DNA of 64,000 bases from Breoghania sp. (GCA_963678585.2 CAXXGA010000001.1:518228-582227), one strand, 5' to 3'. Numbered from the stretch's first letter, positions 1 to 64,000 are shown. Made by a program: numbers and translations. Notes: generated from the letters alone by a model not told the origin.

Positions 1-1
1 G

Positions 2-331
2 TATCTGGGCGAGGTGGTCGAGGTCGGCCCGGCGGAGGCGATCTATCACCGGCAGGCGCACCCCTATACGGCCTCGCTTTTCGCCGCGATGCCCTCCATG
101 GACCCGGACAGCCGCACGGAAGAACCGCCACTTGCGGGCGATCCGCCCAATCCGGTCGATCCGCCGTCGGGCTGCCGTTTCCATACCCGCTGCCGCTTTG
201 CCGAAGGCGTATGCGCGGCTCACAAGCCGCAACTTGCGTCCATTGGCGGCGATGCAGACCATCTGGCCGCCTGTCACATGGGTGATCCGGCCTCCGGCCA
301 CAGCCTTGCAAGCAAGGAGGGTTCGGCATGA
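2..331 (+). CDS. Oligopeptide/dipeptide ABC transporter ATP-binding subunit, C-terminal part (5' end outside window)
   Basis: Frame reads YLGEVVE...HPYTASL...PPSGCRFHTRC...C...AACH, the C-terminal Cys-rich domain of OppF/DppF-type ATPases. Confidence 0.85.
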   Translation, partial: YLGEVVEVGPAEAIYHRQAHPYTASLFAAMPSMDPDSRTEEPPLAGDPPNPVDPPSGCRFHTRCRFAEGVCAAHKPQLASIGGDADHLAACHMGDPASGHSLASKEGSA

Positions 332-1305
332 GCGAGACGCCGCTTGTCGAGTTCCGCGACCTGACCGTTCGCTTCAGGGGCGACCAGACGGTTCATGCGA
401 TCAACGGGATCAGCCTTCAGCTTCAACAGGGCGAGATGCTGGGGCTTTTAGGCGAATCCGGTTCCGGCAAGAGCGTCACGCTGAAGACGCTTCTCCAGCT
501 CCTCCCGCCACGGCGCAGCGAGATCGAGGGCGGTGTCTTCGTGGACGGCACCGACGTGATGGCGCTGAAGGGCCGGAAGCTTTCCGCCTTTCGCGGCTCG
601 GATGTGTCCATGGTCTTTCAGGAACCGGCGCTGGCGCTCGATCCGGTCTACACCATCGGCGACCAGATCGCGGAAACCGTAATGCGCCACAAGGGGGCAA
701 GCCGGGAAGCGGCCAACGACGTGGCGCTCGACATGCTGACGCGGGTGCGCATTCCCTCGCCTGAACGTCGCCTGAAGGCCTATCCGCACGAGATGTCCGG
801 CGGCATGCGTCAGCGTGCGATGATCGCGCTGGCGCTCGCCTGCCGCCCCAAGTTGCTGCTGGCGGACGAGCCGACCACCGCGCTCGACGCCACCGTCCAG
901 ATCCAGATCCTGCTGCTCTTGCGCGAGTTGCAGCGCGAGTTCGGCATGGGCGTCATCTTCGTCACCCACGATATCGGCGTGGCGGTGGAGGTTTCCGACC
1001 GGATTGCGGTGATGTATGCGGGCGCCATCGTTGAGACGGGCACGGCGCGTCAGGTGATCAAGAACCCGCGCCATCCCTATACGCGCGGCCTGCTGGCGGC
1101 CAATCTGCACGGGGCGGTGAAGGGCGAACGGCTCGACGCCATTCCCGGCGCTCCTCCCGCCCTGCACGAGCCGCCGACGACCTGCTCCTTCGCACCGCGC
1201 TGCGCCCATGCCACGGTCGCCTGCCGGGCCGCACTACCGCCGGTTCTCGATGTGGGCGAGGGCCACAAGGTCGCCTGCGTGATGGAAGCGCAGGCCACCG
1301 CCTGA
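328..1305 (+). CDS. Oligopeptide/dipeptide ABC transporter ATP-binding subunit (OppD/DppD type)
   Basis: Walker A GESGSGKS, signature MSGGMRQR, LLADEPTTALD, HPYT, C-terminal CSFAPRC...C...ACV; ATGA overlap with upstream gene. Confidence 0.92.
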   Translation: MSETPLVEFRDLTVRFRGDQTVHAINGISLQLQQGEMLGLLGESGSGKSVTLKTLLQLLPPRRSEIEGGVFVDGTDVMALKGRKLSAFRGSDVSMVFQEPALALDPVYTIGDQIAETVMRHKGASREAANDVALDMLTRVRIPSPERRLKAYPHEMSGGMRQRAMIALALACRPKLLLADEPTTALDATVQIQILLLLRELQREFGMGVIFVTHDIGVAVEVSDRIAVMYAGAIVETGTARQVIKNPRHPYTRGLLAANLHGAVKGERLDAIPGAPPALHEPPTTCSFAPRCAHATVACRAALPPVLDVGEGHKVACVMEAQATA

Positions 1306-1351
1306 CAGGCCGATCAGATGAGTGGAAAAGCGCTGACGGCGCTACTCGCCG

Positions 1352-2809
1352 TCAGTGCATCTGCTCGCGCAGAAACTCCAGGAACTTCGTATTCGTGCCG
1401 TGGGCGACGTTCACACGGATGGCCGTCATCCCGGAAGGAGAACGGTCGGGACTGAACACGCTTCCCGGCGCAATAAAGATGCTTTTTTCGGCCGCGCGGC
1501 GCACCAATTCCAACTCGTCGAGCTTTTTCGGGAAGCGCGCCCAGACATAGAAGCCCGGTGTGACGGCTTGCCGCACCGTCATCCCAACATCCTCCAGCTC
1601 GGCGATTGTCGCCTTGTGTGCCTTTTCCACTTGAGCGCGCAGTCGCCGCAAATGGCGCAGATATTGGCCACCTTGAATGAGATTGAAGACGAAACGCTCC
1701 ACATAGTCGGAACTCGCGACCGTGGTCAGCATCTTCAAATTCGTCAAAGCAGAGATGGTGTCCGGATTTCCTGTGACATATCCGCAGCGCAAACCCGCCG
1801 ACAAAGTCTTCGAGAATGTTCCAATATACAGAACTCGCTTGAGCTGATCGAGCGCGGCAAGGCGGGGCATCGTGGCCGGAACGATGTCCGCGAGTGCGTC
1901 ATTTTCGACAATGAGAAAACCCCAGCGCTCCGCAAGCTGCATCAGGCCGAAGGCCACCGCCGGGGACAATGTGCTGCCGGTGGGGTTGTGAACCAGCGAC
2001 TGGGTGAAAAACACCTTGGGCCGATGGAGCGCGAGCTTTTCGTTCAGATCCCCCAGATCCGGACCGTCCGGGCCTCGCCGCACCCCGACAATACGGGCCT
2101 TGGCCAGCGTCAGCTTGCCGAAAAGCGGGTAATAGCCTGGATCGTCTACGAAAACCGTGTCGCCGGGCTCGATCAGGTGGCGCACGATAAGGTCCAGCGC
2201 GTGATTGGCCCCGTGGGTGAGCAGAATGCCGTCCGGCGCCACATTGATGGAGCGTTCCAGCAGCATCATCCTGAGCCGGCTGCGCAAGGGGCCGTACCCC
2301 CAAGCACTGCCGTAGCCGAACATCGTCGCATTCGGATCGGCGGAGCGGAAACTGGAAAAATAGCGTTTGAGTTCAGAACCTTCCGCCCAGAACGGCGGAG
2401 GGCGCCCATCGCCGGGGCGCACTTCATAATGCTGTTCGAGCTGCTCCTGGAGCAGCGAAACCACGTCAATGGCGGAGGCCACATGGGGCGGCGGCTGGTT
2501 TGCGGGCGGGATATTAAACTGGGCGACGTAATAGCCGGAACCGGGCCGCGCCTCCAGAAGCCCCTGGGCGACGAGACGGTCGTAGGCTTCGGCCATGGTG
2601 TTCTTCGATACGCCATGTGCGCGCGCTGCTTCACGCACGGACGGCAACCGCTCACCGGGCTTGAAAGCGCCCGCCGAAAGCAAACGGCTGACCTGTTCGA
2701 CAATCCGCCCGGCTCGCGTAAGCCTTGATTTTCCAACGGTTTCCGCGTCGGAATGCCGCACTTCTGCCGTAGATGGCCCCTCTCTGCTATCTATGATTGT
2801 GCCACCCAT
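1352..2809 (-). CDS. MocR/GabR-family transcription regulator (GntR wHTH plus PLP-binding aminotransferase-like domain)
   Basis: GERLPSVREAA...GVSKNTMAEAY...ARPGSGYYV wHTH; PLP lysine motif YIGTFSKTLSAGLRCG. Start uncertain (2809 ATG or 2830). Confidence 0.9.
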   Translation of the reverse strand: MGGTIIDSREGPSTAEVRHSDAETVGKSRLTRAGRIVEQVSRLLSAGAFKPGERLPSVREAARAHGVSKNTMAEAYDRLVAQGLLEARPGSGYYVAQFNIPPANQPPPHVASAIDVVSLLQEQLEQHYEVRPGDGRPPPFWAEGSELKRYFSSFRSADPNATMFGYGSAWGYGPLRSRLRMMLLERSINVAPDGILLTHGANHALDLIVRHLIEPGDTVFVDDPGYYPLFGKLTLAKARIVGVRRGPDGPDLGDLNEKLALHRPKVFFTQSLVHNPTGSTLSPAVAFGLMQLAERWGFLIVENDALADIVPATMPRLAALDQLKRVLYIGTFSKTLSAGLRCGYVTGNPDTISALTNLKMLTTVASSDYVERFVFNLIQGGQYLRHLRRLRAQVEKAHKATIAELEDVGMTVRQAVTPGFYVWARFPKKLDELELVRRAAEKSIFIAPGSVFSPDRSPSGMTAIRVNVAHGTNTKFLEFLREQMH

Positions 2810-2861
2810 TTCTCTGGGACAGTCATGCAAATTGTCGTCTGAACTGTCCCTTGATTGTCCC
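2796..2861. promoter_or_regulatory. Repeated (A)(T/C)TGTCCC-type motifs in the divergent MocR/TRAP promoter region; candidate MocR operator
   Basis: GGGACAGT (2816-2823) is the exact reverse complement of ACTGTCCC (2843-2850); direct variants ATTGTCGT (2831), ATTGTCCC (2854), ATTGTGCC (2796). Confidence 0.55.
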
Positions 2862-2933
2862 CCCTCTTTTTATGACACTTTCGGCCGAACAACAATCACT
2901 GTGCATGACTTAAAGCCGTTCTGGGAGGTACTT

Positions 2934-3968
2934 ATGACGAACATAAACCGTCGCCATTTTCTGACCGCTTCCACGCTGGGTGGAGCAGCTTCTCTTGCCA
3001 TGCCAGCCGTTGCGAACGCTGCCGACAAGGTGCAGTGGCGCATGCAGGCCCTTTGGGATGGCGGCACCACGCCTTACGAATTCGAGAAGAAGTTCGTCGC
3101 ACGTGTTGCCGAACTCACCGAAGGCAATTTCGAAATCAAGCTGTTCTCGGCAGGCCAGATCGTTCCGGCCAACCAGGCCTTCGATGCGGTGCGCAGCGGC
3201 GCCTTCCAGATGATGAAAACCTTCGACGGCTACGAAGCTGGCAAGATCCCATCTTTCGCCTTTACATCGACCATCCCCTTCGGCTTCCCCGAGTCCGATC
3301 AGTACGAGGCCTGGTTCTATGAACTCGGCGGCCTCGACATGGCTCGGGAAGCCTATGCCAAGGCGGGCCTGTTCTACATCGCGCCCACCGTCTACGGCCA
3401 GGAACCGATCCACTCCACCATCAAGATGGAGAGCATCGCGGACATGGCCGGCAAGAAAGGCCGCTTCGTAGGCCTCGCTTCCGCCGTCATGGGCGACCTC
3501 GGCGTGGCCGTCACGCCGATGGCTACGGCGGAAGTCTATACGGGTCTGGAAAAGGGCCTGATCGACTTCGCCGACCGCGGCGACCTCACCGCCAATTTCG
3601 AGGCGGGGCTCGCCGAAGTCGCGAAGTACCTGATCCTGCCGGGCGTGCACCAGCCGACCACGGCGACCAGCTATGTCGCCAATCAGGCCGCCTACAACGC
3701 CCTGCCGGACGCCTACAAGGCGGCGCTTGCCGTCGCAGCGCGTGAAATCTCCGGCTCGCTGCGCCAGCACATCCTCGTGCAGGACACCATCGTGCTCACG
3801 AAATATCGGGAAGCCGGCGTCGAGATCATCAATCTCGATCCGTCCGATATTTCCTCCAACCGCGCAAAGGCGGTGGATTCCTGGAAGAAGGCGACCAAGG
3901 GCGATCCCCTGGCGACGAAGATCGTCGACAGCCAGGTCACCTTCATGCAGTCGCTCGGCCTGCTCTGA
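2934..3968 (+). CDS. dctP: TRAP transporter substrate-binding protein (DctP family, TakP/monocarboxylate-like), Tat signal
   Basis: SD GGAGG before ATG 2934; N-terminus MTNINRRHFL...ANA; GNFEIKLFSAGQIVP, GKKGRFVG (conserved Arg), EVYTGLEKGLID. Confidence 0.9.
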   Translation: MTNINRRHFLTASTLGGAASLAMPAVANAADKVQWRMQALWDGGTTPYEFEKKFVARVAELTEGNFEIKLFSAGQIVPANQAFDAVRSGAFQMMKTFDGYEAGKIPSFAFTSTIPFGFPESDQYEAWFYELGGLDMAREAYAKAGLFYIAPTVYGQEPIHSTIKMESIADMAGKKGRFVGLASAVMGDLGVAVTPMATAEVYTGLEKGLIDFADRGDLTANFEAGLAEVAKYLILPGVHQPTTATSYVANQAAYNALPDAYKAALAVAAREISGSLRQHILVQDTIVLTKYREAGVEIINLDPSDISSNRAKAVDSWKKATKGDPLATKIVDSQVTFMQSLGLL

Positions 3969-3985
3969 GCCTGAAGGCAGCTACG

Positions 3986-4019
3986 CGCGCGGCAGGAGGA
4001 ACAATCCTCCGGCCGCGCG
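3986..4019 (+). other. Intercistronic stem-loop after dctP
   Basis: CGCGCGGC-A-GGAGGA / TCCTCC-G-GCCGCGCG inverted repeat with a 4-nt loop; no U-tract. Confidence 0.55.
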
Positions 4020-4060
4020 AAGCTTCCCTGTAAGAAAAGCCGTCACCGATCGGCCAGACC

Positions 4061-4597
4061 ATGCAAAAATTCTGCGATTTTGTTACCGGCCTCAACAGGC
4101 TGCTGTTCGCGTTCGCCGCGATGATTATTTTCGCCGTTGTCCCGATTCTGCTCTACGAGGTCATTGCACGTTACGCCTTCGACGCCCCCACCGTGTGGGC
4201 GATGGAAGCGAGTACGCTGATTTTCGGACCGCATTTCATGCTTGCAGGCCCTTATCTGCTGCATCTGCGCGGGCATGTGGCGGTCGACATCCTGAGCGAG
4301 AAGGCGCAAGGCCCGGCCAAGCGCGCCATCGAGATCTTCGCCTATATCGTTATCGCCATCTTCGCGGGCGTCTTCGCCAAGGTCAGTTGGCCGCTGGCGG
4401 TCAATGCCTGGTCGCTCGGCGAGACGAGTTTCTCCGCCTGGAACCCGCCGATCTGGTGGATGAAGTTCATCGCCCCCTTCGCCTTTGCGATGATGTTTGC
4501 CCAGGCGCTGGCGGAAGCCGCTCAGGCCCTCTTCGTTCCGGACCAAGATAAAGAGGCTGCGCCCAACGGGGCCAAGGCCAATGGGGAGGCACACTGA
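4061..4597 (+). CDS. dctQ: TRAP transporter small permease
   Basis: Four hydrophobic segments; EVIARYAF..PTVWAME, HVAVDIL motifs; lies between dctP and dctM. Confidence 0.88.
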   Translation: MQKFCDFVTGLNRLLFAFAAMIIFAVVPILLYEVIARYAFDAPTVWAMEASTLIFGPHFMLAGPYLLHLRGHVAVDILSEKAQGPAKRAIEIFAYIVIAIFAGVFAKVSWPLAVNAWSLGETSFSAWNPPIWWMKFIAPFAFAMMFAQALAEAAQALFVPDQDKEAAPNGAKANGEAH

Positions 4598-5910
4598 TGG
4601 GCTCCGAATCCGTCCTTGCCATCATGTTTGCAAGCCTCGTCGGCCTTCTGCTGACCGGCGTACCGCTGGCCTTCACGCTCGGCGCGCTGGCACTCCTGTT
4701 CACCATCACCTTGTGGGGACAGGCGGCGCTCACCGTCACCGTGCTCAATCTCTTCGACACGATGCACTCGGAATCGCTTCTGGCGATCCCGCTCTACGTG
4801 ATGATGGCGAGCGTGCTGCAACGTTCCGGCGTGATCGAAAGCCTCTACAAGGCGATGGAAATGTGGTCGCGCCGCCTGCCGGGCGGGCTTGCGGTCGGCA
4901 CCATCGCCATCTGCACGATCATCGCCGCCATGACCGGCATCGTGGGCGCCGCCGTCGCGGCCATGGGCCTGCTCGCGCTGCCCTCCATGCTGAAGCGCAA
5001 TTACAGCCCGGAACTCGCCATCGGCACCATTTGCGCGGGCGGCACGCTGGGCATCCTGATCCCCCCCTCCGTCATCACCATCGTCTATGCGGTGACGGCG
5101 CAGGCCTCCATCGGGCAGATGTTCATCGCCGGCGTCGCACCGGGGCTCCTGCTGGCCTCGCTCTATATCGGCTACATCGTTCTGCGCGCGGCGCTGAACC
5201 CGAAGCTCGCACCGCGCCCGCCTCACGAGGAAGACATCACGTGGGAAATGCGGGTTGCCTCGCTGAAATCGCTTGTGCTGCCGATGCTCATCATCTTCGG
5301 CGTGCTTGGAACTATCTACATGGGCATCGCGACGCCGACCGAGGCCGCGGCCGTGGGCGTTGCGCTTGCCTTCGGCTCCGCAGCCCTGGAGCGACATCTC
5401 AATTTCGATCTCTTGCAGGGCGTCGCCTTCGACGTGGTCAAGGTGACGACGATGATCCTCTGGATCACCATCGGCGCGCGCGCCTTCGTCGCCATCTTCA
5501 CCGGCACGGGCGGAGCCGACTTCCTGCTCGGTTTCATCGAGAACCTCGACGCCAACCGCTGGGTCGTGCTGGCGGTGATGCTGGCGATCCTGTTCTTCCT
5601 CGGCATGTTCCTGGATGAGATCGGCATCATCCTGCTGTGCGTGCCGGTGTTTCTGCCGGTCATCGATTTCCTCGATTTCGACCGGCTGTGGTTCGGCATC
5701 CTGTTCCTGGTCTCCGCGCAGATGGCCTATATCTCCCCGCCCTTCGGATACACGCTTTTCTACATGAAGGGCGTCCTTCCCGAAGGCATCGGCATGGGCA
5801 CCGTCTATCGCGCGATCATTCCCTTCATCCTGTTACAGGCATTTGGGATTTTGATCTGCGCGGCCTTCCCGGAACTGGTGCTGTGGCTTCCCAACTCCAT
5901 GATGAAATAA
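4597..5910 (+). CDS. dctM: TRAP transporter large permease
   Basis: LLAIPLY, GGLAVGTI, GTICAGGTLGILIPPS, TPTEAA, ISPPFG motifs; TGATG coupling to dctQ. Confidence 0.92.
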   Translation: MGSESVLAIMFASLVGLLLTGVPLAFTLGALALLFTITLWGQAALTVTVLNLFDTMHSESLLAIPLYVMMASVLQRSGVIESLYKAMEMWSRRLPGGLAVGTIAICTIIAAMTGIVGAAVAAMGLLALPSMLKRNYSPELAIGTICAGGTLGILIPPSVITIVYAVTAQASIGQMFIAGVAPGLLLASLYIGYIVLRAALNPKLAPRPPHEEDITWEMRVASLKSLVLPMLIIFGVLGTIYMGIATPTEAAAVGVALAFGSAALERHLNFDLLQGVAFDVVKVTTMILWITIGARAFVAIFTGTGGADFLLGFIENLDANRWVVLAVMLAILFFLGMFLDEIGIILLCVPVFLPVIDFLDFDRLWFGILFLVSAQMAYISPPFGYTLFYMKGVLPEGIGMGTVYRAIIPFILLQAFGILICAAFPELVLWLPNSMMK

Positions 5911-5932
5911 CCCGTAGAAAGCAGGACACACG

Positions 5933-7210
5933 ATGAGCGACGCGAAATCGTCCCGTATCGAAGGCCTTCACAAGATGTCCCCGGCCGAGCGCCTGCAGGC
6001 CGTGGCGAAACAGGCCGAGCTTGGCAATGCCGCAATCGATAGCCTGACCGCAGCCGCAGAGGGCCAGATCGAGCTGGCGGACCGCATGGTCGAAAACGCC
6101 ATCTCCTCCATGGCCATTCCCATCGGCGTCGCCACCAACATGGTGGTGGACGGCAGGGAAGTTCTCGTGCCCATGGCGACGGAGGAATCCTCCGTCATCG
6201 CGGCCGTCTGCAACTCCGCCAAACGTTGCCGGTCGACCGGCGGGTTCAAGACCTCGGCGAGCGGCCCCGTCATGGCGGCCCAGATCCAGCTTCTGGGCGC
6301 CAGCGACCCGGCCAACGTGCGCCTCAAGGTCTATGAGCACTACGACGAGATCCGCACCATCTGCGACGAGACCGATCCACTTCTGGTGAAGTTCGGCGGG
6401 GGTTTCCGCGATCTCGACATTCGTGTCATCGACACCGACGAAGGCCCGATGACCATCGTCCACATCATCGTGGACACCCGCGATGCGATGGGGGCCAATG
6501 CGGTCAACTCCATGGCGGAGACCCTTGCGCCGCGCCTGGCCGAATGGACCGGCGCGCGCACGCTCCTGCGCATTCTGACCAATCTCGCCGACCGCCGCGT
6601 CGTGCGCGCCCGCGCCGTGTGGCCGGTGAACGAGATCGGTGGCGAGCAGGTGCGCGACGACATGCTGTCGGCCTATCACTTCGCCGATGCCGATCCCTAC
6701 CGTGCGGCGACCCACAACAAGGGCATCATGAACGGTATTTCGGCGGTCGTGCTGGCCACGGGCAATGACACCCGCGCCATCGAGGCGGGCGCACACGCTT
6801 TTGCCGCGCGCGACGGCTGGTACCGTTCCATGTCGCGCTGGGAAGAGGATGCGCAAGGCAATCTCGTCGGCATTCTGGAAATGCCGATGGCCGTCGGCCT
6901 CATCGGCGGGGCGACCAAGATTCACCCGACCGCGCAGGCCAATATCGCCGTTCTCGGCGTGGAGACCGCCGATGCGCTCGCCCGGATCATCGTCTCCGTC
7001 GGCCTTGCGCAGAATTTCGGTGCGATGCGCGCGCTGGCGACGACCGGTATCCAGAAAGGCCACATGGCGCTTCATGCGCAGAATGTGGCGCTGATGGTGG
7101 GCGCCGTCGGCGACGAGATCGATCTGGTCGCCTCGGAACTGAAGGCGCTGGGCAAGGTGCGTCAGGATCTGGCGGAGGAAATCCTCCTGCGGATCCGCGC
7201 TGGCAAGTGA
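5933..7210 (+). CDS. mvaA: Class II (degradative-type) hydroxymethylglutaryl-CoA reductase
   Basis: MVENAI, VPMATEESSVIAA (Glu), DAMGAN, THNKGIMNG (Lys), GNDTRA (Asp), GIQKGHMALH (His): all class II HMGR catalytic motifs present. Confidence 0.93.
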   Translation: MSDAKSSRIEGLHKMSPAERLQAVAKQAELGNAAIDSLTAAAEGQIELADRMVENAISSMAIPIGVATNMVVDGREVLVPMATEESSVIAAVCNSAKRCRSTGGFKTSASGPVMAAQIQLLGASDPANVRLKVYEHYDEIRTICDETDPLLVKFGGGFRDLDIRVIDTDEGPMTIVHIIVDTRDAMGANAVNSMAETLAPRLAEWTGARTLLRILTNLADRRVVRARAVWPVNEIGGEQVRDDMLSAYHFADADPYRAATHNKGIMNGISAVVLATGNDTRAIEAGAHAFAARDGWYRSMSRWEEDAQGNLVGILEMPMAVGLIGGATKIHPTAQANIAVLGVETADALARIIVSVGLAQNFGAMRALATTGIQKGHMALHAQNVALMVGAVGDEIDLVASELKALGKVRQDLAEEILLRIRAGK

Positions 7211-8118
7211 GCGGCACCGTGACATCCGATACCGTCACCATCGTGGAGGTCGGCCCGCGGGACGGCCTCCAGGCCCACAAGGAACCGATCTCGACTGAAG
7301 CGCGGATCGGGCTGATCCAACGTCTTCGAAAGGCCGGCGTCACGCGCATGGAGGTCGGCTCCTTCGTCTCGCCCAAGGCCGTGCCGCGCATGGCGGATAC
7401 GGCGGAGGTGATGGCCGCCGTCGGCTCCGCCTCGCAAGCCGACGACATGGTCCTTGTCGCCAATGCCCGCGGACTCGATCAGGCGATTGCGGAAGGCGCG
7501 CGCACCATTGCGGTCTTCACGGCGGCCAGCGACGGCTTTGCGGAAAAGAACATCGGCTGCACGGTCGATGCCTCGCTGGAACGCTTTGCGCCTATCGTGA
7601 CACGGGCGCGGGAAAACGGCATCACCGTGCGCGGCTATATTTCCACGATCACCGACTGCCCCTATTCCGGCTCCGTCGAACCGGACGCCGTGGTCCGCGT
7701 CGCCAATGCGCTGACCGAGATGGGCTGCGGCGAGATTTCGCTTGGCGAGACGCTGGGCCGCGCCACTCCACGGCGGATCGCCGCCGTCATCGAGGCGGTG
7801 GCGAAAGACGTGCCCATGAGCAGCATTGCCGCCCATTTCCACGACACCTACGGCATGGGCGTCGCCAATGTGTGGGAAGCGGTGCGCCTCGGCGTGCGCA
7901 CGGTGGATGCGGCGGCAGGCGGTCTCGGCGGCTGCCCGTTTGCGCCCGGCGCAACCGGCAATGTGGCGAGCGAAGACGTCATCTACATGCTGCACGGTCA
8001 GGGCTATGAGACCGGCATAGATATGGATGCGCTTCTGGATGCGGCGGCCTATTGCAAGGACGCCATGGGCATCGCCCCGGTGAGCCGGGTCTATCACGCC
8101 ATCCGGCGCTGCATCTGA
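7207..8118 (+). CDS. mvaB: Hydroxymethylglutaryl-CoA lyase
   Basis: EVGPRDGLQ, EVGSFVSPKAVP, HFHDTYG, GLGGCPFAPGATGNVA; GTGA overlap with mvaA stop. Confidence 0.93.
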   Translation: MSGTVTSDTVTIVEVGPRDGLQAHKEPISTEARIGLIQRLRKAGVTRMEVGSFVSPKAVPRMADTAEVMAAVGSASQADDMVLVANARGLDQAIAEGARTIAVFTAASDGFAEKNIGCTVDASLERFAPIVTRARENGITVRGYISTITDCPYSGSVEPDAVVRVANALTEMGCGEISLGETLGRATPRRIAAVIEAVAKDVPMSSIAAHFHDTYGMGVANVWEAVRLGVRTVDAAAGGLGGCPFAPGATGNVASEDVIYMLHGQGYETGIDMDALLDAAAYCKDAMGIAPVSRVYHAIRRCI

Positions 8119-8142
8119 GCCGGGCACGCCTTGAAGGACACG

Positions 8143-8177
8143 ACCGCCGGCCTCGTTGCGCGAGACCGGCGGTTTTT
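8143..8177 (+). terminator. Intrinsic terminator after mvaB
   Basis: ACCGCCGG...CCGGCGGT stem followed by a T-run. Confidence 0.7.
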
Positions 8178-8182
8178 CGCGC

Positions 8183-8626
8183 CTATTCGGCGGCGCTGCT
8201 TTCTCTCCATTCCAGAACGAGCTGGGTCTGCGTGACGACCGCACACAGCTTGCCGTCGCCGCGGGTCACCTTCACTTCCCAGATCATTGTGGTACGCCCG
8301 ACATGGTAGGGCGTGACCGTGGCGCGGGCGATGTCCCCGATACGGATCGGGCGCATGAAATTGGTCTTGCTCTCCAACGTCACCGTGCTCTGGCCTTCGC
8401 CGAGATTCAGAAAGGTGGCCGTGCCGCAGACATTGTCGGCAAGCGACATCAGCGCCCCGCCGTGCAGCACGCCGTTGCGGTTGCCCAGCCACGGCTCAAC
8501 CACCATTTCGCCCACCACTTTTTCCCGGCTGTGAGAGACCGTGCGCATCTTCAAGGCGTCCGCAAAGGGAGACAGCGTATCCGCCACCTGCTGCATCCGG
8601 TCTTCTTCGTCCATCGTCACCGTCAT
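8183..8626 (-). CDS. PaaI/hotdog-fold acyl-CoA thioesterase
   Basis: NRNGVLHGGALMSLADNVCG, TLESKTNFMRP; start likely 8626 or 8614. Confidence 0.85.
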   Translation of the reverse strand: MTVTMDEEDRMQQVADTLSPFADALKMRTVSHSREKVVGEMVVEPWLGNRNGVLHGGALMSLADNVCGTATFLNLGEGQSTVTLESKTNFMRPIRIGDIARATVTPYHVGRTTMIWEVKVTRGDGKLCAVVTQTQLVLEWRESSAAE

Positions 8627-8888
8627 TCGACCTGCCCGTTTCCGTTTTCTGCCGCAAGGTTTAGGACGCGCGCGGGCCCTTGGCAAAGCTTTTCGACCGA
8701 TCGGAAACGTGCATTTTCGCTCTCGATACACCACACAGGCGAAACGGCACTGGTGTCTCAGGGGCAGGTAACGCTAATGTCCTGCACAAGACGATCTGTC
8801 ATCTGAAAAACGGGTCAAAAAAGACACGGCATTCGCCGCGCGGGAGGAGTGCGGCAATCGGACCCTTGGGGAAATCGGGAGGAACTAC

Positions 8889-9776
8889 ATGAGCAGCATC
8901 GCATTCATCGGCCTTGGCAATATGGGCCTGCCCATGGCCATCAATCTGGCCAAGGCGGGCCACAGCGTGACGGCCTTCGATACGGTGGCAGAGGCCGTCG
9001 CGAAAGCGGAAGCCGAAGGCATCAAGGCGGCGCCGGATGCTGCCTCCGCCGTGGCGGACGCCGAGTTCGTCGTCACCATGCTGCCGAACGGCCAGATCGT
9101 GCTGAAGGTCTACGAGGCAATCGTTCCCGCCGCCAAGGCGGGCGCGGTGCTGATCGACTGCTCCACCATCGACGTAGAAAGCGCGCGCAAGGCCCATGCG
9201 ATGTGCGATGCGGCGGGGCTCCTGTCGCTCGATGCGCCGGTTTCAGGCGGCACGGGCGGGGCGGCGGCAGGGACGCTGACCTTCATGACGGGCGGAAAAC
9301 GCGAAGCCTTCGACAAGGCGAGCCCGATCCTCGACGTGATGGGCGGCAAGCTCGTCTATTGCGGCGAAGGCGGTGCGGGACAGGCGGCCAAGATCTGCAA
9401 CAACATGCTGCTCGGCATTTCCATGATCGGGGCCTGCGAAGCCTTCGCACTGGCCGAAAAGCTCGGCCTTGACGCGCAGGCCGCCTTCGACGTGATCTCC
9501 ACTTCCTCAGGTTATTGCTGGTCGGTCAACACCTATTGCCCGGTTCCCGGCGTCGGCCCGCAAAGCCCCGCCGACAACGGCTACAAGCCCGGGTTTGCGG
9601 CCGAACTGATGGCGAAGGATCTGGGTCTTTCCCAACAGGCCGCAGACGGCACCGGTCAAGCGACGCCGATGGGCGCCCGCGCGCTGGAGCTTTACAGCCG
9701 CTTCCTTGAAGAAGGCGGCAAGGGCAAGGATTTCTCCGGCATGATCGAATATCTCAAAACCGCCTCGCGCGCGTAG
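8889..9776 (+). CDS. mmsB: 3-hydroxyisobutyrate dehydrogenase
   Basis: IAFIGLGNMGLPMA, DAPVSGG..GA.AGTLTFM.GG, AKICNNMLLG, YCPVPG, YKPGFAAELM.KDL. Confidence 0.9.
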   Translation: MSSIAFIGLGNMGLPMAINLAKAGHSVTAFDTVAEAVAKAEAEGIKAAPDAASAVADAEFVVTMLPNGQIVLKVYEAIVPAAKAGAVLIDCSTIDVESARKAHAMCDAAGLLSLDAPVSGGTGGAAAGTLTFMTGGKREAFDKASPILDVMGGKLVYCGEGGAGQAAKICNNMLLGISMIGACEAFALAEKLGLDAQAAFDVISTSSGYCWSVNTYCPVPGVGPQSPADNGYKPGFAAELMAKDLGLSQQAADGTGQATPMGARALELYSRFLEEGGKGKDFSGMIEYLKTASRA

Positions 9777-10311
9777 GTTCGCGGCACACGATCATGTGAG
9801 GTCACGGCAAACAGACCCGCATTTCGCAACCGGCTCCCGGCGTCTTGCCCGGGAGCCCCTTTCCGGCGTTCCGTTTTTCCCCGAAGACGACTTGCCGCAG
9901 AGATCCGTGCATTAGTCGCACGAGATCAAGCCCCCCCTCCACAAGCGCCCCGGCTTTTCCCGCCTCATGCGCGAACCCTCGCGGCGATACAGCCTGCGCA
10001 AATCGTTCTGTCCGCGACGGCAGTTTGCTCATCCCGCGCCGACGCAACTCGACAGTATTTTTGCCTAGTGTGCTAATTGTCTTGTTATGCTCTTCGTCTT
10101 TCTCCAGCCCCGCGACACAGATGTGAGCCGGAATTGACGGAAAGATTGACAATCATCAAAGTGCACATACTGCTATTTCCTGTTAGTTTTCGAAACAGTC
10201 ACTCAACCAGTTTGCAATCCAAGGAATTGTGCCCCGACGCGGAGGACACGATACTGCCCCACTCCCGCTCCCAGCGACCCGGGCAGAGACATGAGAATCG
10301 AGGGACGTCCA

Positions 10312-11568
10312 ATGACAAAGTTCAGGAAATTTCTGGCCGCAACAGCGGTTGCCGCATTCGCCCTGCCGGGCATCGCCAATGCAGATGGGACTGTCGAGGT
10401 TCTGCACTGGTGGACATCCGGCGGCGAGGCGAAGGCGGTCGGCGAACTGAAGAACGCGTTCGAGGCCGACGGCGGGAAGTGGATCGATTCCCCCATCGCC
10501 GGCGGCGGCGGGGATGCGGCCATGACTGCGCTTCGCGCCCGCGTGGTGTCCGGCAATCCTCCGACCGCGGTGCAGCTCAAGGGCCCCGGCATTCAGGAAT
10601 GGGCCGAGCTTGGTGCGCTCAACGATGTGCAGGACGTGGCCACGTCCGAGAACTGGGACGGCGTGCTGCCGCCCGCGCTTGCCGAGATCATGAAATATGA
10701 CGGCAAATACGTCGCCGCGCCGGTGAACATCCACCGCGTCGACTGGTTCTGGGCGAACCCGGAAGTGCTCGCCAAGGTCGGCGTCACCGACATGCCGCAG
10801 ACATGGGACGAGTTCAACGCCATCGCCGACAAGCTTCAGGCGGCCGGCATCACGCCGCTCGCCCACGGCGGCCAGCCCTGGCAGGACGCGACGCTGTTCG
10901 AGGACGTCGTGCTCGGCATCGGCGGGCCGGAATTCTTCCTGAAGGCGCTGGTGGAACTCGATCAGGATGCGCTGACCAGCGACACGATGATCAAGTCCTT
11001 CGACCAGCTCCGCAAGCTGCGCGGCTATGTGGACGCCAATTTCTCGGGCCGCGACTGGAACCTCGCAACCGCCATGGTGATGCGCGGCGAGGCCGGTTTC
11101 CAGATCATGGGCGACTGGGCCAAGGGTGAATTCCTCGCCGCCGGCAAGGTGCCGGGCAAGGACTTCGTCTGCGCGGCAACGCCGGGCAAGGGCTTCGTGC
11201 TCAATTCCGACAGCTTCACCTTCTTCAAGGTGTCGGGAGACGATCGCATCAAGGGCCAGAAGAAGCTCGCCAGCCTGATCATGTCGCCGAGCTTCCAGGA
11301 GACCTTCAACCTCGCCAAGGGATCGATCCCGGCCCGCACGGATGTCGCGCTCGACAAGTTCGACGCTTGCGCCAAGAAGTCCCACGAGGATCTGCTGGCG
11401 GCCATCGAGAGCAATTCGCTCGTGCCTTCCATGGCGCATGAAATGGCCGTTTCTCGCTCCGTGCGCGGCGAGTTCATGGATCTCGTGACCAACTTCTTCA
11501 ATTCCGACATGAGCTCTGAGGACGCGGTGAAGACGCTTGCCGCAGCCATCAAGCGGGCCCAGCAGTAG
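10312..11568 (+). CDS. Sugar ABC transporter substrate-binding protein (glucose/GtsA-like)
   Basis: Sec signal MTKFRKFLAATAVAAFALPGIANA; EVLHWWTSGGE, APVNIHR.DW.W.N, HGGQPWQDATLF, QIMGDWAKGEF, PSMAH. Confidence 0.88.
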   Translation: MTKFRKFLAATAVAAFALPGIANADGTVEVLHWWTSGGEAKAVGELKNAFEADGGKWIDSPIAGGGGDAAMTALRARVVSGNPPTAVQLKGPGIQEWAELGALNDVQDVATSENWDGVLPPALAEIMKYDGKYVAAPVNIHRVDWFWANPEVLAKVGVTDMPQTWDEFNAIADKLQAAGITPLAHGGQPWQDATLFEDVVLGIGGPEFFLKALVELDQDALTSDTMIKSFDQLRKLRGYVDANFSGRDWNLATAMVMRGEAGFQIMGDWAKGEFLAAGKVPGKDFVCAATPGKGFVLNSDSFTFFKVSGDDRIKGQKKLASLIMSPSFQETFNLAKGSIPARTDVALDKFDACAKKSHEDLLAAIESNSLVPSMAHEMAVSRSVRGEFMDLVTNFFNSDMSSEDAVKTLAAAIKRAQQ

Positions 11569-11586
11569 GATACGTCCCGGTATCAG

Positions 11587-11617
11587 GAGCCGGCGCGTCT
11601 CGACGCGCCGGCTCTTT
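11587..11617 (+). other. Intercistronic stem-loop after the sugar-binding protein gene
   Basis: 13-bp perfect inverted repeat GAGCCGGCGCGTC / GACGCGCCGGCTC followed by TTT. Confidence 0.65.
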
Positions 11618-11648
11618 CGTCTGCCGTTTTTGAATCTCGCGGGGGGAG

Positions 11649-12530
11649 ATGTTCTCGATGGGACGCCTCATGGAGCGATGGCTGCCGAAACTGGTGGTTT
11701 CTCCACTGTTCGCAGTCAGCCTTTTCTTCGTCTACGGCTTCATCGCCTGGACGCTCTACATCTCGTTCACCCGCTCCGGCATCCTGCCGAACTACGATCT
11801 GGCGGGACTGATCCAGTACACGCGGCTGTGGCAGACGCCGCGCTGGTACGTGGCGCTGGCGAACCTCTTCGTCTTCTCCGCACTCTTCATCGGGGTCTGC
11901 ACGATCATCGGCATCATCCTCGCCATTTTGCTGGACCAGCGCATCCGGGCGGAGGGCGCGATCCGCACAGTCTTCCTCTACCCGATGGCGCTTTCCTTCA
12001 TCGTCACGGGAACGGCGTGGAAGTGGATCCTCAATCCCGGCCTCGGGCTTGAAAAGGTCGTCCACGGTTTCGGCTTCACCGACTTCCGTTTCGACTGGCT
12101 GGTCAATCCGGATATGGCCATCTACACGGTGGTGATCGCGGGCGTGTGGCAATCGTCGGGCTATGCGATGGCGCTGTTTCTGGCTGGCCTTCGCTCCGTC
12201 GACGACGACGTTCTGAAGGCGGCCGCCATCGACGGAGCCGGGCCCTGGCGCACCTATACGCGCATCGTTTTGCCGAACCTGAGGCCGGTGTTCCTGTCGG
12301 TCTTCATCATTCTGGCGCACCTCTCCATCAAGAGCTTCGACCTCGTCATCGCGCTCACCAACGGCGGGCCGGGATATGCCACCGACATGCCCGCAACCTT
12401 CATGTACGCCTTCGCCTTCCAGCGTTCCGAACTGGGGACCGCGGCGGCAAGCGCGGTGATGATGCTGGCGACGATCCTGGCGATCATCGTTCCCTATCTC
12501 TATTCGGAACTGAGGGAGGCGAAACGATGA
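11649..12530 (+). CDS. Sugar ABC transporter permease
   Basis: Hydrophobic; LYPMALSFIVTG.AWKW, EAA-loop variant LKAAAIDGAG, DLVIALTNGGPG. Confidence 0.9.
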   Translation: MFSMGRLMERWLPKLVVSPLFAVSLFFVYGFIAWTLYISFTRSGILPNYDLAGLIQYTRLWQTPRWYVALANLFVFSALFIGVCTIIGIILAILLDQRIRAEGAIRTVFLYPMALSFIVTGTAWKWILNPGLGLEKVVHGFGFTDFRFDWLVNPDMAIYTVVIAGVWQSSGYAMALFLAGLRSVDDDVLKAAAIDGAGPWRTYTRIVLPNLRPVFLSVFIILAHLSIKSFDLVIALTNGGPGYATDMPATFMYAFAFQRSELGTAAASAVMMLATILAIIVPYLYSELREAKR

Positions 12531-13420
12531 GCAACGAACCGGCTCCGGGCATCGTGCGCGCAAGGGGCAGCACGCAGATTTTCCTGCGATATCTGCTCTA
12601 TGCGCTGCTCGCCCTCTTCTGCCTCTACTATCTGACACCGCTTTTCGTGATGGTGACGACGTCTCTGAAAAGCGTCGACGAGATCCGGCAGGGCTCGCTC
12701 ATCGCGCTACCGCAGGCACCCAGTCTCGCCGCATGGACGAAGGCGTGGGACACGGCCTGCGTGGGCGTGCGCTGCGACGGGCTGAAGCCCTATTTCTGGA
12801 ACTCCATCGTCATGGTCGTTCCCGCCGTTCTGCTGTCGTCCTTTCTCGGTGCGCTCAACGGCTACGCGCTCACCAAGTGGCGCTTTCGCGGCGCGAACGT
12901 CATCTTCGCGCTGATGCTGTTCGGGGCCTTCATCCCGTTTCAGGTGGTGCTGCTGCCAATGGCCCGGACACTCGGCGCGCTGGGGCTGGCGGGATCGGTC
13001 TTCGGACTGATCCTCGTCCACACGGTCTATGGCCTCGCCTTTTCGACGCTGTTCTTCCGAAACTTCTTCGTCGGCGTCTCCGACAGCATCGTCAACGCGG
13101 CCAAGATCGACGGGGCGGGCTTCTTCCGCATCTTCTTCGCGATCATGATGCCGATGGCCCTTCCGGCCATGGTCGTGACCATCATCTGGCAGTTCACCCA
13201 GATCTGGAACGACTTCCTGTTCGGCGTCGCCTTCACCATCGGCGACAGCAACCCGCTGACCGTTGCGCTGAACAACCTCGTCAACACCTCCACGGGCGTG
13301 AAGGAATACAACGTCGACATGGCAGCCGCGATCATCGCCGCGCTGCCGACGCTTCTCGTCTACATCATTGCAGGCAAATATTTCGTCCGCGGTCTGGCCG
13401 CCGGCGCTGTGAAAGAATAG
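12527..13420 (+). CDS. Sugar ABC transporter permease
   Basis: ATGA overlap; TSLKS..EI, NAAKIDGAG, WQFTQIWNDFLFG, AALPTLLVY..AGKYFVRGL. Confidence 0.9.
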   Translation: MSNEPAPGIVRARGSTQIFLRYLLYALLALFCLYYLTPLFVMVTTSLKSVDEIRQGSLIALPQAPSLAAWTKAWDTACVGVRCDGLKPYFWNSIVMVVPAVLLSSFLGALNGYALTKWRFRGANVIFALMLFGAFIPFQVVLLPMARTLGALGLAGSVFGLILVHTVYGLAFSTLFFRNFFVGVSDSIVNAAKIDGAGFFRIFFAIMMPMALPAMVVTIIWQFTQIWNDFLFGVAFTIGDSNPLTVALNNLVNTSTGVKEYNVDMAAAIIAALPTLLVYIIAGKYFVRGLAAGAVKE

Positions 13421-13432
13421 GCAACGCGAACC

Positions 13433-14539
13433 ATGGCCAGCATCAGCCTTCAAGACATCTGGAAACGCTTCTCCGGCGTGGAGGTTCTCAAGGGCATCGA
13501 CCTTGAGATCGAGGACGGGGAATTCGTCGTGCTCGTCGGCCCCTCGGGCTGCGGGAAGTCCACCCTGCTCAATCTCATCTCGGGGCTTGAGACGATCTCG
13601 TCGGGCCAGATCGTGATCGGGGACAGGACCGTCAACGACATCCCGCCGAAGGATCGCGACATCGCACTGGTGTTCCAGTCCTATGCGCTTTACCCGACCA
13701 AGACGGTGGAGGACAACATCACCTTCGGGATGCAGACCCGCAAGGTGCCGCAGGCTGAACAGAAGGCGGCGCTGGCGGAGGTCTCCGGCATGCTGCATAT
13801 CGATCATCTTCTTGAGCGCAAACCCGGCCAGTTGTCGGGCGGCCAGCGCCAGCGCGTCGCCATGGGCCGGGCGCTGGTGCGCAAGCCGGAAGTGTTTCTC
13901 TTCGACGAGCCACTTTCCAATCTCGACGCCAAGCTGCGCATCGAGATGCGCACCGAGATCAAGAAGCTGCACCAGCGCCTCGGCAAGACCATCGTCTATG
14001 TGACCCACGACCAGATCGAGGCCATGACGCTGGCCAGCCGGATCGCGGTGATGGACAACGGCCATATCCGCCAGTTCGCCGATCCCAAGACGATCTATGA
14101 GGAGCCGGTCGATCTCTTCGTGGCCGGTTTCATGGGCTCGCCGCCGATGAACATGCTGCCGGGCACGCTTCTGCGCGACGGAGATCTGTTCGTCGTGCCC
14201 GACGGGGCCGGTCCGGGGCTTCGCTTCCCGTTGCCCGCAGACATCGCAGGCCGCGTCACGGCCGAAGACGGGCACGAGGTGATGCTCGGCATGCGGCCGG
14301 AGACGATCTTTGCCGCGGGAACCGAGCTTCCCGGTCCGGACCGTTTCGTCTTCGAACGCCCTGTGGAGGTGATCGAGCCGACGGGGCCGGACACGATGCT
14401 GGTCTTCACCATCGGGGAGACGGAGCTTTTCGCGCGCGTCCGTCCGCAGGATGCGGGTGCACAAGACGCACCGTTCCGCTTCGAGGTCGAGATGTCCAAG
14501 GCGAAGCTGTTTGACCGCAAAACGGGCTTGCGACTTTAG
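13433..14539 (+). CDS. Sugar ABC transporter ATP-binding protein (MalK family)
   Basis: [46 protein letters not shown]-terminal TOBE-like region. Confidence 0.93.
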
Positions 14540-14599
14540 AGGGCATCGGTGAATCTGCCGATCCTGCCCTCTTGCCCACCAGTTTGCCGAAGACCCCGC

Positions 14600-15142
14600 A
14601 TGATCAAGACACGCCCTCTCGTCCCTGAGGCCTTCGCCCCCTTCGGTCAGGTCCTGCGCAGCGGTGCGGGCGATACGAAGATGATCCGCGACGGGCAGGT
14701 CCTCATGACCAAGACGCTCGCAGAGGTCGACCATGAGCCTGAGGGCAGCGATTTCGCCATCGACTTTCATGACGTACCCGCGCTGTCCGGTCCGCTCGTC
14801 ATACGGGAGGCGGAACGGCACCTGCAGTCGGCGCAGGTCTTCGTGCCGGTAAACGCCTCGCGCTACCTCGTTGTCGTATGGCCGGGAGACCCCGGCCCCG
14901 GCGTGGAGCCCATCGCCTTCATCGCGGGCGCGCAGGACGTGATCGTCTACAATCCCGGCACCTGGCATCACGGCATCGTGGCGCTCGACCGGCGCGCGGT
15001 GTTCACCTCGCTTTTCTGGCGGCCCAATGACGGGCGACCCGACACGATCTTCCAGACGCTGCAAGAGCCCATCAAGGTGGACTGGATGTCCATGCCCGCA
15101 GATCTCAGCGGGCGCGAAGAAAGCGCCTTCGGCGGGTGGTGA
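14600..15142 (+). CDS. Ureidoglycolate lyase (AllA)-family protein
   Basis: PL..EAFAPFGQV, ERH...QVFVP, YLVVV, Y.PGTWHH cupin motifs of the AllA family. Confidence 0.7.
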   Translation: MIKTRPLVPEAFAPFGQVLRSGAGDTKMIRDGQVLMTKTLAEVDHEPEGSDFAIDFHDVPALSGPLVIREAERHLQSAQVFVPVNASRYLVVVWPGDPGPGVEPIAFIAGAQDVIVYNPGTWHHGIVALDRRAVFTSLFWRPNDGRPDTIFQTLQEPIKVDWMSMPADLSGREESAFGGW

Positions 15143-15349
15143 AACCTCACCCTCGCCCGCTGACCGGCAGAAGCTGAGTCGTTTTCTCCCCAACCATCTG
15201 CGCGAACGTCGTCGGATGACGCTGCGGATTCACCGTCTCGGCGAAATGCCGGAACGTGCAGACATCGTCACACTTGATCTGGCGGCGGGTATTGGGGAAA
15301 ACGAGTGCCACAGGCGCTTCCACGCCCCTCCCCAATCCGGAACGGTTTC

Positions 15350-16645
15350 ATGGTCGATCTTCTCATTCGCAACGCCAACCTGCCCGACGGGCGGGAGGGC
15401 ATGGACATTGCTGTCACGAACGGCCTCATCACCGCCGTCGAACATGACATTCCCACCGAGGCGGGAAGCGTGGTGGAAGCCGACCGGTGCCTCGTCACCC
15501 CGCCCTTCGTCGACCCGCATTTCCACATGGATGCGACCCTGTCTCTCGGGCTGCCGCGGATGAACGTCTCCGGCACCTTGCTTGAGGGTATTTCGCTGTG
15601 GGGCGAGCTGCGCCCCATGCTGAGCCGGGAAGCGGTGGTCGAACGCGCACTCAAATATTGCGATCTCGCTGTCTCGCAGGGGCTTCTGGCCATCCGCTCG
15701 CATGTGGACGTATCCGATCCGAAGCTCGTCACCGTGGAAGCGCTGCTTGAGGTTCGCGAGAAGGTCGCGCCCTATATCGACCTGCAGCTCGTCGCCTTCC
15801 CGCAGGACGGCTACTACCGCTGCCCGGAGGCTGCCGATGCGCTGACCCGCGCGCTCGATATGGGCGTCGACGTGGTGGGCGGCATCCCGCATTTCGAGCG
15901 CACCATGGAAGAGGGCCGCAAGTCGGTGGAGGCGCTGTGCCGGATCGCGGCGGAACGCGGGCTTCGCGTCGATATGCATTGCGACGAGAGCGACGATCCA
16001 ATGTCGCGCCACATCGAAACGCTGACGGCGGAAACCGTGCGCCACGGACTTCAGGGCCGGGTGGCCGGTTCGCACCTCACCTCCATGCACTCCATGGACA
16101 ACTACTACGTCTCCAAGCTCATCCCGCTGATGGCGGAGGCGCAGATACACGCCATCCCGAACCCGCTCATCAACATCATGCTTCAGGGGCGGCACGACAC
16201 CTACCCCAAGCGCCGCGGCATGACCCGTGTGCGCGAACTGATGGAAGCCGGGATCAACGTCGCCTTCGGCCACGACTGCGTGATGGACCCCTGGTACTCG
16301 ATGGGCTCCGGCGACATGCTGGAAGTCGCCCATATGGCGGTTCACGTGGGGCAGATGGCTTCCATGGAGGATCGCCGCAAGCTCTTCGACGCCGTCACGG
16401 TCAACTCCGCCCGCGTCATGGGACTTGAAGGCTACGGACTGGAGCCGGGCTGCAACGCCGACATGGTGATCCTGCAGGCGCGCGATCCGCTGGAGGCCCT
16501 GCGCCTTAAGGCGACGCGGCTGGCGGTGATCAGACGTGGCAAGCTGATTGCCAGAACACTGCCGCGGGTGGCCAGCCTCAACATTCCCGGGAGGCCGGAT
16601 ATGGTCGACCCTGCAAGTTACGCCCCTGGCGCGGGCGACGAATAG
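15350..16645 (+). CDS. codA: Cytosine deaminase (CodA)-family amidohydrolase
   Basis: PFVDPHFHMD, VAFPQDG, GGIPHFE, MHCDE, GSHLTS, GHDCVMDPWY. Confidence 0.9.
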   Translation: MVDLLIRNANLPDGREGMDIAVTNGLITAVEHDIPTEAGSVVEADRCLVTPPFVDPHFHMDATLSLGLPRMNVSGTLLEGISLWGELRPMLSREAVVERALKYCDLAVSQGLLAIRSHVDVSDPKLVTVEALLEVREKVAPYIDLQLVAFPQDGYYRCPEAADALTRALDMGVDVVGGIPHFERTMEEGRKSVEALCRIAAERGLRVDMHCDESDDPMSRHIETLTAETVRHGLQGRVAGSHLTSMHSMDNYYVSKLIPLMAEAQIHAIPNPLINIMLQGRHDTYPKRRGMTRVRELMEAGINVAFGHDCVMDPWYSMGSGDMLEVAHMAVHVGQMASMEDRRKLFDAVTVNSARVMGLEGYGLEPGCNADMVILQARDPLEALRLKATRLAVIRRGKLIARTLPRVASLNIPGRPDMVDPASYAPGAGDE

Positions 16646-16714
16646 CCGCCGCTTTCTGCGGCGATCTCGCTGTGCATGACGCTTTTCTATGCAGTGGCTT
16701 GACTTGACAAATTT

Positions 16715-16730
16715 TTGAGCAACCGGTCAA
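16715..16730. promoter_or_regulatory. RutR-like operator
   Basis: TTGAGCAACCGGTCAA matches the 16-bp RutR consensus TTGACCANNTGGTCAA with 2 mismatches; lies just downstream of a TTGACA hexamer, upstream of a nucleoside ABC operon. Confidence 0.55.
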
Positions 16731-16787
16731 GATCACGCTCGACAACAGGCGGCCAGAAGGTCCGCCGCAAACCGGGGAAATAGGGAT

Positions 16788-17789
16788 ATGGCGATCCTGA
16801 ATTCAATGACACGCCGCCGCGTACTTGCGGCCGGTGCAGCACTTGGCGCAGGCCTTGCGGTGACCGTTGCCGGTCACGGCGCAGCCTTTGCCGCCGACGT
16901 TCTCAAGGTTGCGGGCATTCATGCCTCGCCGGTGGAGAACGCCTGGAACTCGCGTCTTCACGAAGCTCTGCTGGCAGCCGCGAAGGACGGTGTCATCGAG
17001 TATGAATTCTCCGAAGGCATTTCCGGCACTGACTACCCGCGCGCCATGCGCGAATATGCGGAAAAGGGCGTCGATCTGGTGATCGGCGAATCCTATGCGG
17101 TCGAACGCGAAGCGCGTCAGGTCGCCAAGGACTATCCGAACGTGGCCTTCGTGATGGGCTCCTCGGGCGAGGCCTCCGGCGACAATTTCGGCGTCTTCGG
17201 CACGTGGAACCACGACGGCGCGTATCTCGCGGGCATGCTGGCCGGCAAGATGACGAAGACCAACATCGTCGGCTCCGTCGGCGCGATCCCGATCCCGGAA
17301 GTCAATCAGCTCATCAACGCCTTCAATGCGGGCGTGAAGGAAGTGAACCCGGAAGCCAAGACGCTCGTCTCCTTCATCGGCACCTTCTTCGATCCCCCGA
17401 AGGCGCGTGAAGCGGGTCTTGCCGAAATCGACGCGGGCGCGGATATCCTGTTCGGCGAGCGCATCGGCACGGCGGATGCCGCCAAGGAGCGCGGCATCAA
17501 GGCCGTCGGCTCGCTGATCGACTACACCGACCGCTATCCCGACACCGTCTTCGCCAATGCCATGTGGTACTTCCGCCCGATCCTCGATGCGGCCATCGCG
17601 GACGTGAAGGCCGGCAAGCCGGTCGGCAAGAACTACACCGCCTACGGCCTGATGAAGGACGGTGGTTCCGACATCGTCTACACCAAGGGCGTTGCGCCTG
17701 CAGATGCCGAAGCGGCGATGGAGAAGCGCCGCGCCGAGATCAAGGCCGGCACCTTCGAGGTTCCGCGCGACATCAGCGAACCGAAGTAA
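16788..17789 (+). CDS. BMP/PnrA-family nucleoside ABC transporter substrate-binding protein
   Basis: Tat-like TRRRVLAAG signal; YLAGMLAGKMTKTNIVGSVG, FNAGVKEVNP, GADIL motifs. Confidence 0.88.
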   Translation: MAILNSMTRRRVLAAGAALGAGLAVTVAGHGAAFAADVLKVAGIHASPVENAWNSRLHEALLAAAKDGVIEYEFSEGISGTDYPRAMREYAEKGVDLVIGESYAVEREARQVAKDYPNVAFVMGSSGEASGDNFGVFGTWNHDGAYLAGMLAGKMTKTNIVGSVGAIPIPEVNQLINAFNAGVKEVNPEAKTLVSFIGTFFDPPKAREAGLAEIDAGADILFGERIGTADAAKERGIKAVGSLIDYTDRYPDTVFANAMWYFRPILDAAIADVKAGKPVGKNYTAYGLMKDGGSDIVYTKGVAPADAEAAMEKRRAEIKAGTFEVPRDISEPK

Positions 17790-17825
17790 GACACAGCCGT
17801 TTGAGGCTTGAGGGTCACTGAGACC

Positions 17826-19259
17826 ATGACAACACAGAACGACGCGATGGCCCTTGCCGAGGCCATCGCGTCTTCACGTGTAAGCGCGCTTGAAGCCATG
17901 GAGGCATCCCTTCAGGCTGCGCGCGAGCACGCGGATCTCGGCGCAATCGACGTGCTCGTGCCCGAACTGGGCCTTGCCCGCGCAGACGCGCTGGAAGAGG
18001 AGCGTCACGACAATCCCGAACGATTTGCCGCCCGCCCCTTTGCAGGCGTCCCGACGCTCGCCAAGGATCTGGGCAGCCCCTTTGCCGGAATTCCCGGTGC
18101 CGCCGGTTCCAACGCACTGCGCGGCCTATCCGACGGAAGTGCGGATTCCGAGTTCGCACGGCGTGTGCGCGAGACGGGCCTCGTGCCCTTCGGCAACACG
18201 CTGGTGCCGGAATTCGGCATGTCCGTTTCCACCGAACCTCTGGGCCGTGCGCCGACGCGCAATCCGCTCGACCCCACCCGCACGGCGGGCGGCTCGTCCG
18301 GCGGATCCGCGAGCGCGGTCGCTTCCGGCATCGTCGCCATCGCGCACGCCACCGACGCCGGTGGCTCCATCCGAATTCCCGCCGCCTGTTGCGGCCTCAT
18401 CGGGCTGAAGCCCTCGCGCGGGGTCATGCCCGGCGCACCCGATTTCCGCAACCATCTGGGCGGGCTGGCGGCCGAGCTTGCCGTCTGCCGCTCCATCCGC
18501 GATGCGCGCCTTGCCTTCGATCATCTGGTGGGAGACGCCCGCGGCCCCGCACCGGAACCCGTGATCGAGCAGACCTGGAGCAGGTTCGCAAGCAACGAGC
18601 CGCGCACCATCGGGCTCATCACCGACTGCGGGCCTTATGCGATTTCCGCCGCGCGCGCCGATGCGGTCGCAAGCACGGCGGCGCTTCTGGAAGGCGCGGG
18701 CCATCGAATCGTCGATCTGCCCTTTACCCGGATCGCCGGGCTGGTGGAGACGGGCCGCAAGGCGTTCGACCGGATCATCTGCGCCTTCACGGCGGCCATG
18801 TTTGCACAAGGCACGCTCGATGAAGGCAAGATCGAGCCGCTGACCCGCGCCGCCCTTGCCCGCGGACGGGCCATGCCCGCGCATGAACTGTGGAGCGCGA
18901 TGCAAGAAGGCGTGCTTGCCGCCCATGCGATGTGGCAGATCTTCGACGAGGTCGATACTGTGCTCGCACCGATGCTGGCGGATGCACCGCCGCATCTCGG
19001 CGCCTTTCCGACAGATCACGACGACGTCCAAGCGCATTGGGACCGCATGACCGCTTTTGCCCCGCTCGCCTCTCTGGCCAACATCACCGGCGTGCCTGCG
19101 CTCAGCATGCCCGTGGGCGCAGATGGCGACGGGCTGCCGCTTCCCGTGCAACTCCTCGCCCCGATGGGAGCCGACCGCCGCCTTCTCTCGCTTGGCGCAA
19201 CGCTTGAGGCGCTCAGCCCGTGGACCCACCGCTTCCCCGTCGCGGGGCTTGCCTCATGA
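17826..19259 (+). CDS. Amidase-signature family hydrolase
   Basis: GVPTLAKDL (Lys), AGGSSGGSA (cis-Ser), ATDAGGSIRIPAACCGLIGLKPSRG (Ser), ANITGVPALSMP. Confidence 0.9.
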   Translation: MTTQNDAMALAEAIASSRVSALEAMEASLQAAREHADLGAIDVLVPELGLARADALEEERHDNPERFAARPFAGVPTLAKDLGSPFAGIPGAAGSNALRGLSDGSADSEFARRVRETGLVPFGNTLVPEFGMSVSTEPLGRAPTRNPLDPTRTAGGSSGGSASAVASGIVAIAHATDAGGSIRIPAACCGLIGLKPSRGVMPGAPDFRNHLGGLAAELAVCRSIRDARLAFDHLVGDARGPAPEPVIEQTWSRFASNEPRTIGLITDCGPYAISAARADAVASTAALLEGAGHRIVDLPFTRIAGLVETGRKAFDRIICAFTAAMFAQGTLDEGKIEPLTRAALARGRAMPAHELWSAMQEGVLAAHAMWQIFDEVDTVLAPMLADAPPHLGAFPTDHDDVQAHWDRMTAFAPLASLANITGVPALSMPVGADGDGLPLPVQLLAPMGADRRLLSLGATLEALSPWTHRFPVAGLAS

Positions 19260-20782
19260 GCGATACGCCCGTCCTGCGCCTTTCCAATATCTCCAAGACC
19301 TTCGGCACGACGGTGGCCAACGATGCCGTCTCCATCGATCTTGCCCATGGCGAGGTGCTGGCGCTTCTGGGTGAGAACGGAGCGGGCAAGACGACGCTGA
19401 TGTCGATCCTCTTCGGCCACTACACGCCCGATACGGGCACGGTGGAGGTGGAGGGTCGGGAGCTGCCGCCGGGCCGCCCGAGGGCTGCCATCGATGCGGG
19501 CGTCGGCATGGTTCACCAGCACTTCTCGCTGGCGCCGAACCTGACGGTTCTGGAAAACGTCATGACCGGAACGCAGAGCCTCGTAAAGCTGCGCTCCGAC
19601 ACGAAAACCGCGCGCGCGAAACTTGCCGAACTGGCCGACCGCTTCGGTCTCGCGGTCGATCCGGATGCGCGACTCGGCGACCTTTCCGTCGGCGAGCAGC
19701 AGCGCGTGGAAATTCTCAAGGCGCTCTATAACGACGCGAAGATCCTGATCCTCGACGAGCCGACCGCCGTGCTCACCAATGTGGAGGCCGAACGGCTTTT
19801 CGCCACCCTGCGGGAGATGGCGCGCCAGGGCCTGTCGCTGATCTTCATCTCGCACAAGCTGCACGAGGTGATCGCAGCCGCCGACCGCGTCGTCGTCCTG
19901 CGCGGCGGCAAGGTGGTGGCCGAGAGGCAGGCCTCTGAGACCACCAAGGACGAGCTGGCGGAACTGATGGTGGGCCGCCGCATCGCGCGGCCCAAGCGCG
20001 AGGCGGGCAAGCCCGGTGCGATGGTTCTGGAAGCCATCGGCGCATCGCTCACCGTTGATGACGTCGCCCGGCTGACCGACCTGAATTTCAAGCTCCATGC
20101 GGGCGAAACGCTCGGCATCATCGGCGTTTCCGGCAATGGGCAGGCCCAGCTCGCCCAGATGGTTTCCGGCCTCGCCACCCCCACCGAAGGCGAGCTGCGG
20201 CTCTTCGACGAGCCGATCACCGAGGGCGTGGCAGCCCTCGTTGAGGCCGGGGTCGGGCGCATTCCCGAAGACCGCAATTCCGAAGGGGCCATCGGCGAGA
20301 TGACCCTTTGGGAGAACGCGATCCTTGAGCGGGTCAGAAGCCCGCGGTTTTCGAAGAACGGCCTCGTCAACCGGCAAGCGGCGCGCGCCTTCGCCAATAC
20401 GATCATCGAGGAATTCGACGTGCGCGGCGGGGTGCCCGACCGACGCACGCGGCTTCTTTCCGGCGGCAACATGCAAAAGCTCATCCTCGGGCGGAACCTG
20501 CACGATGCGCCGAAGCTGCTCATCGCCGCCCAACCCACGCGCGGGTTGGATGAAGGCGCGATTGCCGCCGTCCATACCCGAATTCTGGAAGCACGCAACA
20601 ATGGCGCAGCGGTTCTGCTGATCTCGGAGGATCTGGAAGAGGTGATCAATCTGGCCGACCGCATCCAGGCCATCGTCAAGGGACGGCTTTCCCCGCCGCT
20701 TGCAGCCGAAGAAGCGGATGCGCGCAAGCTCGGCCTGATGATGGCGGGCGACTGGAGCAAGGAGGTCGTCCATGCGTCTTGA
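19256..20782 (+). CDS. Nucleoside/simple-sugar ABC transporter ATP-binding protein (two ABC domains)
   Basis: LLGENGAGKTT, LSVGEQQRVEILK, ILDEPTAVL, LSGGNMQK, AQPTRGLD. Confidence 0.92.
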   Translation: MSDTPVLRLSNISKTFGTTVANDAVSIDLAHGEVLALLGENGAGKTTLMSILFGHYTPDTGTVEVEGRELPPGRPRAAIDAGVGMVHQHFSLAPNLTVLENVMTGTQSLVKLRSDTKTARAKLAELADRFGLAVDPDARLGDLSVGEQQRVEILKALYNDAKILILDEPTAVLTNVEAERLFATLREMARQGLSLIFISHKLHEVIAAADRVVVLRGGKVVAERQASETTKDELAELMVGRRIARPKREAGKPGAMVLEAIGASLTVDDVARLTDLNFKLHAGETLGIIGVSGNGQAQLAQMVSGLATPTEGELRLFDEPITEGVAALVEAGVGRIPEDRNSEGAIGEMTLWENAILERVRSPRFSKNGLVNRQAARAFANTIIEEFDVRGGVPDRRTRLLSGGNMQKLILGRNLHDAPKLLIAAQPTRGLDEGAIAAVHTRILEARNNGAAVLLISEDLEEVINLADRIQAIVKGRLSPPLAAEEADARKLGLMMAGDWSKEVVHAS

Positions 20783-21821
20783 ACGCCGCGCCCACAGGCC
20801 GTTCGGGCTGGTCGTCGCCTCGCCGATCATCGCCATCTTCGCAGCGCTCGCCATTTCCGGCGTGCTGATCGCGCTGGCAGGCGCGCCCGTTCTCGAAGCC
20901 TATTACCAGATCGGCGTCGGCTCCTTCGGTTCCCGCCTTGCCGCGACCGAAACCCTGACGCGGGCGACCCCGCTCATCTTCACCGGCCTCGCCGCCGCCG
21001 TCGCCTTCCGCGCGCAGGTCTGGAACATCGGCGCTGAAGGTCAGTTCTTCATCGGCGCAATTGCGGTCGCCGCCTTCGGCGCGGAACTCACCGCAGGCAT
21101 GCCGCCCGCGCTCGCCATCCCCGTGCTGATGCTGATCGGGGCGATTGCAGGTGCCTTCGTGCTGCTGGTACCGCTCGGCCTGCGCCTGCGTTTCGGCGTC
21201 GACGAGGTGGTGACCACGCTGCTTTTGAATTTCGTGGCCGTGCTCTTCGTCTCCATGATGATCGAGGGCCCGCTGAAAGACCCGCTCGCCTTCGGCTGGC
21301 CGCAGTCCGTTCCGGTCGCCGACAATGCGCTCCTGCCGAAGATCATCGCGCGCACGCGTCTGCACATAGGATTGATTGTCGCCATCGTCATCGCCGTCAT
21401 CGTCTATGCGGTTCAGGCGCGCACGGTCTTCGGGCTTCAGTCCAAGGCCGCGGGCCTCAGCCCAAGGGCCGCGCGATTTGCGGGCGTGCCGCTGGCGTCC
21501 ACGCTCATCAAGGTCGCGTGTCTTTCCGGCGGGCTTGCGGGCCTTGCGGGCGCGGTGGAGGTGATGGGCGTGAAAGGCTATGTCACGACCGACCTTTCGC
21601 CCGGTTTCGGCTATTCCGGCATCATCGTTGCCATGCTCGCCAACCTGCACCCGGTGGGCGTGGTGGCCGCCGCCATCTTCACCGCGGCGATGTTCGTGGG
21701 CGCTGACGGCATGAGCCGGGCCATCGGCATTCCCAGCTACATCGCTGACGTGACGGTCGCGCTTTCGCTGCTGACCATGCTGGTCGCGATCTTCTTCACG
21801 CAGTACAGGATCCGCAAATAA
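20772..21821 (+). CDS. Nucleoside ABC transporter permease
   Basis: TPLIFTGLA.AVAFRA..WNIGAEGQ, GVDEVVTTLLLN, GFGYSGIIVAMLA.LHP. Confidence 0.9.
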   Translation: MRLERRAHRPFGLVVASPIIAIFAALAISGVLIALAGAPVLEAYYQIGVGSFGSRLAATETLTRATPLIFTGLAAAVAFRAQVWNIGAEGQFFIGAIAVAAFGAELTAGMPPALAIPVLMLIGAIAGAFVLLVPLGLRLRFGVDEVVTTLLLNFVAVLFVSMMIEGPLKDPLAFGWPQSVPVADNALLPKIIARTRLHIGLIVAIVIAVIVYAVQARTVFGLQSKAAGLSPRAARFAGVPLASTLIKVACLSGGLAGLAGAVEVMGVKGYVTTDLSPGFGYSGIIVAMLANLHPVGVVAAAIFTAAMFVGADGMSRAIGIPSYIADVTVALSLLTMLVAIFFTQYRIRK

Positions 21822-22762
21822 TGGAGATCCTCGAAATCTTCGCCTCCGCCGGTCTGTGGGCTGCCGTGCTGCGCATCGCAACCCCGCTGATCTTCGGCAC
21901 GCTGGGCGCGCTGCTCTGCGAACGCTCCGGCGTCCTCAATCTCGGGATCGAAGGCATCATGACCTTCGGCGCGATGATCGGCTGGCTCGCCGTCTTCAAC
22001 GGCGCGGATCTGTGGACCGGGCTGCTGGTCGCCGCCATTTTCGGCGCGGCCTTCGGCCTGCTTCATGCGGGCCTCACCGTCACGCTGGGCCTTTCCCAGC
22101 ATGTGACCGGCCTCGGCATCACGCTCTTTGCAAGTTCGCTGAGCTATTTCCTCTTCCGGCTGATCGTACCGGTGGCGGGCACGCCGCCGACAATCGAGCC
22201 CTTCCAGCCGATCGACATTCCGGGCTTGAGCGACCTGCCCTTCATCGGGCCGGCGCTCTTCACGCAGACAGCGCCGACCTATCTCGCCATCGCGCTGGCC
22301 GTCGTGCTGGCCTATGCGCTGTTCTTCACGCCGCTTGGGCTTGCGGTGCGCATGACGGGCGAGAACCCGCATGCGGCGGAAGCGCAGGGCGTCAATCCGA
22401 TCAAGGTGCGGTACGGCGCGATCATGCTGGGCAGTGCCTTGATGAGCGTCGGCGGCTCGTTCCTGACGCTTTCGGCCTTCAACTCCTTCTTCCCCACCAT
22501 GATCCAGGGCCGCGGCTGGGTGTGCATCGCGCTTGTGGTCTTCTCCTCGTGGAAGCCGAGCCGCGCGCTTCTCGGCGCGCTGCTCTTTGCGCTGTTCGAC
22601 GCTTATCAGCTTCGCCTGCAGACGGTCGTCGGCAAGGCGGTGCCCTATCAGCTCTTCCTGATGGTGCCCTACGTGATGTCGATTGTCGCTCTGGTGGTGA
22701 TGGCACGGCGCGCACGCGTGCCTCAGGCGCTGATGCAAGCCTATCGGCGCGGCGAGCGGTAA
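21821..22762 (+). CDS. Nucleoside ABC transporter permease
   Basis: ERSGVLNLGIEG, GLAVRMTGENP.AA, GRGWVCIALV, PQALM. Confidence 0.9.
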   Translation: MEILEIFASAGLWAAVLRIATPLIFGTLGALLCERSGVLNLGIEGIMTFGAMIGWLAVFNGADLWTGLLVAAIFGAAFGLLHAGLTVTLGLSQHVTGLGITLFASSLSYFLFRLIVPVAGTPPTIEPFQPIDIPGLSDLPFIGPALFTQTAPTYLAIALAVVLAYALFFTPLGLAVRMTGENPHAAEAQGVNPIKVRYGAIMLGSALMSVGGSFLTLSAFNSFFPTMIQGRGWVCIALVVFSSWKPSRALLGALLFALFDAYQLRLQTVVGKAVPYQLFLMVPYVMSIVALVVMARRARVPQALMQAYRRGER

Positions 22763-22796
22763 GACGCAATGCTGCCCGGGCGATTACAGCCGGGCG

Positions 22797-23237
22797 TCAC
22801 TCGATCCAGCTAAGCTTGAATTGCGGACCGCCCTCGCCCCCGCATTCCATCATCGGATCGCACGCAGCCTCGGCCACGGCAGCGGCTTGAAGCTTGCTGG
22901 CCCGGCAGTCCTTGTCCTCGCTGCAGAGCGCGCTTTCGGTTTCCCGCGCCTCGACCTTGCGGGCCTCCAGCAGGGCATACCAGTCGCCGCTGTTCCTGAC
23001 GCCGGCCTCAAGGGCCGCGCTCTGGTCTTCCGCCGACCTGAACCCGATGCTGCCATCGGCAATGACGGCGAATATGTGCCAGCATGCAAACCCGGCAACC
23101 AGAGCGGTCACCGAAAACAGCTGAACACGCCCGCCGTCCCCGTGTCGCAATGGCACCAAACGCGACAGACCGACCACGAGCAGCCCGCAAGCGCCCGCAA
23201 TCATTCCCAGCAAGGACAAAATCTGAAGACCAACCAT
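22797..23237 (-). CDS. Hypothetical membrane-anchored protein
   Basis: 146-aa ORF filling the gap; two N-terminal hydrophobic segments and a C-terminal region with four Cys; no family recognised. Confidence 0.5.
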   Translation of the reverse strand: MVGLQILSLLGMIAGACGLLVVGLSRLVPLRHGDGGRVQLFSVTALVAGFACWHIFAVIADGSIGFRSAEDQSAALEAGVRNSGDWYALLEARKVEARETESALCSEDKDCRASKLQAAAVAEAACDPMMECGGEGGPQFKLSWIE

Positions 23238-23621
23238 CGCGCCTCCTCCCTACGCGGCTATGGCTACGTCCTTTATGGGATTTAAACCGCACACCAACTA
23301 CCGCAAGGGCAACTGGCGGACTTTTTAGGCAAGATTCACCTATATGATTAGATTTTCGAGGCCTGTCAGGACGTCAATGCATCCTTGAGCGAGCTGGCTG
23401 CATCCCGCTGCGCCTGCAGGTTGAGTGCGCAATGCCGGCCCGCGACGTGGCTGCGCATGGCAGGAAGGGCTTGCTTGCGTTGCAGCGGCAGCCTCTCGCT
23501 CCATCCCCCAAGCGTCGGAGCCTTTTCCGGCCAATTGGTCATTTGACGCAAGGGCAGGTTGCTCTACAGTCGGATGACCGCCAAAGGCTCGGGAGAAGTC
23601 GGCGGATCAGGGGAGGTATTC

Positions 23622-24392
23622 ATGGATCTTGGGGAACGGCTTCAAGGCCGCCGCATTCTCATCACCGGTGCATCGAGCGGACTCGGCGCGCATTTCGCCC
23701 GGCTTTGCGCGCAAAACGGCGCGCGCGTGGCCATCGCAGCCCGGCGCGCCGACCGGCTTCAGGCCCTGATCGGGGAACTCAGGGAGGCAGGTGCGGAGGA
23801 TGCCGTTTCCCTGCCGCTGGACGTCTCCGACGAGGTCGCGGTCAAGGCCTGCCTGCGCGATGCCGCCGATGCGTTGGGCGGGCTCGACACGCTCGTCAAC
23901 AACGCGGGCATGGCGAGCGAAGGACTCTCCCTCGATCATTCCATCGAGGATTTCGACGCCGTTCTCTCCGTCAACCTGCGCGGCGTCTGGCTGATGGCGA
24001 CGGAGGCGGGCCGCCACTGGCGCGAGACGGCGACGCCGGGTGCGATCATCAACATCGCCTCGGTACTGGGGATCAGGGTTGCGCCGGGCGTTGCCCCTTA
24101 CGCGATTTCCAAGGCGGGCGTCGTGCAACTCACCAAGGCGATGGCGCTGGAGCTTGCGCGCTTCAACATTCGCGTCAACGCGATTGCGCCGGGCTACTTC
24201 TCCACCGAGATCAACGAGGGTTTCTTCGAAACCGCGCAGGGGCAAGCGATGCTGAAGCGCATCCCCATGCGCCGGACCGGCGAAATGCAGGAACTCGACG
24301 CGCCTTTCCTGCTTCTGGCCAGCGACGCTTCCTCCTTCATGACCGGGGCCATCATCCCCGTCGACGGCGGGCATCTCGTCAACTCGCTCTGA
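23622..24392 (+). CDS. Short-chain dehydrogenase/reductase
   Basis: TGASSGLG, LVNNAG, NIAS, YAISK (YxxxK), RVNAIAPG; SD GGAGG before ATG 23622. Confidence 0.92.
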   Translation: MDLGERLQGRRILITGASSGLGAHFARLCAQNGARVAIAARRADRLQALIGELREAGAEDAVSLPLDVSDEVAVKACLRDAADALGGLDTLVNNAGMASEGLSLDHSIEDFDAVLSVNLRGVWLMATEAGRHWRETATPGAIINIASVLGIRVAPGVAPYAISKAGVVQLTKAMALELARFNIRVNAIAPGYFSTEINEGFFETAQGQAMLKRIPMRRTGEMQELDAPFLLLASDASSFMTGAIIPVDGGHLVNSL

Positions 24393-24416
24393 TCTCGCTT
24401 TCAAGGAAACCGACCG

Positions 24417-25622
24417 ATGGATTTCACACTCGATCCCCGTCAGGAGGCCTATCGCCAGCGCGCGCGCGCCTTCGTCGCCAAGCATCTGTTGCCGCTGGAG
24501 GCCGATCCCGCGACCTTCAACGAGTACGAGAACATTCACCTCGCCTTGCGCGACGCGTTGCGCGGCGAGGCGAAGGCCGCCGGACTGTGGGCCCCGCAGA
24601 TGCCGAAATCGCGGGGCGGCCTCGGCCTGTCGATGGTCGGTCAGGCCGCCTTCTACGAAGAGGCCAACCGCTGCATCTTCGGCCCCTCCATCTTCAATTG
24701 CGCAGCCCCCGACGACGGCAACATGCGGGTTCTGGAGATGGTGGCGAGCGAGGAGCAGAAGGCGCGCTGGCTCCAGCCCATCGTGGACGGCGAGGTCAAT
24801 TCCTCCTTCGTCATGACAGAGCCGCATCCGGGCGGAGGATCGGATCCCGGCATGATCCAGACGCGCGCGGAACGTCACGGCGACATGTGGAGGATCTATG
24901 GCCGCAAGTGGTTCATTTCTGGCGCGGCCGTCGCCAAGCACTTCATCCTGATCGCGCGCACAGATCCGGATCCCGCCAACACCCGCAAACACCTGACCGC
25001 CTTCCTCTTTCACCGCGACGCGTTGAGCTGGCAGATCATCCGGCGAATCGAGAACATGGGGCCGGACGAGCACGGCGGGGTGTGCGAGCTTGAATTCGAC
25101 GGGCTGGAGATCCCCGACAGCGACCGGCTGATGGAGGTGGGCGACGGGCTGAAGGTCACCCAGATCCGCCTCGGCCCCGCCCGTCTCACCCATTGCATGC
25201 GCTGGCTGGGGCTTTCCAAGCGGGCGATGGAAATCGCGCAGGACTACGTTTCCACCCGCGAGAGCTTCGGCGTCCGGCTGGCGGATCGGGAATCGGTCGG
25301 GCTGATGCTCGGCGAGGTCGCCCACGACATCCAGGTCGGGCGACTTCTCGTCATGCATGCGGCGTGGAAGCTCGATCAGGGCGACCGCGCACGCAAGGAG
25401 GTTTCAAGCGCCAAGATCCACGTGGCCGACACGCTGCACAAGGCTGTGGACACGGCCATCCAGCTCAACGGCGCACGCGGCTATTCAAAGGATACGGTGC
25501 TGGAATGGATCTACCGCTATGCCCGCTGCGCCCGTCTCGTCGACGGGGCCTCGGAGGTGCACAAGATGGTGTTGTCGCGCTTCTACGGGCAGGAAGGCGA
25601 TGACTACTGGCAGTGGGGCTAA
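24417..25622 (+). CDS. Acyl-CoA dehydrogenase (ACAD10/11- or LvaC-like subgroup)
   Basis: FNCAAPDDGNM, MTEP, GRKWFISGA, RLGPARLTHCMR, DGASEVHK. Confidence 0.88.
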   Translation: MDFTLDPRQEAYRQRARAFVAKHLLPLEADPATFNEYENIHLALRDALRGEAKAAGLWAPQMPKSRGGLGLSMVGQAAFYEEANRCIFGPSIFNCAAPDDGNMRVLEMVASEEQKARWLQPIVDGEVNSSFVMTEPHPGGGSDPGMIQTRAERHGDMWRIYGRKWFISGAAVAKHFILIARTDPDPANTRKHLTAFLFHRDALSWQIIRRIENMGPDEHGGVCELEFDGLEIPDSDRLMEVGDGLKVTQIRLGPARLTHCMRWLGLSKRAMEIAQDYVSTRESFGVRLADRESVGLMLGEVAHDIQVGRLLVMHAAWKLDQGDRARKEVSSAKIHVADTLHKAVDTAIQLNGARGYSKDTVLEWIYRYARCARLVDGASEVHKMVLSRFYGQEGDDYWQWG

Positions 25623-25638
25623 ACGATGATTAGCCGCC

Positions 25639-26796
25639 TCAAGAAGAGGCGGGCGGCGCGGATGCGGCCCGCCATTCCTGCCGGACGTCGGCGTCGCTTT
25701 CCGACGCTTCATGCGAATTCCTTAGCCGGGTAAATTCCGGCTGTTCGAGTAGCCGCGACAATGCCCAGACCGCCGCGCCGCGCACCTCTGATGAGGGATC
25801 GTCGAGGAGAGCTTTCGCCCTTTTCGCCAGCTCCGTATCGCCGGAATTTCCGACCGCCACGAGCACGTTGCGGATGAAACGATCCCGTCCGATGCGCTTG
25901 ACCGGCGAGCCGGAAAACAGTTCCCGGAAGGCGGCGTCATCCAGCGTCACCAGATCGTCCAGCGCCGGGGCCTGAAGATCGAGCCGGGCCTTCAGCTTCG
26001 CCTCGCTCGCGCTTTCGGCGAATTTGTTCCACGGACAGACCGCAAGACAATCGTCGCAGCCGTAGATGCGGTTGCCGATGGCGGTTCGGAACTCGCGCGG
26101 GATCGGGCCCTTGTGTTCGATGGTCAGATAGGAGATGCAGCGCCCCGCATCGAGCCTGTAGGGGCCTGGGAACGCCTTGGTGGGGCAGATGTCGAGACAG
26201 GCCCGGCAGGAACCGCAATGGTCGCGCTCGGGCTCGTCGGCCGGCAGGTCCAGCGTGGTGAAGATCGAGCCCAGAAAGAGCCAGGAGCCGAAATCCTTCG
26301 AGACCAGATTGGTGTGCTTGCCCTGCCAGCCGAGCCCGCTGGCGGCCGCAAGGGGCTTTTCCATGACGGGAGCGGTATCGACGAAGACCTTCAGATCCGC
26401 GCCGTCATCCGGCAATTCGGTCCTCTCGCGCGCGGCGGCAAGGATCTGGCTTGCCAGAGTCTTCAGCTTGCCCTTGATGATGTCGTGATAATCGCGGTGG
26501 CGGGCATAGACGGAGATCGAGCCGGTTTCCGCATTGTCGAGATTTTCCAGCGGATCGTGCTCGGGTCCGTAGTTCATGCCGAGCATGATGATGGAGCGCA
26601 CATCGGGCCAGAGCGAGCGCGGCGCGGCGCGGCGTTCCGCCGTCTCCTCCATCCATGTCATGGTGGCGTGGTGACCGTCGTTCAGGAAACGCGCCAGCCG
26701 TTCCGGGGCATGGGGGATCGCATCGGCATGCGTGATGCGGCAAACATCGAAGCCAAGCGCTTCGGCCCGATCGGAAATGACCGCCTTCAGCCGCAC
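25639..26796 (-). CDS. queG: Epoxyqueuosine reductase
   Basis: ISVYA..RDYH, VDTAPVMEK.LA..SGLGWQGK, CGSCRACLDICPT, CISYLTIE, GCDDCLAVCPWN. Confidence 0.95.
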   Translation of the reverse strand: MRLKAVISDRAEALGFDVCRITHADAIPHAPERLARFLNDGHHATMTWMEETAERRAAPRSLWPDVRSIIMLGMNYGPEHDPLENLDNAETGSISVYARHRDYHDIIKGKLKTLASQILAAARERTELPDDGADLKVFVDTAPVMEKPLAAASGLGWQGKHTNLVSKDFGSWLFLGSIFTTLDLPADEPERDHCGSCRACLDICPTKAFPGPYRLDAGRCISYLTIEHKGPIPREFRTAIGNRIYGCDDCLAVCPWNKFAESASEAKLKARLDLQAPALDDLVTLDDAAFRELFSGSPVKRIGRDRFIRNVLVAVGNSGDTELAKRAKALLDDPSSEVRGAAVWALSRLLEQPEFTRLRNSHEASESDADVRQEWRAASAPPASS

Positions 26797-26860
26797 GCCG
26801 CATTTTCCCCCGTGTAAAAACCCAAGATCACCGCCTCGTCCCGCATGCTTTCCAGCCCGC

Positions 26861-27553
26861 TCAAAAGTCGAGATCGGCGTAGCTTTTCGCAGGGCGCATG
26901 CCCGGGATCGTCTCGCCCAGCAGGGAGCGGAAGCTCGGGCGCGACTTCACGCGAGCGTACCACGCCTTGGCATGCTCGTCCTCGTCCCACGGTACCTCGC
27001 CCAGATAGTCGGCGCAGGAAAGCTCGGCTGCTGCCGCGATATCCGCAAAGCTGATCCGGTCGCCGCCGAGCCAGCGCCGGGAGGCCGCCAGATAGCCGAT
27101 ATAGCGCATGTGGTGGCGGATATTGTTACGCGCGGCGCGCAGCACCGCCGAATCGGGCTCGCCGCCGCCCGCCGATTTCGGCATTTCCAGCTTGTAGATC
27201 TTCTCGCGCACGAAATGGCCGATCACGTCCTGATCGAACTTGCCGAGGAACCACTCCACCAGACGGCGCACTTCCGCGCGGCGCTCGGCGTTGTCCGGCA
27301 TGAGGCGCTTGTCGGGGATCATGTAGCCGCGCGTCTCGTCGAGATATTCCATGATCACGCCGGCGCCGCACACGGGCGTGCCTTCGTTCTCCACCGCCAC
27401 GGGCACGGTGCCCGCCGGATTGATCAGCAGGAACTCGCGGCGGCGTTGCCAGGGGTATTCGAGATAGGATTCAAAGTTCACCCCATATTCGTGCAATGCC
27501 AGCCGGACGAAGCGCGAGGCGGGCGAAAAGGGATGGTGATACAGGATCAGCAT
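26861..27553 (-). CDS. Glutathione S-transferase-family protein
   Basis: LYHHPFSPASRFVRL.L.E, INPAGTVPV, SFADIAAAAELS..DY, WYARVKSRPSFR. Confidence 0.88.
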   Translation of the reverse strand: MLILYHHPFSPASRFVRLALHEYGVNFESYLEYPWQRRREFLLINPAGTVPVAVENEGTPVCGAGVIMEYLDETRGYMIPDKRLMPDNAERRAEVRRLVEWFLGKFDQDVIGHFVREKIYKLEMPKSAGGGEPDSAVLRAARNNIRHHMRYIGYLAASRRWLGGDRISFADIAAAAELSCADYLGEVPWDEDEHAKAWYARVKSRPSFRSLLGETIPGMRPAKSYADLDF

Positions 27554-27813
27554 TCGTGGTTCATATACTCATCACACGGCCTGTCGGGTTGCGGGCGCAA
27601 AACCTTTGCGCCAAAACCCGGAAACCGGAAAACGGACCTTGCCGACAACCAATGGTCGCCTGAATGATCGAAAAGACCCATAACTGACGTCGGCAGGTGA
27701 CGCCAGAATCATTGCACGAGCCTTTCCAATGCACGAGTCTCGCCCCCGGCCCCGCACTTTGTATCGCTAAGCCCTACCCGGCTTTTGCCAAATCATCAAC
27801 GGACCGCATTGAC

Positions 27814-28620
27814 ATGGACCAACAGACCATCATCGAGGCGCTCGTACTGGGCACCGTGGAAGGCCTGACCGAATTCATCCCCGTATCCTCGACCGGCCAC
27901 CTGTTGCTTCTCGGTCATTTCATCGGATTCGATAATCCGGGCAAGACTTTCGAGGTCCTTATCCAGCTCGGATCGATCCTCGCCATCCTGTCGGTCTATT
28001 TCGCGCGCCTCTGGCAGCTTGCCGTCAGCCTGCCGAGCGATCCGCGCAGCCGCTATTTCGTTGCGGGCATCCTGCTGGCCTTCATGCCCGCCGCAGTGAT
28101 CGGCTTTTTCGCACATGGCTTCATCAAGGCGGTGCTGTTCGAATCGCCCGCGCTGATCTGCTCCACGCTGCTGATCGGCGGGCTGATTCTCCTGTGGGTG
28201 GACCGGCTCGACCTCAAGCCGCGCTATCACGACGTCAGCCAATACCCGATGCGGCTCTATTTCGGCATCGGGCTGTGCCAGACGCTCGCCATGGTGCCGG
28301 GCGTCTCGCGCTCCGGTTCCACAATCGTCGGCGCGCTCTTGATGGGCACGGACAAGCGCTCGGCGGCGGAATTCTCCTTCTTTCTCGCCATGCCCACCAT
28401 GGCGGGCGCCTTCGCGCTCGATCTCTTCAAGAACCGCGCGCTGCTCTCGATGGACGACATGGCGATCATCGCCGTCGGCTTCGTGACGGCCTTCATCGCG
28501 GGCGTCATCGTGGTGCGCTGGCTCTTGAACTACGTCGCCCGCCACGGCTTCAAGCTCTTCGCATGGTGGCGGATCATCGTCGGACTGGCCGGTTTCGCCG
28601 GGCTCTACCTCCTGGGTTGA
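27814..28620 (+). CDS. uppP: Undecaprenyl-diphosphate phosphatase
   Basis: [44 protein letters not shown]. Confidence 0.95.
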
Positions 28621-28644
28621 GCCGGTCGAATATCCTCTAAAGAC

Positions 28645-28684
28645 AAAAACGCGGCAGGTCCCGACGGCGCCCTGCCGCGTTTTT
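28645..28684. terminator. Bidirectional intrinsic terminator between convergent uppP and NDUFA9-like genes
   Basis: AAAAACGCGGCAGG...CCTGCCGCGTTTTT. Confidence 0.8.
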
Positions 28685-28714
28685 GATTCGAATCAGCTCC
28701 TTCGGGCCGACCGG

Positions 28715-29692
28715 CTATTTCGCGTGATAGGCCGAATCGAACTGCCCGTGCACGCGGAAGCGCCACAGGTAGCCGGGCAGGATCGCGGCAAGCGTCACCG
28801 CAGTGATGCCAAGCCCGGAAAGCGTGTGGCCCGCAGCAGTTGCTTCTTCGGAGACCACATTGTCCGACTTGAGCATCGCGACCTGATCCTTCGTCAACGG
28901 CGAGCCGGGGATCATCTGCAGAATACGGGCAAGCGTTCCGGCCATGCGGAAGGAAAGCGGCACGAAGAGACGCTTGCGGGCCGTGATTTCCAGCATCATC
29001 TCCATGCATTCGCGGAAAGTCTTCACCTGCGCGCCACCGAGTTCGTAGGTCGCGCCGGCTTCCGCCTCACCCTCGACGGCACGGGCGACGGCCTCGGCCA
29101 CATCGCCGACAAAGACAGGCTGAAAGCGTGTCTTGCCGCCGCCGATGAGCGGCAGAACCGGCGACATGCGGGCCATGGAGGCGAAACGGTTGAAGAAGTC
29201 GTCCTCCGGGCCGAACAGGATGGAGGGGCGCATGATCACGGCTTCGGGAACGAGTTCGCGTACCGCCACCTCACCGGCCGCCTTGGAGCGCCCATAGCCG
29301 GAGGGAGAATTCGCATCCGCGCCGATGGCAGACATGTGAACCAGATCTGTGATCCCGGCATCCTTGCAGGCTTGCGCCACGGCGCGGGCTCCGAAGGCTT
29401 GCACGGCGTCGAAAGTCTGGCGTCCGCTTTGAGAAAGGATGCCGACGAGGTTCACGACCGCGTCGGAGCCGGTCACGGCGTGGGCGACCGAATCGGGATA
29501 GCGCAGGTTCGCCTGTACGGCGTGAATCTGGCCCACGGAGCCGAGCGGCTGGAGGTGGAAGGCAAGATCGGGCCTGCGCACGGCCACGCGCACCCGCCAG
29601 CCGCGCCTTGCCAGCGCATGCACCACATGGCGACCGACAAAACCGGAACCGCCAAATACCGTTACAAGCTTCCCATTGAGCGGAGTGGTCAT
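28715..29692 (-). CDS. Complex I NDUFA9-subunit-family NAD(P)-binding epimerase/SDR
   Basis: VTVFGGSGFVGRHVV, VQANLRYP.SV, RPSILFGPEDDFFNRFA, FQPVFVGDVA. Confidence 0.9.
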   Translation of the reverse strand: MTTPLNGKLVTVFGGSGFVGRHVVHALARRGWRVRVAVRRPDLAFHLQPLGSVGQIHAVQANLRYPDSVAHAVTGSDAVVNLVGILSQSGRQTFDAVQAFGARAVAQACKDAGITDLVHMSAIGADANSPSGYGRSKAAGEVAVRELVPEAVIMRPSILFGPEDDFFNRFASMARMSPVLPLIGGGKTRFQPVFVGDVAEAVARAVEGEAEAGATYELGGAQVKTFRECMEMMLEITARKRLFVPLSFRMAGTLARILQMIPGSPLTKDQVAMLKSDNVVSEEATAAGHTLSGLGITAVTLAAILPGYLWRFRVHGQFDSAYHAK

Positions 29693-30043
29693 GATCGCTC
29701 CTTCGTCTCAGCCCACTTTACCGCGCGCCGACATATCGTTTCGGAAAGACGACTCTCGCACATGAGCGACAAGATTCGTATCCGGCCAGCGGTCGCATGG
29801 CCGACCGAATGTCACCCCGCCCTTCCGGGCGAGCGAAGCATTCGGTTTCGACCCGACATGCGGCGCCGGTCTCCGGCGTTTCGATGTCGTGGATGCGAAC
29901 CGCGCGTCATCAGCACGTTACAGCCGTCATAACCGCTTGCGGCGGGCGTGTGAAGTGCGCACGAATTCGCAAACACATTCGAGCGCAGATGCCATCAAAC
30001 CGAATGGGTGTTGATAACCTTTGCGGGTGCCGTGCGAAGATGA

Positions 30044-30073
30044 TTGACAAGCCGTGGCAGGGTCCGTATGTAT
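30044..30073 (+). promoter_or_regulatory. Sigma70-type promoter of tRNA-Leu
   Basis: Perfect TTGACA (30044-30049), 17 nt, then TATGTAT, 11 nt before the tRNA. Confidence 0.5.
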
Positions 30074-30084
30074 CGCCGCCATCG

Positions 30085-30171
30085 GCCCAGGTGGCGGAAT
30101 TGGTAGACGCGCTAGCTTCAGGTGCTAGTGCTCGAAAGGGCGTGGAGGTTCGAGTCCTCTCCTGGGCACCA
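30085..30171 (+). tRNA. tRNA-Leu (anticodon CAG)
   Basis: GCCCAGG/CCTGGGC acceptor stem plus ACCA; D-arm GCGGAATTGGTAGACGC; anticodon arm CTAGC-TTCAGGT-GCTAG; long variable arm; GGTTCGAGTCC. Confidence 0.97.
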
Positions 30172-30211
30172 AATTCCCGTCTCCGGCAGCTACCACTGTC
30201 AGAGATTATTG

Positions 30212-30240
30212 AAAAAGCTCCGGTTTTCCGGAGCTTTTTT
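30212..30240. terminator. Bidirectional intrinsic terminator between tRNA-Leu and the GGDEF/EAL gene
   Basis: AAAAAGCTCCGG-TTTT-CCGGAGCTTTTT perfect inverted repeat. Confidence 0.85.
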
Positions 30241-30312
30241 CGTTTGTGGCGTTGCTTCCTTCACGACCGGCCCAAGTTCGGAGCTGCCAGAAGCGGCGGC
30301 GCGTGCGCCGCT

Positions 30313-32544
30313 TCAGCGACCGCTCGCCTTGGCGCGATCACCGCCGTCGTAGGAACCCCCGTTTCGCGAATACGAAAGCAGGCTGCGCATTTGTGACGCC
30401 GGGAGCGCGGGCGAGATCAGCGGCCCCTGGAATTCCGTGCAGCCGATATCCCTCAGCATCTCGCGTTCCTGCTCGGTTTCCACCTCTTCGACAACCACAT
30501 CGATCTTCAGGGCATGAGCCAGAGCGACGAGCGCTCCGATAATGGCGCGCGCTTCCTTCACGTTGCCGAGCGCGTTGATAAAGGCGCGGTTGATCTTCAG
30601 CTTGTCGACCCCGAATTCGCGCAGGTAGCGCAGGGAGGTCTCGTCGGTGGAGAAGTTGGTGAGGACGATACCCACCCCGGCGGCACGAAGCCGGGCCAGG
30701 CAGGCCCTGACGCGCTCGGAAAGCCGCAAGCGTTCGCCGTTGCGGATTTCGAAATGAATTCTTCCCGGAGCAATGCCGTGCCCGGCGATGACCTCCAGGA
30801 TCCTGTCTGCAAGGCGTTCGTTCTGGAAATGAGCGGGCGTCATGGAGATGATCACCCATGGCACCTCGCAGGAGGCCGCAAACGCGCAGATCTCGTTCAG
30901 CGCGAATTCGCCAAGCTGCGGGAGAAGACCACTCGATTCCGCGAGCGCGATGATGATGTCGGGGCGGATCCCGCAATAGTCCGGGTTATCCCACCGCAAT
31001 CGGGCCTCCACCCCCACCAGTTCCCCCTTCTTCACACCGTGGATCGGTTCGTAGCGGAGCTGCAGGCTCCGGCCTTTTTCCAGCGCCACCTTCAGATCCC
31101 GTCCGATCGCACGGCGCTTGCGGACGATGTCGTCCATATCCTCGACGAATATCTGAAAGCAGCCACGCCCGCTTTCCTTGGCCTGGTAGAGAGCGACATC
31201 GGCCTTGCGCAACATGTCTTCGCTGGTGTCCGACACCCGCGACAGCGCGATTCCGACGCTGGCCCCGATGGACGCATAGTCTCCGTCCAGATCGAACGGC
31301 CGATTCAATTCTCGGATGATCCGCGCCGACAAAGCCTCCGCTTCGGCGTCATTGGCGACGCCGACCTGGATGATCGCGAATTCATCGCCGCTCAGCCGCG
31401 CAATCGTGTCGCTCGCGCGGCCAATGGAAAGGAGCCGTTGCGCCACCTCCACCAGAAGACGGTCGCCAACGGGATGACCGAGCGTGTCGTTGACGTTCTT
31501 GAAGCCGTCCAGATCCAGATAGTGAAGCGCGATCTGGTCACTGTTTCTTCTGGCCATTTCCAGCGCGTGAGCGAGCCTGTCCTGGAACAGGGCGCGGTTT
31601 GGGATGCCGGTGAGCGAGTCATAGAAGGCCAGACGCACGGTCTTGGCCTTGCTGGCGGCCAGATCGTCGGAGATGCGGCGAAGCCTGATCATCTGGAGCA
31701 TGATAAGGGCGGCGGCGCAGAACAATCCCGCAACGGCCATCGGAGCAACCGTGCCGATAAGAGCGCGCGCCGGGCGGTGCGGATCCCAGAAGAAGCCACC
31801 CAGCACCTCACCGGCTTCGTTCCTGATCTCCAAAGATGCCCGGCTTGCGCGGAAAACCGTCCCGGGAAGGAAAGCCAGATTGTGGAGCCCGTACTGGGAT
31901 TCCAGTTTTCCGCTCAGATCCTCACCGAGCGTCCGGGCAACGACATGCAGATACTCCGTTCCCGGCGCCTGCATGACGCTGTCGTCGGAATGCACCAGCG
32001 GCCGAATGCTGACACGGGCGACACTGCCGTCGGGAAACGCCGCATAATCAACGACGAAAAGCCCTTCAAGCGCTTCACGCGTCTCGCTCAGGCCTTCGAC
32101 GGCCTGGGCCATCTCCGCCCTCAGTTTCTCGATCAAAGGCATGAGCGCGGGCGCGTCGGCCTCAAAACTCGAATTGGAGGCGAGCTTGCCGTTTCGTGCG
32201 GATCTTATCGGCTGATTGGCGCCATCGAGCAGATACACCCTCTCGTAGCCGTAAAAATAGCCCATCCATTCCACGACATTGTCGGCAAGCCACTGTTCGT
32301 CATTCTTGCGCGCAGCCAAGATGGACTCGCTCCAGACGGTGACGCTCTCCTGGTTCTTGGGCAGTTGCTGATTGAGAGCGTCCAGCCCATTGCGGGCCAG
32401 CCGAACCTGATCCTCGACCGCCTCTTCATCGATCTCGGAAGCAGCCCACCAACCGACCGTGGCAATAGCCAGAATTGCAGCTATGGTGACCACCACGAAC
32501 AGATTGATCGTTCGTCGGGTGATCATCAGCATGTCGTTTTTCAT
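30313..32544 (-). CDS. Membrane sensor (CHASE4-like) GGDEF plus degenerate EAL-domain protein
   Basis: Two TM segments flanking a periplasmic region; DSLTGIPNR, DLDGFKNVNDTLGH, RASD...SGDEF; EAL half reads EARLRW, TNFSTD, KINRAF, VEEVET. Confidence 0.88.
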   Translation of the reverse strand: MKNDMLMITRRTINLFVVVTIAAILAIATVGWWAASEIDEEAVEDQVRLARNGLDALNQQLPKNQESVTVWSESILAARKNDEQWLADNVVEWMGYFYGYERVYLLDGANQPIRSARNGKLASNSSFEADAPALMPLIEKLRAEMAQAVEGLSETREALEGLFVVDYAAFPDGSVARVSIRPLVHSDDSVMQAPGTEYLHVVARTLGEDLSGKLESQYGLHNLAFLPGTVFRASRASLEIRNEAGEVLGGFFWDPHRPARALIGTVAPMAVAGLFCAAALIMLQMIRLRRISDDLAASKAKTVRLAFYDSLTGIPNRALFQDRLAHALEMARRNSDQIALHYLDLDGFKNVNDTLGHPVGDRLLVEVAQRLLSIGRASDTIARLSGDEFAIIQVGVANDAEAEALSARIIRELNRPFDLDGDYASIGASVGIALSRVSDTSEDMLRKADVALYQAKESGRGCFQIFVEDMDDIVRKRRAIGRDLKVALEKGRSLQLRYEPIHGVKKGELVGVEARLRWDNPDYCGIRPDIIIALAESSGLLPQLGEFALNEICAFAASCEVPWVIISMTPAHFQNERLADRILEVIAGHGIAPGRIHFEIRNGERLRLSERVRACLARLRAAGVGIVLTNFSTDETSLRYLREFGVDKLKINRAFINALGNVKEARAIIGALVALAHALKIDVVVEEVETEQEREMLRDIGCTEFQGPLISPALPASQMRSLLSYSRNGGSYDGGDRAKASGR

Positions 32545-33265
32545 TCGGCGCCTTCAACTCTTATTTTCCGAGTTAAATATACCGGCCAGTGTAAACACAC
32601 TATTACAATTATAAGATAATACGTATAACTACAAATACAGACAACGTAAATGTCTTGAGATATATTTTACAGCACACGACATCACCCACCAACGTCGGCT
32701 AATGTCTATTTTCAATAGATGTACTGGTCATTTATTACATGCGCAGACATCCCTCTGAGGCCGAAACGCAATGTCTCTGGTTTACCCGCAGATCTGAACA
32801 GGACATCAGCGGGCAAGAGGGTCTTACGCCTGGTTATGCATGCCGGGAATTCCGTCTGCGGGCCGCTTTGCGCAGGCGAATGTCTCGCGGGTACCTTTGA
32901 GCATCAGGGCCTCGCCCGGCTTTGACAGACCGGCCTCATCGAGCGCCGCGGAGACCTGACGCCGGTGCAAGACGCGTCCGTTCGGATCGCCCGCAAATGC
33001 CTGGCGCCAAACTCGTCTCCTGTCTTCTGCCGACAAGCCGAGCCCGGGTGCCGCCTTCAACAGCAAGACCGCGCCGAGATTGGCGCCCTCCGCTACGAAC
33101 AACCAGCCTGTCCCCTGCCGGACATGGCAGATGGCAAGAGCGAAGCCAGCCCTTGCGCGATTTGCGTATCAGAGCGGTGGTTGGCAGGAAGAACCGCTTC
33201 TGGCATACACGGGTCATATCGCGGTCATTTCCGCGGCCTTCCTTTGATTCCAGTGAGATGCCTCC

Positions 33266-33886
33266 ATGACCATCCGCCTGCACAAGGGCGACCTGCCCTC
33301 CCTCGATGCCTACCCTGCCGGCGGCGCTGTCGCGATCGACACGGAAACCATGGGCCTCAACCCGCATCGCGACCGGCTTTGCGTGGTGCAGCTTTCGCCC
33401 GGCGACGGCACGGTCGATGTGGTTCAGATCGCCCAGAACCAGACCGAGGCGCCCAATCTGGCCGCCCTCCTCTCCGATCCTGCACGCGTGAAGATCTTCC
33501 ATTTCGCCCGCTTCGATATCGCAGCGCTCCAGAACGGGCTCGGCATCGCCACCACCCCTGTCTTCTGCACCAAGATCGCCTCGCGGCTGGTGCGCACCTA
33601 TACCGATCGGCACGGCCTAAAGGACCTGACGCGCGAGCTGATCGGGGTGGAACTGTCCAAGGTGCAGCAAAGCTCCGACTGGGGCGCAGAAACGCTGAGC
33701 GAAGCCCAGCTCACCTATGCGGCTTCCGACGTGCTCTACCTGCACGCCCTGCGCGACGAGCTTGTCGTCAGGCTGGAGCGCGAAGGGCGCAGCGATATCG
33801 CGCAGGCCTGCTACGATTTCCTGCCCACCCGCGCCCGGCTCGACCTGGACGGCTGGCCGGAGACCGACATCTTCGCGCATTCGTAA
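33266..33886 (+). CDS. nrnC: NanoRNase C (short RNase D-like DEDDy exonuclease)
   Basis: AIDTETMGL.PHRDRLCVVQLS, KIFHFARFD, RTYTDRHGLK, SK.QQSSDW, YAASDV, DIFAHS end; no HRDC domains. Confidence 0.85.
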   Translation: MTIRLHKGDLPSLDAYPAGGAVAIDTETMGLNPHRDRLCVVQLSPGDGTVDVVQIAQNQTEAPNLAALLSDPARVKIFHFARFDIAALQNGLGIATTPVFCTKIASRLVRTYTDRHGLKDLTRELIGVELSKVQQSSDWGAETLSEAQLTYAASDVLYLHALRDELVVRLEREGRSDIAQACYDFLPTRARLDLDGWPETDIFAHS

Positions 33887-33992
33887 GCCCCACATCGCGT
33901 CGCAGCATCGGGGCGGCGCGCAAGGCGATCCTGCGACAGATCCGACGATTTTGAGTTGCGGAAGCCACGTTGCGTTCTACATCCGCCACAAT

Positions 33993-34026
33993 GCTGCGTA
34001 TAAGAATGTCTGGGCTGCGTATAAGA
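33993..34026. repeat. Perfect 13-bp direct repeat upstream of lptC
   Basis: GCTGCGTATAAGA at 33993-34005 and 34014-34026 (21-bp period). Confidence 0.85.
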
Positions 34027-34065
34027 GTCGTCCGTTCAATTTGAACCCGCGCTGCCAGGAGCGAG

Positions 34066-34788
34066 ATGGATCAGCACACCGACCAGAACGGACAGACGCT
34101 CGGCCACGGCCATGCGCGCACGGCGCCTGCGCAGCTTTGGGGCGTGCAGAGCCCCGACCGGCTGCGCCGCGAACGGAGAGCCGCGCGCCGTCATTCGACG
34201 CGCGTGCGCTGGCTCAAGCGCCTGTTGCCTGCCGTCAGCGGTCTGATCGTTCTGGGCGTGGTGGGCGCGATGGCGCTGCGCAACCTGCTACCGGGCTTCG
34301 ATCTCGGCGCAATCGACATCACCACCGAAGGCATCGTCATGAGCAATCCGGAACTGTCGGGCCATGACGGGGAGCGTTCCTACTACGTCACGGCGAGCCG
34401 TGCGATCCAGAGCCTGATCAATCCCAAGATCATCAATCTGGACGAAATCGACGCACGGGTGACGTTGAGCGCAGACGAATGGGTCGCCTTCACGGCGCCT
34501 TTCGGGGTCTATGACAGCGGCCAGGAAACCCTGAAGCTTTCCGACGGCATCGCGCTCAAATGGAGCCGGGGTTACGATGTCACTCTGAGCGGAGCCAAGA
34601 TCGACCTGAAGGACGGAACAATCCTGTCGGACGATGCGATTTTCGTGACATCCGAGCAGGGGAATTTCGAAGCCGGCAAGATCTCGGTTGCAGATAACGG
34701 CTCCAGCGTCCAATTCTCTCAAGGCGTGAAGATGACGCTTCACCCGGCCAATCTGGATCACAAAACCCAAGGGGACCAAGCCCAGTGA
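34066..34788 (+). CDS. lptC: LPS export protein LptC
   Basis: ARRHSTRVRWLKRLLP single TM anchor, M.NPELSG, beta-jellyroll-like region; synteny with lptAB. Confidence 0.85.
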   Translation: MDQHTDQNGQTLGHGHARTAPAQLWGVQSPDRLRRERRAARRHSTRVRWLKRLLPAVSGLIVLGVVGAMALRNLLPGFDLGAIDITTEGIVMSNPELSGHDGERSYYVTASRAIQSLINPKIINLDEIDARVTLSADEWVAFTAPFGVYDSGQETLKLSDGIALKWSRGYDVTLSGAKIDLKDGTILSDDAIFVTSEQGNFEAGKISVADNGSSVQFSQGVKMTLHPANLDHKTQGDQAQ

Positions 34789-35351
34789 TCAGCCCAATGA
34801 TCCGCATCCGGCCGTTTTCCGGCCTGCTCCTCGCCCTCGCGCTTTCCTTTGCGCAGCCCGTCGCGGCCCAGACCTTTTCCGACAGTTTCGCAGGCTTCGG
34901 CTCCAATGAACGCGAGCCGATCCAGATCGAGGCCAAGGAACTGAAGGTCGAGGACAAGGATCATACGGCCGTGTTCGTCGGCGACGTCATCGTGCGGCAG
35001 GGCGACGCCACGCTGAAGACCCAGCGGCTGAAGATCCACTATGCGGGCTCTGCCGCAGGCGGCGCAGTGCAAAGCCGGATCTCGAAAATGGAAGCCAGCG
35101 GCACCGTTCTCATCTCCTCGAAGGACCAGACCGCCACCGGCGATCACGCCTCCTTCGACATGGAACGCGAGTTTCTGGTGCTGACGGGCAAGGAAGTCGT
35201 ACTCTCGCAAGGTCCCAACGTGGTCGTGGGAAGCCGGCTGACCGTCAACCTGAAGACCGGCAAGGTCGATCTGGAAGCGCCCAAGCAGGGCCGGGTCAAG
35301 GTGCTGATCACCCCCAACAGCTTCAAGAACACAACGGGCAGCGCGAACTGA
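34785..35351 (+). CDS. lptA: LPS transport periplasmic protein LptA
   Basis: Signal peptide; PIQIEAKELKV.D, VF.GDV.V.QG, L.QGPNVV.GSRL.VNL, RVKVLI. Confidence 0.9.
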   Translation: MISPMIRIRPFSGLLLALALSFAQPVAAQTFSDSFAGFGSNEREPIQIEAKELKVEDKDHTAVFVGDVIVRQGDATLKTQRLKIHYAGSAAGGAVQSRISKMEASGTVLISSKDQTATGDHASFDMEREFLVLTGKEVVLSQGPNVVVGSRLTVNLKTGKVDLEAPKQGRVKVLITPNSFKNTTGSAN

Positions 35352-35478
35352 TCCGCCCCGCTCCGCTCATCGCGCCATCATATGACGCGCTGCGGCTCGA
35401 CACGTCCGCACAAAATCTGTACGAGAAATCAGCCGGTTCGCGTGCCGGTCACCGGCATCCATTTCGAGACACGAACCG

Positions 35479-36297
35479 TTGAAGCTGATCCCGTTCCATT
35501 TCCCGTTCTCCTTCAAGGGACGTTCCGCGAGCGCGTCGTCCGCCGCGGCAGACGACGCGACGCCTGAGGCGGACGGGGAGGCGCTCGTGATCTCCAGCAT
35601 CGCCAAGAGCTATCGCCGGCGGCAGGTGGTGAAGGATGTGAGCCTGTCGGTACGCCGCGGCGAAGCGGTGGGCCTTCTGGGCCCCAACGGCGCGGGCAAG
35701 ACCACCGTCTTCTACATGATCACCGGCCTGATCCAGCCCGACCACGGCGCGATCCATCTCGACGGTTTCGACATCACCCGCCTCCCCATGTATCGCCGCG
35801 CGCGCCTCGGCATCGGCTACCTGCCGCAGGAAGCCTCGATCTTCCGCGGCCTGACGGTTGAGGAAAATATCCGTGCGGTGCTGGAAGTGGTGGAGCCGAA
35901 CCGCAAGCGGCGGGCGGAGGAACTGGACGCGCTGCTGGCGGAATTCGGCGTCACCCATCTGCGCAAGTCGCCCTCCATCGCGCTTTCCGGCGGCGAGCGG
36001 CGGCGCGTGGAAATCGCCCGCGCGCTGGCCAGCCGACCGGCCTTCATGCTGCTCGACGAACCCTTCGCGGGCATCGACCCCATCGCGGTCGGCGATATCC
36101 AGCAGCTTGTGCGCCATCTCACCCAGCGCGGGATCGGCGTGCTCATCACCGACCATAACGTGCGCGAGACGCTCGGCCTTATCGACCGCGCCTATATCAT
36201 CGCGTCCGGCGAAGTGCTGACCGAGGGACTGCCGCGCGACATCGTGGACAATCCCGACGTGCGCCGTCTCTATCTGGGCGAACAGTTCACGTTCTGA
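35479..36297 (+). CDS. lptB: LPS export ABC transporter ATP-binding protein
   Basis: [58 protein letters not shown]. Confidence 0.95.
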
Positions 36298-36462
36298 CGG
36301 TTTTCGCGCGCGCCGGTGCGGTTCATGCGCGGGTCGATGGCCCAAGACATGGCGCCTCCGGCTCTCCCGGTGCGCAAACCGCCCCCCTCTTTTCGTAGCA
36401 TTGATAACGCGAAGGCGGTTTACACTTTGAACGCGGTTTGCGCGTAGTGTAAGAAACTGATT

Positions 36463-36478
36463 AGCAAGAATTGGACCA
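36463..36478 (-). promoter_or_regulatory. Sigma54 (-24/-12) site on the antisense strand upstream of rpoN
   Basis: Minus strand TGGTCCAATTCTTGCT fits TGG-N8-TTGC(W). Confidence 0.6.
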
Positions 36479-36507
36479 GTTTACCGCAACAGGGTCGCCC
36501 CGCGCCT

Positions 36508-38142
36508 ATGGCCATTGCACCGAGATTAGAGGTTCGCCAGAGCCAGTCCCTTGTGATGACGCCCCAGCTGATGCAGGCCATCAAGCTGTTGCAGTTGTCC
36601 AATCTGGATCTGGTCGCCTATGTGGACGCCGAACTGGAACGCAATCCGTTGCTGGAACGCAACGAGGGCGACGATGCGCCTGCGGGCTCCGGCGAAGGCG
36701 AGGCAGCGGGCGCGGAGCGCGGCGAGACGGGCGAAGGCGGACGCGACGATTTTTCGGGCGGCGAGACGACCGGCGAGTCGGGAAGCCGCGAAACTGCGGG
36801 CGATGAAGGCGGCCCGGATATGGCCGCTTCGGATATGGCCGGTTCCGACGATGGATCGGAGTGGATCGGAGCGGAGATCGACCGCGAACCCGGGGCAGTT
36901 GCCGAGAAGCTCGATACCGACTTCGAGAATGTCTATCAGGGCGACAGCCAGGCCGATGCGGTGCCCGATCCGGGCGCGCTGGCGGGCGATCCCTGGCAGC
37001 AGGGCGGCGGGCGCGGCGCAGCGCTTTCCGAAGACTACAATCTGGAAAGCTTTGTTGCGGAAGAGGAAACGCTCGCAGACCATGTGAGCGCACAGATGAC
37101 GCTTCTGCTTACCGACCCGGTGGACCGGCTCATCGCGGGAAATCTGATCGACAATCTGGACGAGGCCGGATACCTGCGCACGAGTGTCGGCGAAGTGGCG
37201 GAGAGGCTGGGGGCGGAACCCGAGCGCGTCACGGCGGTCCTGACGCAATTGCAGACGCTGGAGCCCATCGGCGTCTTTGCCCGCAATCTGGCGGAGTGCC
37301 TGCGCCTGCAATTGCAGGAGAAGAACCGCTACGACCCCGCCATGGCCGCCCTTCTGGACAATATCGAGTTGCTGGCCAAGCGCGATATCTCAGCCCTTAA
37401 GAAACTTTGCCGGGTAGATGACGAGGATCTCTCGGAGATGATCCAGGAGATCCGGGCGCTCAACCCGCGCCCCGGCAGCGCTTTCGGCTCCGTGCTCGTG
37501 CAGCCAATGGTACCGGACGTGATCGTGCGGCCCGGCTCCGACGGCGGTTGGGCGATCGAGCTTAACAGCGACAATTTGCCCAAGGTTCTGGTCAACCAGA
37601 CCTATTACGCGACCGTGCAGAAGACCGCGCGCGACGAGACGGAGAAGGCCTATCTGACCGATTGCCTGCAAACGGCCAACTGGCTGGTGAAGAGCCTCGA
37701 CCAGCGCGCCAAGACCATCTTGAAAGTCGCCACGGAAATCGTGCGCCAGCAGGATGCGTTTCTCACCCACGGCGTCCAGCACCTGCGGCCGCTCAACCTG
37801 CGTACCGTGGCGGACGCCATCGGCATGCACGAATCTACCGTCTCGCGGGTCACCTCCAACAAGTACATGGCGACCAACCGCGGCATATTCGAGTTCAAAT
37901 ATTTTTTCACCTCCGCAATCGCATCGTCGGAAGGCGGTGATGCGCATTCGGCCGAAGCCGTCCGTCACCGCATCCGCCAGATGATCGATCAGGAGAGTCC
38001 CAACGCGATTCTGTCGGACGACACCATCGTCACGATGCTCAAGGCGGCGGGCATCGACATCGCCCGACGGACGGTAGCCAAATATCGGGAATCCTTGCGG
38101 ATTCCATCGTCCGTCCAGCGACGGCGCGAGAAGCGCCGATAG
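36508..38142 (+). CDS. rpoN: RNA polymerase sigma-54 factor
   Basis: QSLVMTPQLMQAIKLLQLS, PLNLRTVADAIGMHESTVSRV, RpoN box ARRTVAKYRE. Confidence 0.97.
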   Translation: MAIAPRLEVRQSQSLVMTPQLMQAIKLLQLSNLDLVAYVDAELERNPLLERNEGDDAPAGSGEGEAAGAERGETGEGGRDDFSGGETTGESGSRETAGDEGGPDMAASDMAGSDDGSEWIGAEIDREPGAVAEKLDTDFENVYQGDSQADAVPDPGALAGDPWQQGGGRGAALSEDYNLESFVAEEETLADHVSAQMTLLLTDPVDRLIAGNLIDNLDEAGYLRTSVGEVAERLGAEPERVTAVLTQLQTLEPIGVFARNLAECLRLQLQEKNRYDPAMAALLDNIELLAKRDISALKKLCRVDDEDLSEMIQEIRALNPRPGSAFGSVLVQPMVPDVIVRPGSDGGWAIELNSDNLPKVLVNQTYYATVQKTARDETEKAYLTDCLQTANWLVKSLDQRAKTILKVATEIVRQQDAFLTHGVQHLRPLNLRTVADAIGMHESTVSRVTSNKYMATNRGIFEFKYFFTSAIASSEGGDAHSAEAVRHRIRQMIDQESPNAILSDDTIVTMLKAAGIDIARRTVAKYRESLRIPSSVQRRREKRR

Positions 38143-38409
38143 GCCTATTTTCCAGACATATTCCCCGCTCTTTCTGAACATGCCGTCGCGGCTACATGGC
38201 AGCTACGGGCGACCACGATTGACTTCGTGAACGCGCCGACATAGAAGTCCGGGCTCGTTTCGACGGGCCAACCTCACGCGACAGAAGATGCGGCACTTGG
38301 GGAGCGGTCGTGATATCCTGCTCTTGCCGCAGATAGCGGTTCGGACAGGTCGCCAGACGAATTCGGGCGGGCCTGTTCTGGTCGATCAAGACAAAGTCAG
38401 AGGAACTCC

Positions 38410-38991
38410 ATGACCTTGCGGATTTCGGGAAAGAACGTCGACATCGGCGATTCCATGCGCACGCATGCAGAACAGAGGATCGATGAGGCGCTTTCCAAGT
38501 ATTTCGATGGCGGTTATGACGCCACCGTTACGCTCGGACGCGAAGGATCGGGCTATCGTTCGGAGTGCAAGATCCGGCTCGACACCGGCATTGTGCTTCA
38601 GGCATCGGCGGAATCGCCGGACCCCCGCGCGAGTTTCGACCAGGCAGCGGATCGTATCGAGAAGCGTCTGCGCCGCTACAAGCGCAAGCTGAAGGATCAC
38701 ACGTCCGCGGGCACTGTACGTGCCGTGACCGAAGCAACCTCCTACGTGCTCGCCTCTCCTGAAGAGGAAGAAGAGGTTGAAGAGAACTTCAATCCTGTCG
38801 TCATCGCGGAAACGCCGTCGCGCGTTCGCACGCTGACCGTCGGCATGGCCGTCATGGAACTGGACCTGTCCGAAGCGGCAGTCGTCATGTTCCGCAATGC
38901 CGGCACGGGCGGCCTGAACGTCGTCTATCGCCGCAACGACGGGAATATCGGTTGGATCGACCCCTCTCTTTCAGAGACACCGGCATCCTGA
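38410..38991 (+). CDS. hpf: Ribosome hibernation promoting factor (long HPF/RaiA)
   Basis: LRISGKNVDIGDSMR, EKRLRRYKRKLK, C-terminal VFRN...GLNVVYRRNDGNIGWIDP. Confidence 0.93.
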   Translation: MTLRISGKNVDIGDSMRTHAEQRIDEALSKYFDGGYDATVTLGREGSGYRSECKIRLDTGIVLQASAESPDPRASFDQAADRIEKRLRRYKRKLKDHTSAGTVRAVTEATSYVLASPEEEEEVEENFNPVVIAETPSRVRTLTVGMAVMELDLSEAAVVMFRNAGTGGLNVVYRRNDGNIGWIDPSLSETPAS

Positions 38992-39061
38992 CCTGATAAC
39001 AGGCACCAAGGTCGCCCGCGCGCACCTCGGTACGCGCGGCGACCATATACGGGCTTACATT

Positions 39062-39526
39062 ATGGATTTGAGCGACCTCATCACGGCAGACGCCATCATT
39101 CCGGCGCTCAAGGTGAACAGCAAGAAGCAGGTCATCCAGGAACTGGCCGCCAAGGCAGCCAGCATCACGGACCTGCCGGAACGCGACATCTTCGACACCC
39201 TGCTGCAGCGCGAACGTCTGGGCTCCACCGGCGTGGGCCACGGCATCGCCATCCCGCACGGCAAGCCGGTGACGCTGAAGCGCCTCGTGGGCGTCTTCGC
39301 GCGCCTTGAACGCCCGATCGATTTCGATGCGCTGGACGACCAGCCGGTGGATCTCGTATTTCTGCTGCTGGCGCCCGAAGGCGCCGGAGCCGATCACCTG
39401 AAAGCGCTCGCCCGCGTCGCGCGTCTCCTGCGCGATCCCGGCGTCGCTGCGAAACTGCGCGCCAGCAACGATGCAGCCGCGATCTACGCGCTGCTCACCC
39501 AGCCAAATGCATCCAACGCGGCCTGA
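39062..39526 (+). CDS. ptsN: PTS nitrogen regulatory IIA component
   Basis: LLQRERLGSTGVGHGIAIPHG, DFDALDDQPVDLVFLLLAP, HLKALARVAR. Confidence 0.96.
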   Translation: MDLSDLITADAIIPALKVNSKKQVIQELAAKAASITDLPERDIFDTLLQRERLGSTGVGHGIAIPHGKPVTLKRLVGVFARLERPIDFDALDDQPVDLVFLLLAPEGAGADHLKALARVARLLRDPGVAAKLRASNDAAAIYALLTQPNASNAA

Positions 39527-39554
39527 CATCTCCGGCTGACGATCCCCGACAGAC

Positions 39555-39586
39555 GGTCACCAACTGGCGATCACCAGCTGGTGATC
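39555..39586. repeat. Tandem 14-bp repeat forming an 18-bp perfect palindrome
   Basis: GGTCACCAACTGGC|GATCACCAGCTGGT|GATC; 39569-39586 GATCACCAGCTGGTGATC is self-complementary. Confidence 0.7.
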
Positions 39587-39656
39587 TCCGGAAGGATCTC
39601 CCCTTCTCAAGCACCGCCCGGCAACGGCCTTTTCTGGCGCATTCGGACTTTGCCGA

Positions 39657-39687
39657 AAATAAAGGCGGCACCGTCTCCGGTGCCGCC
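39657..39687 (-). terminator. Intrinsic terminator downstream of the ibpA-DUF1150 unit
   Basis: GGCGGCACCG-TCTC-CGGTGCCGCC stem followed on the minus strand by TTTATTTT. Confidence 0.7.
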
Positions 39688-39792
39688 CTGGTGCAGAACG
39701 TTCTTTACTTCAGACCCGAAATTGCAGGCACCGGGCCTTCCCCTCGCCCGATGCGCGTTCAGTACACGGCGGATGCCAGTACACGGCAGATG

Positions 39793-40044
39793 TCAGTGCA
39801 CGCTGACAGGGGTCAGCTCGTTTTCCACCGCGTTGGCCACGATGGCATCGCGGCTGTCTGAAAGCATGATGGGAGAACCGTCGGCCCCAAGAAGAGCCCA
39901 CAGCTTCAGCCCGCGCTCCATCTGCGGCGCGGTCGGGAAGATCGCGTTGATATCCTCGGAACGCAACTGCCGGATATAGGCGATATGACCGTCGCCCAGA
40001 TTGGCAAATGCCTCGGAATTGATGTGCTTCAGGTTATCGGTCAT
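39793..40044 (-). CDS. DUF1150-family small protein
   Basis: AFANLGDGHIAYIR, LWAL.GADGSPIML.D, VSVH end; directly downstream of a small HSP gene. Confidence 0.8.
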   Translation of the reverse strand: MTDNLKHINSEAFANLGDGHIAYIRQLRSEDINAIFPTAPQMERGLKLWALLGADGSPIMLSDSRDAIVANAVENELTPVSVH

Positions 40045-40148
40045 CAGTGATCCCTCCTGGGTTGAACTGCCCGATAAAGGAATTATGCCACCAACCTTGT
40101 CCCCGGCCGCCTTCGATGCGGCCGCGTGCGCGGTCGGATTCAGATCCT

Positions 40149-40580
40149 TCAATCGTGTGCGGAGATCGCTATGCGCCGCACGGTCTTTTCCGGCTCGGGC
40201 CGGACAAGGTCGATAGAAAGAAGGCCGTCCTTCAAATCGGCACCCAAGATCACGATGCCTTCCGCCAGAACGAATGTTCGCTGGAACTGCCGGGCGGCGA
40301 TGCCGCGGTGCAGGTACTGGCGGTTGTTTTCCTCGGTCTGCCGACCGCGGATGACGAGCTGGTTTTCCTCCACCGTCACATCGAGCTGGTCGCTGGTGAA
40401 CCCGGCAACCGCAAGCGTGATGCGGAGAATTTCGCCCTGCTCCCCGTCACGCGGGAGCCGCTCGATATTATAGGGCGGATAGCCGTCGTTGGTTGCCTTC
40501 GACACCCGATCCAAAACCCGTTCGATATCGTCGAAACCAAGCAGCAGCGGGCTCGAAAACGCCGAAAGACGCGACATCAT
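40149..40580 (-). CDS. ibpA: Small heat-shock protein (Hsp20/IbpA)
   Basis: SPLLLGFD, YPPYNIE, LAVAGF, YLHRGIAARQFQRTFVLA, ADLKDGLLSIDL; start ATG 40580 or 40577. Confidence 0.93.
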   Translation of the reverse strand: MMSRLSAFSSPLLLGFDDIERVLDRVSKATNDGYPPYNIERLPRDGEQGEILRITLAVAGFTSDQLDVTVEENQLVIRGRQTEENNRQYLHRGIAARQFQRTFVLAEGIVILGADLKDGLLSIDLVRPEPEKTVRRIAISAHD

Positions 40581-40583
40581 CAA

Positions 40584-40648
40584 AGTCCTTTTCTAAGCGA
40601 CCTTGTTTCAGCAATCCTGCTGAACCGGACCCGAATTCGGCATCCGGA
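40584..40648 (-). ncRNA. ROSE-like RNA thermometer in the ibpA 5' UTR
   Basis: SD-sequestering hairpin GGUC(G)CU-UAGAAA-AGGACU with the bulged G of U(U/C)GCU opposite AGGA; two upstream hairpins (UUCAGCA-GGAU-UGCUGAA; CCGGA..CCGAAUUCGG..UCCGG). Confidence 0.75.
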
Positions 40649-40676
40649 CGGACCTCGCGGCCCGCTTCGCATCTAA

Positions 40677-40705
40677 ATATGGGCAGTTTGTCGGCACTGT
40701 TCAAG
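40677..40705 (-). promoter_or_regulatory. RpoH (sigma32) promoter of ibpA
   Basis: Minus strand CTTGAA-N16-CCCATAT. Confidence 0.8.
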
Positions 40706-40851
40706 AATGTGGCCGCCGCCATCGCGCGTCCACACGTGGAAACGGCCAAACGGCGGGGTTCTGCCGCAGCCCGTGCCGCATCTATCCACACATGTTCACT
40801 CAAAGACCGCAGGCTCGCCAAAGCTACGGGCAACAGCCGCATCGTCGCGCG

Positions 40852-41619
40852 CTAGTATCCATACCCGCCATAGTCTCCGTTACCCCCGAAATTGTCGTTG
40901 TGGTCATCATCCGTCTGGGTCCCGTCGCTCTTGCCGCTGTCGCGCGCCGGTGCATGAACCGCAGGACTGACACCGCACACGGAAGTCGCACGGAACTGTC
41001 GCCACAGGCGGGGCTGTTCGGCAAGCAAGGGGAAGTCGGCAGCCAGATCCGCGGCGGCACGTCGGCTGATCCCGGAAACCCCGCGAGTCACGATAACGCC
41101 GGTGCAGGGTTCGGTGACCAGACGACATCCGCCGCCGCGCCGACACACCTGCGCGCTGCCATGGAGCAGCAGGAAGGCCGTTCGGTTGGCTGTGTGCGTG
41201 ACATCGACCACCGTGCCGCGAATGCCGACGATGGCCACGGGCGTCGTGATGGAAACGCGGTCCTGACCGGGCCGGTTGCCGGAGCCCAGGAAGCGAAGAG
41301 TGCCTTTCGTCAGGTTCATGCGCGCGCGCACCGCGCCGCCCTTGTAGACGAATTCATCCAGAACCACATCGCTGCCCGCGCCCACCACGAAGCGGGAGCC
41401 GTCTATCAGACGGAACTGGCCATTGGCCGCAGGGCGGGCACGGATGCGCTCCTTGAAATGAACGTCGCTTCCCGCTGAAAGAGCCCGCACGGGAGACGGA
41501 CGCACTTCGCCGGTGACCGACCCGGTGACGGCGAATGCGGAGCCGATCCGCTCTGCAGACTGTGCAGAGCTTGCCGCAGCTATCGCCACGACCAGCCCAG
41601 GGAGAAGTTTACGGATCAC
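40852..41619 (-). CDS. Secreted FecR-domain protein
   Basis: GTG start with SD GAGGAG; signal peptide; DGSRFVVGAGSDVVLDEFVY, L.KGTLRF, ITTP.A.VGIRGT; acidic/Gly-rich tail. Confidence 0.75.
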   Translation of the reverse strand: MIRKLLPGLVVAIAAASSAQSAERIGSAFAVTGSVTGEVRPSPVRALSAGSDVHFKERIRARPAANGQFRLIDGSRFVVGAGSDVVLDEFVYKGGAVRARMNLTKGTLRFLGSGNRPGQDRVSITTPVAIVGIRGTVVDVTHTANRTAFLLLHGSAQVCRRGGGCRLVTEPCTGVIVTRGVSGISRRAAADLAADFPLLAEQPRLWRQFRATSVCGVSPAVHAPARDSGKSDGTQTDDDHNDNFGGNGDYGGYGY

Positions 41620-41813
41620 GACAGGCCCTCCTCGAAGAACCAGGCCGGTCGCGCCGCATCGCATCTGCAGCGAAGGGCGCAACGGCCTGTATGACAGACT
41701 TCGGACCCCATATTCGCCAAACCGGCATCGCCGATCTGTGCTCCTGATCACCCAAGGTCAGTTTCCTGCCCTTGCGGCATTTTCGAAACTCAAAAGGCTG
41801 TGATCCCCGGTCC

Positions 41814-41849
41814 CAAAAAGAGAAAGCCGCGGCAGGAACCGCGGCTTTC
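41814..41849 (-). terminator. Intrinsic terminator downstream of pcaF
   Basis: GAAAGCCGCGG-CAGGAA-CCGCGGCTTTC followed on the minus strand by TCTTTTT. Confidence 0.75.
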
Positions 41850-41879
41850 CGAAAATTCAGCGATACGGGGCAGAAGCCG

Positions 41880-43085
41880 TCAGACGGCTTCCACCGCACA
41901 GGCGATGCCCTGGCCGACGCCGATGCACATGGTGGCGAGCGCCCGCTTTGCACCGCGCAGCTTCAACTCCAGCGCCGCCGTGCCAGCGATACGCGCACCC
42001 GACATGCCGAGCGGATGGCCAAGCGCAATCGCCCCACCGTTGGGATTGACATAATCCGCGTCCGGGGCCACGCCCAGATCGCGCAGCACCGCGATACCCT
42101 GCGAGGCGAAGGCCTCGTTCAGCTCGATGATATCGAAATCACCGATCGAAAGACCGAGCCGCGCCATCAGCTTCTTGGACGCAGGTGCCGGGCCGATGCC
42201 CATGATGCGCGGGGGAACGCCCGCCGCCGCACCGCCCAGAATGCGGGCAATCGGCGTGAGGCCGTATTTCTTCACCGCCGCTTCGGAGGCGATGATGAGG
42301 CCCGCCGCACCGTCATTGACGCCTGAGGCGTTGCCCGCCGTGACCGACCCGTTCTGGCGGAACGGGGTGGGGAGCTTGCCGAGCGTTTCCACCGTGGTGC
42401 CGGGACGCGGATGCTCGTCCTTGTCGACGACGACCGGATCGCCCTTGCGCTGCGGGATCGTGACGGAGACGATTTCCTTCGCCAGCCGCCCGTTTTCCTG
42501 TGCCGCAACGGCCTTGTTCTGCGAGCGCACGGCAAAGGCGTCCTGATCGGCGCGCGCGACGCCGAAGTCGGCGGCGACGTTCTCACCGGTCTCGGGCATG
42601 GAATCGACGCCGTACTGCTTCTTCAGCACCGGATTGACGAAACGCCAGCCGATGGTGGTGTCGTAGATTTCGGCATGACGCGAGAAGGCGCTGGTCGCCT
42701 TGGGCATGACGAAGGGCGCGCGCGACATGGATTCCACGCCGCCTGCGATCACCAGTTCCGCCTCACCCGCCTTGATCATGCGCGAGGCTGCGAGCATGGC
42801 GTCCATGCCGGAACCGCACAGGCGGTTGATGGTGGTGCCGGGAACGCATTCCGGCATGCCGGCCAGAAGAACCGCCATGCGGGCGACGTTGCGATTGTCC
42901 TCGCCCGCCTGGTTGGCGCATCCCATGATCACGTCGTCAACCGCCTCGAAATCGATGGACGGGTTGCGCTCCATCAGGGCCTTGAGGGGCACGGCGGCAA
43001 GATCGTCGGCGCGCACCGCACTCAATGCGCCGCCGAAACGGCCGATGGGGGTGCGGATATAATCGACGATATAGGCTTCACTCAT
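41880..43085 (-). CDS. pcaF: 3-oxoadipyl-CoA thiolase
   Basis: GCANQAGEDNRNVARM, NRLCGSG, AGNASGVNDGA, ELNEAFA, GAIALGHPLGMSG, TMCIGVGQG. Confidence 0.93.
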   Translation of the reverse strand: MSEAYIVDYIRTPIGRFGGALSAVRADDLAAVPLKALMERNPSIDFEAVDDVIMGCANQAGEDNRNVARMAVLLAGMPECVPGTTINRLCGSGMDAMLAASRMIKAGEAELVIAGGVESMSRAPFVMPKATSAFSRHAEIYDTTIGWRFVNPVLKKQYGVDSMPETGENVAADFGVARADQDAFAVRSQNKAVAAQENGRLAKEIVSVTIPQRKGDPVVVDKDEHPRPGTTVETLGKLPTPFRQNGSVTAGNASGVNDGAAGLIIASEAAVKKYGLTPIARILGGAAAGVPPRIMGIGPAPASKKLMARLGLSIGDFDIIELNEAFASQGIAVLRDLGVAPDADYVNPNGGAIALGHPLGMSGARIAGTAALELKLRGAKRALATMCIGVGQGIACAVEAV

Positions 43086-43190
43086 GATGTTTTGCTTTCC
43101 TCTCACGGCCAGTCCTCTCCGGCCGTCGCTTACCGGCCGCGCACGACGCCTGGCGCGCGCGGCGATTTTCTCGTTTGCTCGCTCGCCCGT

Positions 43191-43964
43191 TCAGGCCTGA
43201 TCGCCGTGAGCCGCCGCGGTGCGGGCGTTCAGCGCACGCAGCACCTCAAGCTCGTCCGCGCCGGGAGCCGGGGTCTCTTCGATTTCATCGGCGAAGCGGA
43301 TCGCCCAACCGGTCGCGTCCGTGATCTCCTGCCGGGTCACGCCGGGGTGGATGGAGACCACGCAGAATTCCTTGGTTTCCGGATCGGGCCGCATCACGCA
43401 CAGATCGGTGACGATCATGTTCGGGCCCTTGGTGGTGACGCCGAGGTCCTGACGCGAATTGTAGCCCTCGCCATGACCGAGCGAGGTACGGAAGGAGAGT
43501 TTGTCGACGAAGCTGCGCTTGCCCTGTTTCATGACGATGAAGATCTGACCGCAAGACGTGGCGATCTCGGGCGCGCCGCCGCCGCCGGGAAGGCGGACCT
43601 TCGGGTTGTCGTAATCGCCGATCACGGTGGAATTGATATTGCCGTACTTGTCGATTTCCGCCCCGCCCAGGAAGCCAACGCTGATGCGCCCGCCCTGCAG
43701 CCAGTAGCGGAACATTTCCGGCACCGCGACCGTGGTGAGTGCAGTCTCGCAAAGCTCGCCGTCGCCGATGGACAGCGGCAGAACCTCCGGACGGGTGCCG
43801 ATGGTGCCGGATTCGTAAATCAGCGTGATATCCGGGGCATGGGTCAGCCGGGCCAGATTACAGGCCGCCGACGGCATGCCGATCCCGACGAAACACACGT
43901 CGTCATTGGACAGGGCCCGCGCGGCGGCAACCGTCATCATTTCGGTGGAAGTGTAATCCATCAT
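43191..43964 (-). CDS. pcaJ: 3-oxoadipate CoA-transferase subunit B (glutaconate CoA-transferase-like)
   Basis: FVGIGMPS..C.LA..THAP, IYESG, FLGGAEIDKYGNINST, RLPGGGGA. Confidence 0.88.
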   Translation of the reverse strand: MMDYTSTEMMTVAAARALSNDDVCFVGIGMPSAACNLARLTHAPDITLIYESGTIGTRPEVLPLSIGDGELCETALTTVAVPEMFRYWLQGGRISVGFLGGAEIDKYGNINSTVIGDYDNPKVRLPGGGGAPEIATSCGQIFIVMKQGKRSFVDKLSFRTSLGHGEGYNSRQDLGVTTKGPNMIVTDLCVMRPDPETKEFCVVSIHPGVTRQEITDATGWAIRFADEIEETPAPGADELEVLRALNARTAAAHGDQA

Positions 43965-43972
43965 CGCCTCCC

Positions 43973-44836
43973 TCACGCCGACTGCCCGGACATTGACTGA
44001 CCAACATGGACGGCGAAGGCCTCCGGGCCCTGCTCCATGACGTTCTTCTGCATCCATGCGGTGAAGCTGTCGCGATCGCGCGCAATCGCGTCCCAGCGCT
44101 TGTAGAAGACGTTGTCCCGCGGATAGACCCCCTGCACATAGGAGGGATGCGCCCCGCCCGGCACTTCGACCACCGCAGAGACGGTCCAGCCCGGCAACAC
44201 GCAGGAATTTGGCGAGGCCGGAGCCAGATCCTCGACGATTTCCTCAACCGTCACGATGGAACGTTTGGCCGCCAGAACCGCTTCCTTCTGCACACCGACA
44301 ATACCCTCGATCAGCACGTTGCCCTGCCGGTCGGCGCGGTTGGCGTGGATGATCGCAACATCCGGACGGATGGCGGGGACGGCGGCGAGTTTCTCGCCCG
44401 TGAAGGGGCAGGTGACAGACTTGATGTTCGGATTGACCTTGGCGAGATCCGCGCCGCGATAGCCGCGGAAGACCGCGCAAGGCAAACCGGCCGCCCCCGC
44501 CTCGTAGGCGTTGGCCATGGCCGCATGGCTGTGCTCTTCAAGGGTGATCGGCTTCGGCCACTGCTTCTCGACCGCGTCGCGCAGCCGGTGCAGGGAGCCG
44601 ACGCCCGGATTGCCGCCCCAGGAGAAAACCATCTTGTCCACGCAACCCATACCGATGAGCTGATCGTAGAGAATGTCCGGGGTCATGCGGATGATCGTCA
44701 GCCCCTTACGGCCCTGCCGGATCACCTCGTGACCGGCTGCATAGGGGATGAGGTGGGTAAACCCCTCCATCGCTACCGCATCGCCGTCGCGCACGAGAGC
44801 GGCGACAGCATCCTTCAAAGTCATGATACGAGCCAT
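43973..44836 (-). CDS. pcaI: 3-oxoadipate CoA-transferase subunit A (glutaconate CoA-transferase-like)
   Basis: EGFTHLIPYAAGHEVIRQG, FSWGGNPGVGSLHR, EEHSHA, ADRQGNV, PGGAHPS. Confidence 0.88.
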   Translation of the reverse strand: MARIMTLKDAVAALVRDGDAVAMEGFTHLIPYAAGHEVIRQGRKGLTIIRMTPDILYDQLIGMGCVDKMVFSWGGNPGVGSLHRLRDAVEKQWPKPITLEEHSHAAMANAYEAGAAGLPCAVFRGYRGADLAKVNPNIKSVTCPFTGEKLAAVPAIRPDVAIIHANRADRQGNVLIEGIVGVQKEAVLAAKRSIVTVEEIVEDLAPASPNSCVLPGWTVSAVVEVPGGAHPSYVQGVYPRDNVFYKRWDAIARDRDSFTAWMQKNVMEQGPEAFAVHVGQSMSGQSA

Positions 44837-45113
44837 GATACGCGTTCGTTCCTCCCTGGCAGCCCGCGACCTCAGCGCGGGCCGGACGCCCTGCCGCATT
44901 TCCGGCATGACCGTCCTCATCTTCCCCGACCGGTCTCAGACCAGCCCCGGCAGCGCAGCGAGAACGCCGCCTCCGCCCTGTCAAATAGATAACATCGCAA
45001 CCAGTCAAGACCGTTCATCGCCCGTTAGGACGCAACGTCAGGTTTTATGCGCATCATGCGCTTCCAGGCCTTGAACATTTTGCCATTTGGCGAGCAGAAA
45101 CCCAGTTGCATAT

Positions 45114-45147
45114 GTTCGTATAGCGAACTAATATTCGCATAGTGATA
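45114..45147. promoter_or_regulatory. PcaR/PobR-type operator (palindrome plus degenerate direct copy)
   Basis: GTTCG-TATAG-CGAAC (45114-45128); second copy ATTCGCATAGTGATA (45133-45147), between divergent pcaI and pcaR. Confidence 0.7.
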
Positions 45148-45233
45148 TGTTTTTGCGTCCGTGAAACGCCCGTGTCAAGCCCGTTCGGCATACGCGAGCG
45201 ACGTTGCGGACGAATTCCGGGAGGAGACCCGCG

Positions 45234-46046
45234 ATGAACCTGACGCCGAAGATCACCGACGACGAGGAGCCCGGGGAAGACGAGATCCGCCGCGGGCGGG
45301 AATTCGTCGGTTCGCTGGAGCGTGGACTGAAGGTGATGCAGGCACTCGGCGACGCGCCGGAGGGGCTGACGCTGACCGACGTGGCAGGACGGGTCGGGCT
45401 TACCCGGGCCACCGCCCGGCGGTTCCTGCTCACGCTTCTGGAACTGGGCTACGTGCGACAGGACCGGCGGCTTTTTATCCTGACGCCGAAGGTGCTGTCG
45501 CTGGGGGTCTCCTACCTGAGCAACCGGCCGATCTGGCAGAGTGCTGCGCCGCTCATGCGCGAGCTTTCGCGGCAGGTGAACGAATCCTGCTCCGCCGCGG
45601 TGCTCGACGGCTCCGATATCGTTTATGTGGCGCGCGTGGCGGGCAACAGGATCATGTCGGTCAATATCACCATCGGCACGCGCCTGCCCGCCCTGACGAC
45701 CTCCATGGGCCGAGTCATGCTGGCGAACATGTCGCCCACGGCACTTCATGCGTTTCTCGCAAAATCGGATGTCCAGCGGCACACCGAATACACGCTGACG
45801 GACCATGACAGCCTCTTCAACGAGATCAGCACCGTGCGATCGCGCGGTTATGCGATCCTCGATCAGGAACTGGAAATCGGCCTTCGCTCTATCGCCGTGC
45901 CTTTGCGCGACCGTGCCGGGCGCGCCTTCGCCGGGCTCAATATCTCCAGCCAGACCGCGCGGGTCTCGCGCGAAACGATGATCGGAGAGTTCCTGCCGCT
46001 GATGCGCGAGACTGCGCGCCGCATCGAACAATTCTACGGCGCCTGA
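45234..46046 (+). CDS. pcaR: IclR-family regulator PcaR
   Basis: FVGSLERGLKV, GLTRATARRFLLTL, IGTRLPA.TTSMGRV.LA, GYAILDQELE.GLRSIAVP; divergent from pcaIJF. Confidence 0.88.
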   Translation: MNLTPKITDDEEPGEDEIRRGREFVGSLERGLKVMQALGDAPEGLTLTDVAGRVGLTRATARRFLLTLLELGYVRQDRRLFILTPKVLSLGVSYLSNRPIWQSAAPLMRELSRQVNESCSAAVLDGSDIVYVARVAGNRIMSVNITIGTRLPALTTSMGRVMLANMSPTALHAFLAKSDVQRHTEYTLTDHDSLFNEISTVRSRGYAILDQELEIGLRSIAVPLRDRAGRAFAGLNISSQTARVSRETMIGEFLPLMRETARRIEQFYGA

Positions 46047-46303
46047 CCGGGGTCGATATAGTCAGTTATTACTATAACGACTAATTGACATCGTGCCTTT
46101 CGACAGAGAAAACGGCAAAAAAGCGTTCCCCAAGCTGCCCCCAGCCTGTATGATATTGAGAATTCATATGGTATATGAGTGAGAACAGTTTGAAGGGCCC
46201 GATTGATAATGAGGTCCGTAATAATACTTTACGACTTTCGCAGTGAACGTGAGAAGAAATGGGCAGAATGCGCTCTTAAAGCGCACGTAACGGAAGGGAC
46301 CAA

Positions 46304-46978
46304 ATGGTCACGCCACAGCGACAGGCCGCATCCACGCGGGACAGGCTATTGTTTTCAGCCTGCCGGATTTTCGCTTCGAAGGGTTATCGCGACACGACGG
46401 TTGCCGATATCTGCGACGCGGCGCAGGCGAATATCGCGTCGGTCAACTATCACTTCGGAAACAAGGAGAGCCTGTATCGTCAGGTTTTCCAGCGTCTTAT
46501 CGATCTCTACGAACCGCCCGCGCCGCCGCAGAACGGCAGCGCCGACGACGGCGAGGCTCTGCTGAGATTCTACATCCTCGACCGGCTGGAGTGGCTGGTG
46601 CAGGACGACCCGCTCGAACGCCTCATCCGCGCAGAAATGGTCCAGCCGACCGGGTTGGTCGACGATCTTCGCGTGGCGGGACTGGAAAAGAGCCGGAATC
46701 ATTTCGTCGATGCCGTGCGCAGCATCGGGACCAGCACTCTTTCCGAAGCCACCTTGCGGCTTTGCGTTACCAGCATCCTCAGCCAGTGCCGCGCGTTCAT
46801 GGCCGTGAACCAGGCGGGCGTCTACACGCCGGACATGCCGCGTCCGACAGACGCGGAACTGGCAGCCTTTGCGGACTACGTCACGGTGTTCTCCGTGGCC
46901 GGAATCCGGGCGCTGGGAGAGCGTGAAGCGGACATACCTCTGTTCGCCAATCAGGTGGAAAAGGCCGTGGCAAGCTAG
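46304..46978 (+). CDS. TetR-family regulator (CerR/CecR-like)
   Basis: TRDRLL.SA..IFA.KGY..TTV.DIC.AA.AN.ASVNYHFG.KE.LY. Confidence 0.88.
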   Translation: MVTPQRQAASTRDRLLFSACRIFASKGYRDTTVADICDAAQANIASVNYHFGNKESLYRQVFQRLIDLYEPPAPPQNGSADDGEALLRFYILDRLEWLVQDDPLERLIRAEMVQPTGLVDDLRVAGLEKSRNHFVDAVRSIGTSTLSEATLRLCVTSILSQCRAFMAVNQAGVYTPDMPRPTDAELAAFADYVTVFSVAGIRALGEREADIPLFANQVEKAVAS

Positions 46979-47491
46979 GCGACGGCGCGCGACGCAGCCT
47001 CATGGTGCAACGCCATCGGGACAGCGATTGCGCCCTCGCCGAGGCACGGTCAAGCGCCAGAGGGGCCGTCGCCCCGTAAAGGGCATCGTCCTTCCAAAGC
47101 TGCAACCGTCCAGCAGAATACGACCGCGAACCTTGCTGCGGGCTGCGCCGACACGGCGCGGCTTTCGCCTCCCCCTTCCTGCGGTCGCTCATTTGCCGCA
47201 AGCACCTTCCTGCTCCGAACCTTTTCCCGCGCTCCGGTGACGCCACTTCGTCACCCGCGTCGCGCATGACGCCGCGTCTCCCCAAGTCGCTGCAAAAGGG
47301 GAAAAGGTTCTGACGATACGGCACATGAAGATCGGCCGCCGAAATCGTCCCGCCCACACCGGGATGTTCGACGCTGCAATGGTCGAGATGCCCGTGACTT
47401 GTCGTCACGACCGTCAGGACGCCCAGAGACCCCCCGCTCCGCTTTCAAGTGCTTACGCCCCCCCCCGTCACGGCCTCCCCACCGGCGATCC

Positions 47492-47517
47492 TGAACGCCT
47501 CATTCAGTTCGCGTTCA
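47492..47517. promoter_or_regulatory. Inverted/direct repeat upstream of the RcnB-like gene
   Basis: TGAACGC-N12-GCGTTCA, containing TTCA repeated at 11-bp spacing. Confidence 0.4.
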
Positions 47518-47562
47518 AAATCCGGCGACTAGAAAACATCCATGCACCTTTGGAGAAAAACA

Positions 47563-47970
47563 ATGCGCAAATTCAAAGCCATCGCCGCCTCGATCGCCAT
47601 CGGCATGAGCAGCCTCATCGCAGTCGGCCCTGCTCTGGCAGCGCCCCGTACCGTCGTCGCCCAGCACCAGTACAAGCCCAGCGCTCACAGGCCCGGCAAC
47701 CACAAGCCCCAGAAACAAAAGCCGGGCGATCACAGGCCGGGCAAGCACCAGCCGCCGTATGCCGGGCCCACAAGACCGCAACCACACGCCGCCTGGCAGA
47801 AACGCGACGGCAAGACGCCCAAAGCCCATCGCACCAACACGGCTAACTATCGGCACAACCGCTTGAAACAGCCACCGCGCGAAACCCACTCAGACCATCA
47901 CGATGAAACGTCCGTGATCGTCGCGATTTCGGCGGGCATCATTGCCACCGTCCTCGCCGCAACCCACTGA
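47563..47970 (+). CDS. Secreted RcnB-family-like protein (divergent)
   Basis: SD GGAG; signal peptide; His/Lys/Pro repeats; C-terminus W.K...NYR..RL..PPR...VIVAISAGIIATVL resembles the RcnB domain. Confidence 0.6.
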   Translation: MRKFKAIAASIAIGMSSLIAVGPALAAPRTVVAQHQYKPSAHRPGNHKPQKQKPGDHRPGKHQPPYAGPTRPQPHAAWQKRDGKTPKAHRTNTANYRHNRLKQPPRETHSDHHDETSVIVAISAGIIATVLAATH

Positions 47971-47983
47971 GTTCAGGCGATCC

Positions 47984-48015
47984 AAAGCCCGTCATCGTGA
48001 GATGGCGGGCTTTTT
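47984..48015 (+). terminator. Intrinsic terminator
   Basis: AAAGCCCGTCATC-GTGA-GATGGCGGGCTTTTT. Confidence 0.8.
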
Positions 48016-48153
48016 CGTGAATGGGGACGCAACGTTAATCCCTCTTTCGTACGCAACGTAACTCCATTACCCTTATCGCGTGTGCTGCCGCCTCTTTCGC
48101 AACAGCGGGAATTTGCACCTCATTCAACGCCCGAGACCCAGGAGAACCGAGCC

Positions 48154-49794
48154 TTGAGCGAAGATCGCTGCAACGTCCTGCTGGTCCAGCCCCGGTTCGT
48201 GGTTGGCTCCTTCTGGAACTATCAGGCGACCTGCGAGATGATCGGCGCGAAATATCCCGCGCCGCCGCTGGGCCTGATCACCATCGCCGCCATGCTGCCG
48301 GAAAGCTGGGACATGCGGCTCGTCGACTGGAACACGCAGGACCTCGACGAGGCGGACATAGCCTGGGCCGATCTCGTGATGACCGGCGGCATGCTCCCGC
48401 AGCAGCCTTCCACGCTGGCCGTCATCGAGCGCTGCAAGGCGCAAGGCGTGCCGGTGGCCGTCGGCGGCCCGGACGTTACCACCAGCCCGGACATGTACGC
48501 CCATGCGGAGTTCCGGGTGACGGGCGAGGCGGAAGGTATTCTGGACAAGTTCGTGGACGCCTGGCGCGCGGGAGAACGCTCCGGCCTGTTCAACGCGGAG
48601 CGCTTCAAGGCCGACGTGACCTCGACGCCGGTGCCACGCTTCGACCTTCTGAACTTCAGGGATTACACCCAGATCTGCGTGCAGTATTCGCGCGGCTGCC
48701 CCTTCACCTGCGAGTTCTGCGACATCATCGAGATCTATGGCCGCGTCCCGCGCACCAAGACCTCGGAACAGATGCTGGCGGAACTGCAGGCGCTTTACGA
48801 TCTCGGCTATCGCGGAAATGTCGATTTCGTGGACGACAATCTGATCGGCAACAAGAAGGCGGTGAAGGCCTTCCTGCCGGAGCTGATCGCCTGGCAGAAG
48901 GCGCATAAATACCCCTTCATGCTGTCCACCGAGGCGTCTCTCAATCTCGCCGACGATCCGGACCTGCTGCAGATGATGCGCGATGCGGGCTTCTTCACCG
49001 TCTTCATCGGCATCGAGAGCCCCGATCCGGAAATCCTCAACGCCACGCGCAAGAAGCAGAACACCCGGCGCGACATCGCGGCAAGCGTCCACCGCATCTA
49101 CGAGGCGGGGATCTTCGTTCTGGCCGGGTTCATCGTCGGCTTCGATGAAGAAAAGGCGAGCGTGGCGGAGCCCATTTGCGGGCTGATCGAAGACGCCGCC
49201 ATTCCGGTTTCCATGGCGGGGCTGCTGTTTGCCCTGCCGGAGACGCAGCTCACCCGGCGGCTGGAGCGCGAAGGCCGCCTGCATCCGGGCCACAGCCTTG
49301 CGGAGGGCGATCTCGGCGATCAGTGCACCGCGGGCCTCAATTTCGATACCTTGCGGCCGCGTGCGGAGATCCTGAAGGACTACCGTCGGATCATCGACCA
49401 CATCTATTCGCCGGAAAACTATCTGACCCGCGTGCGCCGGGTGGTGGACATGCTCGACATGTCGGGCCCCAATGGCGACCTCACACGCCCGCGGCTCAAA
49501 AAGGATCTGAGCGAGTTCGCCCGCATCTGTTGGCAACTGACGGTCCGCAGGCCGGAACATCGCAAGCCCTATCTCAAGCTTCTCTGGTATTGCCTGAAAA
49601 ACAATCCGCGCGCGCTGAACGCCGCCATCATCCTTTACGCACTGTTCGTGCATCTCGGCCCGTTTTCGCGCTATGTGCTGGGCGAGATAGATCAACAGAT
49701 CGAAGACGTGGAAAGCGGCGTCTGGCAAAGACCCCAGGACAGGCCGATCGTCGGCAAACCCTGGCGGGAGCCTTCCATGGAAGCGGCGCAATAG
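48154..49794 (+). CDS. Cobalamin-binding radical SAM protein (HpnP-like/DUF4070 architecture)
   Basis: TTG start after GGAG; PPLGLITIAA, VAVGGP, RGCPFTCEFCDI (CxxxCxxC), FVDDNLIGN, FIGIES. Confidence 0.88.
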   Translation: MSEDRCNVLLVQPRFVVGSFWNYQATCEMIGAKYPAPPLGLITIAAMLPESWDMRLVDWNTQDLDEADIAWADLVMTGGMLPQQPSTLAVIERCKAQGVPVAVGGPDVTTSPDMYAHAEFRVTGEAEGILDKFVDAWRAGERSGLFNAERFKADVTSTPVPRFDLLNFRDYTQICVQYSRGCPFTCEFCDIIEIYGRVPRTKTSEQMLAELQALYDLGYRGNVDFVDDNLIGNKKAVKAFLPELIAWQKAHKYPFMLSTEASLNLADDPDLLQMMRDAGFFTVFIGIESPDPEILNATRKKQNTRRDIAASVHRIYEAGIFVLAGFIVGFDEEKASVAEPICGLIEDAAIPVSMAGLLFALPETQLTRRLEREGRLHPGHSLAEGDLGDQCTAGLNFDTLRPRAEILKDYRRIIDHIYSPENYLTRVRRVVDMLDMSGPNGDLTRPRLKKDLSEFARICWQLTVRRPEHRKPYLKLLWYCLKNNPRALNAAIILYALFVHLGPFSRYVLGEIDQQIEDVESGVWQRPQDRPIVGKPWREPSMEAAQ

Positions 49795-49822
49795 GCTGCA
49801 AGCGTCGGACCGGCGCGCCCGG

Positions 49823-50095
49823 TCACTCCTCGCCGAAGCGATAGGGACGGCGGGGTTTCTTCGCATCGAGTTCGCGCGGATTCGTTTCCCCCACATGATC
49901 GTGAGACCGCGAACCGCGAGCGCGCGAGGGCGCCTCCTCGCCATCGGCGGCAGGCGCGCCGCCGTGGGAGAGAAAGCCGCGCGAACGCAGGCCCGGGCTC
50001 TTGTCGCCCTGCTGGCCGGAAGGTCGGGACGGGCCGGAAGCACGGCGTTTTCCGCAAGCATGGGGCTTACCGAATTTCGCGTCCTTGTCCTTCAT
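49823..50095 (-). CDS. Small basic, probably disordered hypothetical protein (90 aa)
   Basis: SD GGAGG 8 nt before ATG 50095; occupies the gap between the radical SAM gene and fmt. Confidence 0.45.
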   Translation of the reverse strand: MKDKDAKFGKPHACGKRRASGPSRPSGQQGDKSPGLRSRGFLSHGGAPAADGEEAPSRARGSRSHDHVGETNPRELDAKKPRRPYRFGEE

Positions 50096-50312
50096 CTCAC
50101 CGTCCTCCTGCGCCCGCCCGGGCGTTGCCTGATCATCCTGTAACCAAGGCCACATGCGCGATCAATCCGCATTCGTCGCGCCCGTCGGGCTGCGAACGTC
50201 CACAGCCCCGTGACACTTTCCTCCGCGCCAACGGTTGCATCGGGCGGGCGAGACGTCACATACAGGAGAAAGCTCCAAGCCAGTTGAGCCGCCGCATCGA
50301 CAGGGAATACGC

Positions 50313-51254
50313 ATGTCGCTCAAAGTCGTCTTCATGGGCACCCCGGACTTTTCCGTGCCCACCCTTCTGGAAATCATCGGGCAAGGCCATGAAGTCGTCG
50401 CCTGTTACACCCAGCCCCCGCGCCCGGCGGGTCGTGGCATGGACGAGCGCCCCTCGCCCGTCCAGCTCAAGGCGGAAGCCTTCCACATCCCCGTCTATAC
50501 CCCCACGACGCTGAAAAGCCCGATCGAACGCGAGAGCTTCCTTTCGCATGAAGCGGATGTGGCGGTGGTGGTCGCCTATGGCCTGATCCTGCCCAGGGAC
50601 ATTCTGGAAGCCCCGACCTATGGCTGCCTGAACCTGCATGCCTCGCTTCTGCCGCGCTGGCGCGGGGCCGCGCCGATCAACCGCGCCATCATGGCGGGAG
50701 ACACGGAAACGGGCGTGGAAGTCATGCAGATGGGCGAAGGTCTCGACACCGGCCCCGTCGCGATGGCGGAAAGACTCGCCATCGGTGCGGACATGACGGC
50801 AGGCGAGCTGCACGACCAGCTTTCGCGTCTCGGGGCGGACCTGATGGGCCGCGCGCTCGCCGCCCTGTCGCGCGGTGCGCTCGGCACGAGCCCTCAGGCG
50901 GAAGAGGGCGTGACTTATGCCGCCAAGATCTCCAAGGACGAGACACGCATCGACTGGTCGCGCCCGGCCGGGGAGGTTCACAACCACATTCGCGGCCTTT
51001 CTCCCTTCCCCGGCGCGTGGTGCAACCTGCCGCGCGGCGACGGCAAGGAAGAGCGCGTGAAAGTTCTTCGCAGCACGTTTGCAGAGAGCGGCAACGCTTC
51101 GGCCAAGCCGGGCGAAGTGCTCGACGGGCTCACGATCGCCTGCGGCGAGGGGGCGGTGAAGCTGCTGCAGGTTCAGCGCGCCGGCAAGCGGCCGATGGAA
51201 GCAGATGAGTTTCTTCGCGGCGCAAAACTGGCGAAGGGCACGATACTGCCTTGA
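50313..51254 (+). CDS. fmt: Methionyl-tRNA formyltransferase
   Basis: [53 protein letters not shown]. Confidence 0.96.
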
Positions 51255-51312
51255 TGATCGGGCAGGCAGTCATTCGATCTCCGTAAACGCAAATCGAAAC
51301 GAGGCAAGCACC

Positions 51313-51903
51313 ATGAGCGAGCCCCAGACTCCTCCCCCCGCAACACCAAACACGCCCGAGGCTGCCGAGGCCCCGGCGCCCACTCTCGCCTTTCGCCCCG
51401 CAGGCCCCAATGACGCGGTCCTGATCGGACGGCTGGTGCATGAGGCATTCGAGCGCGCCGACGAAACCAGACTCGTCGGCAAGCTCAGGACGAGCGACGA
51501 TTTCGCACTGGAACTGGTTGCAACCGACGGCGCGAATATTCTGGGCCATGTCCAGTTCACCCATGCCCGCCTTGTCGACAGCAAGGAGGCACTTTCCATC
51601 GTCATCCTCGCGCCCCTGTCGGTGCGCCCCGACATGCAGCGCAAGGGCATCGGAAGCGCGTTGGTGGAAGCGGCGCTGGAGCGCCTGCGCCATGACAGGA
51701 TCGATATGGTCGTGGTGCTCGGAGATCCGGCCTATTACACGCGCTTCGGCTTTTCCGCAGCGCTCGGCGAGAAATTCGACACCCCCTGGCCCGGACCGGA
51801 ATTCATGGCCATGGAGCTGCGGGACGGGGCGGCCGCCTCCCTCAAATCGGGCGATGCACCGGTCAAGCTGACTTTCACGGAAGCGCTTGTCGCCGCCGGG
51901 TAG
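51313..51903 (+). CDS. GNAT N-acetyltransferase (YhbS-like) with Pro/Ala-rich N-terminal extension
   Basis: E..LV.KLR, LAPLSV.P..QRKGIGSALV, VVLGDPAYY.RFGF. Confidence 0.85.
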   Translation: MSEPQTPPPATPNTPEAAEAPAPTLAFRPAGPNDAVLIGRLVHEAFERADETRLVGKLRTSDDFALELVATDGANILGHVQFTHARLVDSKEALSIVILAPLSVRPDMQRKGIGSALVEAALERLRHDRIDMVVVLGDPAYYTRFGFSAALGEKFDTPWPGPEFMAMELRDGAAASLKSGDAPVKLTFTEALVAAG

Positions 51904-51981
51904 TCGATTTCGCGGGAACAACGCGTTTTCGTCCCGCAAGTCCTCGTTGTGGCAGGCGGGAAGGTGAATTAACCTTGTCGC

Positions 51982-52767
51982 ATGACGCATATCGATCACC
52001 GCGCGGGCCTGATCGTCCTGCTGCCGCTTGTGCTTGTCTTCCTGGCCGGGCTTGCAGCGGGCGTTGCGGCGATTTTTCTCGTCTGCAACATCGCGCTCCT
52101 GCACCGGATCTGGGAGCGGGCGCAAGTCGTCTCGTTTGCGCTCTCGGCGGCTCTGTCCCTCAGCCTGTCGGTGCTGATCGGATCTGCCCTGTCCGGGCTC
52201 CTGCTGAAAATGGGGATCTTCGGCGAGGAGGTCTACGTGCCGGAGACCTACCCGGTTTTCCTGTTGCGCCCGGCGCTGGAGTTCTTCGTGATCATGCTGG
52301 CCGCGCTGGTCGTGGCTCTCTTTGCCTTCGGCTTCGTGCGGCGTTCTTCCGAACTGGTGCAGCGGATCGTCGTACCGCTCGCTTTTCTCGTCACCTTCAT
52401 CGTCGCCCTGTCGCTCGCAAAGACATGGTCGAGCTATCTGATCCTCGCAAACCAGTTCGACACCGACACGTTCGCAAGCACGCTCTACGAGATGATCTCC
52501 GGTGAATTTTCAGGGATGATCGGCGCTCTCACAAGCTTCGGCGGCGCGCTGGCGCTGCATCAGGGCGGCACTTTCTCGCACGTCTTCCTGATGATCGGCG
52601 GTGAACTCGACAGCCTGTGGATGATGGTGCGCAATGCGGGCGGCAACCAGTTCGTGCTGGTGGAGAGCTTTCCCGTCATCTTCGCGGTGTCGTCGCTCCT
52701 CTCACTGGTTTATATGGTGCTGCGCTGGCCGTTCACGGCGCTTTCGCATTCCAAAGACGACACCTGA
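51982..52767 (+). CDS. Hypothetical polytopic membrane protein
   Basis: 261-aa ORF with about six hydrophobic segments; no family recognised. Confidence 0.6.
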   Translation: MTHIDHRAGLIVLLPLVLVFLAGLAAGVAAIFLVCNIALLHRIWERAQVVSFALSAALSLSLSVLIGSALSGLLLKMGIFGEEVYVPETYPVFLLRPALEFFVIMLAALVVALFAFGFVRRSSELVQRIVVPLAFLVTFIVALSLAKTWSSYLILANQFDTDTFASTLYEMISGEFSGMIGALTSFGGALALHQGGTFSHVFLMIGGELDSLWMMVRNAGGNQFVLVESFPVIFAVSSLLSLVYMVLRWPFTALSHSKDDT

Positions 52768-52785
52768 TCAGAACACGACGCGCCC

Positions 52786-53523
52786 TTGCCCCGTTACAAG
52801 CTCACCATCGAATATGACGGCACCGCCTTTGTCGGCTGGCAACGCCAGGAACACGACATGTCGGTGCAGCAGGCCATCGAGGAGGCCCTTGCCGCCTTCA
52901 CCGGCGAGACGCCGGGCATTCGCGGGGCCGGGCGCACGGATGCGGGCGTTCATGCAACGGGACAGGTGGCCCATGTGGACCTGTCCCGTGACTGGGAAGC
53001 GGACAAGATCCGCGAGGCGACCAATGCACATTTGCGCCGACATGCGGTCGCCATCGTGGAAGCGGAGCGGGTGAGCGAGGAATTCGACGCCCGCTTTTCA
53101 GCCCTCAAGCGGCACTATCTCTACCGCATCATCGACCGCCGCGCCCCGCTGGCGCTGGAACGCCACCGCGCATGGCATGTGCGCCACCGGCTCGATGCGC
53201 AGGCCATGCACGACGCCGCGCAGTGCTTCCTCGGAAAGCACGATTTCACCACCTTCCGCGCCAGCCAGTGTCAGGCGAAAAGCCCGGTGAAGACGCTCGA
53301 CGCGTTCTCCGTTTCGCGCCACGGCGACGTGATCGATCTTCGGTGCTCGGCGCGCTCATTCCTGCACAATCAGGTGCGCTCAATGGTCGGCTCGCTGAAG
53401 CTGGTGGGCGAGGGAAAATGGAGCGCGCAGGATCTGTCCGACGCGCTCGACGCCGCCGACCGCACCGCCTGCGGGCCGGTCTGTCCGCCGGACGGGCTTT
53501 ATCTGACGCAAGTCGATTACTGA
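52786..53523 (+). CDS. truA: tRNA pseudouridine(38-40) synthase
   Basis: [50 protein letters not shown]. Confidence 0.96.
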
Positions 53524-53542
53524 GTGAGACCGGAGGCTGGGG

Positions 53543-54139
53543 TCAGCCGCCCGCGAAAATCCGCGCGGCAAGCATTTCCATAACCACCGACAGCATGGTG
53601 TCGAAAGCGACAATGCCCGCGGCGAAGGCGACGCCCGTCTCAAGCGCGATCTGGGCCGCGCGGAAGCGAAGAAAGAAGGTCATGCCGGTCGCAAACAGGG
53701 TCAGGAAGGCGAACGCTTCGGAATTGAAGACGCCAGCCTTGTAGATCAGAGCGACGACCCCAACCGGCATGATCGCGACCATCTCCACCCAGTTGCGCAC
53801 GACGATATACCTGACGAACTGATGTCCGATGCCCAGGGGCGCGGCCAGAATGGCGAGCACCAACGGGAAGGCGACCCAGTTCAGCGCAAGCATGAGAAGC
53901 GTCGCAACAAGCGACAGGTCCACCCCGCCCGCAGGCATGTCCACCATCTCTTCGAGGTAGACATCCAGTTGCGCGCTGGTGATGAGCAGGTAGGGAGCGG
54001 CAATCGGCACGACGAGCAGGAACGAGCGCCAGAAGCCTGCGAAGGACACATCGAACCCGCGCAGCCCCTCACGGTTGCCCTTGAAGAGAAACCAGACGCC
54101 AAGGACGGAATTGCGGATCTCTGCGCCGCTGAACATCAT
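53543..54139 (-). CDS. Hypothetical membrane protein downstream of dapE
   Basis: GFWRSF motif, five hydrophobic segments; begins 4 nt after the dapE stop. Confidence 0.65.
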   Translation of the reverse strand: MMFSGAEIRNSVLGVWFLFKGNREGLRGFDVSFAGFWRSFLLVVPIAAPYLLITSAQLDVYLEEMVDMPAGGVDLSLVATLLMLALNWVAFPLVLAILAAPLGIGHQFVRYIVVRNWVEMVAIMPVGVVALIYKAGVFNSEAFAFLTLFATGMTFFLRFRAAQIALETGVAFAAGIVAFDTMLSVVMEMLAARIFAGG

Positions 54140-54143
54140 ACGA

Positions 54144-55334
54144 TCAAGCCTTGAAATAGTCGGCGAGGAAACGCCGGTAGATGGCCGCGAGCCCGTCGAG
54201 GTCGTCGGTCGCCACGCATTCGTCGACCTGATGCATGGTCTGGCCGACAAGTCCGAATTCCACGACCGGGCAATAGTTCTTGATGAAGCGCGCATCCGAC
54301 GTGCCGCCACCGGTTGAAAGCTCGGGCTTGCGCCCGATCTCCGCTTCCACCGCCGCGCTCAGCGTTTCGATCAACGCGGCATCGTTGGTCAGGAAACTGT
54401 CGCTTCCGTCGGGGCGAAGCGCAAGATCCCAGGACAGGCCCTCGCCTGCCGCCTCGCCCAGAGCCGCCTCGATGCGCTCTGCCAGAGAGGCGCGTGTCCA
54501 TGTATCGTTGAAGCGCACGTTGAACCGCGCGCTCGCCGATTGCGGGATCACGTTGTAGGCCGGATTGCCCGTATCGATGGAAACGATCTCCAGATTGGAG
54601 GGCTGGAAGCGTTCGTTGCCTTCATCCAGCACCAGATCCTCCAGCGCCGCACAAAGCCGGATCAGACCCGGGATCGGGTTGTCGGCCAGGTGCGGATAGG
54701 CGACATGGCCCTGACGGCCGGTCACCGTGACCGTGCCCGAAAACGACCCGCGGCGGCCCACCTTGATCGCATCGCCGAGGCGATCCGGATTGGTCGGCTC
54801 GCCGACAATGCAGGCATCGAACTTTTCGCCCCGCTCGGCGCACCATTCCAGAAGCTTGACCGTTCCGTTGACGGCGGGGCCTTCCTCGTCGCCCGTGATG
54901 AGAAAGGAAATCGTGCCGCGGAAAGCGTCACCCTTTTCGGCGAGATAATCGAGGGCCGCGGCGGCGAAGGCCGCGACACCGCCCTTCATATCGACGGCGC
55001 CGCGCCCATGCAGAAAGCCACCGGAAATCTCACCCGCAAACGGCCCGTGTGCCCAGCTCGCCTCGTCTCCCGGCGGCACCACGTCGGTGTGACCGGCAAA
55101 GACCACATGCGGCGCGCCGGACCCGATGCGCGCGAAGAGGTTTTCGACATCCGGCGTGCCGGGGGCCGAAAAGGTCACGCGGTGGACCTCGAAACCGGCG
55201 TCTCCAAGCAACTGCCCCAGAAAAGCGAGCGCGCCGCCTTCCGCGGGCGTCACGCTCGGACAACGGATCAGATCGCGGGCGATACGGACGGGGGTGGAGA
55301 GCGAACTGTCGGAACTGGCGAGGGCGGCGGTCAT
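54144..55334 (-). CDS. dapE: Succinyl-diaminopimelate desuccinylase
   Basis: [57 protein letters not shown]. Confidence 0.95.
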
Positions 55335-55428
55335 GGATCTTCCTGCGGCTTCAGCCGACGAGGCGTCGACTCGAAAGAGCATTCTGTACGAAAATTCGCG
55401 CGAAGAAACCGCGCTGGCGCTTCGGGAG

Positions 55429-55857
55429 CTATCGGTTGGGACCGGACCCGAAGCGGTTCGGTCCCGGATCTCCAGCTTTCAGACCTACGCCGAGCAGGAC
55501 CAGGAAATTGATCAACGGCACGACCCAAAGGACGGCGGTCAGGCCGGGCCATCCGAAATCGCGGGCGCGCTTGGCGATCAGCACAAAGAACACCCACTGG
55601 AAGACCAGCAGAAAGAACATGGCGATGGAGCCGGTGTCGCTCATGACCACATGTTCAACGCCGTCCAGATTGGTCTCAATGACCATCATCCCTTCCCACA
55701 GGGGCCTGAGTGCGAAATTGATGCAGGTCAGCGTCGCAAGCGCCAGCCAGTAAACCTGACGCGAGATGCGTCCGGCCGGGCTGAAAAACAGGCTGACAAG
55801 CGTCATGGGTCTGGCAGGCGCAACGGGTCGGTCGTTCATCGGAGCATTCTGTTCCAT
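55429..55857 (-). CDS. DUF805-family inner-membrane protein
   Basis: [30 protein letters not shown]. Confidence 0.8.
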
Positions 55858-55940
55858 GGGTGAAGGCTTGCAGCAACGCCGCGCAAGCCGCGCCGTCACA
55901 GGCGCTCGAAAGCGTTACCTATTGTCGTTGCCCGCCGGAC

Positions 55941-56792
55941 TCAAGGGGTATGTGGCATCTCGCCCGTCCCGGGCTTGACCATATTGATCGTATCACACAA
56001 CCAGTCGGCCGCCGACCGCACGGCCGGACGCTCTTTCATGTCCTCGTGGACAACCAGCCACAACGGTCGTTCGACATGAACCGGAGGGTCGATTGCAGCG
56101 ATGCCCGGCGTCGACGCAATCATCCAGTCCGGCAACATCCCCGCGCCGAGCCCCCTCTGCACCGCCCTGCAGATAGCTGGCAAAGAAACGATCCGCGCCA
56201 CCGGCGTGGCATTGCCGAAACGCGCCATGATTGTCGCGATCTCCGGGAGGTCGTCCATGTCCCGCTCATAGGCGATGTAGTTCGTCGGCTCCGTGCCTTC
56301 CCGCACTGCCAGCATGAACCGCATGCGCCCGACGCGGCGCGCCACCAACTTGCCGCGCTCGGGCCGCTGAAGGCGGATGGAGATATCCGCCTCACGCCGA
56401 GCCAGGGAGGCCGTCTCGTTCGAGCCGACAAGCTCCAGCACCAGCCCCGGATGACGCGCTACGAATTCCGGCAGCCGCGGGGCGATCATGTGTTCGATGA
56501 TCGTCATGACGGAGCTGATGCGTACCGTCGCCGGGGAACCGCCGATTTCGGTAACCGACGCGGCCAGCGCGCGCTCCATCGCTTCGCCCGCCGCCATGAC
56601 CGCGCGGCCGGCGGCGGTGGGAACGAGTTTGCGTTCCTTGCGCCTGAACAAGGTCGATCCCGCCGCCAGCTCCGCCCCGGCAAGCCTTCGGGAGATGGTC
56701 GTTTCATTCACGCCAAGCGCCCGCGCTGCGGCCGCGACCGTGCCCGTACGCGCGATGATCAGGACCAGCTGGTGATCGTTCCATGTCAGCAT
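55941..56792 (-). CDS. LysR-family transcription regulator
   Basis: WND..L.L.IAR.GTV.AAAR.LGVNETTISRRL, LARREADISIRL, LWLVVH.D. Confidence 0.9.
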   Translation of the reverse strand: MLTWNDHQLVLIIARTGTVAAAARALGVNETTISRRLAGAELAAGSTLFRRKERKLVPTAAGRAVMAAGEAMERALAASVTEIGGSPATVRISSVMTIIEHMIAPRLPEFVARHPGLVLELVGSNETASLARREADISIRLQRPERGKLVARRVGRMRFMLAVREGTEPTNYIAYERDMDDLPEIATIMARFGNATPVARIVSLPAICRAVQRGLGAGMLPDWMIASTPGIAAIDPPVHVERPLWLVVHEDMKERPAVRSAADWLCDTINMVKPGTGEMPHTP

Positions 56793-56904
56793 CCTGCATA
56801 TTTGCAGGTTTGAACGGCACAAGCGAGGCGTTTCCGCACGACCCGGCACAGCCTATGGTTACCAAATTGCCTCAAGCCCGACCATTTCCAGGGAAAGACA
56901 CGGG

Positions 56905-57516
56905 ATGCTTTCGACGTTTCAGACGATGCCGAAGACCTTGCGCGATATCGCCGGCTTCCAAAGATGGCGGCATCCCATTGCCGGTGAGGCGGCCGTTTTG
57001 CTGATCGACGCACAGGAGGAATACCGCTCCGGGGCGCTGGCGCTTGGCGACGTCACCCAGGCGCTTTGCGAAATCGCAGCCTTGCGTCAGCGGGCGCAGG
57101 AACTGGAACTGCCGGTCATCCATATCCGCCATATCGGATCGCGGGGCGGATTGTTCGACGTCGACGCGCATGGTGGAACCTTTTGCGCGGAAGCGGAGCC
57201 GTTGGCCGGGGAGCTGGTGATCGACAAGCGCCTGCCCAACGCCTTCACCGGCACCGATCTGGCCGAACGGCTCAGTGCGCTCGATATCAATCGCATCATC
57301 GTCGCCGGGTTCATGACGCATATGTGCGTCTCGTCCACGGTGCGCGGGGCGCTGGATCTGGGCCTGGAAGCGGCGGTCATCGCCAACAGTTGCGCAACCC
57401 GTCCCCTGCCCGGCCATGACGGGGAGGAAATCTCGGCAAAGGACATGCACCGCGCCGCCCTCGCGGCCATGTCCGATCGCTTTGCGCATATCCTGCCGAC
57501 ATCCGACGAGATCTGA
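56905..57516 (+). CDS. Isochorismatase/cysteine hydrolase-family protein
   Basis: Catalytic triad positions intact: LIDAQEEY (D), IDKRLPNAF (K), GFMTHMCVSST (C); divergent from LysR. Confidence 0.88.
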   Translation: MLSTFQTMPKTLRDIAGFQRWRHPIAGEAAVLLIDAQEEYRSGALALGDVTQALCEIAALRQRAQELELPVIHIRHIGSRGGLFDVDAHGGTFCAEAEPLAGELVIDKRLPNAFTGTDLAERLSALDINRIIVAGFMTHMCVSSTVRGALDLGLEAAVIANSCATRPLPGHDGEEISAKDMHRAALAAMSDRFAHILPTSDEI

Positions 57517-57564
57517 CCGAAGGCCCCAAGACCCGGGATCCAAGACCCAACAATCAGAATGATA

Positions 57565-57598
57565 AAAAACCCGGGGCCGCAAGCGACCCCGGGTTTTT
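57565..57598. terminator. Bidirectional intrinsic terminator
   Basis: AAAAACCCGGGG...CCCCGGGTTTTT between convergent genes. Confidence 0.8.
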
Positions 57599-57649
57599 CA
57601 TTCGCTCATATCTTTTCACCCGCATCGCGAGGACGGGGCAAGGCGCGGA

Positions 57650-58504
57650 TCAGTCGCGCAGCAGGTCGTTGATCGACGTCTTGGAGCGGGTCTGCGCATC
57701 GACGCGCTTGACGATGACCGCGCAATAGAGGCTCGGGCCCGGACGACCGTCGGGAAGCGGCTTGCCGGGCATGGAGCCGGAAACGACCACCGAGTAGGGC
57801 GGCACCTTGCCGATGTGGATTTCGCCGGTGTTGCGGTCGACGATCTTGGTGGACGCGCCGATGAAGACGCCCATGGAAATCACCGCGCCTTCGCCGACGA
57901 CCACGCCTTCCACCACTTCCGAACGCGCGCCGATGAAGCAGTTGTCCTCGATGATGACCGGACCGGCCTGCAGAGGCTCAAGCACACCGCCGATGCCGAC
58001 GCCGCCCGACAGGTGCACGTTCTTGCCGATCTGTGCGCAGGAGCCGACCGTCACCCAGGTATCGACCATGGTGCCGGTATCGACATGGGCGCCGAGGTTC
58101 ACGAAGGACGGCATCAGCACGACGCCCGGTGCGACATAGGCGGAACGGCGCACAACGCAGTTGGGAACGGCGCGGAAACCGGCCTGTTCGAATTCCGCAG
58201 CGCCCCAACCCTCGAACTTGGAGGGCACCTTGTCCCACCACGAGGAATTGCCCGGTCCGCCCGGAATGGTCGCCATCGGGTTGAGGCGGAAGGAAAGCAG
58301 CACGGCCTTTTTCAGCCACTGGTTGACGACCCATTCGTCTCCCGCTTTCTCCGCAACGCGCGCTTCGCCCCTGTCGAGCATGTTCAGCGCGGTCTCAACC
58401 GCATCACGGACTTCGCCACGCGTCGAGGTGTCGACATTCGCACGGTCCTCAAAGGCGGCTTCGATCGTCGCCTGAAGGGCAGCAAGATCAGAGGGGGTGG
58501 TCAT
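57650..58504 (-). CDS. dapD: 2,3,4,5-tetrahydropyridine-2,6-dicarboxylate N-succinyltransferase
   Basis: [60 protein letters not shown]. Confidence 0.97.
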
Positions 58505-58748
58505 GGGTCGCGTCTTCTCCGAGAAAGAGCTGATGGGGGGATCCGCGGCGGAGAAAAGCCGCCACAGAGCGGGAAGTCAATACGCTACAGCGCCTGTGGA
58601 GCGCGTGAGAGGACAGTTTTCCCGCTTCCGGCGGAAGGCCCCGCAAATCCGCGCCATTACGCTGCAGCGCACAGTGCGAACTGGACAAGACCAGAGCACA
58701 AGAGTAAGTAGCAAATCCCAGCCATACCCTACGGAAATTTGTCGATCC

Positions 58749-59651
58749 ATGGAATTATGGATTCCCATAACGATCGCGGCGGCGTTCCTCCAGAACCTGC
58801 GTTCTGCGCTTCAGAAGCATCTGAAAGGTCATCTTGGCACAGCGGGTGCGACTTTCGTGCGCTTCGGCTACGGATTTCCCTTTGCGTCGGCCTATGTGGC
58901 AGTCCTGCATCTGGGCTTCGGACACGCCCTGCCCACGGCCAATGTCACCTTCGCCCTTGCCGCCGTCGGCGGCGGTCTTGCGCAGATTTTCGCGACCTTC
59001 CTGCTCGTGCACCTCTTTTCCTTCCGCAATTTCGCGGTCGGTACGGCCTATTCCAAGACCGAGCCCGTTCAGGCGGCCATCTTCGGTCTCGTGCTGCTTG
59101 GCGAGACGATCACGCTTTCCGCGGTGATCGCGATTGCGGTGGGCGTCATCGGGGTGATCATCATTTCCGTCGCCCGGCAACCGCTTTCGTGGCGCACGAT
59201 ATCCGGCTCGCTCGTCGGACGTCCGGCGCTGATCGGCCTTGCGTCAGCCGCCCTTTTCGGCGGATCGGCGGCCTGCTACCGCACCGCGTCCCTGTCGCTC
59301 GGCGGCGACGATTTCCTGATGCAGGCAGCCTTCACACTGGGCTTCGTCACCATCTTCCAGACCGCGCTCATGGGCCTGTGGATGAAAAAGTACGAACCGG
59401 AGCAGCTTGCCGCCGCCTTCAAACACTGGCGGATCGCCGTGTGGGTCGGGATTGTCGGCGTGGTCGGATCGGCCGGATGGTTCACCGCCAACACGCTGCA
59501 GAAGGTCGCCTATGTGCGCACGCTGGCGCAGATCGAACTGGTTTTCACCTTCGCCATGTCGGCCTTCGTCTTCCGCGAGGCGATCAACCGCAAGGAAGTG
59601 CTGGGCTGCGTGCTGATCGTCGGATCGGTCATCCTGCTTTTGGCAGGCTGA
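58749..59651 (+). CDS. DMT/EamA-family transporter
   Basis: MELWIPITIAAAFLQNLRS.LQK, RNFAVGTAYSKTE, RTLAQIELVF; about ten TM segments. Confidence 0.82.
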   Translation: MELWIPITIAAAFLQNLRSALQKHLKGHLGTAGATFVRFGYGFPFASAYVAVLHLGFGHALPTANVTFALAAVGGGLAQIFATFLLVHLFSFRNFAVGTAYSKTEPVQAAIFGLVLLGETITLSAVIAIAVGVIGVIIISVARQPLSWRTISGSLVGRPALIGLASAALFGGSAACYRTASLSLGGDDFLMQAAFTLGFVTIFQTALMGLWMKKYEPEQLAAAFKHWRIAVWVGIVGVVGSAGWFTANTLQKVAYVRTLAQIELVFTFAMSAFVFREAINRKEVLGCVLIVGSVILLLAG

Positions 59652-59684
59652 GAGGCGCTCTCGACGCCTGCGCCGAGGAACGGA

Positions 59685-60146
59685 TCAGCCGCGTCCGCGA
59701 TAGGGCGGCACACCCTGATCGGGGATCCAGACGCCCTTGGGCGCTTCGCCCGTCTGCCAGAAAACATCGATGGGAATGCCGCCACGCGGATACCAGTAGC
59801 CGCCGATGCGGAGCCAGCGGGGGCTCAGCCTCTCCGTCAGCCGACGCCCGATAGCCACCGTGCAATCCTCGTGGAAAGCGCCGTGGTTGCGGAATGACGT
59901 CAGGAAAAGCTTCAACGACTTGGATTCCACCAGCCACTGATCCGGCACATAGTCGATCACGATGTGGGCGAAGTCGGGCTGGCCGGTCACCGGGCAGAGA
60001 GACGTGAACTCCGGGCAGACGAAGCGCGCCACATAGTCCGTGTCGGGATGCGGATTGGGCACCCGGTCAAGCGTCGCGCTTTCGGGATCGGTCGGGATCT
60101 CGACCGCATGTCCGAGGGCTGGGGCGTCACTGGATGAGGCAGACAT
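59685..60146 (-). CDS. queF: NADPH-dependent preQ0 reductase (unimodular QueF)
   Basis: [16 protein letters not shown], QueF motif [21 protein letters not shown]. Confidence 0.95.
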
Positions 60147-60166
60147 GATAAGGGGCTCCGGGCCGC

Positions 60167-60194
60167 GGGGTCAGGGATCGGGGATCAGGGATCC
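60167..60194. repeat. Heptamer tandem repeat
   Basis: GGGGTCA GGGATCG GGGATCA GGGATCC upstream of queF. Confidence 0.7.
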
Positions 60195-60265
60195 GATGAA
60201 CGCATGGCTTACCCGCATCCCCGCTCGCGCTCAACTCAAATGACCCACCGCGCAGATTTGCAGCC

Positions 60266-61426
60266 TCAACCGACCCGCGTGACCCCTTCCAGAAATTCCC
60301 TGAGGTCGGCACGCACCTGCTGGAGGCGTTCCACCTGGGCGGAGAGCGAGCCGGAGGCGTCCAGCACCTGTCCGCCGATTTCCGCCGCACCTTCATTTGC
60401 GGTGCGCACCGCGCTGATGCCGGAGGTAACGCCGCCTGCCCCGCGCGCGGCCTCCTCCACATTGCGGGCGATCTCGCCGGTTGCCGCGGTCTGCTCCTCC
60501 ACCGCGGAAGCGATGGCGTTGGAAATCTCGCTCACCCGTTCGATCGCCTCGCTGATCTGGGCATTGGCCTGCACGGCCGTGCCGGTTGCCGATTGCAGCG
60601 ACATGATCTCGTCGTTGATCTCCTTGGTCGCGCTCGCGGTCTGACCGGCCAGAGCCTTGACCTCGGAGGCGACGACCGCGAAGCCCTTGCCCATTTCGCC
60701 AGCGCGCGCCGCCTCGATGGTGGCGTTGAGCGCGAGAAGGTTGGTCTGGGCCGCAATGTCGGTGATGAGCTGGATGACGACACCGATGCGTTCCGATTTT
60801 TCCGACAAGCCGTCGATCTCCCGGTTCATGGCGTGGGACTTGTCCACCGTGCCTTGCGCAATTTCCGCCGCGCTGATCACCTGCCGGTTGATCTCGCCGA
60901 TGGACTGGGTGAGTTCCTCAGTGGTGGCGGCGACATTGCGCATGTTGGCGGCGGCCTCCTCCGCGCCGGAGGAGACATCAAGAGAGCGGTTGCTGGCCGC
61001 CTCACTGGCGTTCGCCATTTCGCCGGAGGCGGTCTTCAGTTCCGACGTCGCGCCCTCAATCCGCTCAACCGTCTCGTGCAGGCGCTCTTCCAGCCGGTTG
61101 GCGAGGCCGCAGAAATTCTCGTGCCGCTCGCGGAGCTTGTCGGTTACCGTATTGATGCTTCGCGCGGCTTCCGCAAAGGAGCCGAGCATGCCCTGCTCGG
61201 AGATCAGCCTGAAATGCTTGTTCTGGCCCACGTAGTCCAGACAGGCCTTGGATTCGCGCAAGTATGCGTCGGTGCGGTCGATCAGGAGGTTGATGGCATG
61301 CATCAGTTCCGCCGTGTCGCTGCCGTCGTCGATATTGAGAATGCGCGCTTCGAAATCGCCGGCGGCAACCGCCTTGCAGACTTCGGTGGCATGGCGGAGG
61401 TTTGCGCGTTTCGCCCGAAAGATCAT
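60266..61426 (-). CDS. Soluble methyl-accepting chemotaxis protein (HAMP-like repeats plus signalling domain, no TM)
   Basis: [21 protein letters not shown]; hairpin tip [37 protein letters not shown]; no hydrophobic segment; SD AGGA. Confidence 0.9.
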
Positions 61427-61472
61427 CGTTGTCTCGTCCTGTCCAGTGCCGGAAATCCGTCGCCGTTCCCGC

Positions 61473-62027
61473 TTAGGCCGCCGCCCGCAGAGAGCCGCGG
61501 GCCGTCAGCTTTGCGATCAGTTCGTCGTAGGGAAGGCCATGGCGCGAAACGCGGTCGATCAAAAGCTCATAGCCGGCGGCAAGCTGCTCCTTGCCGTTCC
61601 GGTGGCGCGCCTCTTCGGCGAGCACTTCCTGGTAGAGCGGTACGATCACATCGTCGACCACGGAGCGGTTCGGCACGCGGCGGTTGGAATGATAGCCGAT
61701 GATCCGGCCCGCCCTGTCGAAGCTCGGGGTGACATGGGCATAGACCCAGTAGTGATCGCCGGTCTTCGCCCGGTTCAGCACATAGGCGAAGATCTCGTGC
61801 CCAGCCTCGATCGTGTCCCAGAGCAGCTTGAAGACAGCGCGCGGCATGTCGGGATGGCGGATGATGCTATGGGGCTGGCCCATGATTTCCGCTTCGGTGA
61901 AAGCGGCCACCTGCAGAAACGTGCGATTGGCGTAGGTGATGTGGCCCTTCATGTCCGTCTTGCTGACGATCACGTCGTCCTTGTCGAAAAAACGTTCGAC
62001 CCCCGTCAGCGACAACGGCTTGCTCAT
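61473..62027 (-). CDS. Stand-alone Aer-type PAS domain protein
   Basis: [42 protein letters not shown]; SD GGGAG. Confidence 0.88.
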
Positions 62028-62144
62028 TGGCTTTCTCCCGGATTTCCGCTGTTCGGAACGCCCCCACCCGGAGGTTCTCCATCTACGGAATGGGATAATA
62101 TTTTTCCGGCGTAAAATTCTAATAAATCTAATATTACACAATAA

Positions 62145-62168
62145 TACCTAGGAAATAGTATCTAGGTA
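62145..62168. promoter_or_regulatory. Palindromic site in the AT-rich region upstream of the PAS-MCP operon
   Basis: TACCTAG-N10-CTAGGTA. Confidence 0.45.
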
Positions 62169-62232
62169 CACGCGAACCACGAAGCTCTCCCCGGCAGATC
62201 ACGCAGGAGACGTCGCACATACAAGGCGCCTT

Positions 62233-62257
62233 CACCGTCGGCATCGGGCCGACGGTG
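62233..62257. other. GC-rich hairpin downstream of def
   Basis: CACCGTCGGC-ATCGG-GCCGACGGTG; no clear U-tract. Confidence 0.5.
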
Positions 62258-62284
62258 GCGCTCAGACTTTGTCGGGCGAGAATA

Positions 62285-62812
62285 TCAGGCGCTGGCGCGC
62301 TGCTTTTCGTGGCGGGCCTGCTTGGTGAACTTCTTGATCACCCGCTCGCGCTTCAGCCGCGAGATATGATCGATGAACAGGACGCCGTTCAGATGATCGA
62401 TCTCGTGCTGCAGGCAGGTCGCCAGAAGACCGTCGGCCTCAAGCTCGCATTCGCGTCCCTCGCGGTCGAGGAACTTCACGCGCACCTTCTCCGGACGCTC
62501 CACATCCTCGTAATACTCGGGAATGGAGAGGCAACCTTCCTGGTAGACGGCTTTTTCTTCCGACGACCAGACGATCTCCGGATTGATGAAGACCTGCGGA
62601 TCCTTGGGCTGATCATCCTTGGCGACGTCGAGCACGAGCAGGCGCTTGGGGATGGCGATCTGGATCGCGGCCAGCCCTATGCCGGGAGCGTCGTACATGG
62701 TTTCAAGCATATCGTCGGCAAGCTGACGGATATCGCTGTCGACCGCCTCGACGGGCTTGGAGACCTGACGCAGCATGGCGTCGGGGATGATGATGATTTC
62801 ACGTTTGGCCAT
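62285..62812 (-). CDS. def: Peptide deformylase
   Basis: [25 protein letters not shown]; start 62812 or 62818. Confidence 0.96.
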
Positions 62813-62943
62813 GGCCATTCAGATAGGCGGTGATTGGCTCGCGGTCAATCTCGTGAAATCACAAAAACGGCACGAAACGGGGCTATTTCCGTTCCGCGCC
62901 GCCAATATTTCCGTTAACCGCCGGTCTGACGGGGCTTGCCCAC

Positions 62944-64000
62944 CTAGTGGCGCTCCACCTGGCTCACGTCGCGCACCGCGCCACGGGCGGCGGAGGTCGC
63001 CAGCGCGCCATAGGCGCGAAGCGCCTGCGTGATCTTGCGCTTGCGCGGCTTGGCGGGCTTCCAGGCGTCCTTGCCCTTGGCTTCCATCGCAGCGCGGCGG
63101 GTCGCCAGCACCTCGTCGGAAACCTTCAGTTCGATCTTGCGGTTCGGGATATCGATCTCGATCAGATCGCCCTCTTCCACCAGACCGACGGTGCCGCCTT
63201 CGGCGGCTTCCGGCGAGACGTGGCCGATGGAGAGCCCCGAGGAGCCGCCGGAGAAGCGGCCGTCTGTGATCAGGGCGCAGGCCTTGCCCAGCCCCTTCGA
63301 CTTCAGATAGCTCGTCGGATAGAGCATTTCCTGCATGCCCGGGCCACCCTTGGGGCCCTCATAGCGCACGAGCACGATGTCGCCGGGGTTGATCTTGCCG
63401 GTGAGAATATCGCTCACCGCCTGATCCTGACTTTCGCAGATGCGGGCCGGGCCGGTGAATTTCAGGATGCTCTCGTCGACGCCGGAGGTCTTCACGATGC
63501 AGCCGTCCTCGGCGAGGTTGCCGAAGAGCACCGCCAGACCGCCATCCTTGGAGAAGGCGTCGTCATAGGCGCGGATGATGCCGGACTTGCGGTCGGTGTC
63601 GACCGCGTCATAACGGTTGTTCTGGCTGAAGGCCGTCTGGGTCGGCACGCCGCCAGGCGCGGAGCGGAAGAACTCGTGCACCGCATCGCTGTTGGTGCGC
63701 ATCACGTCCCAGCGGTCGAGCGCATCGCCCATGGTGGCGGAATGGATCGTACCGACCGACTTGTCGATGAGACCGGCCCGCTCAAGCTCGCCGAGAATGC
63801 CCATGATGCCGCCTGCGTGGTGGACATCTTCCACATGCACGTTGGCGACCGAGGGCGCGACCTTGCACAGCACCGGCACGCGGCGCGACAGGCGGTCGAT
63901 ATCGGCCATGGTGAAGTCGACCTCGCCTTCCTGCGCTGCGGCAAGCAGATGCAGGACGGTGTTGGTGGAGCCGCCCATGGCGATGTCGAGCGACATGGCG
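62944..64000 (-). CDS. ilvD: Dihydroxy-acid dehydratase, 3' part (5' end outside window)
   Basis: [60 protein letters not shown]. Confidence 0.96.

Follow-up and report, generated by a model that had tools for sequence, protein, structure and literature searches.

A probable soluble two-protein receptor of the CetB/CetA type, lacking a membrane anchor, encoded in Breoghania sp.

The analysed window, a stretch of 64,000 nucleotides from Breoghania sp. (GCA_963678585.2, CAXXGA010000001.1:518228-582227), carries two neighbouring genes that encode a small PAS protein (CetB-like) and an MCP (CetA-like). Their features, in window coordinates, are as follows.

62085 to 62170, strand not applicable: AT-rich block upstream of the PAS gene (sequence)
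61473 to 62027, minus strand: cetB-like gene, 184 residues, stop codon included (open reading frame and translation)
61677 to 61997, minus strand: PAS core, residues 11-117 (alignment to E. coli Aer; AF2 pLDDT >90)
61476 to 61673, minus strand: C-terminal tail of the PAS protein, residues 119-184, three helices, conserved (AF2 and conserved columns)
61427 to 61472, minus strand: intergenic spacer of 46 nt (sequence; promoter/terminator scan)
60266 to 61426, minus strand: cetA-like gene for a di-HAMP MCP without transmembrane (TM) segment, 386 residues, stop codon included (open reading frame, Pfam, hydropathy)
61271 to 61423, minus strand: HAMP unit 1, about residues 2-52, with AS1, connector and AS2, and G23, D24, F25 and R28 (Pfam, AF2, 9trk match)
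61127 to 61268, minus strand: HAMP unit 2, the "proximal signalling" unit, about residues 53-100 (AF2, conservation in relatives with and without TM segments, 9trk match)
60395 to 60871, minus strand: MCP signalling domain, residues 186-344 (Pfam MCPsignal)

The two open reading frames lie in different frames and are separated by a stop codon and the 46-nt spacer, exactly at the limits that an earlier note on this DNA had given for the pair. An AGGA/GAG ribosome-binding site precedes the ATG of the MCP gene, and a promoter/terminator scan found no promoter-like or terminator-like site in the spacer. The two genes are likely co-transcribed. The AT-rich block upstream of the PAS gene is nearly free of GC in a genome of 63% GC, and contains a 7-bp inverted repeat, TACCTAG-N10-CTAGGTA. 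A sigma-70 consensus scan picked up no promoter in this block; it is a candidate promoter or operator of the pair.

Pfam analysis revealed that the PAS protein matches PAS families alone (PAS_3/PAS, residues 19-113). The motif RHPDMP occupies residues 57-62, and the second motif quoted in the earlier note corresponds to residues 85-95. The closest solved relative is the PAS domain of E. coli Aer (PDB 8DIK), with an E-value of 1.5e-30, followed by full-length Aer, MmoS and NifL. Homologues of 174-185 residues are matched at E <1e-70. The AF2 model, built on 47 homologues with a pLDDT of 90, consists of the PAS core and three subsequent helices (residues 121-140, 145-162 and 167-183). Its top fold match is again 8DIK, with a target-normalised TM-score of 0.94 and an RMSD of 1.2 Å. 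Judged from these similarities, the protein is a stand-alone Aer-type PAS protein with a helical tail, in agreement with the earlier description.

Alignment to Aer assigned H53, R57, H58, D60, F66, W70, N85, Y93, W94, V99 and R116 to positions equivalent to the flavin pocket, among which R57, H58, D60, W70, N85, Y93 and W94 bear the same numbering in E. coli Aer. These columns are mostly invariant among the 47 homologues, with H58 and F66 nearly so (at least 90%) and D60 non-conserved. PMC12442639 lists eight FAD-contact residues for CetB2, of which seven recur here, namely H53, R57, F66, W70, N85, V99 and R116, and Ser54 takes the place of an FAD-contacting Asn (Asn55 in CetB2, and also Asn in Aer). 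By homology, the PAS protein is predicted to bind FAD. Beyond the core, the tail displays the family-conserved motifs PLY, EE.RH.N.K and YDE(F/L), with conserved columns at P130, Y132, E139, K146 and Y167. In the alignment, PLY falls at the beginning of the Aer F1 linker.

In the MCP, Pfam matched the signalling domain strongly (residues 186-344, E 5e-33) and a HAMP domain weakly (residues 10-51, E 0.006), and found no PAS domain in the chain. The tip of the signalling hairpin is E244, within the stretch GEMGKGF. The AF2 model (pLDDT 85) begins with a helix (residues 2-21), a loop, a second helix (residues 37-67) and a second loop (residues 68-82), from which a long helical hairpin starts at residue 83. 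As modelled, this alternation of helices and loops is that of two HAMP units in tandem. A search with residues 8-94 gave three matches to the di-HAMP repeats of the solved poly-HAMP array 9trk with an E-value of 1e-7, in addition to a weak match to Aer2 (PDB 3VOL, E 0.26). The helix pattern and the match to 9trk thus bear out the N-terminal HAMP-like repeats noted earlier. The protein starts about seven residues ahead of AS1 of the first HAMP unit, and in the second unit the residues D53, R57, E58, R73, G79, G82 and N92 are near-invariant.

The absence of a membrane anchor, also claimed earlier, holds for this MCP and its orthologues alike. Hydropathy analysis revealed no TM segment in the MCP: the top 19-residue Kyte-Doolittle mean is only 1.44, and is located in the signalling hairpin. 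A start further upstream that would add a TM segment was ruled out, as the open reading frame is bounded by a stop codon and the PAS gene; it has no room for an upstream extension because the PAS gene occupies that place. In 68 loci the orthologous MCP has 380-395 residues and is non-hydrophobic even when read from the earliest possible start, so that a hidden upstream TM start was rejected for these longest possible reading frames as well.

Both proteins have thousands of homologues, the top matches being from Breoghania with 96-99% identity, which places the window in a Breoghania-like member of the Hyphomicrobiales, and the length of the MCP homologues is nearly always exactly 386 residues. 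Using the PAS protein as the query, we gathered 79 species loci. At about 75 of the 79, a CetA-type MCP gene directly follows the PAS gene on the same strand; the MCP gene lies upstream of the PAS gene in three loci (L007, L014 and L018), and in another (L032) the contig stops 521 nt past the PAS gene. Relatives therefore have two open reading frames, a check that the earlier note had suggested, and no fusion of PAS protein and MCP was found among them, which contradicts a recent split or a pseudogene. Across the loci, the intergenic distance ranges from an overlap to 141 nt. The identity to the pair across the ~75 species is 34-79% for the MCP and 53-73% for the PAS protein, spanning several families and even other phyla. 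The hosts include Roseibium/Labrenzia, Stappia, Cohaesibacter, Maricaulis, Robiginitomaculum, Rhodobium, Rhodomicrobium and Thalassospira, in addition to single metagenome-assembled genomes labelled Polyangiaceae, Bdellovibrionota and Planctomycetota. All-against-all clustering of the flanking open reading frames of 80 loci yielded no third conserved component, but only the PAS and MCP families plus antisense shadow frames, and the module sits in unrelated gene neighbourhoods across the loci. Among the genomes of 40 relatives, 13 carry the orthologue, once each, including five of the six other genomes of the genus. As it occurs in seven of 26 genera, counting the window's own genus, its distribution is patchy.

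An exhaustive HMMER search of 50%-identity representatives revealed how the MCP relates to membrane-anchored receptors. Beyond the group of 386 residues, the nearest relatives are mostly of 434-436 residues and align from about residue 55-65 to the end. Their extra ~55 N-terminal residues form two hydrophobic helices, that is, a TM hairpin. This hairpin precedes the same di-HAMP in 91 of 126 usable close clusters and is absent in the other 35. The N-terminal signature G23, D24, E26, R28, N46, D50, D53, R57, E58, R73, G79, G82 and N92 is common to the forms with and without the hairpin; in the comparison with TM-anchored relatives that are themselves paired with a PAS protein, G23, R28, N46, D50, R57, E58, R73, G79, G82 and N92 are shared. 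In a Tardiphaga locus (L039), such a TM-anchored relative lies directly behind a PAS gene. By alignment, the transducer of Breoghania begins exactly where TM2 ends in the anchored relatives. As about a quarter of the closest clusters lack the hairpin, the TM-less form is a common natural variant rather than a singular architecture. In a FastTree tree the TM-less forms are scattered, requiring at least 10 changes, with most deep forks unsupported.

The pair invites comparison with several known receptors. In Magnetospirillum gryphiswaldense, CetB2 binds FAD, interacts with CetA2 and sets the position of the aerotactic band (Herz et al. 2025, PMC12442639). This alphaproteobacterium has four CetB/CetA pairs, in which all CetA proteins possess two TM helices and the CetB proteins have 173-175 residues (PMC12442639, Dataset S1). 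The pair of Breoghania resembles CetB2/CetA2, and also CetBA1, 3 and 4, in that a gene for a small Aer-type PAS protein, with 8DIK as the closest PDB match in both cases, comes ahead of a gene for a transducer that lacks its own sensor domain but has a HAMP domain and a signalling domain, which in CetA2 is of the 38H class. They differ in size and anchoring, where the CetA proteins of M. gryphiswaldense have 562-645 residues and two TM helices, some with PilZ or CZB, compared to 386 residues and no TM helix in Breoghania. In addition, the genes overlap in M. gryphiswaldense, but are separated by 46 nt here. In Campylobacter jejuni, CetA, which consists of a TM hairpin, a HAMP domain and a signalling domain, works with CetB; both are needed for energy taxis, and the stability of CetB depends on CetA (PMC2628428). 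This system (Tlp9/Aer2) is likewise a split Aer-like receptor, made of a PAS-only protein and a HAMP-containing MCP encoded by adjacent genes, which are co-transcribed in C. jejuni. However, its CetA has a TM helical hairpin (about residues 6-43), the gene order is cetA then cetB, and the sequences are distant. The C. jejuni pair is the one that defines the bipartite energy-taxis receptors as a family, of which reviews cite 55 pairs in diverse bacteria (PMC2886117).

Compared to E. coli Aer, the PAS domain is homologous, the PLY motif that opens F1 is retained, and lateral signalling from PAS to HAMP is presumed in both. In Aer, however, a TM hairpin links F1 to one HAMP domain within a single polypeptide, whereas here there are two chains without a TM segment, and the MCP has a di-HAMP. 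Identity as a single-chain Aer was rejected on the two open reading frames and the lack of a TM segment. Azospirillum AerC and C. jejuni CetZ (Tlp8) are cytoplasmic FAD-PAS energy-taxis receptors, to which the predicted FAD-PAS protein of Breoghania is comparable; however, their PAS domains (of the PAS_FAD2 class in AerC) are fused in line to the MCP, with no HAMP docking module. The soluble Aer2/poly-HAMP receptors of Pseudomonas aeruginosa and Vibrio cholerae, as well as 9trk, share with our MCP the solubility and the concatenated HAMP units. By contrast, the haem-binding PAS domain of Aer2 sits between HAMP units within the same chain, and Aer2 has a dedicated Che2 pathway. An Aer2-type receptor was also rejected, as the MCP chain has no PAS domain and the separate PAS protein is of the FAD/Aer type. 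The family of bipartite receptors is further marked by sequence: in 2009, Elliott and colleagues reportedly described nine family-specific conserved residues in the HAMP and proximal signalling domain. Every characterised member of the CetB/CetA type has a membrane-anchoring TM hairpin, the feature missing from the MCP of Breoghania.

Taken together, we consider it likely that the pair is a soluble energy-taxis receptor of the CetB/CetA type (Aer-like), made of two proteins. We propose that the PAS protein of 184 residues would bind FAD and adopt a conformation that tracks the redox state of the flavin. It would dock sideways on the N-terminal di-HAMP of the dimer formed by the 386-residue MCP, and perhaps also on the top of the kinase-control bundle, through the contact that E. 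coli Aer uses for its covalently attached PAS domain. A change in the flavin redox state would then alter the packing of PAS on the di-HAMP, and thereby the control of CheA at the tip. The hairpin tip would in this way modulate the single CheA/CheW complex of the cell and control flagellar reversals, and the MCP would more likely be built into the common polar array through mixed trimers of dimers. Signalling in trans from the PAS protein to the MCP is suggested by homology. To carry the function over from CetA, of which all characterised members are membrane-anchored, to a TM-less form is to extrapolate. The scheme also assumes that the sole CheA, an unusual CheA-CheW-REC hybrid beside chpT and ctrA, has a flagellar output.

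The place of the receptor in the cell was addressed with the chemotaxis inventory of the genome, an assembly of 4.6 Mb in four contigs. It encodes 23 MCP signalling domains, but one Aer-type PAS protein and one CetA-type di-HAMP MCP. There are one CheA, one CheW, one CheB and one CheR, all in a single cluster at 2.818-2.825 Mb of contig 2, whereas the pair is on contig 1; the earlier statement that no che genes lie nearby is thus right. The CheA is a hybrid of 913 residues (Hpt-dimerisation-ATPase-CheW-REC), and the whole genome gives one H-kinase_dim match and, as CheW domains, one CheW protein and the domain of CheA itself. From about residue 105 almost to its C-terminus, the MCP can be aligned gap-free with 18 further MCPs of this genome, the majority of them with two TM segments; near the C-terminus MAFFT places a three-residue insertion. 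The arm from the hairpin tip to the C-terminus has 142 residues, compared to 138-141 in the other MCPs. Arm length and the comparison with CetA2 indicate that the MCP probably belongs to the same heptad class as the other MCPs of the genome, 38H as in CetA2. The cluster of che genes (L080, contig 2, 2814000-2832000) adjoins genes for a ChpT-like histidine phosphotransferase and a CtrA-like regulator, as well as fliI/fliJ, an unusual juxtaposition of che genes with those of the CtrA phosphorelay.

The earlier note had favoured a cytoplasmic array, in which the pair would be separate from the membrane array. Such a membrane-free array would accord with the lack of a TM segment in the MCP, and with the existence of a soluble pool, since a crude hydropathy test shows no TM segment in five further MCPs of the genome (six of 23 with no segment above the threshold, our MCP included). 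Cytoplasmic arrays do occur elsewhere, for instance with TlpT/TlpC in Rhodobacter sphaeroides and DosM in Vibrio cholerae. The known ones, however, have dedicated CheA/CheW paralogues and a ParA-like positioning protein, whereas this genome has a single CheA and a single CheW protein, and an array of the R. sphaeroides Che3 or V. cholerae cluster I type was rejected for the lack of such dedicated paralogues. In addition, the MCP matches the membrane MCPs in length class and its signalling domain aligns with theirs, and the soluble receptor AerC, as cited in PMC13401364, joins membrane clusters. We therefore regard a separate array as unlikely and the common array as the more likely location, the latter being the simpler expectation given one kinase, one coupling protein and a matching length.

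Two further readings concern the pair itself. One takes it for a single-chain Aer that has recently split or is decaying, now a pair of pseudogenes without the membrane anchor. All domains of Aer but the TM hairpin are indeed present and in the order of Aer (PAS, F1-like tail, HAMP and signalling domain), but both frames are intact, the pair is conserved in ~75 species, and the MCP length is almost fixed at 386 residues while the intergenic distances vary. Moreover, 15 positions within MCP residues 1-92 are invariant among 55 close homologues, and no fused relative was found, which leaves this reading a negligible chance. According to the other, the two proteins are inherited together but do not signal through each other, the PAS protein for example regulating another target and the MCP serving as a sensor-less array scaffold or sensing through its di-HAMP alone. 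According to the summary in PMC2886117, Elliott et al. (2009) suggested that the partners of a HAMP/PAS pair are able to function independently of each other. CetB5 of M. gryphiswaldense is an orphan (PMC12442639, Dataset S1), and L007, L014 and L018 lack a CetA-type MCP immediately downstream of the PAS gene, having it upstream. Against this stand the near-universal adjacency without a third conserved gene, the one-to-one occurrence of the pair in the genome, and the experimentally demonstrated interaction of the homologues CetB2/CetA2 (PMC12442639), so that we hold it to be quite improbable.

How new the architecture is needs qualification. The conserved, TM-less two-gene module described in the earlier note stands, but its novelty was overstated, since the bipartite family is known in Alphaproteobacteria (PMC12442639). 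Split CetB/CetA receptors and soluble FAD-PAS chemoreceptors are each already known, and because of this the pair leaves the concept unchanged. In the literature searched, we found no description of a CetA-type transducer family free of the membrane anchor, though the lists of Elliott et al. (2009) and Collins et al. (2014) may include TM-less pairs. Possibly, the TM-less pairs constitute a distinct cytoplasmic branch that arose by repeated clean loss of the TM hairpin and relays the redox signal laterally from PAS to HAMP with neither a covalent link nor a membrane, a suggestion that we put forward tentatively and with more doubt than confidence. If so, the sensor would take its reading from a soluble redox pool and not straight from the respiratory chain. 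Given a single CheA, the receptor would either nucleate a cluster independent of the membrane or enter the membrane array from its cytoplasmic side.

The respiratory chain is the presumed input of Aer-type receptors, and all Aer and CetA proteins characterised so far are anchored at the membrane. The pair is a naturally membrane-free and naturally split version of near-fixed length, found in dozens of marine Alphaproteobacteria (Breoghania, Roseibium, Maricaulis, Cohaesibacter and Thalassospira). It offers a soluble, detergent-free system for PAS-to-HAMP signalling in trans, in which both partners could be purified and the two chains titrated against one another, and it lets one ask directly whether energy sensing, or incorporation into the array, requires a membrane anchor.

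Several individual observations accompany these results. Two candidates for a fusion were rejected. One, a relative of 562 residues from a JGI metagenome (P0197), has a duplicated HAMP unit and no PAS domain; its first HAMP-like unit occurs twice, with an acidic low-complexity spacer of ~120 residues in between. This is a natural tri-HAMP variant, or else a product of faulty gene calling. The other, L056, proved from its listing of open reading frames to be two separate genes for 176 and 424 residues. In L007 (235-4525), from a metagenome-assembled genome of Roseibium, two tandem TM-less MCPs of 386 residues, 62% identical to the MCP of Breoghania, lie upstream of the PAS gene, and in L014 (2739-4516) a single MCP precedes it; the gene order of the module is therefore not fixed. 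The MCP match in L004 (4613-5756), from a metagenome-assembled genome of an uncultured Roseibium, is broken into two overlapping pieces in different frames, owing to a frameshift or an assembly error. By the same crude hydropathy test, soluble receptors make up about a quarter of the MCP repertoire of the Breoghania genome, despite the single CheA and the single CheW. Finally, the TM-less transducers begin with Met, a hydrophobic position (in 51 of 68 loci occupied by F, I, L or V), and then Lys, Arg and Ser. This start, at window positions 61400-61426 in the MCP of Breoghania, resembles the residues at the membrane-cytoplasm interface that follow TM2 in the anchored relatives, and may represent a relic of them or act as a weak tag for peripheral membrane attachment.
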